Assembly (NCBI GenBank): GCA_030264375.1
Contig: JASCQW010000001.1
Span: forward strand, 112,953,528 to 113,017,527
Direction of reading: 5' to 3'
DNA: 64,000 nucleotides
From: Carcharhinus longimanus
Lineage: Eukaryota
Shown: piece by piece, positions 1-64,000 of the stretch
Position numbering within the stretch: position 1 is the stretch's first letter
Layout of the letters: each line of letters begins with the position of its first letter
Position numbers and translations under genes: made by a program
Notes under the pieces: model-generated
Told to the model about the DNA's origin: nothing
What the model saw: the letters and a program-made list of their open reading frames with translations, nothing else
The model's database searches: none

Positions 1-1790
1 GACAGAACTTACAGAAAACCAATTGGACAAAATACAGTGAATATCTCAACAATTCCACTATGAAGCAGCACAGTTAATGAAGCATGCAACAATGATGCCA
101 TCTACAAAGCAGCCTGCACAGGAATTCCCCGAGGCTACCAACCCATCTACATCCCATGCTTAGATACAGAGGGCTGCCCTTCTGAAAACATTTGAAGCAT
201 CAGGAGACCCAGAGTTGGAGACCATCTGATGACTCTCTCAATGCCACACTCTGCACCAAGGGGGAGGAAATTGCAGCAGAGCTAAACTTCACATACTCCA
301 ACAGGAAATGCTCAGTCTAACCTATTGCTTGGAGCAACCCAAAAGCTACCCACTCAAAACTGCTCCTCAGTTACTCCCAGCCATGTCTCCAGTTAGGAAA
401 AATTGAAGACTGGTGCTGTGTTCCTTGACTTCACAGCCACCCACAATAAGGTTTGGCACACTGGCCTCCTCCTGAAGTTATCATGGGCCCTCCCCTGCCC
501 AGGTGACTAAAAGCATCAGAACACTGTTGAACAAAGATTCAGAGTTCACCTTGACTGCCAAAAAGTATGTGGAAAAGACAAACCAATGGACTTCCCCAAG
601 AAATAACCTGCCTAAAAATAACTCCTGAAAATTCATACATGCCAATGACATCTGCCTCACAGCTCAAGTCCCCTGACTTTGACACTTTGGATTGGACCCT
701 AAATGAGGACTTGTCAAAACTTGAACAATGCTGTGACACATGGAAAATCAAGCTAAACCCTGCAAAGACAAAGACAGTGTCCAGCTTATTCATTCTTCAC
801 AATGCAAAAGCCAATAAAGAACTCAACATCAAAATGAATGGCTACAGGTTAAATCACCACCCAACTCCAACGTACTTCACCCTAGATAGGACACTGACCT
901 TCCAGGAACAAAATCAAGCATATCTACTGAGCCTATTTGGTCAAAATTGACACACAGTTGACACCCAGCTGATCGCTACCATGAATATCACCACTAGAAT
1001 ACTACGATCAACACCATATCCTTGGCTCCATCTTGGCATACATCACTCCTCCGCATTCCATTGACTTGCAACAACCCACAAAATGATAGAAAAAATTTGC
1101 AATGCCCCCCACCTACCACTTCATGCCGATTTATTTAGCCCACCCAAGGTACAACTCCCAAAAAGGCTGATCTGCAAAAAAAACCTTCCACACAGGACTT
1201 CCTGGACAATAAATGGGAATCATTGGATACTTGGTCTCAAATCCAACTCAACAGCTGCCTGGTTTCAAACTTCCAAGGAAAGAACGGTCTACCCTCAATA
1301 GGTTCAGGACCAACTACGGCCCCTGCTTGGCCAAACTCCACAGATGGGGTATTAATGCCAGCCCCCTCTATACATGCATCAACGATGTGGAGATGCCGGC
1401 GTTGGACTGGGGTAAATACAGTAAGAAGTCTCACAACACCAGGTTAAAGTCCAACCAGTTNNNNNNNNNNNNNNNNNNNNNNNNNNNNNNNNNNNNNNNN
1501 NNNNNNNNNNNNNNNNNNNNNNNNNNNNNNNNNNNNNNNNNNNNNNNNNNNNNNNNNNNNNNNNNNNNNNNNNNNNNNNNNNNNNNNNNNNNNNNNNNNN
1601 NNNNNNNNNNNNNNNNNGACTTTAACCTGGTGTTGCGAGACTTCTTACTGTGCCTGTGTCAACAACAGACTATGCACCGTGTCAAAGAAGAGGGCCCAAT
1701 CCACAGAATTAGTGGAATCCTTTCCACACACTCAATCAAAAGAAACTACTTGGCTTAGGGGCTTAGTGTTTGTGAATTATTTAATATGTC
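1..1790 (+). mobile_element. Decayed non-LTR retrotransposon ORF2 (RT and C-terminal region), Daphne/L2-group-like
   Basis: Frameshifted RT fragments: WKIKLNPAKTKTVSSLFILHNAKANKELNIKMNG..PTYFTLDRTLTF (ORF 567-950) and PGFKLPRKERSTLNRFRTNYGPCLAKLHRWG..QQTMH (ORF 1213-1758). The clade assignment is from recalled motifs and is tentative. Confidence 0.75.
1384..1652 (-). mobile_element. Penelope-derived fold-back mini-element (family 1), nested in the LINE; centre is an N gap
   Basis: GATGTGGAGATGCCGGCGTTGGACTGGGGTAAATACAGTAAGAAGTCTCACAACACCAGGTTAAAGTCC on the left; the inverted arm GACTTTAACCTGGTGTTGCGAGACTTCTTACTG on the right. Confidence 0.85.
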
Positions 1791-4700
1791 AGAAAAAAGT
1801 TGCAATTATATATTACATTCAGCATAGCAAATCCTCCCCAAGTGCTCAATTCACAGATGCAGTAAACAAAATTTGACTGCAAGTCACAGAAAGAGACGTT
1901 AGGATAGGTGGTCAAAAGTTTGGCTAAAGAAGTAGGTTTTAACTTTTTAAGAGTAAGGTAGAACTTAAAGGCTGAGGCAGCTGAACGCACACCTACGAAT
2001 AAGTAGCATGATAAAAGTTGAGATGTGGAAGAGGCATGTCTGCAATCTTCCCAGTTCTTGGAGACAATTTTGGAGGTGTGGGAAATGTGGATAATTGTAC
2101 ATCAGATCAGTCCCTGATCCATTCCCACCTCCATGTGTTTTCAGCAGGGATGAGCAGTAACTGGGGAGACTTAGAGTGATTACAACACCAAGTATTGTGA
2201 ATTTATCCATTGCAACAAAATCCTAAAAATGACCATGAGTTCACTGCCAAGTCTGTCCCTCAGCAGATGAGGGAATGTTGATTCACAGAAGTCAGTGCTG
2301 AATCGTTCACTGGCAGAAAATGGTGAGGCTGCTGNNNNNNNNNNNNNNNNNNNNNNNNNNNNNNNNNNTCTCCATGATTCTATTAGTCACATCATTTGCT
2401 CCATAGACACAACTGACTGCTGCAGTGCCTACCCTGCACTGCATCAGCCTGACCACCACCAGCAGTACTCCTACAGATGTCAGTGGGGATTACCAGACTC
2501 TACTGGAATGTGACATCCCACGCTTGCACCTCCAGAATGCACCCATCATCTGCAACTGGATAGCAAAAACAGAGGCAGTTTCTTAATAGGCCAGGTCCAA
2601 GAAGGTTTCCCACCAGTGCACATCCCACAAGCAGGGTTACAACCCCTCAATTTTCCAAAGCAGGAAAATTACAGGAAATGTGCCCTCTAAGCTGCATGAC
2701 TGCCCAACTGAACAACAACTTGAAAAATCCCAGTGCAGGCCAATAGCAAGTTAATCCCTTTAAATCTCTGCTGTATTTGGACTGCACTGCCAAACAATGA
2801 GACAAATCAGAAAGAATGGGGGGTTGAGAGACATAGTGATGAGACAGAGTTGAGTCGTCGACATACATGTGCAACATGATATCTTTTCAGATGATGTTGC
2901 TAAGAGCAGTATGTAAATATCAAATGGCAGGGAACCAAGAATAGATCCTTTGGGGAAGCAGAGGTTGCAGCGTGGTAGTAAGAGATTTTGATCTGATGGA
3001 GGGATTCAAACCAGTCCCAGCAGCTAGAATTATGCATTTTGCTAGACATTGATGCATGCTTCATAGGTTTGCATTCACAATAAGTAGCTTGCTCATGCTA
3101 AATCTCCATAACATTAAGGAGATCAAGTTTGAAAGTTTAGTTAGCAATGCGTTTTCATCATGCAATGTAATCTTTTGAGGTAACACAGTAGAACAAGAAA
3201 ACTTGGGCTAACACTAATGAAAGGACAACTTAAAATAGATGTCAAGAGGAATTATTTTATGCAGAGTCAATGGTCTTGTAACTAGAATGGAGATGAGAAT
3301 GTTAGATTCACTGAAAATACAATAAGACAAGACCCATCACTGTTGTTAAAAATGCCACATGTTGTAGAACTGACCGCTGGGATTTCAAATTCTCTAGTTA
3401 ATACATTTAGAGGGAGATAGTTGGGGTGGGGATGGTTAGATGGGATTATTTTTCCTATGAGCAAAGATAAATCAAGTCATCTTTCATGTCCATGTTTCTT
3501 GGAGGATCTTATCAATTGGAGACTACTCCATTATTAGCCTCAGAAAAGTACATTCAAAATTTCAGACTTTGCTTCATGGAGATCAATGAGGGAATCATTT
3601 AAAAAAAAACTTGTTGGGAAGAGTTTAGAAACCCAGCCTTTGAAAATAAGATTGCAGAAATCCTGCGTCCCAATGATTCCCCAATCTCCTACTATAGCTT
3701 TGATATAAGTTCAGTGGAAAGCTCAAAATGATTTATGGAAATTACTGTGTTTTTGGGGTTTCCACTGATCATCCACAAAATTGCAGTGGGAAATTGGAAA
3801 ACTCAGTGGTAATTGTATCCCAATGATTATGAGTTTCAAAACATTTGCATAGTTAACAAGATGTTAGTAAAATCTCCAAACTTTGTTCAAACCACATCAT
3901 GTAGATTAGGTCACTTGTATCATTTATTTACAGATAATCAAATCATTGTGTTTTGTAAAAATCCCCACAACCTCATCATTCAACAGGAGAGTGACACCTA
4001 CTTAGTAAAAGTGACTATCAATATACCCGCAGGTCTTTCCAAATTGGCTGCTGACAGATATTAGAAATCCATCTCCTGTGCAATGGTTGTGGGGTATTCA
4101 AGGATTAGAACTTCTGTTTCTAAATTGCTTTAAATTGGTTCTGAAGTTTCAAGACACAATGCTGTTGTTAAAAATGCCCAACATTGTAGAATTAACAGCT
4201 GGGATTTCAATTTCTCCAGTTAACACCAACTACAAATCCCTTGTGCTTTTTTTAAAAACACGGTTATTAATCTATTATATGTTGGTATCAGGTCTCCAGC
4301 GAAATACATCACAAAAAAAAATATATGTTTCACAGGAGGTGAAGGTGGCCGGGGGAAGATGACGCTGAACAGAAATCAAGAGATGACTGAATGACTGATG
4401 AAGCATCAGTTTAAAGAGGTAATTGAAAATGAGAACAATGTAAGTAACGGGAAAAGGAATTGATTCACTTTGTTCATACTGCAGTTTACCAGTAAAAGAT
4501 ATGGACAGAAGAATTCATAATAAAAAAGTGAATTTTCAACTTTTAAGCAAATAGGATATTGTGGGGTGAACCTAAAAAGACCAGGAAACCCAGAAGTAGA
4601 GCACACACATGTCCTGATGAATTTAACCACAGGATCTTGTCTGATTTTTTTTTGCTGCTTCTCAGCAAGTAGTTGGTCAACTGAGATTGGCTGGTTGGCT

Positions 4701-6207
4701 CAGGTAAGTAGTGCTGTACTCGAAAGCCACCACCAAAACCAGAAAGAAGGGAGAAATTAGGGAAAAGACTGGGGGAGGAGGGGGGGGGGGTTAAAATCAC
4801 AGGTCAGCTTGGAGATTATAGAGGGTTAGGGTGGAGAGGAGCATCAGACTAAAGTGGAGTTGCTGGATGTCACGGAGGGAGGCTAATCATGCAAGAGAAG
4901 TGAGGGGGAGGGGCAAAAGAGATAAGGAAGCATTCTTGCTCCTCCTGGTCCACAAGCAGTGACAGTAAAACATTTACTTGCTGGAATCAGCAGTTTTTGC
5001 CTCTCCAGCTGGCTTGCGGCAGTTAAATCTAAATGGTTACTAAAAATCGGAGGAACACAGCCTCATTAATATATTTAAAATGATTGAACTGCCTCTCGAG
5101 AGCAGGTCACTTACTCAACATTAACCACTCTATATAAAGCAGAAGTATGTGTTTTCATGATGGGTTTTGGATTTTTAAGCATTTAACCACATCCACAGTG
5201 GGGTGGTATTGAAATTCCATCTATTATGTTTTATGCCTCTGCAAAGATTATGCTCAACTGAAGAAGATAAACAAAAAAATTTCTTAAAAAGCAAGGCCTG
5301 CCACTGTATATATCATTGCAAAATGAACAGATTAAAAGTTGCCAACTGAATTCCCAGAATAAAGACAATTGTAGTGTTGGAAAATTCTGTTTATAAATAG
5401 AGTAATGACATAACCTACATATTTGTGATCCAATTTCCATTGCGGGTGATTTTATCTTTAGAATCAATAACAAAAAAATGACATTCAGCTTCAGTACAAA
5501 TGCCAAATTTACTTCTGCAACTGCACCTCACACAAAAGAATGGAATTGTTTTAACATTTTGACCCGTAACATATTCGGAGTGGCAATCAGCGGCTGTCAC
5601 TCTATTGCGACTCTTCTGTATCAAACACAGACAGCAACCATCTTTTCTGACCTTCCTGACTTGGGCAGAGTGGAACTGAAGAAGCTTTAAAGCAGGCGAG
5701 TTTAAAGGGAGAAGTTAAGTGAACAGGATGTGGGAGTTTGGACATCAGCAACATGGATCCAGGGTGTACAATGCAAGACACAGTCTGGGTGTTTATAACA
5801 GTTAGAAATGCTTTAATTCCAAATATTTCAGAGTAATTAGGTGTGTACAACTGGCAGAACCATCTGAAGTTATTGATTTAAAATCGTTTTGTTGGATAGT
5901 TCCCAGCACAGTGCAATTACCTTTGGAAGTTAGCCTTTATGTAACCCTCTGCGGGAACTTCCAAGGAGGAATTCCCCAATATATCTTTGGGGTATTCCAA
6001 AATCAGCACTGGAGAGCAAGGAAGTTATGGCCCATTGTTACCCAATGCTACTGTCTACTGACAAGATTGTGCTGGGAAACATTACTCCATTGCACAGAGT
6101 GTAATTCTCAGTTATTTTGTGATTCTTGAGCCAAATTTTAGGGAATTTGTCTATCAAAACTAAGTAAATGTAAATAGTTTGATTACTGTCACTCACTCTT
6201 TACTATA

Positions 6208-7400
6208 CCCAGCAACAACTTGCATTCATATAACAGTTTCAGTAAAATAAAACCTTCCAAGGTGCTTAACAGGAGCATTGTAAGCCAAAATAAGGCAATG
6301 GGGCATGTGGAAAAATCACGTGTCCATGAGAAGATAGAGAGGTTGAGGGTTTTAGGGAGTTAGCATTTGCGAATTAATTTAAATCATGGAATCCATGAGG
6401 CCAAAATTTAAGTAGTGCAGATAGCCTGTTGGATTGTGGGACTGGAGAGGGATGACACCATACAGCAATTTGCAAACAAAAATGAGAATATTAAAATTGA
6501 ACTGTTGCTTAACTGGGAACTAATGAAGGTCAGTGAGCACAAGGGTTGATTAGTATACAAGGACTTAGTGCAGGTTAAGACACGAGCAGCAGAGCTTGAA
6601 AAATCTTAAGCTTATGTGGAGTAAAACATCAAACAGCAGCCAAAATGTTTGGAGAAATGGATGAGGGTTTCAGCAGATCAGTTGAGCAAATCTGAATCAT
6701 GCTACAGATAAATACACAATTTTAGTGATAATGTGAATATGTGGCCACAAAACTATCTCAGAGATTTGACACAGTGGTTAAGCTTCAGAGTTGCCAGGAA
6801 GAGGGATGGAGTCGAAGGATAGGGAAAGGAGTTTTTGCTCAGGAGCTGAAGACAATAACTTCAGTCTTCACAATATCTATTTGGAAAAATGTCTTCTTAT
6901 TCAGTTTTGGATGTCTGACAAGCTGTTCAACAATTTAAAGACATTGGAAGAGTCTAAAACAGTGGTGATCACGTAGGACGTATTTTTGTGACTTTATAAG
7001 CACCATTTTGATACACTGACAGGACTGAAACCTAATTGGAAGGATTCAAACATGGAACATTGGGAAATATGAACATGAAATTGAGAGCCATCAACATGCT
7101 CAAAGAGTTTGGGGATGGGATCAAGATTTTTTTTGAGAAGAGGAATGATGTTGACAGGTTTGAAGGAGAAGCAGACAGTGCCCGAGGAGACTATACTGTT
7201 GTCAATATCAATTAGGATGGGAGCCAGTAAGGGTAACCAAGTGGTCAACAGCTTGGTCAAAATAGGACAAAGGAAGCAGGGCATGAATCTCATGGACAAG
7301 TGGAGCATGTAGAGGGTAAGAGGAAATAACAGAGAAAGAGAAAGGTGCAAGTTTAAGGTAAGTGCAGGGTTTTCTGGAAAAACTTAGAGGATATTTGACC
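6208..7400 (-). mobile_element. Decayed L2-type LINE, 3' portion
   Basis: L2-like 3' end CAACAACTTGCATT..TTCCAAGGTGCTTAACAGG. Minus-strand RT remnant ILIDIDNSIVSSGTVCFSFKPVNIIPLLKKNLDP..FESFQLGF (ORF 6994-7350). Confidence 0.65.
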
Positions 7401-9558
7401 TGGAGGATAACCAAAGGGAGAGATGTGGCAGAGGCAGCTAGTCTCCATCTTAAAATGACAAAGACACTCATAAGCATCCAACAGAAGTATCCATCTTTCA
7501 TTCAGATATGACAGATGACAAATGCTACAAGACGAAAAGCAGAAAGTGACATTGGCTACAATTCTGTACTGTCCCATTAACATACAATTTTATTACAGAT
7601 CCAATATTTTCATGGTGAATCATTAGAAAGCCACATTTAACTGCTCTATTTACTGAAGGAGAAGTGGTTAACCCAGATTGCACTGAATCAATTTTATCTG
7701 AAGTTCAGGGTTCAGTGAAATTTAGGACAACGCACAAGACAGGGTAGTAATAAGTATGCTGAAAACAGGCTTGGATGAACGACAATTTCCTCCAGTTAAA
7801 AACTAACAATACCAAAGCCATATCTACAACTTCTGATAAACTTTTCAGCCTCACCACTGATTTCATCATTGTGGCTCATTACATAAATGATGATTGATTG
7901 GCCCAGGTACTACTGTAACCAGACCACAAAGGATTCTACATCCTTGAGAGAAGGAAAACAAAAAAAAATTCAGGAAATGAGTGAAAAATAAAACAAACAT
8001 GTACTTTTGAATTTCATTTTACTTTAACAGTACCAAAGGTAATGAACCATACAGCTTTGTGCGTTAATGCTCCAGAATTATTTTTTAAATCCATCTTTGC
8101 AATCTTCTGCACTGAAGACATTCATTCTGACACTTCCACAGGCAGTCAGTATTCCAGTGTCCAGCAAAGGGTCAATTCTTAATGCTCTCTCCCAGGTATC
8201 AAATACTAGCATCATAGTCAACTACTGGGTGCATTACAACCAAGTGCAGTTCTGAACTTACAGGAGTCAGGCTCACTTTTTCCTTACCATAGGCCAGAAA
8301 TATTGATGTTCTCAATGCTCCTAGCTGCCTGAAATTCAGAAGCTCTTCTGCACAGATCAGCTTGGATGGGATGAATAGCTTCCCTCATCAGTATGGCTCT
8401 TATGATCACAACACAGATCAGGAATAGAACCTGGCATCTTTGGTATTTACATGTGTCTCCATTCCAGGTAGCAAATTACCAATTGAATCATCACAGAAAA
8501 TTGAAATAAATGAGAAGCACCACTTCTATATAGCTAAATTAATACAAATATGATTACTAGAATAGTTATATAATGTGCAAACATTTCTCATGACAGTTTA
8601 CTGGAAGTGTTTCATATAAAGCATAAAAAGAAAGGTCATTTCCTCATCTTTTAGAAACATGGCATTAAAAGTGAAAAAACCCATAAACACTTGCATATAA
8701 ATTTGTGCTAAAGTTGACCTCATCGCNNNNNNNNNNNNNNNNNNNNNNNNNNNNNNNNNNNNNNNNNNNNNNNNNNNNNNNNNNNNNNNNNNNNNNNNNN
8801 NNNNNNNNNNNNNNNNNNNNNNNNNNCGCCTATATTTAAGGAATGGAAAAATCAGAATGGGTAACTTCTGGTGAAAAGAACCTTTAAAATTTCAAACTGA
8901 ATCCAATTCATGGTACCCACAAGTGATACAGATAAGATTCAAGCTGACAAGGCATCCCATCTTGGGCATGACCTAACGCTTCACCTTAGCCAAAAAGATC
9001 AAAATGGCTTTGAAAAATCCTCAGGTGACACCTTGGTTAAACTTCATCAGCTAACCCTGATTATTGATCTCACAAGCTAGGGTAGAGTCAAAAGGAACGT
9101 ATGAGCTATATTTCCTTTCCCACTATGAATAGTTGAATGTAGCTGACTCTTGAGACCAAGCATTTCATTACCATCAAGTGACTGACCAGCCTGACTGTTG
9201 TAATGTGCCACACCTGACCAAAACTATGGCTTAAATCTCCAAGGAGAAAGTATTTTCTTTTAAATCATGTGAATCCCATACCAAAGAGTTTGTTCCAAGC
9301 ATCTATGATAGACCAATGGATTAATCCAACATCAGCAGCACAGGTCCTGAATGGTTATCTTCCTGTCTGCAATAAATTTCAACCCCCACCTAGGACTACC
9401 AGGTCTGTATGGCTATCATGTTTATTAAGCTACCTGGATGCAAACTTATGGTTTTATTCTTTGAACCTGGATTGATTTCCCTTCATATCACCCACTGTTC
9501 CTCACCCAATAAAGCAACCACATAACCTACCCTCATATTTTTGGTAGCATTATACATA

Positions 9559-9746
9559 GTAAGAAGTCTCACAACACCAGGTTAGAGTCCAACAGGTTTA
9601 TTTGGTAATAAATGCCATTAGCTTTCGGAGCGCTGCTCCTTCATCAGGTGAGTGGCTCACTACCAAATAAACCCGTTGGAATTTAACCTGGTGTTGAGAG
9701 ACTTCTTACTGTGTTTACCCCAGTCCAACGCCGACATCTCCACATC
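9559..9746 (+). mobile_element. Penelope-derived fold-back mini-element (family 1) with 13-bp TSD
   Basis: Inverted arm 9559-9653, followed by an internally deleted direct arm ending CCCCAGTCCAACGCCGACATCTCCACATC. AGCATTATACATA is duplicated at 9546-9558 and 9747-9759. Confidence 0.9.
9614..9653 (-). ncRNA. Minimal type-I hammerhead ribozyme motif (PLE-type)
   Basis: Minus strand ACUCAC-CUGAUGA-A-GGAGC-AGC-GCUCC-GAAA-GC-UA-AUGGC. Core intact, 5-bp stem II, palindromic AGCU in place of stem III. The first stem-I pair is mismatched. Confidence 0.65.
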
Positions 9747-11248
9747 AGCATTATACATAAGCAGGTTAGAACACAGTGAATTGGAGCATTTTGGTTATTT
9801 ACCTTCCAAACTTAGGCAGCATATTAAAACATTATAAAAACATTGCACAGGGAACTGTGCAACTGAGATGCATTGTCAAGCTGCCTTCTTCTTTCAAATG
9901 ACGGGGTGAGATGGATAAATGGAGGTTTGTATGGAGCATTACTATCAGAACAATCGAGCCAATGGTCAGTTTCTGAGCTGTACTTCTACATGAATACATC
10001 AATTATCCACTTATTCTGTAGCTTACACACGCAGTTTTTAAGTGTCACATCAACTGTGTGTGTTTACTCTTTGATGGACAATGAATTAATATATTATGTT
10101 GGGCACTGGGCCACCCAGACTAGGAAAGTGTCATGTTCAACGAGTGAAGGCACTTTCATGACTTCAGTGTTCTATGCTGGAAGAGAACATCATGTTGGGG
10201 AACGATGGAGTACCTAATACTTGAATAGCCCAACAAAGCTTACATGTGAAAAGTGGACTTTTGACTGATTTTGGGTGACTGGTATCTAGAATCATAATTT
10301 TGCCTAATCTAGTGGCTTTAGGAAAGGCAGAAAGAAAATTAAAAGTAAACATTTTCCTGACACACTTGAACAGATTTTAGAGGTGTAAGCGGTTATGACT
10401 GAAAGAGCTGACTAATAAAATTTGCATCCTGACTCCAATTTAAAACTGCATCCCATTGAACTCTTTATTCACAACAAAGTGCTTGGTGCTCATGATCACT
10501 CAATCTTCATCCCTGCTTCCTCAGAAGTTTTCAACAAATATAACAAAGATTCAATTCCATTTTTCAACTGTGCAATGCTTAGAAAACTCTTGTTGCCAGA
10601 GTGCCATTTACAGGGAAAAGGTGGGTCAGACAAAGCCACTTTTACACAAACCCTCTTAAAATCAGAGTTTAGTAGGATATCGCAAATAAAAGATAACTAA
10701 GTAACTCCCAAAAAACAGAACTGAAGTGTCCAAATGTTTTTTTTCACTTTATTAGAATAAATGTTAAGGTAAATAAAACCAACATCTAATGAGCATTCAT
10801 GCAAATAATGTGTCAACAAGATACACCCATTCACCTACAAACTAAACACATAAATTGCACTGCTTCAATTAGAGTTCGCCACAGAAATGTTTGACATTAA
10901 AAAAGGGATAAGTACTAATTTAAAGTAATTATTTTTAAAAACTTTTTCTCTTGCCAACTTTATCTACCGTTGGAAGCTTGCTTCCAGCACTTACAGTGCA
11001 AGGCTTGGTCACTTTTTATTTCCATTGTCAGCATCAAACACTCTTAATGGGATTCCAATTTTCTACATGAGCTATCAGTACCACCTTTTACTATTCACTT
11101 ATGGAGAATCATATTTAAGTGTCAAAATTAGGAGGCTTTCACTCCCATCCATTTAGGTTTTGATGTAATTCTAGCTCTGCTTATGAAAATTTTAATGGAT
11201 GAAAAATCTTGAAGTATACACTAATTTCCAAGTGTTAGTCATGGGCAA

Positions 11249-11483
11249 TGTTCTGTGCATGTACAAAACGTCAGTAGTGTGTTAGTTATATTTTAATTGT
11301 GTTTAATTGTATGCAGTTGATGAATATTGTTGGAGGCGTGGGGTGCACGTACTCCTATAAATTGGAACAGAAACTGAGATTGTTGGGAGGTGCATGCTTT
11401 GTAATACATATCTGCAAATAAAAGCTTATAAAAAAATTAGTTCCAGTTTTATCTTTCATTACTGGGATTTCTGGAGTAGAACA
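11249..11483 (+). mobile_element. Solo LTR (~235 bp)
   Basis: TGTTCT...AGAACA terminal inverted ends, internal CCTATAAA and AATAAA. No clear TSD. Confidence 0.6.
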
Positions 11484-11789
11484 AGTTTACAATCAACCTC
11501 CACACAAGTCAGTAATGTCAAAAATTGTTTTGTGATGAATATTCCAGTTTCAAACTCCCATGCTGGTATTTACACATTCCTTATAAAATGTGGAGACCAT
11601 TGTACTTCCCTCCAACTTTTTCCTAAAGGATGCAATTCAACTGGGGTGCAGTTCTGAGGAGGCTTGGCACAGAAACATCACATGCAAGGTGAGTGTTGAA
11701 GGCCCTTTCCCTGATAGTGGTAGCAGAGATGAGCCAAATCCTATCCTGATCTAACATCCACACATTCGGAAGGGATTATTGTCTTTTGT

Positions 11790-12065
11790 CCTCCACAACG
11801 CAGACACAACAACTAGCATGAAAAGTGTCACAGGCCAATTCATGGAAGTATAATTAGAAACAAGAAACAAATGAACACCACGCCAAACAAAATATTAAAA
11901 GGGTGACCAAAGTTTGGTCAAAGAGTTGGTTAAAAAAGATCTTTAAAGGAAGCAAGAGAGTTTGGAGACGATTAGAGAGGAGATTCCAGAATATTGAACC
12001 TTTAGATAGTTACCAATGGCATGGTAAAGAGGAGACACTATATACAAAAGACCAGAGTCAGAAAG
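11790..12065 (-). mobile_element. L2 LINE 3' fragment
   Basis: GGGTGACCAAAGTTTGGTCAAAGAG..TTTAAAGGAAGCAAGAGAG..GAGATTCCAGA. Resembles the L2 3' fragments at ~1900, ~6250 and ~48900. Confidence 0.5.
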
Positions 12066-13309
12066 GATTATGATTGTTCATCTTCATTGTTAAGTGTTCA
12101 GGTTCTTCTAATTTGAAGAACACCTTTCACTAAAGTAGATTCCATTTCACAATTCCAGCTGAAAAAAAATCTCAAATCACTTGTATTACCATCTTTTCAG
12201 ACAATACATAGCAGCATTGCATTAATTGAAATGAGACTGCTTAATATACACATCTTTCAACAATGACCCCATGGATTTGAAAACCAACCAACAAATACTG
12301 CTGGCATCAAAAAACATTGCAACGCTGATGTTGAATTAAGATAGTTCCAACCATTGAAGAGAGGATCCTGTTGCAGAGTCGCTCATTACTTTAAAGACCT
12401 TTATGGGATTTTATTGACTTTCAAAAGAATGTTGTTCCAGATTTGTTTTCAGACTTTTCCATTTAATGCTGAAATTGCTCCAAGTTTACTGAGCTAGTTA
12501 CAAAATTAACCCATGAAAAATCTGGTGGATTCATTTAAGTTTGTGTTGTCCTTCCTGATCACCAATTTTTTTCAACTTAATACTGTAGGTACAGGATTAG
12601 GAAAATCTACCCCTATAAAAAGCTTTATGAAGACAGAACCAAAACTTAACACAAGCATTTTCAATGTCAAGTATGACAGATTTTGAGTGGTACTTTTGAC
12701 TTATTGGCAAAATTCCTCTATTCTCAACAAAATGAGCTTGCATTGTTTGTCACTTGTGACACCGTGGAGCTATTTTTAAACAGCTAGAAGTGTTCTGTTG
12801 GGCAGCAGTTATTACATGAGAAATAAACAATGTTGAAAGATTGAAGTATGGGAGAAACTAATTAATCCAAAAGGTATTCTAAATCAACCAAATAATTTGA
12901 CCATGACATTGCACAGAAACCATAAACTAACCCAAAAGGAAAAACAAGTAAAACTTGGGAAATGGTTGGAACTGGTCCAAACTTATCTTCTATACTTTAA
13001 AATGGAACTACAGTTTGGGCCAGTACCAGTCATTTCTCAAGCTTCACTGGTTTTTCCTTCTAGAACATATTCCTCGTTGTTTGTAAACCTAGCTGATAAT
13101 CAATAGAAAATATGACCACAGAAGTATCAGGCATCTGACTCTTGCAGTATACGCAATGGTGTGTGGCTGTCATGAAGGAAGAGTTCAGCATGAGGATGAG
13201 AATAAACCTCCATAATATATAAAAGCAAGGTTTGTACTAACAGCCATTACATGTATGAATACACAAATATTTCATAATAAAAGAATCATTTATACTTCCA
13301 ATAAGGCAA

Positions 13310-13445
13310 ACATTTTGGGTTAATGCCTCATCCGAAAGAGAACATCTCCAATTTCCTCAGTAAGACACAAACATTAGCCCACGTTATGCCCCCGAGTCAT
13401 GAGCCAGACTTAAACTCATAACATCCCCAGGTGAGGTTATAAGTA
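13310..13445 (-). mobile_element. DeuSINE (SacSINE1-like) fragment
   Basis: TTAATGCCTCATCCGAAAGAGAACATCTCCAA..CCTCAGT is the reverse complement of the start of the Deu domain. Confidence 0.5.
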
Positions 13446-13559
13446 CTAAGTCAATGTCAATACTGAAGATTAATCTGGTCCAAATATAACACAAGACTGA
13501 ATAATTTATTTTCCCTTTAACACATTCCCATATCATACCTTCATGCAGCCACTAGCATC

Positions 13560-13830
13560 TCCACACTGCCACTAATGCTTCCTGTCTCGTGACCTACATA
13601 TTTCAGTTGCAATCTTTCCTAGCTCCCACCAATCACTGACCTTCGACTCTGCTCTACCCCCTTGTTCAGTATATAATCCATCATATATCTCCCTCACTTT
13701 GATTCTGAAGTCATAGATTTGAAATATTAATTCCACTTTCTCTCTCCAGATATTCTGCCAAAGTGGCTAAGTTTTTCTACATTTTTTATTTTTTGTTTCA
13801 GATTCCAGCATCTGCTGTATTTTGCTTTGA
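13560..13830 (+). mobile_element. Penelope-like 3' end / pseudo-LTR (family 2), decayed
   Basis: Ends ...TCTCTCCAGA..TTTTTGTTTCAGATTCCAGCATCTGCTGTATTTTGCTTT. Its reverse complement recurs at ~41535, ~46420 and ~52760. Confidence 0.6.
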
Positions 13831-15049
13831 TCACATTATCCATCCAATTTAGAAAAGGTGAAAAGCTCAAGTGCTCATTGAAGTACCAAATCAAAATAAA
13901 CAAAAAATGTTACTAATTCCAACTGATTTGACTTGAAAGGAACTGTTGTCATCTAAATGGGGAACATTCAATGGGTTCTAACCTTGTAACATTGCCCTTG
14001 TTGCTCAACAGATGAAGCCTGTGCCATGTTTAATATTATATTTGCTACAATGTCAACTTCTGTGATCCAATTTTTATGTTTCAATTTCATTGCTTTCTTT
14101 CTCAAAAACAAACTGACAGATGAGATCAGTGTTGGGAAGAAAATATTGTGTCATGGCGGACAATTCATTAAATTTTTAAGACAATGGCTAGCACGAGGGG
14201 ACATAGCTTTAAATTTACCAGATAGCCAACTTTAAACATGCTACACTGGATTAACCCAGATATGGTACTATATTGATAAAACTCGACAGGTGGAATTTAA
14301 ATATTAGGAAGTAAACATGAAACAAAGTAACCAAATTAAGATTTAGAATTGATATAGTGAACTAGGAATATGGTCTTGTTCCAGGAGGCTGCAGATGTCA
14401 AAGATCTACCATAAAAGCTTGAGCTTCCTGAAATAGTGGCACTCTCACGTTGAGGGTATTAATCTTCTACCTGTAGGCAGGTACGGGTTTTGGCTCCTTG
14501 GAACTAGATCTTGTGTCCATCCCCACTGCTCTGAGAAGGTAGCAGATTTGCATAAGCAGCCCTATGCCCTGGTGATGGTGGCAGCAAGGGAATGGCAGCT
14601 GAAGGTGAGTGATGTGCAAGGCAGGTGAAGTAATTTGTATGTTAGCAATCACCTGTCAAGCACTAGAAGACCTAAGAAGGGCTAGGAGCAGCAGCCTCTC
14701 TATGGGGAGCGCTTCAGATTCACTGATTATTGATACAGGGAAGCGGCCAAGTCTTTAATGTACCTTTCTGCACTGTGCCCTCAACTCAATGACCCTAGGA
14801 AGCTGCATGCAACTCAGGAAACAGATCACCGGCCTGTTAAATCCACAATTCATGGTTAAAACTGAATTGAACCACCTATTTTAACATTTAAACATTTTAT
14901 CCAACAAGTGCATGGAGGCTCCCAACGGATCTGCAAAACACCCAAGTGAAATCAGAAGAGTGTGGGATGCGGTTTGGACCCCAACATCACAGCATTTAAA
15001 ACTCCCCTGAGCATTCAAGCCTGCCTCCCCTTGCCTGAAACAAATCCCA

Positions 15050-15310
15050 CCTCAAATTTAAAATTCCACATGGCAAGCTGTGAAATTGAATTAAATAATT
15101 CTAGTAACTGGTGGACCAGCACCTGATAAAATTGCCATGATAACTGTCAATTGTTGTAAAAGCCTGCGTCTTTCAGGGAAGGAACACATTATACTGACAT
15201 GTGACATCAGACACATAATATGTAATTGACTGCTAATGTCATTAGGGTAATAAGAGATGTGCAATAAATATCGCCAAGCCTTTGCTGTCCACATCATATG
15301 AGCCAATTTA
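15050..15310 (+). mobile_element. Decayed tRNA-derived SINE (same family as 36045-36410)
   Basis: ATTCCACATGGCAAGCTGTGAAATTGAATT..GCAATAAATATCGCCAAGCCTTTGCTGTCCACATC matches the reverse complement of the 36 kb copy. Confidence 0.5.
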
Positions 15311-15979
15311 TAAGAGACTCATTTCCCTTGGGGTCAGCTTTCTGGTTTTTCACTACGTTGCTTCCAGTACTTGTATGTCTTCCAATTGTCTCAGTAGCAG
15401 CCATGTTCAAAATGCAGTCTGATTAACCAACTGCACAGTTTGACCATGACCACATCTGACTCGAGTACAATGTTTTTGACTATACAGTTCAATAATATTC
15501 CATTACCTTTGCAAAGTGTTGCTCTGTATTGATACATATTCAACTTTCTACCAAGACTGCAGAGTTTCTTTTTCAGTCTCAGCCATATGTGCAAAACTTG
15601 ACTTAATTTCTGTAAATACCTGCCCACTGACAGATTTTGTCCTAATCCCTCTGTATTCAGCAGTTCCATTGCTTCTCCTAGACTGGCATCAACAAATTTG
15701 ACCACTTTTTATTTCAAAGTTCAGTTAATTTGTGTAAATAAAAAACAGCAATTATTCAGCAAAATAGACCACACACATTTCTCATACCACAATATAGTTC
15801 TTCCATAGAGTTATTTCCAGTTTACCTTTCTTCTGACAATTTAAAACATTTACCCAATGAGCAAGCTTAAATCAATTGCTTTGTCTTATTTACTTCCTTG
15901 TGGCATGGAAACTAACAAAAATATTTATTTTTGAATGTTCTGTCCTAAACCATTATTTGTGGCATAACAGATGAAAACT

Positions 15980-16140
15980 TCAATGTGCTATCAAGGGAAC
16001 ACAGCAATGTTGGAGGTACTTTCTTTCAAATAAGGCATTTACTTAACGTTTTGACCAATATTTATACCTCTAAACAAAAATAGATTAACCACTCGTTTAT
16101 TTTCATGTCTGTGGTGCTTCAAATGTAAAAAGACTGCTTA
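15980..16140 (+). mobile_element. DeuSINE fragment
   Basis: GGGAACACAGCAATGTTGGAGGTACTTTCTTTCAAATAAG..GACCAATATTTATACCTC..AGATTAACCACTCGTTTAT, a decayed Deu domain. Confidence 0.5.
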
Positions 16141-17373
16141 CATGTGGGAATCTCCCACTTCCCTCAACCAAACTTCCAAATTACAAGTTTCAGAGCACTA
16201 AACCTCAAACTGGGTAATATATAATCACCAATTCCTGATTTTCTTTTCCCAATGTCGATGCGCCTGCACAATGATCTTTGCCTGCAACTGTGTTCTCAGT
16301 GCCAATAATAATCGGGGAGGACTTCAATGGGCTATGCTGTGGCGGGTGTAGAATCACTGGGAACAGCTTCTGGATTTCTGCATTTAATCCAGATGTTGCT
16401 GTCAGCTTTTGCGTTCATCGTCTCAAATCCGCCACCCTCAGGACCCAGTCCGCGCTGGATATCGGATCTTGCTAGCCTCCCAGCATGGGAAAGGGTCCCG
16501 AGACATTTTACAGTACCTACAGGATAATTAGATAAAGACACATTGATGTTGGATATCTTTTTGTTTGGGAAGGTCACACCTTAAAAATTGTACTTACTTT
16601 AGGTCTCTAGAAAAACATTGATGACGGAAATGGTACAGAGCAGTGCAGCTCCCTACACTGTCTCAAGCTGTGTCAGGTGGGGTTAATCACCCAGAGCGCG
16701 GGAAACAGGCGTTCCAAACGGCGAATTACCTGAATAAGCCAATAAGCACTTCGACTCAGAACAGCACCAAAATTAAATTTTCATATACAAAATTCTCGCA
16801 TGATCTGCTTTTTAATTAAAATTGGTTCCGAGAAATCCGGGCTATCGGCATTAGTGTAGATATAGGATCCACTATGACTGTGCTAACATTGGTTCTTGTA
16901 TTGGAAGCTTCAACTCCAACCTTTCACCTTTTTATTATAAAGCTACATAAAACCAGGCAACAGTTTATTCATAAAACCCTTACACTCAATACACGGTCCT
17001 TCATAATGGAGCTAGGTGCAGAGATCTCAAATTATGTCGCATGATTGTGAACATATTTGTAAAAACAAACATAGCTCATATTTGAAACTTCGGTTTGTTA
17101 TTGACAGTAAAACAAATTACGTTTCCAAAGAAACACTAATCAAAAGTCAAAATGTAATAACTATAGCGGATACCTCTGCCATCCTGTGTTTAGTTTAACA
17201 TTAAACTACATTATAACAGCGACGCACTTCAATTGATCTTTCCGCAATAAAACGTGCCAACAGAATTTACGATCAGGTGTGCTTCATTATTTTAGTCTAC
17301 GTAATGGCAGCGATCTGAATCTCTTTGGACTGTGGTTAATCCACATCTCACTTCTCCACCACCCAGTATGACA

Positions 17374-17969
17374 CAGTGGAGGTCCCTCTATGGAGGGATC
17401 TCCCCCAGTTATCTTGGGATGTAAGGTGCTGCATGCAGTGGTGCCCTACAATGGTAGATTTTTCCTGTTCACCGGCTCCCAAGACTGCCCCTTCTGTGGA
17501 CCACATCTATGTTCTGTGTTATAGATTGCACACCCTTTTTTGTTTTCTCAACCACTTTTTACTGATGTTTTGTTTGCACTTCAGTCCCGCACTCCTAATC
17601 TATGGGCACCAGGTGGGGAGAGGGGTGGGTCGGAATGGCGATCTCCTCGTGAACCTGCCCCTAGGCCCGGTGAGACACGCCATCAATAGGTCCAAGCACC
17701 AGGCGATCGACCGGGCCGTCCATCCTGACTGCCCCTCTACCACGGCTACATTCACTGCCAGGTGTCCACACAGGCTCAGTGCCTGCTGGGCACCATAGGG
17801 GCTGGGGTGTATTAGAGACCCCAACAATCACATTTTAATTTGATGTTTTAAGTTTCCTTTTGACTCCATTTTTTGTTCAGGCTGTTCCCCCTTCCTTTTG
17901 GGGAGCTGCCCCTTTTAATTTGTCCCTAAGTTAATTTGTTCGTTTATTTGGTTGGTGTCGAAAGAAATG
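17374..17969 (+). mobile_element. 5'-truncated Tx1-clade LINE with 15-bp TSD
   Basis: ORF2 C-terminal remnant (DHIYVLCYRLHTLF..LHFSPALLIYGH..DLLVNL..AINRSK..PDC) followed by a T-rich 3' UTR. CCACCCAGTATGACA is perfectly duplicated at 17359-17373 and 17970-17984. Confidence 0.8.
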
Positions 17970-18094
17970 CCACCCAGTATGACAACTGTGACCAATTCCA
18001 GTACAGCAGCTAAGACAATCCACAACACTCCAAATCAAACAAACCACAGCACTGTAAAACAAAGTCAATTCAACCCATCTCCCAGTATGGATCC

Positions 18095-18270
18095 TTTAAA
18101 ATGTTCCAAAATCTAATTAGTTCTTCCCTGGGCCATCTGAGCACCAAGTTTCACTGAAATCCATCCAAAGATTTTTGGCATATACTATTTATAGGCAAAC
18201 GGACTAACAGGGGTGAAAACATTGCCTCTGCATCTCTTCCCTTCCTCCCTCGGTAGTGAAAGTAACAACA
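18095..18270 (+). mobile_element. Fragment of a non-autonomous DNA element, class uncertain
   Basis: CCAAGTTTCACTGAAATCCATCC..CAAACGGAC..GGGGTGAAAACATTGCCTC resembles the ends of common fish non-autonomous elements (from recollection only). Confidence 0.35.
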
Positions 18271-20721
18271 ATTGGTCAATTCACAGACTATTTAATTATC
18301 TCTAGGTCACTATTTGGATTCTGAAGTGCCTTCAAAGTGTTAACATTTCATTAGCATTCAGAAAAATTCTAAGATAAATTATAAAACATTTTTGGCTCAA
18401 CCTTCTTCAGCAAAAGTGGAGGAAAGAAGCAGTCCATATATATAGTAACTAAAATGCTTACCTATACAAAATATGGAGAATTTTTGTTATGCTACGTGAA
18501 ATTATTATAAGTATTAATTACACTAATTAGACCTGATTTGGTGTATTAATTAGGTTAATTAGAAAATGGACATTCACCAGTATTTCAAAAGCTATAAGAC
18601 TTCTTTTTTTAAAATTTACCACCAGTTCTATGGAAAATGGCATTAGAGTTATACCAGTTATATATACAAATTGGGTGAATTACAGAAAAAAGCTTCTTGT
18701 GTAATTTAATCGCCACAAATGTCTCATATGCAGACGAAATGCACACGAATAATATATTTACTACATTCCATTTCAGATTGTCACATACTTGATCTAACCA
18801 TAATATTCTTATATGCCAAAACATTTTCTGTGCACTTAGCAAATATGGTTTCTAAATCAAGTATAAAGGAAAATATATTTATTTGGAATTCTCTCAATAT
18901 CAACACCTTTTGAAGGAGATAGAAGCTGGGATTTGGCTACCACAAAGTAAGTTCTGATTGGATCCTAACCTCGCAAAGAGAGCCGAGGCAGCAGCCGATT
19001 AAGACGCCGCTTCCTGGACTCCCAGTTAATTCAGACGGTAGGCAATCTCTTCACAATTAGAGGGTCGGTGGCTATTCACCTTCAGCAACATCACCGATTG
19101 AGATGGCTGCTGCAGAGACGCAAGGGAAGATAGAGGACTCCTCTATACAGCGACTAAAGTGATAACCCTGTCCGGCAAGAGCCCTGAGGCATCAGAAATG
19201 ACCACTGCTACCAGGGCGTCCTTCTTTAGTATTTGGGGGTTCTGTAAAACTCCCGGGAGGTTGCTTCCATGCAGCTGGCAGCCTCCCTACATCGTAGGGT
19301 GCCATGACACTGCCGGCAAAATGTTGGCGGACCTGGAGAATCGCCAGTCAGCGATGGATGAGCCATTACTTTTCCTCCCATTGTGGCAGAAACATAGGCT
19401 TCCTTCTCGACTTCTTCCATCTCGATTTTAATGTGCTGCTAAAATGCCAGCCACCTTCTCTATTAGTCGAATCTCTTGGCAGAGCGAGAGAGAGTAAATA
19501 ATACTTTTGACCTGCTGGTTAAAGGTAACCTGGGATCTGCCATTTTATACAGAAGACCTCGGAGTGATATAGAGGTTTACAGCATGTACCTTCGGCACAA
19601 CTTGATAATATTCTACTGCAGATCCTAGTTGGAAAAATAGACTATTCCCGACATCAGAGATGGAACTTCATGATAGCCCATAATAGATGAATCATATATA
19701 AATCGTCATCCTGCCCAGTGCTTTTAGCATCTCGATGTGGGATGGAACAATGTGATACAAATTAATAATCATGAGCGGTGAAAAGCAGTTTAACAGAACA
19801 TGCTTTGATACTTGAAAAGGAGAAGCCCCATTTCTAAATTGCAGGTGGAGGTAGCAGCAAATTTAACTGCCTTTGAGGAATAAATGGGAAGATTTGTTCT
19901 GCTTCTGTGGTTCAGAATGAATTACTAAATATGTAACTGTGGTACTTATAGATATAACAGTTTGGAATTTGTACCTTCAGTTTCTATGAAATCGAATAAA
20001 GCATGAAGTNNNNNNNNNNNNNNNNNNNNNNNNNNNNNNNNNNNNNNNNNNNNNNNNNNNNNNNNNNNNNNNNNNNNNNNNNNNNNNNNNNNNNNNNNNN
20101 NNNNNNNNNATGAAGTCTCTTGACAAATTCTTTATGCAATTAACAGGATAGCTGCAATTCAAGGGTATAATTTACCTTTTTGGGAATGTGTATATGTGGT
20201 TCAATTCTTTCCTGATGCACTAATGGAAGCCATCATTAATAATTTAGGTAGACTTTATCTAGTTTATGTTTCGCTTACATGAATCAATTTTATTCATCAG
20301 GTTAGCATCCTGCTTTCAGGCTAAAAATCCAATTGTGTACCTTTTTCAATGCACAAATAAACTTTGGATAGCTGCATCATCATTATAAATAGATCTACTG
20401 CATGTTCAGCTTAATTGTAAAGGTTTTAGATAGAAATTGTGTTCACCAGGCAAATGTGGATCTGCATGAGAACAGTACTATGCTGAGCAGATCCATTTAA
20501 GTTTTTGATATCAAGTCATTCAGTCTTTTACTCAGCAGGTTTTGTTACAACACAAGTAAGATTTTCTAAAGATTAGATGCAATTTTGACACCAGTGTAAC
20601 TTGCAAATTGATATAAAGGTGNNNNNNNNNNNNNNNNNNNNNNNNNNNNNNNNNNNNNNNNNNNNNNNNNNNNNNNNNNNNNNNNNNNNNNNNNNNNNNN
20701 NNNNNNNNNNNNNNNNNNNNN

Positions 20722-22195
20722 CAGAGACTTGGGTACTGAATCTCAATAAAGGAAGCTACGAGGATATGAGGCGTGAGTTGGTCTTGATAGATTGGGGGGA
20801 GTTATTCAAGGGCTGACAGTGCATAGGCAATGGCAAACATTCAAGGAACGCATGGGGGAACTGCAGCAGCTATTTATTCCTGTCTGACACAAAAGCAAAA
20901 GGGTAAGAGAGCCAATCCATGGCTTACAAAGGAAATTAGACAGAGCATCTGATTCAAGGAAGGGGCGTACAGATTGGCCAAGAAAAATAATAGGTCTGAG
21001 GATTGGGACCAGTTTAGAATTCAGCAAAGAATGACCAAGGAATTGATTAAGAAGGGGAAAGTACAGCACAAAAGTAAGCTTACAGGGAATATAGAGATAG
21101 ACACTGAGTTTCTATAGGTACGTGAAGGAAAAGAGGTTGGTGAAAACAAATGTCTTCTATCCCTATGGATAGAAAATAGGGCATAAAAAATGGCCATGCA
21201 ACTGAATACATACTTTCATTCTGTCCTCACAGAGGTCACAAATCAGATACCAGAAAAATTGGAGAATGCAAGATTTAGTGAGAGAGAAGAACTGAGGGAA
21301 ATCAATATTAGTAGAGAAATGGTGCTGGGAAAGTTGATGGGATTGAAGGTAGANNNNNNNNNNTAGAAATAGTGGATGCATTGGTGGTCATCCTCCAGGA
21401 TTCTACAGACTCTGGACCAGTCCCTGCAGATTGGAGGGTAGCGAATATCACTCCAATATTCAAAAAGGGGGGTAGAGAGAAAACAGAATTATAGACCAGT
21501 AAGCATAACATCGGTAGTGGGGAAAATTCTTGATTCCATTACCAAGGACATTATAGCAGAACATTTAGAAAGCAGTGGCAGGATCAGACAGAGTCAGCAT
21601 GGATTTATGAAAGGGAAATCACGTTTGACAAATCTGTTGGAAGATGTGGCTAGTATAACTAGTAGAGTTGACAAAGGAGAATCAGTAGATGTGGAATATT
21701 TGGACTTTCAGAAAGCGTTTGACAAAGTTGCGCATAAGAGATTTTTGTGCAAGATTAAAGCGCGTGGGATTGGGGGGAGTGCATTAAGACTGATAAAAAA
21801 AACTTGTTGGCAAAGAGGAAACAAAGAGTAGGAATTAATGGGTCCTTTTCAAATTGCAGACAATAATGAGTGTGGTGCCACAAGGATCAGTGCTGGGACC
21901 CCAGCTATTGACAATATATATTAATGATTTGGATGAGTGAACAAAATGTAACTTTTCAAAGTTTGCAGATGATACCAAGTTGAGTGGGAGGGTGAACTGT
22001 GATGCGGATGCAGAAATCCTTCAGCATGATCTGGATAGGTTGGGTGAGTGGGCAAATCAATGGCAACTGCAGTATAATTTGGATAATGTGAGGTTATTCA
22101 TTTTGGAAGCAAGGACAAGAAGGCAGATTACTATCTGAATGCTATAATTGGGAGAGGGGAGTGTGTAGTGGGACGTGGGTGTCCTTGTGCACCAT
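20722..22195 (+). mobile_element. CR1-clade LINE ORF2 (RT) pseudogene
   Basis: GKILDSITKDIIAEHLE..QSQHGFMKGKSRLTNLLE..YLDFQKAFDKVAHKR, then GTGCCACAAGGATCAGTGCTGGGACC (VPQGSVLGP) and AAGTTTGCAGATGATACCAAG (KFADDTK). Multiple stops and frameshifts. Confidence 0.92.
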
Positions 22196-22223
22196 CTGGA
22201 CCTGGAGATTTATCCACTTTTCA

Positions 22224-22563
22224 GTACATGTCCTGGGAGTGTTTGATAGGGACAGTGTAGAGGGACCTTTACTCTGTATCTAACACTGTACAGTACCTGT
22301 CCTGGGAGCGTTTGATGGAGACAGTGAAGAGGGAGCTTTACTTTATATCTAACCCCATTGCTGTACCTGGCCTGGGAGTGTTCGATGGGAACAATGAAGA
22401 GGAGCTTTACTCTGTATCTAACCCCGTGCTGTACTTTATCTGGGAGTGTTTGATGTGGACAGTATAGAGGTAGCTTTATTCTGTGTCTAGCCCTATGCTA
22501 TACCTGCCCTGGGAGTGTTTGATGGGGACAGTGTGGAGAGCGCTTTACTCTGTATCTAACCCA
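22224..22563. repeat. Minisatellite, 5 copies of a ~69-bp unit
   Basis: Unit ~GTACCTGTCCTGGGAGTGTTTGATGGGACAGTGTAGAGGGAGCTTTACTCTGTATCTAACCCCGTGCT, starting at ~22224, 22293, 22363, 22431 and 22500. Confidence 0.92.
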
Positions 22564-23525
22564 AGAATTCATAAGCAGAGCAAATGAAACATTGAACACA
22601 AGTCAGGTGAGGAAGTATGCACAGTTCTGGTAAGACTGCAACTGGAATTCTCCATCAGTTCTCCAGCCCAGGAATAAGAGAGGCATTTAAAACTCAGCAG
22701 AGATGAACCCAGGGTTCTGAATGTGGAGGGACTGGAGCAATCTGGGAGGAGGGTTCTGACAGTTGTCATTATTGAGATGTCAGAGTGTTAAGAGTCAACA
22801 AAAACATTTCCCCAGAATATGATTTTAACTAGAATTACAGGACAGGGGCTAGGGAGGCAGGTTCATATCAGTTAAAGATAAATTTGGAATGGATATTGGG
22901 AATTCCAGAGAGAGCTCCCTGAAATTGGAAACTACATATGGGACTGTCTGAATGGATGGATTTATGGGGTTTGAAGTGTTATTTCTGGTGATGTTTAACA
23001 CTTTACTTTCTGCCTGCTCAGCACAGAGGAATCAGAAATTCATCCTCAGTCTCCCCAGCTGAGTGTCAGCTCTGTTTCATTCATCAGAGGGTTGCCAACT
23101 CGGCCTAGCTCTCCATCCAGACTGGGTGTAACTTTACTCCCACTGTTCACTCTCTTGAACTCTTTGACCTGGGAATGCCTCACACTGACACGAGAGGAGG
23201 TGGGAGGAGGAATTATATCCCATCTGGGGTAAACTGACAGGGTGGAATTATCTGACTGGATCACATCCCACCCTTTCCATCAGCCCCTGCTCAGCAAGTT
23301 GTTAAAATGATTCCTGTTTGTCTGAAATGGGAAATTGCTATATTCCTTGACTGTTAACATTCCCCATCTCAAGAAGCAAAAGGTCACTGGGAAGAATTTT
23401 TTCACAATACCTTTCAGTGTTTTTCTGTCCCTTCAATAAACGCACTGTTGAACTGGTGAAGATTCTCTCAAAGTGAACAAGGTACTCATTTGTTGTGTTT
23501 TGTCGCCATCCCCTGCCCACACTAT

Positions 23526-23761
23526 GGAACAGTAAGAAGTCTCACAACACCAGGTTAAAGTCCAACAGTTTATTTGGTAGCAAATGCCACTAGCTTTCGG
23601 AGTTCTGCCCCTTCGTCAGGTGAGTAGACTCACTCACCTGATGAAGGGGCAGAGCCCTAAAAGCTAGTGGTGTTTGCTACCAAGTAAACCTGTTGGACTT
23701 TAATCTGGTGTTATGAGACTTCTTACTGTGTTTACCCCAGTCCAACGTCGGCATCTCCACA
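23526..23761 (+). mobile_element. Penelope-derived fold-back mini-element (family 1), the most complete copy
   Basis: ~95-bp inverted arms (23530-23625 and 23632-23728), a 6-bp spacer and a ~33-nt unpaired tail. CCACACTAT occurs at 23517-23525 and 23757-23765. Confidence 0.9.
23586..23625 (-). ncRNA. Minimal type-I hammerhead ribozyme motif (PLE-type)
   Basis: Minus strand UCAC-CUGACGA-A-GGGGC-AGA-ACUCC-GAAA-GC-UA-GUGG. Core intact and stem I (UCAC/GUGG) intact. The mirror copy on + (23632-23671) has GAAA mutated to AAAA. Confidence 0.7.
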
Positions 23762-24721
23762 CTATTATCCATGTGCCAGCTCTTTGATAGAGCCAACCAT
23801 TTTTCAACAAAATATTGCATATTGCGTATTACATTTGTGGCACACTTGCTAATTATTGAAAAAACATCTCCCCAGTTGCACCCATCCTTCCCCCTGCCAT
23901 CACCCAGTACTACCATTGACACAGTAGAAGTAGAGGTGAATCTTGCCTCAGTTCTCCATTATCAGAAAAGGCTATTTTACATTATTTTACCATCCATCAT
24001 AGCTAGAAAAAAGGTTTATTTTAAAATTAAATTAGATGTCTCATTATGGAATAACTAGAGGGATAAGCTTCAAATAATAATAAGTGGACTTTTTTGGTCC
24101 CTTCTAATTTTTCTGAAAATAAATAAGCCAACAAATACAACTGCAAACTTTAAGTATTTCCCCTCATTAATAATATAGTTTGAGGATGAGAAATTTCCTG
24201 TGAGCTCTGACAATTTGCTCTAGTGACAGGAGTTATCAAATTTCAGATTTCAAGTAGTTGGAAATTGAACGTCCAGCCATTTGATGAACAGAACTCAACC
24301 CCTAGGTACTCAAGTTTCAGGTTTTAGTTTTACACCAAAAAAAAGACAAAAAGACTTCTGTGTTTTGAGTTGGATATGGGATTTTTACCAATATGCGCAA
24401 AGTGAATCTTCTGTTATTGGTACAATCTTATCAAATTAAGTTCTTGCCACATTTTTGGTTAAAAGGTTTGTGAAAAAAATAATTGCCATACTAGGCAACC
24501 AGATTCTGGTGTTTTATCCAAGTCTCTATGGCTACTCAGTACACCATTGCAAAGAAGACTATTAAGTGACTGGAACCAACATGGAGAACACATGAAAATA
24601 GTTCTGTCAATCTTAGTTAAAAGGATAAAAATAATCCAATACAATTTACTGAAAAGCTGGAAAATTAAATAAATAAGCGCAAAAGGTAGTTATTTATCAC
24701 TGATTTTCCTCTCTCATAGGG

Positions 24722-25070
24722 AAACAAACTTGTATTTGTACAGTGCCTTTTAAAACCTCAAGCCACCCCAAAATATTTAACAGCCAATTATGTGCTTTTA
24801 AATTTTGTGCAATCAATTTTACACACAGCAAGCTTCCACAAACAGCAATATGATAGTGACCAGCGAAACTGTTTTGTTTTAGCAATTGAGGAACGAATAT
24901 TGACCAAGACACCAGGGACACTCTCCTTCATTATGGTGTCATGGGGGCTTTCACATGAACCTGACAGGAGGCAAGGCCCTGATTTGATATCTTATTCAAA
25001 ATATATTACCTCCAACAATGCCACACTCCCTCAGTGGTGAATGGAATGTGAACCTGGACGTCAGGTTTTT
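24722..25070 (-). mobile_element. DeuSINE (SacSINE1-like) with L2-type tail
   Basis: CACACAGCAAGCTTCCACAAACAGCAATATGATAGTGACCAG..AATATTGACCAAGACACCAGGG..CCTCCAACAATGCCACACTCCCTCAGT is the reverse complement of a Deu domain. L2-like tail at 24722-24790. Confidence 0.75.
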
Positions 25071-25189
25071 TTTTAAGGATCATATAAAAGTAAAGGGTAA
25101 CAGTTTTTTTATGAATAGATTCAGTTGTAGAATTGTCTAGGTAATCAGTATAAAACTTTGTCCATATATTGCAAACTGTTGATAACACG

Positions 25190-25920
25190 GATTGCTTTGG
25201 GAGAAACATGGACTTTTCCCGTTGGGGGAATAAGTCCCATGGCGGGGGCAAGAATGTGGCATGTTCCCACTGCAGGGACTCAGCAAATCTTCTGGCCCCA
25301 GCCTCATTAATAACACAGATGTTTTACGCCTTATTCCATAGCAGGACAAGCCTGATGGCACGTAGTGCACTGTCCTATCCGATCACCATATTGAAAAGAC
25401 GTCCAATGTCACAAACCCACTATTAAAGAAGATGGATCTCCTGAGAATTAAGATGGATCTCCAGGATTATTCTGAGACCAGAAGACAGACCCACCTCTAG
25501 GACACTGAATCTGGAAGTTGCACTTGTAGAAGCTCCCCGCCCAACTCTCTGGTGTTGTGAGGTCCAGGGTTGCTGTCAACCTCCATCCTGCACTCTGGAG
25601 GCAGCCCCAGGTATTGTTCAGGTGAGTTTGGGCATCTGCATGCCACGTCTTTCTGAACATGTTTTGCACCAGTGTGTTTTCCTGCTGGCACCATGGAGAA
25701 TTGGGCTCACATGGTCGGGCCTTCATCTTTATCCAATTAATGGAATGCAAATTAGTTTCAGTCTTGCATCCAGTGGGTTTCCTGATCTGCCATGGCGGTC
25801 ACCAGTGTGAGATCCCGCTGTAAATCTATGCCAGTGCAAAGCCAATTTTTGAACGTCCCACTGAATTCTATTCTCCCTGCCCCACCTTTGAACCTACTGG
25901 CAGGGACTTGGGAGAAATGA
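25190..25920. mobile_element. Decayed GC-rich non-autonomous DNA element (MITE-like)
   Basis: GC-rich block in AT-rich DNA with degenerate inverted ends (GGACTTTTCCC..AAGTCCCATGGCGG / CTACTGGCAGGGACTTGGGAGAAAT). Confidence 0.45.
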
Positions 25921-26145
25921 CAGCTTCAACAGCATGTCAACTGAAAGACAATTCCTTATTCTGTGTTAGTACAAATCTAATACGTAGCAGAAACAAAACA
26001 ACACATCTGTTACTACCATCCCTACCACAATACTCGTTATACTGAACATTTCCTTTTCCAAAACAACCCAGTGTTGTTCTAATAAGGGAAATACTTTAGC
26101 ACCTGAAAGCCTAAGAACTTCACAGATTATTCTAAAGGATTATAT

Positions 26146-26168
26146 ACACACACACACACACACACACA
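26146..26168. repeat. (CA)n microsatellite
   Basis: About 11 AC units. Confidence 0.9.
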
Positions 26169-28573
26169 AAGCAAGAGCCACACCTGGAACACTTACATTT
26201 AACAAGAAACAGTTCAAAATGACTTCCAGGCAAGCTTTATCAGCAAGTTGTGATTGTGATTATCAGTTTGTTTTTAATCAGTGCTATCTGCACTCCTTGC
26301 ATGTTTATATTTCAATATTTACAGAAGCATATTCACATTTTATCCTTGATATACTGTTAGAAGGGATACAGATTTCAAAAGTTGTGAGAAAGCAGACACC
26401 ATAAAATTCAGCAGTAACAATAACATGTGGCAAAGCAGTATGGACAAACCCTATCAATAATGGTCATAATGCCTGAAATGATTTGGTTATGCTTAACCCA
26501 ACAAAATTTTGCCTTTGGGAGATTCAGTCCAATCTGCACTACATCTAATGAATAAAAAAACCCATATAGTTAACAGTAAAAGCAACATGTGACAAAGCAC
26601 CTTAAGGCTTAAAATTTGGCATAGCATTTTGCATATGAATACTCATCTTTGAAACACGCTAGAGGGTTCCCTGTGTCCCATTCTCTTAACGTGATCCAAA
26701 TCACATTTTAAAATCACATTCTACATATAAGTGATAAATGGTATATATTGTTTAATAAAATGAATAAATAATTTTTAATTTAGTTAATCTTTTATAATTA
26801 TTTAAATGTGAATTAATACATGGTCTGTACCTTTGCCCTATTTTTGCATTAAACCATAATTCTTCATTTTGCAGAACAGTAACTCTATAGTCTGGAAATT
26901 CCTTTGGGTTAACCAGTAAATGTCACTGAATTTTATATGCTGCTTGGAATCTTCAATTCGCGATTTTCCACTTGGATTTGTCATGCCTATTTTCTGAAAT
27001 TTGAAACAACAACTCTTTTCCCCAGGTCTCTACTTCTCCATGGTGACCAGCAGGTCAGTAGAGTGGATATGCAGCAGTGTACATTTTCTCAATTCTGAAA
27101 TCAGCACTGTTTGATTGCATTATTTGTTAGAAGTCTCTCTCTTCACAATAATTTACACATAAGCCCTAGAGATATAGGGATGAGCCAGATTTCTATTGGT
27201 GTTCCCAGGGCGGAGCTGTCCTGTCATTCGAATAAATATTAATGAAGATCATCACATTAATGGTTGAACAGTTATACCAGTTGGGAGGTAACCCTTCACC
27301 ACTGATTTGGAAAGCAAACATTTTATTGCCTTTCCATACAATGATTCTGAATTTCTGATATGAAATATAAAGGAAAATGTGAAATGCAGGATCGGGGAGA
27401 ATTCTGAAGGTAGCTTAACAGCAAAAATAAAATCCTTGTTGATGCAATTCTAAAAAGTAATTTGAATACCAATAAACAATAGAAGCATCAATTTTTCTCT
27501 CAGCATTATCTATCAGAATAAAAGCAAGTGAGCCTCTGGCTTTAATAAAGCTATGAGAAAATTCTGATTATGCTTGTCACCACAGTTTCAATTCTGGTAC
27601 TTAAAGGGTTATCATACAGACACAGCACTGATGTATGGTAGAGATAATGCCACCTTCTGTCTCTTAATCATGCTGTGTCTGTATGCATCTTTCTTAAATG
27701 GCATGAAAGATATTGACCAGGATATTTTATGGCTAAATTCTGCTCAAGCTCAAATGGTAGCCTGCAATGAAAGATACCTTCCTGAAATCTATCAATGCCA
27801 CGTTTTATTGTTGGCTGCCATAGAAACTATATGCAAATTCAGGAAACAGAGTTTTAAAGGTGCAATTTTGAAAAAGACTGTACTGCCTACAAAATAAAAA
27901 TCAATTGCAAACATTTTGTATTGAAATGCGTGCAAGATAAATCTTGAACTGCTGCTAACTTATTTGTTCCTGCCATTGGTAGGGAAGAATTGAATTGTAA
28001 AGATCTTTAGAATCTTTGCCCAATAAACAAGTTTATTTGGCGCCTCCCTTGATTCACATAAGACCTTCCATTGTCTCAATTTGATTTTTCCTTAAGATGT
28101 CAAGATTAGTACTGCTGATCCATTGTTTCATTTTTTTGATTTACAAAAACAAATGTCTTCTTTATATAAAAAGTATTTGAAGAAACCTTTTCTCTTGTAA
28201 GAAGAAACCAATTTAACATGTTGCATTTGTTCAGACATAAATATATATGCTAACAATCAATATAGTTCAAATGTATGACACACCTAAATAGCAATTCCAT
28301 TTACCACATACAAAAACCAAACTAAAGAATCACCATCACCATCAGAAGCACAATTTGATCCAAGGTGCAGTCATTTAAGTCAAATTTTCAAAAGCAATTC
28401 TAATCAGCTCAATTATCTCATCAACACATTTCTAGTAGCTTCTCTACTCAGAGTGAGAGACGTTCACACAGAGATATATAATGATGAGCTGAGGCGCCTG
28501 CCTGGTTTGTAAGGGAGCAGCCCTTCAGCATCCCTTTTCAAAGCTTGCTTGCCACAGTAAATTCCAGTCTTAC

Positions 28574-28651
28574 CTTTTTAGGTCTCTTTCGCTTCTGATT
28601 GTTGTTATTGCACTTATCTCCACCATCACTTTTTTGGGCTTCATCGCTCAT
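28574..28651 (-). CDS. ANK2: Ankyrin-2 (ankyrin-B), first coding exon; the rest of the gene lies beyond position 1
   Basis: ATG in AAAACAATGA context with an in-frame upstream TAA. Encodes MSDEAQKSDGGDKCNNNNQKRKRPKK (26 codons), then a phase-0 AAG|GTAAGA donor. Matches the recalled human ANK2 N-terminus [28 protein letters not shown], which is followed by SDSNASFLRAARAG. That next exon was not found in this window. Confidence 0.9.
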
Positions 28652-28960
28652 TGTTTTCTTTTATATGGTTTTTGCAAAGGACACTGTTCTCCCATCAAAA
28701 TATCTCGACTACACACACCAGACTGAGTGTTCTGTCACTTGCTGGAAGGAGGGGAGGGAGGGGGAGGAGTTGGGTGGGCAAGTATGATGACGTCTCCTTG
28801 GAAGCTGTAGCAACAAAGGTTATCTGAATGTGCTGCCAAACTTTATTTAACCAATTAAAATCAGCCTAGTGAATTAAGCAGAAAGAGAGCCGAGAACAGA
28901 GAGCATTTGCGTTACTACATTACATCTGCCACTTCCTGCTTGTCAACTGCAGCTGAAATA
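28652..28960 (-). promoter_or_regulatory. ANK2: ANK2 5' UTR and proximal promoter
   Basis: Non-repetitive sequence directly upstream of the ATG. Contains a GGAGGGGAGGGAGGGGGAGG tract (~28748-28768), CRE-like TGACGTC (28788-28794), an RFX half-site GTAGCAAC (28807-28814) and ETS-like ACTTCCTG (~28931). Confidence 0.6.
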
Positions 28961-29151
28961 ATTGAATTGTTTTTATACTCAGTATGGAGAGTAAGAGGAG
29001 GATCAAAGCAGTGCAACTATAAAATCAGCATGATGCTTTAGAAAATCAATGTTGTCAACTTTTTTGTTAAATTTATCTTCCTTTCCTTAAAGCACTCTCT
29101 CTCTCTCTCTTCGGGATCCTGTTTTGTGCATACCATTAACTTTCTAGGATT

Positions 29152-29420
29152 GGTGCAGCACGTTGGCACAGTGATTATACTGCTACCTCACAGTGCCAGA
29201 ATTCAAATCTTGGCTTGGGACACTGACTGTGTGGAGTTGGCACATTCTCCCTGTATCTGTGTGAGTTTCCTCCCACAGTCTGAAAGACATGCTGTTGGCC
29301 ATGCTAAATTCTCCTTCATGTACCCGAACAGGTGCCGGAGTGTGGTGATTAGAGGATTTTCATAGTAACTTCATTGCAATATCAATGCAAGTCTACTTGT
29401 GACAGTGATAAATAAACTTA
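29152..29420 (+). mobile_element. HE1-like V-SINE, tail type B
   Basis: tRNA-like head TGGCACAGTG..CTGCTACCTCACAGTGCCAG, V-domain, tail GGATTTTCATAGTAACTTCATTGCA..CTACTTGTGACAG..AATAAAC. Confidence 0.8.
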
Positions 29421-29676
29421 AAAAAGAGCTCACTTGACAATTCATCATATATAAGGTTAGTCAGAATTCGTAAGCTATTGGGTCACTGGTACCATTACAA
29501 GCAAGACCAATCTAAAGTCCCACTTGGTATACTTTCCAGCAGTGGTCACCACATGGTGGTCAGGAATTCCTGGTTGATTTCCCTTTCCTTTCCTAATTTC
29601 AGGACACAAAAGAAAATTGTTCCACTGACTAGGCACAGGCAAGTGATCAAAAGTGGTACCTTTTTAGTCTATGTAT

Positions 29677-29955
29677 TGTTGTGTATATGGTGTCTGTCTC
29701 TTTAAGACAGTACAGCAGAAGGGAGGTTGCCTGACTTGAGGGACCAATGGGAACAAGAAAGTGAGTGATCACCTCCAAGGGTGGAGTCCCCCTCTCAGGC
29801 AGAATCATTGAGCAACCATATAATGGACATGTAAGAACTGGAGCTGGTCCAGGGAAGCCGAGAGATGCAACTCCTGTACCTAGTTTCTCTTATCAATAAA
29901 TACCTTTAGTTCCAGACAAAACCTGAAATCTTGATGACGCAAGAGTACCACTACA
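29677..29955 (+). mobile_element. Solo LTR (~280 bp)
   Basis: TGTTGTG...CACTACA ends, CCAAT, CATATAA and AATAAA. TSD not evident. Confidence 0.6.
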
Positions 29956-30401
29956 TAGTAATGATTCAATCAGATCATTTCAATTCAGCCTTTGGGAGAA
30001 GCTCATTCTGAGATTGTTCATAAGAACATAAGAACATATCTCTATCTCTGCAAATGTTATTTTTACATTAAGGTTTAAAATAATTCTGCCGAAAGCATTG
30101 TTAATCAGAAAAGAGGGACAATGGCATGCAAGAAATATCAAAAGATCACTGAGCAAACATATAATGGACATGTAAGAACTGGAGCTGGTCGAGGGAAGCT
30201 GAGAGATACAACTCCTGTACCTAGTTTCTCTTCTCAATAAATACCTTTTGTTCCAAACAAATACCAAAAGATCACTGCCCCAAAACAGAGTCAAAGAATT
30301 TTATCAAGAATACTCACTCCTGATCTTTATTTGATGAACTCTAATCAAAAAATCTGTCTACTTGGGTAGGAAAGAACAAATCTGCGATGCCCCCAATGTC
30401 A

Positions 30402-30692
30402 TTGGCATAGTAGTTAGCACTGCTGCCTCACAGTGCCAGGGACCCGTGTTCGATTGGGTCACTATTTGTCCAGAGTTTGCACATTCTCCCCAGGTCTGTG
30501 TGGGCTTCCTCTGGGTGCTCTCAATTCCTCCCATAGTCCAAAAAACATGCTGGTTAGATGAATTGGCCATGGTAAGTTCTCCTTCACTGTACCGAACAAA
30601 TGCCAGAGTATGGCGACTAGGGGATTTTCATAGTAACTTCATTGCAGTGTTAATATAAGCCTACTTATGACATTAAGAAATAAACTTTAAAC
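30402..30692 (+). mobile_element. HE1-like V-SINE, tail type B
   Basis: GTTAGCACTGCTGCCTCACAGTGCCAGGGACCCGTGTTCGATT head; GGCGACTAGGGGATTTTCATAGTAACTTCATTGCAGTG tail. Confidence 0.85.
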
Positions 30693-31142
30693 TGTGATGG
30701 CGCACATCTGCTTTAAGTCCACTTGGGTGAAACCCTGTGGGTTGCTGGAACCTGTGGATCAGTTCCCTGTGCAAGTTATTACTTTCAGGAGAGGGCAGGT
30801 AAAACAGAAAAGGGAAACACCTTAGTAGTCTTAAGTATCTGGACTAGATGGATCAAATAAAATAATGCTATTCAAAGGGAGAAATTCCCTACACTTAGGT
30901 CTAAGACAGTGAAGTTCCCAAACATTCTTCTGAATAAATAGCACAGAAATTAGTGTGTGATGACTAATGCTTACACTGGTTGTTCTGTCACTGGAACCTT
31001 GCTTGAATGAAATGATTTATGTCTGGCTGACTGCCTCCTTGGCAGTGGCCCTCAGAAAACATATACAAGGGCCCCAAAGGCCAGTATCAGGTGTCTGCCT
31101 GGGATTCTTAAGATGTGGGCAACAAATTTTGCAGTTGAAACA

Positions 31143-31455
31143 ACAGTGCCAGGGACCCAAGTTCAATTGCAGCCTCGGGTGATGATCTGTGTGGAATTTG
31201 CATGTTTTCCCCATGTCCGTGTGGGTTTCCTCAAGGTGTTCCAGTTTCCCCCACAGTTGCCAGAGATGTCCAAAGATGTGCAAGTGAGGTGGATTGGCTA
31301 AATTGTCTGTTAGTGCACCAAGATGTATAGATTAGTGTGATTAGTGGGGTAAATACATGGGGTTACAGGGATAGGGCCTTGGTGGCATACGCTGTCAGGG
31401 AGTCAGCACTGACTCAATGGGCCAAAGTCTCTTTCTGCACTGTAGGGATTCTCTG
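31143..31455 (+). mobile_element. HE1-like V-SINE, tail type A (CR1-like), 5'-truncated
   Basis: CAGTGCCAGGGACCCAAGTTCAATT, V-domain, then GACTCAATGGGCCAAAG..CTGCACTGTAGGGATTCT. Confidence 0.8.
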
Positions 31456-32075
31456 ATATAAACATCTGGATTGACTGGGTGCAAGCCATCCCATGCTAAG
31501 TTAGCATACGTTGTGACTTTTTAAATTCTATTCTACCCCATTATTTATGCTCAGAGATTTAATACTGACTTAGGTTTATTGTTTTTCTCAACCTGATAAA
31601 GCAACTGAGTAGCAATCCTTGCTCCTTCTAACAATTAGACAGCTGCTGCTAACTCAAATCATTCATGCCGAAATCCTTATTTAATTCTGAGCAGCCCAAA
31701 AGTACACATTTCTTCAATTTAGTTTCAATAATAATTTGGATTCAAGCGACTTAATGGCAGATGGCACTCTGTCATTTTTTGTTGTCTTTCTTCCGTATGG
31801 ATGGCTTGTTAATTAGTGCAAAAGTCGCCAATGAGACTGCAGCGAGGGTCTACTGAGATTTCCCTTATTCTTCCTAATGAGATGCTTCACCGGTTACTCA
31901 GGGCTCCACCATGCTGATGCAGCTGGCTGCCTTCAGCCAGTCCAGAATAATACAAAACCGCCCTGATGTAAACAATGACTTGACAGAGATACCACGAATG
32001 GGCAAGGATTCACGTACACACACATGGCTCCCAGGTATCTTGTAATTATAGTGTCGTGTCAGATGCTGCATGGCT

Positions 32076-32089
32076 GTTACCATGGCAAC
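32076..32089. promoter_or_regulatory. RFX X-box
   Basis: GTTACCATGGCAAC, a near-perfect palindrome matching the RFX consensus GTNRCCATGGYAAC, in unique sequence ~3.4 kb upstream of the ANK2 ATG. Confidence 0.6.
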
Positions 32090-33043
32090 TAGACTCCCTG
32101 CTGGAGTCAATCTGACTGAATAGAATCCTCTGGGATTCCAAGAGGGCTGAGAAGCAAAATCACTGTTTACAAAGAAATGGAGAGGACCTGATGTACAGAT
32201 ATAAACACGCTGAAGAATTATCAGATTGTTTAAAGTATTATTTTTAAATAGAATTCCTCTGGATGTCAATATCGCCTGGTATCAAATTCCAAATTTCTTT
32301 TTTAAAGAATGCATTCATCCCCAATTTCCCCAGGGCACGCTGGTTAATTCATCGAGAAAAACAAGTCAAACTTGAAACAGCGTAAAATCTGTGAAATATG
32401 TTGAGGTTCATCAAACGAGTCCCAAAAATATATGCAGCACTCACATTTCAATGTGGCACGTGGCACACACCCGGAAAAGTTTTGACCTAATGGGCAGGAC
32501 TTTTCAGATCTCCAGGGTTCCCTACCCACTATCGAAAAACTCGTCAGGGATAGCACTTATGCCAATGTCAGCAGCCTTGCTGCTGTTTAACGCTTTGTGG
32601 AGTAACACTTGGCTGGAGATATGACTTCTACCCCAGCAGGCAGAAGTCCTGGCTTAGAGATTTGCTAGCCAATCTGATTGGTTGACAATTCTATAGTCCC
32701 AACAGTGCCACCAGTGGCAGTGCCTACTGCTGGTACGACAGGAAGTCCGCAGTTTATAACTGCTGGAAGCTCAGAATCATTTATGTGTGGGTGCTCTCAT
32801 GGCCAGAACTGCAAGGGAGGTTCCAGGAGATCGGAGGAGGATGGTTGAGTGGGGTGGGATCGGGTTGGAAAGACCAGGAACAGGTAGAAATCTGTAGCGG
32901 GATTTGGACCCATTCAAGAAAGAGAGCTTTGTAACGGAGGCAGCTTCTTTTCCTGCCTGAGGCCCAAACAGGTAATTCTGCCTGACTTCCTCTCCATCTC
33001 TGACCTTTACCTTCCAGCCTAAAAAATGTAGCTGGGCAAGAAA

Positions 33044-33370
33044 GGGCATGGTGGCACAATAGTTAGCACTGCTTCCTCACAGTGCCAGAATCCCGGGTTT
33101 GATTCCAGCCTTGGGTGAGTCTCTTTTCTGTGTTTCCTCCGAGTGCTCCAGTTTTCTCCCATGGGCCATAATGTGTAGTTAAGCGGATTGGCCATGCTAA
33201 ATTGCCCCTTACTGTCTAAAGATGTCTAGGTCAGATGGATGAGCCATGGTAAATGTGTGGGGCCACGGGGATACAACAGGGGAGAGGACCTGGGTAGGAT
33301 ACTCTGACAGAGTGTCGATGGAGACTCAATGGGCTACATGGCCTCTTCTGCAACTGTAAGGATTCTATGA
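33044..33370 (+). mobile_element. HE1-like V-SINE, tail type A
   Basis: GGGCATGGTGGCACAATAGTTAGCACTGC head; ATGGCCTCTTCTGCAACTGTAAGGATTCTATGA tail. Confidence 0.85.
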
Positions 33371-33645
33371 AGCCATAGTATAAAAGTCTGGGATGTACAG
33401 GGTTAATGTGGGACTGAGTACAGAACCTTTCACATCGTGATATAATACAACACATGACCCACACCCAGGGTCAGTGGAGCATTGGACAGAACTATGTGCA
33501 GCAGCAGGTGTGACGACAGTTCCTAGCTTGTACCTTTTAATGTACGTTTGTAAACAGTTCAAAGAGTCAATAAAAAATTAATCTATGTATAATTACAAAG
33601 TCTTCTTTGGGTCTTCTGAACAGTAATCAACAACCTAAATCCTAT

Positions 33646-33950
33646 AGGTGGCATGGTGGCACAGTGGTTTGCACTGCTGCTTCACAGCGCCAGGGACACA
33701 AGCTCAATTCCTAATTTGGGTCACTGTCTGTGTGGAGTCTGCAAGTTTTTCCCGTGTTTGCGTGGTTTTCCACTGGTTTCCTCCCACAGTCCAAAAGTCG
33801 TGCTGGTTAGATGCATTGACCATGCTAAANNNNNNNNNNNNNNNNNNNNNNNNNNNNNNNNNNNNNNNNNNNNNNGGGATTTTCACAGTAACTTCATTGC
33901 AGTGTTAATGTGAGCCTACTTGTGACACTAATAAATAAACTTTAAAACTT
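33646..33950 (+). mobile_element. HE1-like V-SINE, tail type B (contains an N gap)
   Basis: GGTGGCATGGTGGCACAGTGG head; GATTTTCACAGTAACTTCATTGCAGTGTTAATGTGAGCCTACTTGTGACACTAATAAATAAAC tail. Confidence 0.85.
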
Positions 33951-35232
33951 AATTGGCAACTTAAGGGTTTCAATTGGGGCAAGGGTGGGTGGGCCGCTCT
34001 AAACCTCACCCACCACTTGTAAATTTTCAGTTAGATCAGGGTGGGCAGGTAGGTGGCAGCAAGGCCATGCAGGGAATTTTACAGGACCCTTATCCCTGCA
34101 AACCCCCCAGAAAGGGCCCATAAAACCCTTGTCCAACGTGACAATCTATTTAAGTAATAAAATCCTGATTTCCATATTAATAGAAAGAAACAGGCAGTTG
34201 CTTTGGATGTGCAAAGGTAGCTCTATTTGAACAGGGCCCGTTGCAGCTCCACTGTTAATGTTGGCAAAACAGTTGTATATTTACAAAATCCCAGCAGGTT
34301 TTGTCAATTTTCTCTGTCATTGGCCAAAAATTACAATTTCATAACTTTGTCATTGTGACATTGGAACTAACTGTTAATTCAATTATCACATTCACTATAG
34401 TATGGCATGCTTTGATTTATGATATTAATTTCATATTCTTGCAATTACATTTTTTTTTGTATTTCTTCATTTTTCCTTCAGTAGTTATTTCAAAAATTTC
34501 AGCCACTTCACCCTGACAATCATTTTCATTTTCCAAATCCTTCGAGCGAAACTTACATATCAGTTTACATATCATAAAGCCAAACAGCAGCTTTAAAATA
34601 GTTCACAAAACAACAGTAGAGCTGACGATTCAAAACTGTCCCCGAATAATAACAAGTAATTATGCAGAAAGTGCAATGGAACATTGGCTTGTTGCTTAAG
34701 TTGCAGGTAGACCCAGATTGTTCTTTTTACTGGAAGGAAGGTCTAAAGGAAGATACAAGAGTGACAGGTGTAATATTAATTTTCAGCAGGGCTAAGACAG
34801 TGGCTGCTGAAGAATATTCAGAATGTTAATACTTTCCGATGCAAATCCACAACAAACGTAGGCATTGATATTTGATTTTCCTTAAAAAGGATATTTATTT
34901 AATTTTACTTGAAACAACCTATTTGCTGTTTGAGAAATCATTCTTTTTATGTATAATTCAACAATTGTTTCATTCCAGTGCCGAAAATAGTTTATTGCTT
35001 GAAGAAAAAAGTAATCTTTGAAATTTTAAAGTACTTGCCTAACACTAAGTCAATGATTTGAACTCAATCTTATTGACCTCAGGTCATTCTAGTACATTCC
35101 TACAACTAAGAAAAATTTTAGATTAGTAAAATGCTTGTTTTAAATCCTCAGAGTTAATATTACTTCAGATTTCTTGGCTGCCTTTTGAGGATTATTAACA
35201 GGTATGTTAAGCCACGCATCCCACCTTACTTG

Positions 35233-35536
35233 GGTGGCATGGTGGCACAGTGGTTAGCACTGCTGCCTCACAGCACCAGGGACCCCAGTTTGATTTCTGG
35301 CATAGTCTCCGTCTGTACGGAGTCTGCATGTTCTCCCCATGTCTGCGTGGGTTTCCTCTGAGTGCTCCGATTTTCTCCCACAGTCCAAAAGATGTACTGA
35401 TTAGGTACATTGGCCGTGCTAAATTTGCCCTCAGTGTACTGAACAGCTGTCAGAGTGCAGCGACTAGGGGGGTTTCACAGTAACTTCATAGCAGTGTTAA
35501 CATAAGCTTATTTGTGACACTAATAAATAAACTTAA
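35233..35536 (+). mobile_element. HE1-like V-SINE, tail type B
   Basis: GGTGGCATGGTGGCACAGTGGTTAGCACTGCTGCCTCACAG head and type-B tail. A head-only fragment follows at ~35698-35770. Confidence 0.88.
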
Positions 35537-36044
35537 CTATGCTTGTCTCTTGCATTCCTCTAATTTTTTAGTTCAAACTTGGCTTCCCCTTATTCTCCAT
35601 TATCCACTTTCTGCTGTCCTACTATAGAGCTGCATTATAGTGCCTTTAAGGTAGAAAAATGTCCCAAGGTTCTTTCCCTACAGTGTTATAAAGGATGGGT
35701 GGCACAATGATCAGCACTGCTGCCTCATAGCATGAGGAACCCTGTTCGATTCCAGCCCTGGGTGACTATCCTTTAAAGGGTTCTTAAGCGTTGATGTTCT
35801 ATTTCATCAAGGAGCTAATAGGTTGGACCAATTGAATTTCTGATTTTACATGCAAACAACACATCATGGATATTATTCCAAGTTCAACTTCAAGATAAAT
35901 GAAAGCAATGACAAAGCTTTCAACCTAATAGGGGTGAAATATCAGCATTAGTGACACTACCAGCCATGATCAACCCCATATTATTCAAATGGGGTTTATA
36001 ACAGGCTGCCATTTTGGCAAAATTTAAACGTTCTCCCTGTGTTT

Positions 36045-36410
36045 CTTTTATTTATTCATGGGAAATGAGCATTGCTAGCTGGCCAACATTTAGCTCCCAT
36101 CCCTGGTTGCCCTTGAAACTGAATGGCTTGCTAGGCCATTTCAGAGGGCAGGCAAGAATCAACAACATTGCTGTGGCTCTGGAATCACATATAGGTCAGA
36201 CCACATAAAGACGGCAGATTTCCTTCCCTAAAGGACATTAGTGAACCAGATGGAATCGACAATGGTTTCATGGTCATCAGTAGATTTTTAATTTCAGATA
36301 TTTTTTATTGAATTCAAACTCCACCATCTGCCGTGGTGGGATTTGAACCCAGGTCCCCATAATATTAGCTGAGTTTCTGGATTAATAGTCTAGCGATAAT
36401 ACCACTCCGT
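36045..36410 (-). mobile_element. tRNA-derived SINE with a LINE-derived tail
   Basis: Minus-strand head AGTGGTATTATCGCTAGAC..GGGTTCAAATCCCACC (A and B boxes); 3' end GGGCAACCAGGGATGGGAGCTAAATGTTGGCCAGC..CCCATGAATAAAT. Confidence 0.75.
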
Positions 36411-37916
36411 CTTTGCTTTCCTATGTTGAGTAAGGTCTCTTAATCTTGTAAAATTGTCTGTGATTGCTCTTACCTTTGCTTCATTTATGTCTCAATAAAC
36501 CTGATTCATTAGTAGTTGCATGAAATATATGGTGTTTTTGGATGGCGTAATCAGGACTGTATGGAAAAATCCCAATGCTATGTGTTGTGCATTCCTTGAC
36601 AATAAAAAAATGTTCAATTTACTCTGTGGCCTGATTTTCTTAATAAGTATGAGATTAAAGGAACGTTTTGTTCCCTAACATGGGATTGCCCAAGGAAAGT
36701 AGGCATTTATGCTGAGAGTCGAGTGGAATTTCTCTCAGAGGCTTTCCCATTCAGTCGATGTAACTTTGATGGCAACTTCAAATAATAGTAAAATTAACAA
36801 CAGCATTTTATTCAAGGAACACAGACATAGCCAGAAGACTAAGTTTGCAATATGACTGGCATCATATATAGGTTGGTCACCATGAATCATCTGTAAAAGT
36901 GAACCAAGAGGGAGAAGCTCTGAGGAAATTCCAGATGAAGGCAAAATACCAAAATCATAACTGATGCTTAGGAAATTATAGATAAGAATGTACTGCAGAT
37001 TTTCAGTGTGCCTTTATGAAAACACTGCTATTCATTATATAACTTCAGCAGTGGATGATTCATTACTTCTTCTCCCAGTCTTCTGCATTTGCAGTCAATC
37101 CTAATCCTAATCATGCCATTTCTTTTTAAGAAAGCCTGATGACACTATACATTTTAATACTTCATACAAAATCAGCTGTTTTCTACATTGAGCTGGCCAA
37201 TGGCCTTGGCCCTAGATGGAAAACATTTCCGGTTGTCCATGGAGGCTGCAGTATTTATACATGTTCCTCTTCAAACCACAAAAATACAGTTTTGCACTGC
37301 TTTTTGGTTAAACAGCTCAATGCAACAGATTTGGAGCATGCACAGTGTCTCCTAGTTGCACCTTACAATTGCAATCAATGCCCAACTAAAGGCCACATCC
37401 TAATAGCCAGAGAACCAGCATAAACAGGAACACAAGTTTCCCAAAAGATCATTTTCAGACTGTGCCCATTTTACTAAAGAACAACAACTGAAATTTTTCT
37501 AACGCCCGTTAAATGAAAAAGAACAACAAAAATAAAAATATACCTTTAAGTGTAATAGTATCATTGTGATTTTCACAACTTTCATCCAGCAGAAGAATGA
37601 AAGTCGTGGGTTGAAAATGGAAGTGCACTATTTATGCTCCGGATACATTCACTGTCATTTCAAGTTATGGGCATCTTCTTGTAATATGCCAATCATAATC
37701 CTACAGCCATTGTTTGAGATAGAGGTAGCAGAGTTTGCACCACTACGTTACATCCACGAGTTAAGTGGACCAAAACTTTTTTAAGTGCACCACAACAGAT
37801 CACTCCTGAAACAGTAAAGCCTTTGTTTCTTTAAGATCTATCTGGAGCCAAGAGGAGCAGGATGGCTAAATTAATTTGCACCTTCACTATTCAACTGCTG
37901 GGGAAGGAAAGATACA

Positions 37917-39010
37917 GGGTGGAATTCTTGCAAAATAATTCTAAGCGTCAAATTCATGTGAAAACTGGAGTAATTAACAGTTTTTGTCATGGGGAATTCA
38001 GAGAAGAATCTCCCACACTCTGTGCACTGCAGAGGCCACCAGCGTGAATATCATTACATTTCAAGGGTGGGGCCTATTCCGATTGGAGAGGCTAAAAACA
38101 TTGCGCTGAGCAGGCTACTGCACCCCAGATTGGTGCATGCGCAGTGGCCCTGCACTGACAGCCTCACCAATTGCTGGCCAGTTTGATCACTGTCCGACAA
38201 CCATTCCCAGGCCCAGCCCCAAACCCCCCCTCTCCCCACCACCCCACCCCACCCCACCCTACCACCGGACCTGCCATGATCNNNNNNNNNNNNNNNNNNN
38301 NNNNNNNNNNNNNNNNNNNNNNNNNNNNNNNNNNNNNNNNNNNNNNNNNNNNNNNNNNNNNNNNNNNNNNNNNNNNNNNNNCTGGATGGCTTCCCTCCCT
38401 CTGTCACCGATGCCAAAGCTGAGTAGCAGCATGACCCTCTCCCCCACTGACCTTCCCCTCATATGACCCTATCCCCATTAGGCTCTGTCCCTCAAGGCCC
38501 TGCCCCCTTGGCACCGCCCAATGCCTTGTGTGCAGTACCAAGGTGCTCCTTTGGGCATTACCACTTCGTCCCTTTTGCAGTGCCAGGGGGCCAGGCTGGC
38601 AATGCCCAGGGTGCACCCCCATTCTGACCTCCTCGGGGGTGTTGATGGGGGAGCTCAATGGCCCCCCCTTCAATCCAGTGGGGTCTGGCCACCAGCTCTC
38701 ACAAGTGGGAAGCTGTTGTAAACCCTGCTGGAGTGAAACATTCCTGGCAGGCGGGGAGAGGCTAGCAGACCCGGAGACTTCAGTCCCAGCCCTGCTTATC
38801 TCATTTAAATTATCTGGAAATGATTATTTAAATAATTTCTGTGTCTACCCAGCGACTTCCCAGCGCTGAGCTGATGCTGCCAGAAATCCGACGCAGGGAG
38901 ATGCTATTGCGGCGGGAACTCATGTGCAGATCCTGCACATGGCCCACCATGAGATTCTCCCAGCAGGCTGCACTAAAAAACTTGCACACTGGATGGGAGA
39001 ATCACCCCCC
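37917..39010 (+). mobile_element. ~1.1-kb GC-rich non-autonomous TIR element (possibly PIF/Harbinger-like), inserted in a CR1 fragment
   Basis: Ends AGGGTGGAATTCT / AGAATCACCCCCC, flanked by ATAC on both sides. Internal sequence is shared with 44623-45604. The CR1 3' end resumes at 39011-39445. Confidence 0.65.
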
Positions 39011-40247
39011 ATACTTTGACGGAGTGGAAAAAAGGTTAATCAGATTGGTTCCTGGAATAAAAAGAAAGGATTGAGTAGATGAGTTGGAGGATGAATTCCC
39101 CTACTCTAGAGTCTAGATCACAGGGTAACAGTCTCAGAAAAAAGGGGCTGGTTATTTCAGACTGAGATGAAGAGAAACCTCTTCATTTATAGGGTTGTAA
39201 ATTTTTGGAATTCTGTATCCTAAGGGCTTTGTAGGCTCAATTGTTGAGTGTATTCAATTCAGAAGAAAATAATACCAAGTGACATGGGGATGTGGTGGTG
39301 GCTGAAGAGTGGGGGTGGTGGGTAAACAGGCAGGAAGGGAGTAAAGTCAAGGTAGAAGGTCAACAATGCTCTAATTCAATGATTGAGCAGGCCTGAAGGT
39401 TAGAATAGTTAATCCTGCTCTTATTCTCTTACCTTCTTATGTGTTCTCATCACTGCTTTGGCCTTCCTTCTCCATCACTGATTGTAGTCTGGACCCTTTT
39501 CTCGCCACTTAACTTTAATGTCAAGACTGCTTACATTAGCTTCCCAGTCCCAGCCTCCTGCAGCACAAAATCCTGCTCCTTGGCATCGTTATCAGTATTG
39601 GGCAGGAGTACATTCTGGAAGATGGCGATGAGGCCTAGCAATTAAAATGACCCAGAACTCATACCAGTACAATCATGGGCACTACTGCCCACCTAGGTTT
39701 CCGCATGCTGGACTCACACCATAGTAAAAATTGGAATTAAGTATCAAGTCTACTCAACTCTCATATTACCCAGTGGGTGTTCAGTTATTTTAATGGTGTC
39801 AAAGAATGGAGTTGATTTAATGTTCCAGGGTAACTGGCTTCTGTTTGCTCATATTAATAAGAACACAATTAAAAAATAAATATTTCAGACACTACACAGA
39901 TTGTTTCACTTTAAAGATTTAAATTTAAAAGATATGTGATGCCAAGTATATAATCATTACAGAAATCAAAGTGTGATACTTTCCAACAGATTTAGCTTCA
40001 AGGATTGCAAGCAAATTTAAGGAATAGGGTCAAAGATATCACATTTATCATCTAGAAGCAGAGAAAATGGATGTTGCAATCTGACAAGTTTTTTACACAT
40101 GAAGAATACCCAAGGAAATAATAACTTGCTTGAGGTTAGATATTATCCCCTTGTCAAGAAAATGGAGACCAGTGTCTTTGAGGCACTAACTGCGCCATGG
40201 ACTTTGAGAATAGAAAGAGTTTGCTGACATCCATGGACAGGGACACT

Positions 40248-40463
40248 GTAAGAAGTCTCACAACACAGGTTAAAATCCAACAAGTTTATTTGGTAGAAAA
40301 GCCACGAGCTTTCGGGCCTCTGACCCTTCGACAGGTGAGTGACGAACAGTAAGAGGCCTGAAAGCTAGCGGCTTTTGCTACCAAATAAACCTGTTGGACT
40401 TTAACTTGATGTTGTGAGACTTCTCACTATGTTTACCCCAGTCCAATGCCGACATCTCCACAT
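40248..40463 (+). mobile_element. Penelope-derived fold-back mini-element (family 1) with ~11-bp TSD
   Basis: Inverted arms plus tail CCCCAGTCCAATGCCGACATCTCCACAT. CAGGGACACTG at 40238-40248 vs CAGGGACTCTG at 40464-40474. Confidence 0.88.
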
Positions 40464-40960
40464 CAGGGACTCTGCAGCCAGGAGATGTGAATTGGGACAG
40501 CTGCAAAGATCACATGGCAGATTTGCTGTAATCCTTTCCTCCTATTGCTACTTGTAAAAGAAAGACTGTAGTGAACCAGTTTTCTCAGCACTGTTTATTA
40601 TCATCAATTTTCAGCACAACACAGTTTCTATTCTGAAACACTTGCTGATTACAAGTGCAACTTAGTACTGACGTCACTGGAAAGACTACATATCTATCAA
40701 TAAGTGAAGTGCAAAAAAAATTGGCTATATCCTCATGATCATAAGATAATACGAAATAGGAACAGGAACACTATGTAACCCCTCGAGTTTGCTCTGCCAT
40801 TCAATAAGGTTCAACTGCCAGGACATCTGGATCCCTCTGTAGAGCAGATTTCTGCAGTTTCCATTAAAGATTTTTTTCTATTCTTCAGAATATACAAATA
40901 TTTCAAACCTCATGATATAAGAACAAAAAACCCTGGAAGTGTTCAGCAGGCCAGACCTTA

Positions 40961-41095
40961 GGCCAGATTCTCCAATCTCACCCACAACTGGATCCTCCAG
41001 CCCTGGTGTACAGTCAACGGGATTTGGCTGAGCGCCAAATTCTCCGTTCTTGTTGGCAGCGATGGTGAGGCATGAACAGCTGGAGAATTCCGGAC
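40961..41095. mobile_element. ~135-bp MITE nested in a Penelope family-2 fold-back (40920-41245)
   Basis: TIRs GGCCAGATTCTCCA / TGGAGAATTCCGGAC. Flanks are the family-2 motif CTGGAAGTGTTCAGCAGG..AGAGTTAAC and its inverse GTTAACTCT..CAGATGCTGCTGATCTGTTGAG. Confidence 0.65.
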
Positions 41096-41369
41096 AATAT
41101 CTATAGGCAGAAAGATAGAGTTAACACCATCAATCTGAAATGTTAACTCTGATTTTCCACAGATGCTGCTGATCTGTTGAGCATTTGCTGTATTTTAGCT
41201 TTTATTAATTTTGGAGTTCCAACATCCTGAGCAATTTCTTTTGCTCATTTATATGCTAGATTCGCTCACTCTGTATTTGAGTTACTGCTGCTGCCAAGTG
41301 CACTAAATAGATTTAGACATTTTGAACATTTTCTATACTTCTATTAACTAGACTAGATTTAGGGTCACG

Positions 41370-42590
41370 CTTGTGCCATTTTGTCAATGTAGGATCTGAC
41401 AAACATGGTAGAAGACTGGTCCTGATCTCCGTGATAAAGCCATTCATTCTGGTCTGTGCACCAAACTTCATGCTCTAGTTGCCCACTCCATACACCTCCC
41501 TGGCAGCAGTTCAGGCTAAACCAGTCTGTTCACAAAAATAAGCAAAATACTGGAGATGCTGGAATCTGAAACAAGAAGAGGATGCTAGAGAAACTCAGCA
41601 GGTCTGCCAACATCTATCAGGAGAAAAACAGAGTTAAAGTTATGAATCCATAGACTCTTTGTCAGGACTCTGTTCACAATTCTGGTGTAACATTTGACTC
41701 CGACATGAGCTTCCAACCATATATTCACACCATCACTATGACTACCTAATCTTACCTACATAATATCTTGCCCAATATTTTGTTGATCTGTTGCTGAAAT
41801 CTCTGGACTCAGCCATTCCAACGTACTCCTGACATTGTGGTCTCTCACATTGTACCTTCCATTATTATTGGGCGGCATGATGATAAAGTGATTAGCACTG
41901 CTGCCTCACAATGGCAAGGACCTGGGTTCAATTCCACCCTTGGGTCACTGTTTGTGTGGAGCTTGCACGTTCTTGCTGTGTCTACATTGGTTTCCTCCAG
42001 GTGCTCTAGTTTCCTTCCACAGTCCAAAGACGTGCAGGTTAGATTGACGGCTATGTTGAATTGCCCATTAGTGTCGGGGGACTATCAGAGTAAATACTTG
42101 GGGTTAAGGGGATAGAGCTTGGGTGGGATTGTTGTCAGTACAGGCTCAATGGACTGAATGGCCTCCTTCGGCACTGTAGGGATTGTATGATTCTATCTTC
42201 AGAGCATCCAAAAGTCTGGCCATGCCCTAACCTNNNNNNNNNNNCCTGTTCAGCTTTCACCCTGGCGCTTGCTGAATTACACTGGTTCCCAATCAAGCAC
42301 CATCTCGATTTTCAAATTCTCACCCTGGTTTTCAAATCTCTCCATGGCTTTGCTAATACCCATCACTTCAATCTTCTGGATGCACAATAACCGAGAAAAA
42401 TCAGCGCTCCTCTAATATGCGCTTGTGAACATCCTGATTTTAACTGTTGTACGATTGATATCCGTGCCTTTAGCTGCTTGGGCCTTAAACTCTGGAATTC
42501 TCTCTCTAAACTGATTTGCCTCTCTATTTTGCTTTCCTTCTTTAAGACAATCCTTAAAACCTACCTCTTTGATTAACTGACCTAACATAC
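41370..42590 (+). mobile_element. Decayed L2 LINE 3' portion with a nested PLE fragment (41535-41670) and a nested SINE
   Basis: LAELHWFPIKHHLDFQILTLVFKSLHG (ORF 42187-42390), the typical L2 ORF2 C-terminal motif; then CTCTGGAATTCTCTC..CTTAAAACCTACCTCTTT. Confidence 0.75.
41871..42195 (+). mobile_element. HE1-like V-SINE, tail type A
   Basis: GGCGGCATGATG..TTAGCACTGCTGCCTCAC head; GAATGGCCTCCTTCGGCACTGTAGGGATTGTATGATTCT tail. Confidence 0.88.
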
Positions 42591-42729
42591 AAACTGCTAA
42601 TTTGTTTTTTTGTGGGTTAATAAATCTGAAGTTCTTGCAACTTGAATTAATGTAAAGAAAAAAATTACCTTTCTTCTAGGTTCTTCATTCTTCAAGAAAG
42701 CCTCCCCATATTGTAGGATCATTATATAC

Positions 42730-43790
42730 ATAGAACATATGGCACAGGAATCAGGTCATTTGGCCCAATCAGTTAATGCTGGTGTTCGTGGTCCACTCAA
42801 ACGTCCTCCCAATTTTCCTTATCTAATTCTACCATTGTCTCCTCTGCTTCTCCCTCACGATTGTCTAGCTTCACTTCACGATCCACTTCAACCACTCTCT
42901 CTGATTGCGCATTGATCACCCTTGGGGGTAAAGAAGTTTCTTTGGAATTCTCTGAGATTTCTTCGTTCACTATCTTGCTTTGATGGCGGCATAGTCATGC
43001 TCTTCTTCAGAAAAGGAAATGGTCTCTCTCTAATCAGAGCCTTTCATAATTTAAAATTACCCCCATTAGGTTACCCCTCAAACCCTTTCTTCAAAAAGAG
43101 AGCCAGTCTCGCAATCAGTTCCTGATATGACTCCCCACATATTTCTAACATCATCCTTGCAAATCTTCTCTGCGCCTCAACAAGATTAAGCATAATTTTC
43201 CAACTTTCCTATTAACCCTTGGGAAAGAAATTCCTGTTTGTTTTTTTATGGCCTTGCTAACCTGTGACGCAACTTTTAGTAATCGGTGTACTCATACTCC
43301 AAAATCCTTTTGTTCCTCTACCTAACTTTGATGTGCATCTTCCAAGTAACAAGTGACCTACTGAGTCTTGTTACAAAAATGTAATCCATAGCATTTACCT
43401 GTGATGCACTCAATTTGCCAATTATTTTCCCATTCCGTAAACTTATTTTATGTCCTCCTGTTATTTGTTACAGTCGTCCTCAGTTTTGACTGTCCTCGCC
43501 AACTTGGTGTCATCCACAAATTTAGATATTGTTATTTGGATTCCAAGGTCAAAATCATTGGTATAAATTGTGAACAGCCGTGGCCCCAGCACTGATCCCT
43601 ATTGAATGCCACTTCCCACTCTGAATATCTACCCTTTACACCCTCTGCTTCCTAGCTTGAAGCCTGCCAGCAGTCTACTGTGCCATTTGTCCCCTGACTC
43701 CACATTCTCTGACCTTATGCCTGAATCTATTATGGGGCATTTTATTGAAGCTTTTTTCAAAATCCAGATACATTATAGCCAAACATAGTG
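42730..43790 (-). mobile_element. Decayed CR1 LINE (RT to 3' end)
   Basis: Minus strand GGATCAGTGCTGGGGCCAC (GSVLGP) and GATGACACCAAGTTG (DDTKL). CR1 3'-UTR signature at ~42730-42780. Confidence 0.8.
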
Positions 43791-43947
43791 TTGACAAAAC
43801 TGTGTACTGAGCATGCAGTCAAATATTCCAGAACATTGCAGGTAGGTAATCTCTACTCCACCATTACATAAAGCAGGTCCATACAATTGGGCCAGTCAAT
43901 TTTGACTTGAAATTAAAGAACTAAACACTAACCTCTCTCAAACAAAG

Positions 43948-44203
43948 AGAGCTCCCAGCCACCTGATGAAGGGACAGGCTGTCCCGAAAGCTTGCGGCTT
44001 TTGCTACAAATAAACCTGTTTGGACTTTNNNNNNNNNNNNNNNNNNNNNNNNNNNNNNNNNNNNNNNNNNNNNNNNNNNNNNNNNNNNNNNNNNNNNNNN
44101 NNNNNNNNNNNNNNNNNNNNNNNNNNNNCTGTTTGGACTTTAAACTGGTGTTGTGGGATTTCTTTCTGTTTTACCCCAGTCCAACGCCGGCATCTCCACA
44201 TCA
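43948..44203 (+). mobile_element. Penelope-derived mini-element (family 1) with 8-bp TSD
   Basis: Direct arm plus tail ...CCCCAGTCCAACGCCGGCATCTCCACATCA. AAACAAAG at 43940-43947 and 44204-44211. The empty site is visible in the inverted duplicate at ~50322-50335. Confidence 0.88.
43958..43998 (+). ncRNA. Minimal type-I hammerhead ribozyme motif (PLE-type)
   Basis: GCCAC-CUGAUGA-A-GGGACA-GGC-UGUCCC-GAAA-GC-UU-GCGGC. Core intact, perfect 6-bp stem II, stem I with one mismatch. Confidence 0.68.
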
Positions 44204-44319
44204 AAACAAAGTCTTGCCAGACATGTCAATCAGATGGTGTGATTATAGTGCATATTTTAAAAGCAATAAGAAGATCCTAACAGGAAATCATTCTCATCCT
44301 TCGCACATCGTAATGACAC

Positions 44320-46215
44320 AGGAGTGCAGGAACTGGAATAGGTCATTTATGATCTTGAGCCTGTTTTGCCATTCCATGAGATCGTGGTTGACCTGTGACC
44401 TAATTCCTCTTTCCATCTTTGCCTGTATCCCTTAATGTTTTTGGATAACAAATGTTTTTCATTCTCAGACTGATCTAGCATCAATTGCCATTTGTGGAAG
44501 AGAGTTCCAAATTTCCACCACCCTGTGTGCGTAGGAGTGTTTCCTAATTTCACTCCCAAAAGGTAGAGCCCTAATTTTTAGACCATGCCTCCTATGTCTT
44601 AACACCGAAGCCAACAGAAAGTGGCCGTGATTCTCCCAAATGCACTGAATTGGCAGGAAAGCTGTTTTAGATCCCGACAGTTTTGTCAGTTCAACTTCTC
44701 CCTCGAATCTCCCCATTCTGTGCACTGCAAAGGTCCCAGATGTGAATCTTATTAAAAACGCAGGGGTGCGCAATGGTCCTGTCTGTCAGACTCCCCATTT
44801 GCTGGTCATGTTATTCGATGGCCAGCCCAGAACCCTCACAATGCTGCCCCTCCCACCTCCCCACAGCCTGATTGCAGCCCCCATAACAACAGCCCACCCA
44901 GTCCCCAGCAGTGGCAGTCCCCCTCACCCAGCAGACCCCTTGCCCCTGCTGAACCCCACCACCACCCCCCCTCTCCCCACTCCGCGACAGACTCTGGCCC
45001 AGCCTGTCTCAATCGCTGCCCTCCCTCTATCCTAGAGTGATCCCTATGCAGACCCAGCCACCCCCACCAATTGCTCCTAGGCCCTGCCCACAAAAGGCCC
45101 CATCCCCTTGGCACTGCTTGATGCTCAATGGGCAGTGTCAAGGTGCCCCTTGGGCATGGGCACTTTGCTCCTTGGACAATGCTAGGGGTCACAGCTGGCA
45201 CTGCCAGGGTGCTCATGTCCAAGGGGCACCATCCCCTACCGCCGACCCCCTGCAGTGCCCCCGATTGCCCCCACCTTCATTCTGGCAGGTTCTCCCGCTA
45301 CTTCCCTGAATGTGGGAAGTTACTCTAAATCCCACCAGAATGAAGTACTCCTGGCAAGGTGGGAGATCAATCAGAACCAGTAAGTTCCTGATCATTACCT
45401 TTAAAAGACATTTAAAACGGATTCAAATTACTTACCTGTTTTCCCACCAATTTCTAGAGTGGTCTGACCGGTGACTGTTTGCTGGCTCTGGGAGATGCGC
45501 ATGAGTTCCTGGCGCATGCACAAATCCTGCAACAAGGCCGGTGACGCATATCTTCCACCCTAACCCACCAAAATGTTGTGGGTCGGGATGAGATAATTGC
45601 AGCCAGTTTCTCTGAGTCTACCCTTTCTGGTCCCTCAATAGTATTTTTAAAAGTTTGATCTAATCACCTCCGAATCTTTTTAAATTCAAAGGAATATAAC
45701 CCTAGTTCGTTTAACCTCTCTTCGTAGATTAACCCGCAAAGTCCAGGAATCATTCTGGTAAATTTAAACTGCACCCCCTATGAGACCAATATATCCTACC
45801 CAAGGTGTGATGTCCAGAACTGCTTGAACACTCCAGACATGGTCTAACAAGAGCCTTGTATAACTGGAGCATGACTTCTACCCCCAACCCCTCACTCCCA
45901 ACTTCATTTCTACTCCTTTAGACATTAAAGGCCAGTATTCTATTAACTTTGCTGATTATTTTCTGTACCTATTTACATAATTGTATTGACCTGTTTTACC
46001 TGGATACCACCCCAACCCACACCTACTCCACAAGTCTCTTTGGACTTCCATTATTTCAATCTGTTCACTGTTTGGAAAGTACCCTGTTCTATCCACATCC
46101 TGTCCAAGGAATAAGATTCTTAGTCGCCCTCACTGGAATCCATTTGCCAGGGATTTGCTATCCACTTAATCTATCAATGGTTCTTTACAATCTTACGCCT
46201 CTGTCTGCACCACTT
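44320..46215 (-). mobile_element. Decayed CR1 LINE 3' portion, interrupted by a TIR element
   Basis: RHGLKIRALPFGSEIRKHSYAHRVVEIWNSLPQMAIDA (ORF 44465-44773) is the CR1 ORF2 C-terminus. The element continues at 45605-46215. Confidence 0.82.
44623..45604 (+). mobile_element. ~1-kb GC-rich non-autonomous TIR element (same family as 37917-39010)
   Basis: Ends GGCCGTGATTCTCCC / GAGATAATTGCAGCC, with AGT on both flanks. Absent from the duplicated arm at ~49890. Confidence 0.72.
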
Positions 46216-46921
46216 ACAATGCAGCTTTTCTTTATGAGATACCAGAGTGGGAGTGTTCCTCTGAAAGTCTTGTGCACAGCAGCTAAATCTGGAGGTTTGT
46301 CTCAGAAGATGCAGAAAGCAGAGGAGGCAATAAACTCTCCACTCAGTTATCTGAAGGTTAGTCACCATTTTGCCTCTTAGCCTTATTCCATAGATGACAA
46401 ATAACTGAAAGATAATGCGGACAATTGCAAATAACAGAAATGCCAGCATCTAAAAGGAGAAAAGATAGTTTAACATTTCAATTTCATAGCCTCCATCAGA
46501 ATCCAAAACAGGACGAAAAATGAGACCAAACAACATGGTGAGGGGGTTGGGGCGGGTAGAAAAGATAGAATTCCAGTGTCAGGTGTATAAACTCCTACCA
46601 CAAATAGGCACCCAATAATTTCACAGTCTACAGATAGAACAACTGTTAAGACTACTTGGATTTCTACCAGCATCAACGTAGTGGAAATTACATTTCAGTT
46701 ATGATGTACATGGTAACAGACAGAAATTAGAGAACAACTGTTTTTGACACAAGGGATGCTTGTTCATTTTTGGCATCCAGCACTGGTAGTGAATGGTTCA
46801 AGAAATATTTCAAATGTAAAGAACTGAAAGCCTCCACAACCAAGCACAGGGTATTTGGCTGCATAAGTGTGGGTGAAAATCATTTAAAATTTTAATTTAA
46901 ATTAAAGTTTATTTGTTAGTC

Positions 46922-47170
46922 TTAGAACGGAGTTGAGGAGGAACTTCTTCACTCAAAGGGTGGTGAATCTATGGAATTCTCTGCCCGTTGAAGTGGTGNN
47001 NNNNNNNNNNNNNNNNNNNNNNNNNNNNNNNNNNNNNNNNNNNNNNNNNNNNNNNNNNNNNNNNNNNNNNNNNNNNNNNNNNNNNNNNNNNNNNNNNNTG
47101 AATGGCGGGGCAGGCTCGAAGGGCCAGATGGCCTACTCCTGCTCCTATTTCTTATGTTCTTATGTTCTTA
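46922..47170 (+). mobile_element. CR1 LINE 3' fragment
   Basis: RRNFFTQRVVNLWNSLP..., then GGCAGGCTCGAAGGGCCAGATGGCCTACTCCTGCTCCTATTTCTTATGTTCTTATGTTCTT. Confidence 0.88.
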
Positions 47171-47325
47171 AATAGGCTTACATTAATGCTGCAATGAAGT
47201 TACTGTGAAAATCCCCTATTTGCCATTCTCCAGCACCTGTTCAGGTACACTGAGGGGGAATTTAGCATGGCCAATGCACCTAACCAGCATGTCTTTTGGA
47301 CTGTGGGAGGAAACTGGATCACCAT

Positions 47326-47653
47326 CGGCACGGTGACATAGTGATTAGCACTGCTGCCTCACAGCGCCAGGGACCTGGGTTCGATTCCCCGCTTGAGTCA
47401 TTGTCTGTGTGTAATTTGCATGTTCTCCCTGCGTCTGCGTGGGTTTCTTCCGGGTGCTCCGGTTTTCTCCCACACTCCAAAGATGTGCAGGTTAGGTTGA
47501 TTGGCCATGCTTAATTGTCACTTAATGTCAGGGGGACTGACAGGGTAAATACATGGGGTCATGGGGATAGGGCCGGGAAGGATTGTGGGCATTGACTATT
47601 TGATGGGCCAAATGGCCTCTTTCTGCACTGTAGGGATTCCATGGTTCTATGGT
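47326..47653 (+). mobile_element. HE1-like V-SINE, tail type A
   Basis: Well-preserved head CGGCACGGTGACATAGTGATTAGCACTGCTGCCTCACAGCGCCAGGGACCTGGGTTCGATTCC; TCACC on both flanks. Confidence 0.9.
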
Positions 47654-48814
47654 TCACCCAGAGGGGAACCCCACGTAGACACAGGGAGAAAGTGCAGACT
47701 CCACACAGACAGTGACCCAAGCTAGGAATTGAACCTGGGTCCCGACACTGCAACGCAGCAGTGCTAAGCACTATGTCACCATGCACAAAAAAGAGCATTC
47801 GAGAACCGGCTGACCATTCAAAACCATGGCAGGCTTGTTTCAGGTGGACTCTCCAAGGTCAAGGAGCTCACTAAAATTATTCAAATTGTCCCAACATCAG
47901 AAAATATTCCAGGTCAGTGACATCTGAGCAGGAGACCACATGTAACGTTATCTATTTGCAGTGGCACAGGAACTTTTCAAGAATGTGCTCAGCAGATAGT
48001 TTTGTCAGAGTTTATCATGATAGACCGCGCTCCTACATTATGTAAAGGGTGCTCAATGAACAAGAAAGGCAATTTGGGGTTGAGCAACAGCTGTCTGTCC
48101 AACACGATATTACAAGGTCATGTGTGTACTGGAGAATTGCCTTGGGTGAAAACACGGCAACAAAGTAGAGCATGGGGCAAAAAGTGAATAATTGAACATC
48201 GCAAAGCTTGCAGATCAGATTTCTGGAAAAATCACTGAAGTTGCAGAAAAATTAAATGCTTTACGATCCAAATCTGTGGGGCTAATTTTTAATAGCTTGT
48301 GCAATGCCAGCAGGCATCATTCTTCCAGGTCATATGAATCAACGTGGAGCCTGTAGTATTTTTGTGGTTGGGCTTACTTATATTAAATTCACCTAGTTAC
48401 CAAAGGGAAAACACGGCCTCAGAAGACAGCCAATTGATCTGGGGAGAGGGAAATCCAGCAGAATGAATGATTATGAAGGTACTGCAGAAGTTCCTTGATG
48501 GGAAGTGATGAAATAGAATATTACTGGCAGCACCAGTTCTGAGCAGCTGCCAAACCTTTGGCAGCACTACAGCAATAAAGGCATTAATCAAGGAAGTCTT
48601 TAAAATCCATGTGGCAGTAATGTGAGAAAGTAAAACATTTCTGCACAGATTTTCCTTAGTGCATCCCAAGGTCCTTTTAATTGTACTCCAAATGGCCTCC
48701 TCCTGACTGCTACTTTTCCTGCTTGGTGCTCAAGATCAGCAACTGACAATACATCAGTGGTCAGAGATCCAAAAAGCACTAGAGATGATAACTATGTAAT
48801 CTGATCAAAACAAT

Positions 48815-61019: not shown

Positions 61020-62645
61020 CATTGGGGTGCAATTCAGCTCCTATTTGTGCCTGTTCCAACACTGCTCTACATTTCTGACCGGTCTTCTGAGCCCAGTTTC
61101 TTTGGAGCATAGTTTCCATTCAAGATTTCCATCAGAAGGCTGCAGCGTCAGAGGAAAAACTGGACATGGTCACTTTTTATGGCACGATCTGCCATCTAGC
61201 AAATTAAATGTCCAGTGTAATTGTTAGTTAATGGGTGAGTGCTAGTGATTGGGGGAATGGATGAATGAGTAAAAGGGTTAGGATTGTAGGTAATTAAGCA
61301 AGTGGTTATTGCGGGTGAGGTAAGCAGATAGAAGGGTGAGGAAAATGGCTAAGTGGGTAGAGTTGGGAGGTGGGTAGGATGGCAGGTGTGTATGGTAGCG
61401 TGTGAGTTGGATGGCAGGTGGATGGATATAAAGGGTAGGGTGGCAGACAGGGTTGCAGCTGGTAGGGTAACAAGTAAGTGAAGTGGGTGGATGGGTATAT
61501 AGATAAGTGGTTTGGAGAATGGTTAAGTCTGGTCAGAGTGGAGTCAGGAGGGAGTCTGGGAATCAGTGGTGTAGTTATCTAGGAGTTAGATTTGGATTTT
61601 TCTGTCATTTCCCAGGTAACTATACAGGCAAGTAGTCAGAACTGTCGAAAGTCTCTGACTCTGGGAGTTGAAGTCTTGTGCAGAGAGTTCTGGGGAGCAG
61701 GCAATTTGCCCATCAGAAGTTCAAATTGCCTATAAAATTATCATGGTGGCTAGTGCATTGGGATTTTCAATGAATCACAAAATGCATTTGGATCGTATGC
61801 CTCAGAGGTCAGCTCCTTTATACATATGGGGTGTACCGTCCCACAATGAGCTTCATCATAGTGCTGGAGGGATGGGGACAGGATCTTTACAGCACCAGCT
61901 GGCCATAAGGTAAGTTTGCATGTCCAGATCAGAAATCTGGAGTAGAGACATAATGCAGAAAAGTAGGAATGGAGCAGCAATTCAATGGTGATTGTTACTT
62001 TGTGGAAAATTTGGACCATTGTGTGAAAAAATAAACTAGTCTAGGTGCCAAATGCTCTATTAGTGGATCCAAAAATTAATTCACAGATATGTTTTGAATT
62101 GTTGCAAGAGAAAAATGTTGATAGTTGTACCTCAAGAATGCTCATTATTATCAAAGAATTTATGGCCCAGTTCTTCCAGTCTCTGAATTATTGAAGACCT
62201 GACTTACAAAAGGGCAAGCTAGTAGAGTGGATGGGTGTGAGTTAAGTTGGTTGGTGGGTGAGGCAAGAGGGTAAGTGAGTAGGGTGGCAAGGTGGCAGGT
62301 GGATGATTCCATCATTGGCAGTCGTGTCAGATTCGGATAGGGTGGATTCAGTGGGTTGGGAAGTTCAGTGACAGTCACTGGGGCTTGGTTCTGAACTTAC
62401 CCAGGTGTTCAAGTAGGACTATCCTATCTAAAATTTCCTGGATAACTGTCCAGATGAGTATGTCAAAAATGTCTGAAGTCTGTGACTCTAACTTAAGGAC
62501 CAAGGGAATTTCCCATCAAACATTGAAACTTCCTAGTATATTCCTACAGAAGTCAGCGCATCGGAACTTCTGTGGGGTCCTGATATACATCCTGGTCATA
62601 TGTCTGATCTCCAACAATCCAGGTGCCAAAGAATCTGGGCCATTA
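61020..62645. mobile_element. Decayed non-autonomous DNA element(s) with G-rich low-complexity interiors
   Basis: Two related blocks (61230-61700 and 62210-62520), each with GGGTG-rich tracts followed by CCCAGGT..GGTAACT/GATAACT..GAAGTCT.TGACTCT. Confidence 0.4.
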
Positions 62646-62811
62646 TCTATTCTCGGGGATAACCTAGGGGATTTTCATAGTAACTTCACTACAGTGTTAT
62701 TGTAAGCCTACTTGTGACTAATAAATAAAACAAATACATTTTCTGAAATAAAACATAGCAGGAAGGAGCTGCTAACTGAGATTTATCATTTGTCCTGCGA
62801 GTATTTATTAT

Positions 62812-63120
62812 TAAAGTTTATTTAATCTTAGTGTCACAAGCAGGTTTACATTAACACTGCAATAAAGTGACTGTGAAAATCCCCTAATTGCCACACTCTG
62901 GCACCTGTTCAGGTACACAGAGGGAGAATTTTGCATGCCCAATGCACCTAACCAGCATGTCTTTCAATCTATGGTAGGAAACTGGAGCATGTGGAGGAAA
63001 CATATGCAGACACAGGGAGAACGTGCAGACTCTGCATAGACAGTGACCCAAGCTAGGAATGGAGCCTGGGTCCCTGGCGCTGTAAGGCAGCAGCGCTAAC
63101 CACTGTGTCAGTGTGCTGCC
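62812..63120 (-). mobile_element. HE1-like V-SINE, tail type B
   Basis: AAAGTTTATTT..GTCACAAGCAGGTTTACATTAACACTGCAAT..GGGTCCCTGGCGCTGTAAGGCAGCAGCGCTAACCACTGTGTC. An isolated + strand B tail lies at 62662-62730. Confidence 0.88.
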
Positions 63121-63190
63121 CATCACTGTGCTAATCCTACACCGGAGTTTATATGACCCTGTCTTGAGACAGGACACAAGCTGATCATGA

Positions 63191-63511
63191 GGACAGCACA
63201 GTAGCACAGTGATTAGCACTGTTGCCTCACAGCGCCAGGGACCCAGGTTCAATTCCAGCCTCGGATCACTGTCTGTGTGGAGTTTGCACATTCTCCTTGT
63301 GTCTGTGTGGGTTTCCTCTGGGTGCTCTGGTTTCCTCCCACAGTCCAAAGATATGTAGATTAGGTTGATTGGTCGTGCCAAATTATCCCTAGTGTCAGGA
63401 CGATTAGCAGAGTAAACGTGGGAGATTGCAGGAATAGAGCTTGGGTGGGGATTGTGGTTGGTGCAGACTTGATGGGCTGAATGGTCTCCTTCTGCACTGT
63501 AGGATTCTATG
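63191..63511 (+). mobile_element. HE1-like V-SINE, tail type A
   Basis: CAGCACAGTAGCACAGTGATTAGCACTGTTGCCTCACAGCGCCAGGGACCCAGGTTCAATTCC head; CTTCTGCACTGTAGGATTCTATGA tail. Confidence 0.9.
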
Positions 63512-64000
63512 AGTAATAACGCAGTTGGCACATCCAGAGATAAGGGTCGTTAGACATTTATCACAGACTGCTAGAATGCTATGCTGGATCTTTACTCCCA
63601 AGGCAGGTAGTGTAAGTTGGGAAATTTCCAGGCATGTGATTAAACCAGAAATTTGATGGCTCCAAACTTTGATTAACTTTTGATCTTGTCATAATACCAG
63701 ATATTGCTGGCACTGCGTTAGGTAAGTAAGCTTTAATCTCAAAATCACCACCCAGCCGATGCCAAAATTAAATTCCACTGAATCTAAAAATCTTATCAAA
63801 TATGGTTTTAAAAACACAGCCAGGTTAAGATTGTACAATGAGAAAGAGGCCTCTGTCTTATCCCAGGTCTGAGGAGGAAGATAACAGCAGAGTTAGGGGC
63901 ACCTTTGAACTTACTTCCACTTTCGATCAAATTTAATTGCAGGATCTGTTTAACTTTTTATTTCCATTTCACAACTTCAATCAGCTAGATCAAGAGGCTG

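What the first reader, a model, noticed from the sequence alone, without database searches (positions are those of the whole stretch)
23517..23765. Family of small Penelope-derived fold-back elements carrying hammerhead ribozymes with covarying stem II
Seen: six copies in 64 kb (1384, 9559, 23526, 40248, 43948, 53016). The typical layout is an inverted arm, a direct arm and a ~33-nt unpaired tail, with 8-13-bp TSDs where readable and no ORF. Each readable full arm begins CAC-CUGANGA-A-[stem II]-GAAA-GC-UH-GUGG. Stem II differs between copies yet stays paired: GGAGC/GCUCC (9.6 kb), GGGGC/GCCCU (23.65 kb), GGGUC/GGCCC (40.3 kb), GGGACA/UGUCCC (43.97 kb). H is A, C or U, never G. Established: Penelope-like elements carry minimal type-I hammerheads with a palindromic stub in place of stem III, thought to act as dimers, and they form inverted pseudo-LTRs with a short tail. 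An extra A after A9 is known from a natural viroid hammerhead. Inference: an abundant non-autonomous ribozyme-bearing retroelement with several subfamilies under structural selection. Whether this shark family has been described needs a database check.
Basis: partly seen in the sequence, partly recalled or inferred. Interest (0 to 1): 0.72.

Follow-up and report, generated by a model that had tools for sequence, protein, structure and literature searches.

The report
Penelope retroelement end-fragments with known hammerheads
These mirror-image inserts are broken-off ends of an abundant jumping gene of a known class (Penelope-like) that carry its already described tiny self-cutting RNA motif; they are not a separate element family, but many begin at one base with an extra G, which likely marks the capped start of the element's RNA.

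Summary
The six copies are real, but only four are fold-backs, and no readable window arm matches the stated pattern with both stems perfect. The arm is the pseudo-LTR of an about 3-kb Penelope-like element (RT, CX4CxxC linker, GIY-YIG-type endonuclease; likely Neptune). Its 5' ends vary and 54 of 55 inversion junctions differ, so it is not a discrete non-autonomous family. The hammerhead is the published minimal type, including the extra base after A9 (Cervera and De la Pena 2014); 24,396 core-intact motifs occur genome-wide. Stem II covaries between subfamilies (pairs 2-4) while the core stays fixed, and single copies decay by CpG loss: selection acted on source elements. Inverted arm, 30-40-nt tail and TSDs (63 of 111, mostly 12-14 bp) are known PLE traits. 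The fresh point: arms pile up at an A six bases before the core, preceded by a non-template G (18 of 19 loci), 29 nt after a TATA-like box, as expected for copies of capped, uncut RNA. No excess at the cut site (18 of 61 against 27%). The scan noted this system before in at least 17 genomes.

The parts
23517..23525 (+). Left target-site duplication CCACACTAT (9 bp), followed by 3 filler bases (23526-23528)
23529..23625 (-). Inverted, tail-less pseudo-LTR arm; ends at about the inferred transcription start
23587..23622 (-). Minimal hammerhead in the inverted arm; core intact, stem II 4 bp with one G-U pair
23632..23761 (+). Direct pseudo-LTR arm, from the inferred start A (23632) to the 3' end just before the position of the ORF's ATG in long copies
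23635..23670 (+). Minimal hammerhead in the direct arm; G12 mutated to A at 23659, so predicted inactive
23730..23761 (+). 32-nt PLE tail, present on the direct arm only
23757..23765 (+). Right target-site duplication, overlapping the element's last 5 bases
1386..1654 (-). Fold-back copy, tail on the left; hammerheads inside an N gap
9546..9759 (+). Fold-back copy with 13-bp TSD (9546-9558, 9747-9759); hammerhead core on the minus strand at 9623-9647; direct arm truncated 3' of the hammerhead
40238..40470 (+). Fold-back copy with short TSD (40238-40244, 40464-40470); inverted-arm hammerhead has A6 to U
43953..44202 (+). Single direct arm (not a fold-back) split by an N gap; core 43963-43989 intact, 6-bp stem II
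53011..53245 (-). Single tail-less arm that reaches into the element's 3' UTR beyond an N gap; hammerhead in the gap

Best explanation
The fold-backs are independently made, 5'-truncated and inverted insertions of the pseudo-LTR of an autonomous, likely Neptune-clade Penelope-like retrotransposon, whose known minimal hammerhead was likely kept foldable by selection in the source elements and decays in the copies. Shown: the arm sits after the stop codon and before the ATG of an RT-endonuclease ORF; junctions are not shared; TSDs are mostly 12-14 bp; 3' ends fall at two sites about 33 nt apart. Inferred mechanism: the element's protein nicks both target strands 12-14 nt apart; each nick primes reverse transcription inside the RNA near the pseudo-LTR/ORF junction (one at the tail end, one about 33 nt upstream); the two cDNAs grow toward each other, stop early or run off the capped 5' end of an uncut transcript that starts six bases before the hammerhead core, and are joined head-to-head. 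The ribozyme is predicted to cut only as a dimer or with protein help, in transcripts of full-length elements, and is not needed for insertion.
For: Arms extend upstream by variable lengths into a GIY-YIG-type C-terminus, a CX4CxxC linker and RT (Pfam RVT_1 E 3.6e-06). In L087 the arm precedes the ORF ATG; L087, L099 and L088 overlap at 84-86% and L088 runs on into the arm. 114 scorable tail-anchored arms have 5' ends from -412 to +93; 65 have an adjacent inversion, 49 do not; 54 of 55 junction pairs differ. Stem-II pairs 2, 3, 4 paired in 137, 138, 117 of 144 against permuted means 131.7, 118.8, 96.4; stem types cluster on a tree built without stem II (19 changes against 38.1 shuffled). 0 of 12 non-CpG core, stub and A9.1 columns carry a second allele of 8% or more, against 20 of 41 upstream and 6 of 10 stem/loop columns. 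G12 to A in 42 of 114 arms after C and 0 of 35 after T; G8 to A in 21 of 66 against 2 of 69. Start-site signal: hazard 0.033 per nt at -10 to -1 against 0.005-0.016 from 0 to +79; 3,822 genome matches with a non-C base before the start A, first 100 by hand count G60 T24 A16; 18 of 19 G loci have unrelated sequence upstream. Passages read: two internal RT start sites, both-strand priming, hammerhead dispensable in vitro (PMC11167929); inverted copy, 30-40-bp tail, 5' truncation (PMC8557442); TATA-Inr in the pLTR (PMC3846280).
Against: No intact pLTR-ORF-pLTR copy was recovered in one locus; two candidates were separate insertions. Pfam RT scores are below the curated cut-off and the endonuclease piece had no Pfam hit. 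The tree is weak (5 of 67 branches starred), permutation tests ignore relatedness, and the covariation rests on about 4-5 lineage events. Pair 4 has 19 A-C mismatches in 144; pairs 1, 5, 6 are not above permutation. 5' ends are mapped to about 3 nt. The extra G is sometimes explainable by microhomology with the inverted arm or by the TSD (for example L301, L320, L303); a milder G excess is also seen two bases downstream (55:45), and the control one base upstream is confounded by a subfamily with a templated G (7 of 16 G loci). No RNA start or cleavage data.
Confidence: 0.87

Rival explanations
1. A distinct non-autonomous fold-back element family that is itself transcribed and copied.
For: Short copies far outnumber long ones; 65 of 114 arms have an adjacent inversion; many arms start near one position; the two arms of one insertion are more alike than random pairs (0.78 against 0.67, 59 pairs).
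Against: 54 of 55 junctions differ; arms that start at the hammerhead lack the upstream TATA-like box; a transcript through the focal copy folds into one long hairpin (-165 kcal/mol) that buries the ribozyme; subfamily variants are shared with ORF-bearing copies.
Confidence: 0.06
2. Non-LTR retrozymes that spread through self-cleaved circular RNA.
For: Same hammerhead type; retrozymes are reported to derive from PLE pLTRs and occur in one sampled chondrichthyan (bioRxiv 2026.07.22.740005).
Against: Retrozymes are tandem arrays; among neighbouring arm pairs with two hammerheads 40 are head-to-head, 4 tandem, 3 tail-to-tail. Copies begin upstream of the core, not at the cut site.
Confidence: 0.04
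3. The hairpin is kept as a protein-binding, promoter or RT-pausing structure rather than a catalyst, and the pile-up of 5' ends reflects RT stalling with non-templated addition.
For: Stem I is only 3-4 bp, single motifs do not fold better than shuffles, no cut-site footprint; published minimal hammerheads cut weakly or only with protein.
Against: Across subfamilies the variable positions are those a hammerhead tolerates (N7, H17, stem II and loop) and the catalytic core and palindromic stub are fixed. This rival concerns function only and is compatible with the PLE-remnant origin.
Confidence: 0.15

Closest known systems
Minimal hammerheads (min-HHR) in pLTRs of metazoan PLEs (Cervera and De la Pena 2014, PMC4209133; abstract, Results and Discussion read)
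   Same: Core boxes, extra base between 9 and 10.1, G10.1-C11.1, palindromic 15.2-16.2, thousands of mostly single copies, opposite-strand pairs 100-700 bp apart, families with compensatory changes.
   Different: Stem II is 4-6 bp and stem I 3-4 bp (7-8 and 4-5 in their Schistosoma families); cartilaginous fish are not named in the sections read; 24,396 core-intact motifs against 4,000-9,000 in coelacanth and Xenopus. Their supplement was not seen.
EN+ PLE insertion architecture (Adineta Pen2a, PMC3846280; PLE overview, PMC8557442; passages read)
   Same: 5' truncation, head-to-head inverted pLTR, 30-40-bp tail on one arm, TSD, TATA-Inr in the pLTR, CX2-5CxxC linker of Neptune/Nematis.
   Different: TSD mostly 12-14 bp against 8-10; the 3' end stops within about 9 nt of the ATG rather than 12-22 codons into the ORF.
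Poseidon_Ac (PAc) of Anolis (Frangieh et al. 2024, PMC11167929; first half of the text read)
   Same: Two internal RT start sites bounding the tail, both strands primed, uncut RNA as template, no ends at the hammerhead cut site.
   Different: In PAc the ORF starts within stem II and RT starts 111-118 nt into the ORF; here the hammerhead is about 125 nt upstream of the ATG, at the inferred RNA 5' end.
Non-LTR retrozymes (Li et al., bioRxiv 10.64898/2026.07.22.740005; parts 1 and 3 of 5 and passages read)
   Same: Non-coding, type-I hammerhead, PLE pLTR-derived.
   Different: Defined as tandem repeats with at least two hammerhead units; these copies are single or head-to-head.

Membership tests
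Endonuclease-containing PLE (Neptune type) | RT ORF linked to the repeat | tested here: met
   YIDD-type RT and DKG motif in loci that overlap into the arm; Pfam RVT_1 E 3.6e-06 but below the curated cut-off
Endonuclease-containing PLE (Neptune type) | C-terminal GIY-YIG endonuclease | tested here: inconclusive
   VYLI..WYIGET-type motif read by eye at the ORF end; no Pfam hit; Atlas look-up unavailable
Endonuclease-containing PLE (Neptune type) | CX2-5CxxC linker between RT and EN | tested here: met
   CX4CxxC in L077, L078, L079; definition from PMC8557442; shared with Nematis
Endonuclease-containing PLE (Neptune type) | pLTR at both ORF ends, inverted copy, 30-40-bp tail, TSD | tested here: met
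   pieced from overlapping loci, no single complete copy
Endonuclease-containing PLE (Neptune type) | RT phylogeny within the Neptune clade | not tested
   no reference PLE proteins were fetched
PLE minimal hammerhead | Conserved core with extra base after A9 and palindromic 15.2-16.2 | tested here: met
   A9.1 in 152 of 156, G15.2 and C16.2 in 142 of 155
PLE minimal hammerhead | Stem II with compensatory changes, stem I present | tested here: met
   few independent events; stem I 3-4 bp
PLE minimal hammerhead | Self-cleavage as dimer or with protein | not testable with these tools
   indirect genomic footprint not found
Non-LTR retrozyme | Tandem units each with a hammerhead | tested here: not met
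   4 tandem against 40 head-to-head two-hammerhead pairs
Discrete non-autonomous element family | Fixed ends and a shared internal structure among copies | tested here: not met
   54 of 55 junction pairs distinct; 5' ends -412 to +93

The most novel reading that the evidence does not exclude
The copies are a genomic record of the element's capped transcription start: the hammerhead occupies the first 40 nt of the mRNA, cap-bearing uncut RNA is the insertion template, and ribozyme cleavage removes the capped leader, acting as a switch against translation or insertion rather than as the step that makes the template; head-to-head fold-backs are two such run-off cDNAs primed from opposite target strands.
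Probability: 0.5. Interest if true: 0.55.

Novelty: new member of a known kind. Interest (0 to 1): 0.3.

Why it matters
As a family it adds a high-copy cartilaginous-fish-type PLE to a known class. Its use is mechanistic: on the order of 100,000 insertions (extrapolated from 14 in 264 kb) give natural statistics on where PLE reverse transcription starts and stops, suggest a start site directly in front of the ribozyme, and offer natural stem-II variants for testing the still unexplained role of PLE hammerheads.

Tried and rejected
Rfam scan: no hammerhead family hit in the window. Folding of single motifs: not better than shuffles (its sixth sequence, from L087, had wrong coordinates and was ignored). 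PDB sequence search with the longest ORF piece: 0 hits. Atlas: not available. Cut-site footprint, suggested by earlier notes on other genomes: of the first 100 of 693 matches, 81 loci were read (18 obvious one-base-shift matches were not fetched, one shared a locus); 21 of 82 rows were set aside as internal indels (2 of them look mis-sorted, which would lower the share); 18 of 61 start at the cut against 27% expected, p 0.38. This covers only the subfamilies matching that pattern and cannot exclude a small excess. Two putative full-length loci were separate short insertions. Sequencing runs: no RNA holder listed on record; the four laid were contigs guessed as RNA and say nothing on starts or cleavage. 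Literature: 'penelope-like + hammerhead + shark' gave 1 review where shark refers to the ribozyme's shape; 'penelope + shark + transposable element + neptune' gave 1 unrelated listing; in the 20 listed of 593 papers, none held both 'penelope' and 'untemplated G'. Dfam and Repbase could not be searched, so a prior name for this family is not excluded; bioRxiv supplements are closed and the 2014 supplement was not read.

Full report
Observation. All six loci are present. The focal copy has a 9-bp TSD (23517-23525, 23757-23765), an inverted arm (23529-23625), a direct arm (23632-23761) and a 32-nt tail. Four of the six are fold-backs; 43.9 kb is one direct arm and 53.0 kb one minus-strand arm that continues into the element's 3' UTR. 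The stem-II sequences are as quoted, but each readable arm departs from the stated pattern: G12 to A in the focal direct arm, A6 to U at 40.3 kb, stem-I mismatches at 9.6 and 43.97 kb, a stem-II mismatch in the focal inverted arm. The loose core pattern is at chance level in the window and Rfam finds no hammerhead, but a tighter core pattern has 24,396 matches in the 2.68-Gb genome against 1 for the reversed control.

Parent element. The best genomic matches to the arm extend upstream by different lengths. Walking upstream gave an ORF end about 215 nt before the core, a GIY-YIG-type C-terminus, a CX4CxxC linker, and an RT with YIDD and DKG motifs (Pfam RVT_1 E 3.6e-06, below cut-off; no Pfam hit for the endonuclease piece). 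In L087 the same arm lies directly before the ORF's ATG, and L087, L099 and L088 overlap at 84-86% through to the 3' arm. The unit is about 3 kb by my addition of these overlaps; no single complete copy was recovered. The linker marks Neptune or Nematis (PMC8557442 passage); only Neptune and Poseidon were reported in vertebrates in the preprint read, hence likely Neptune; no tree was made.

Not a separate family. In 150 loci anchored only on exact tail 26-mers (first 90 of 4,969, 30 of 2,364, 30 of 1,687 matches), 36 had the 5' end in a gap; of 114, 65 had an adjacent inversion and 49 none; 5' ends ran from -412 to +93 relative to C3; 54 of 55 mapped junction pairs were distinct; most inverted arms end at +86 to +99, about 33 nt short of the tail end; the 3' end fades out over the first bases of the ORF start. 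Two pairs of these loci overlap and were not removed. TSDs scored in 63 of 111 against a shuffled mean of 2, mostly 12-14 bp. This is the published PLE insertion pattern. Two-hammerhead neighbours are head-to-head in 40 cases, tandem in 4, unlike retrozymes.

Ribozyme. The motif matches the min-HHR of Cervera and De la Pena, who list the extra base after A9, the G10.1-C11.1 pair, the palindromic stub and families with compensatory changes. In 144 of 157 arms not chosen by likeness to the focal arm (13 dropped for odd lengths), stem-II pairs 2-4 exceed permutation (137, 138, 117 against 131.7, 118.8, 96.4); in-register pairing is 0.91 against 0.61-0.75 when slid; pairs 1, 5, 6 do not exceed it. 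Types such as GGAG/CUCC, GGGG/CCCC, GGAA/UUCC, GAGG/CCUC and GGGU/GCCC cluster on a weakly supported tree built without stem II (70 of 113 rows; 19 changes against 38.1 shuffled), so the signal is about 4-5 lineage events, not many independent ones. Core, stub and A9.1 columns carry no common second allele (0 of 12 non-CpG columns) whereas upstream (20 of 41), stem/loop (6 of 10) and downstream (9 of 57) columns do. Copies decay: 46 of 137 keep an intact core, 22 also both stems; G12 and G8 losses follow CpG context. Selection is therefore inferred for source elements, not for inserts. Read-through RNA of the focal copy would form one long hairpin that hides the motif.

Start-site signal. 5' ends are denser just upstream of the core (0.033 per nt at -10 to -1; 0.005-0.016 from 0 to +79), and 15 of 55 inverted arms end at -15 to -4. 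Where the element continues upstream, the base before the A at -6 is C in 121 of 126. Among 3,822 genome matches with another base there, the first 100 are G60, T24, A16 by hand count, and 18 of 19 G loci have unrelated upstream sequence. G:A is 55:45 at a control two bases downstream (Fisher p 0.0013); the control one base upstream (70:30) is confounded by a subfamily with templated G. A TATATG lies 29 nt before that A. An untemplated 5' G is read as copying of the mRNA cap in L1 (PMC9341517 passages), and pLTR promoters are known. Some Gs may come from microhomology. I reached this reading before consulting earlier notes; several notes on other genomes say the same, which is not independent evidence. 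Two notes claim copies starting at the cut site; I tested this and found no excess (18 of 61 against 27%).

Mechanism. Shown: anatomy, ends, TSDs, covariation pattern, decay. Taken from PAc in vitro work: both strands nicked and extended, two internal RT starts bounding the tail, uncut RNA as template, protein-assisted cleavage. Inferred here: two cDNAs primed 12-14 nt apart grow toward each other from the pLTR/ORF junction, end early or at the cap, and are joined head-to-head; arms of one insertion are usually of one subfamily. Cleavage itself is untested.

Verdict. A real, very abundant but known kind of element: remnants of a PLE with its min-HHR. No paper on this family was found in searches; Dfam and Repbase were not available. 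The scan holds 169 similar notes in at least 17 genomes. Interest 0.3; the capped-start reading would merit about 0.55 if confirmed.

Noticed in passing
window 58109-58216 (-): 5S rRNA-like sequence at 40.4 bits (gathering 38) with an 11-nt deletion; likely a pseudogene or 5S-derived repeat.
   Followed up: no
window 555-1400 around the 1.4-kb copy: The PLE copy interrupts decayed frames that look like the end of another non-LTR retroelement ORF (by eye).
   Followed up: no
window 21442-21831 (+): Decayed RT fragment resembling CR1/L2-type LINEs (recalled motif).
   Followed up: no
window 47247-47784 and 62665-63343: Nested inverted repeats of another abundant short repeat family.
   Followed up: no
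window 12936-13059: 48-nt inverted repeat, MITE-like, with weak miRNA-model hits below gathering score.
   Followed up: no
L327:212, L301:1361, L291:1350: A few head-to-head insertions join arms of two different subfamilies (about 3 of 59 pairs), hinting that two RNA templates can serve one insertion.
   Followed up: partly
L308 junction: The junction holds an inverted copy of about 10 nt of the downstream flank.
   Followed up: no
tail-anchored sample L111-L260: 36 of 150 arms have their 5' end in an assembly gap: these fold-backs break short-read assembly, so long inversions are under-sampled.
   Followed up: partly
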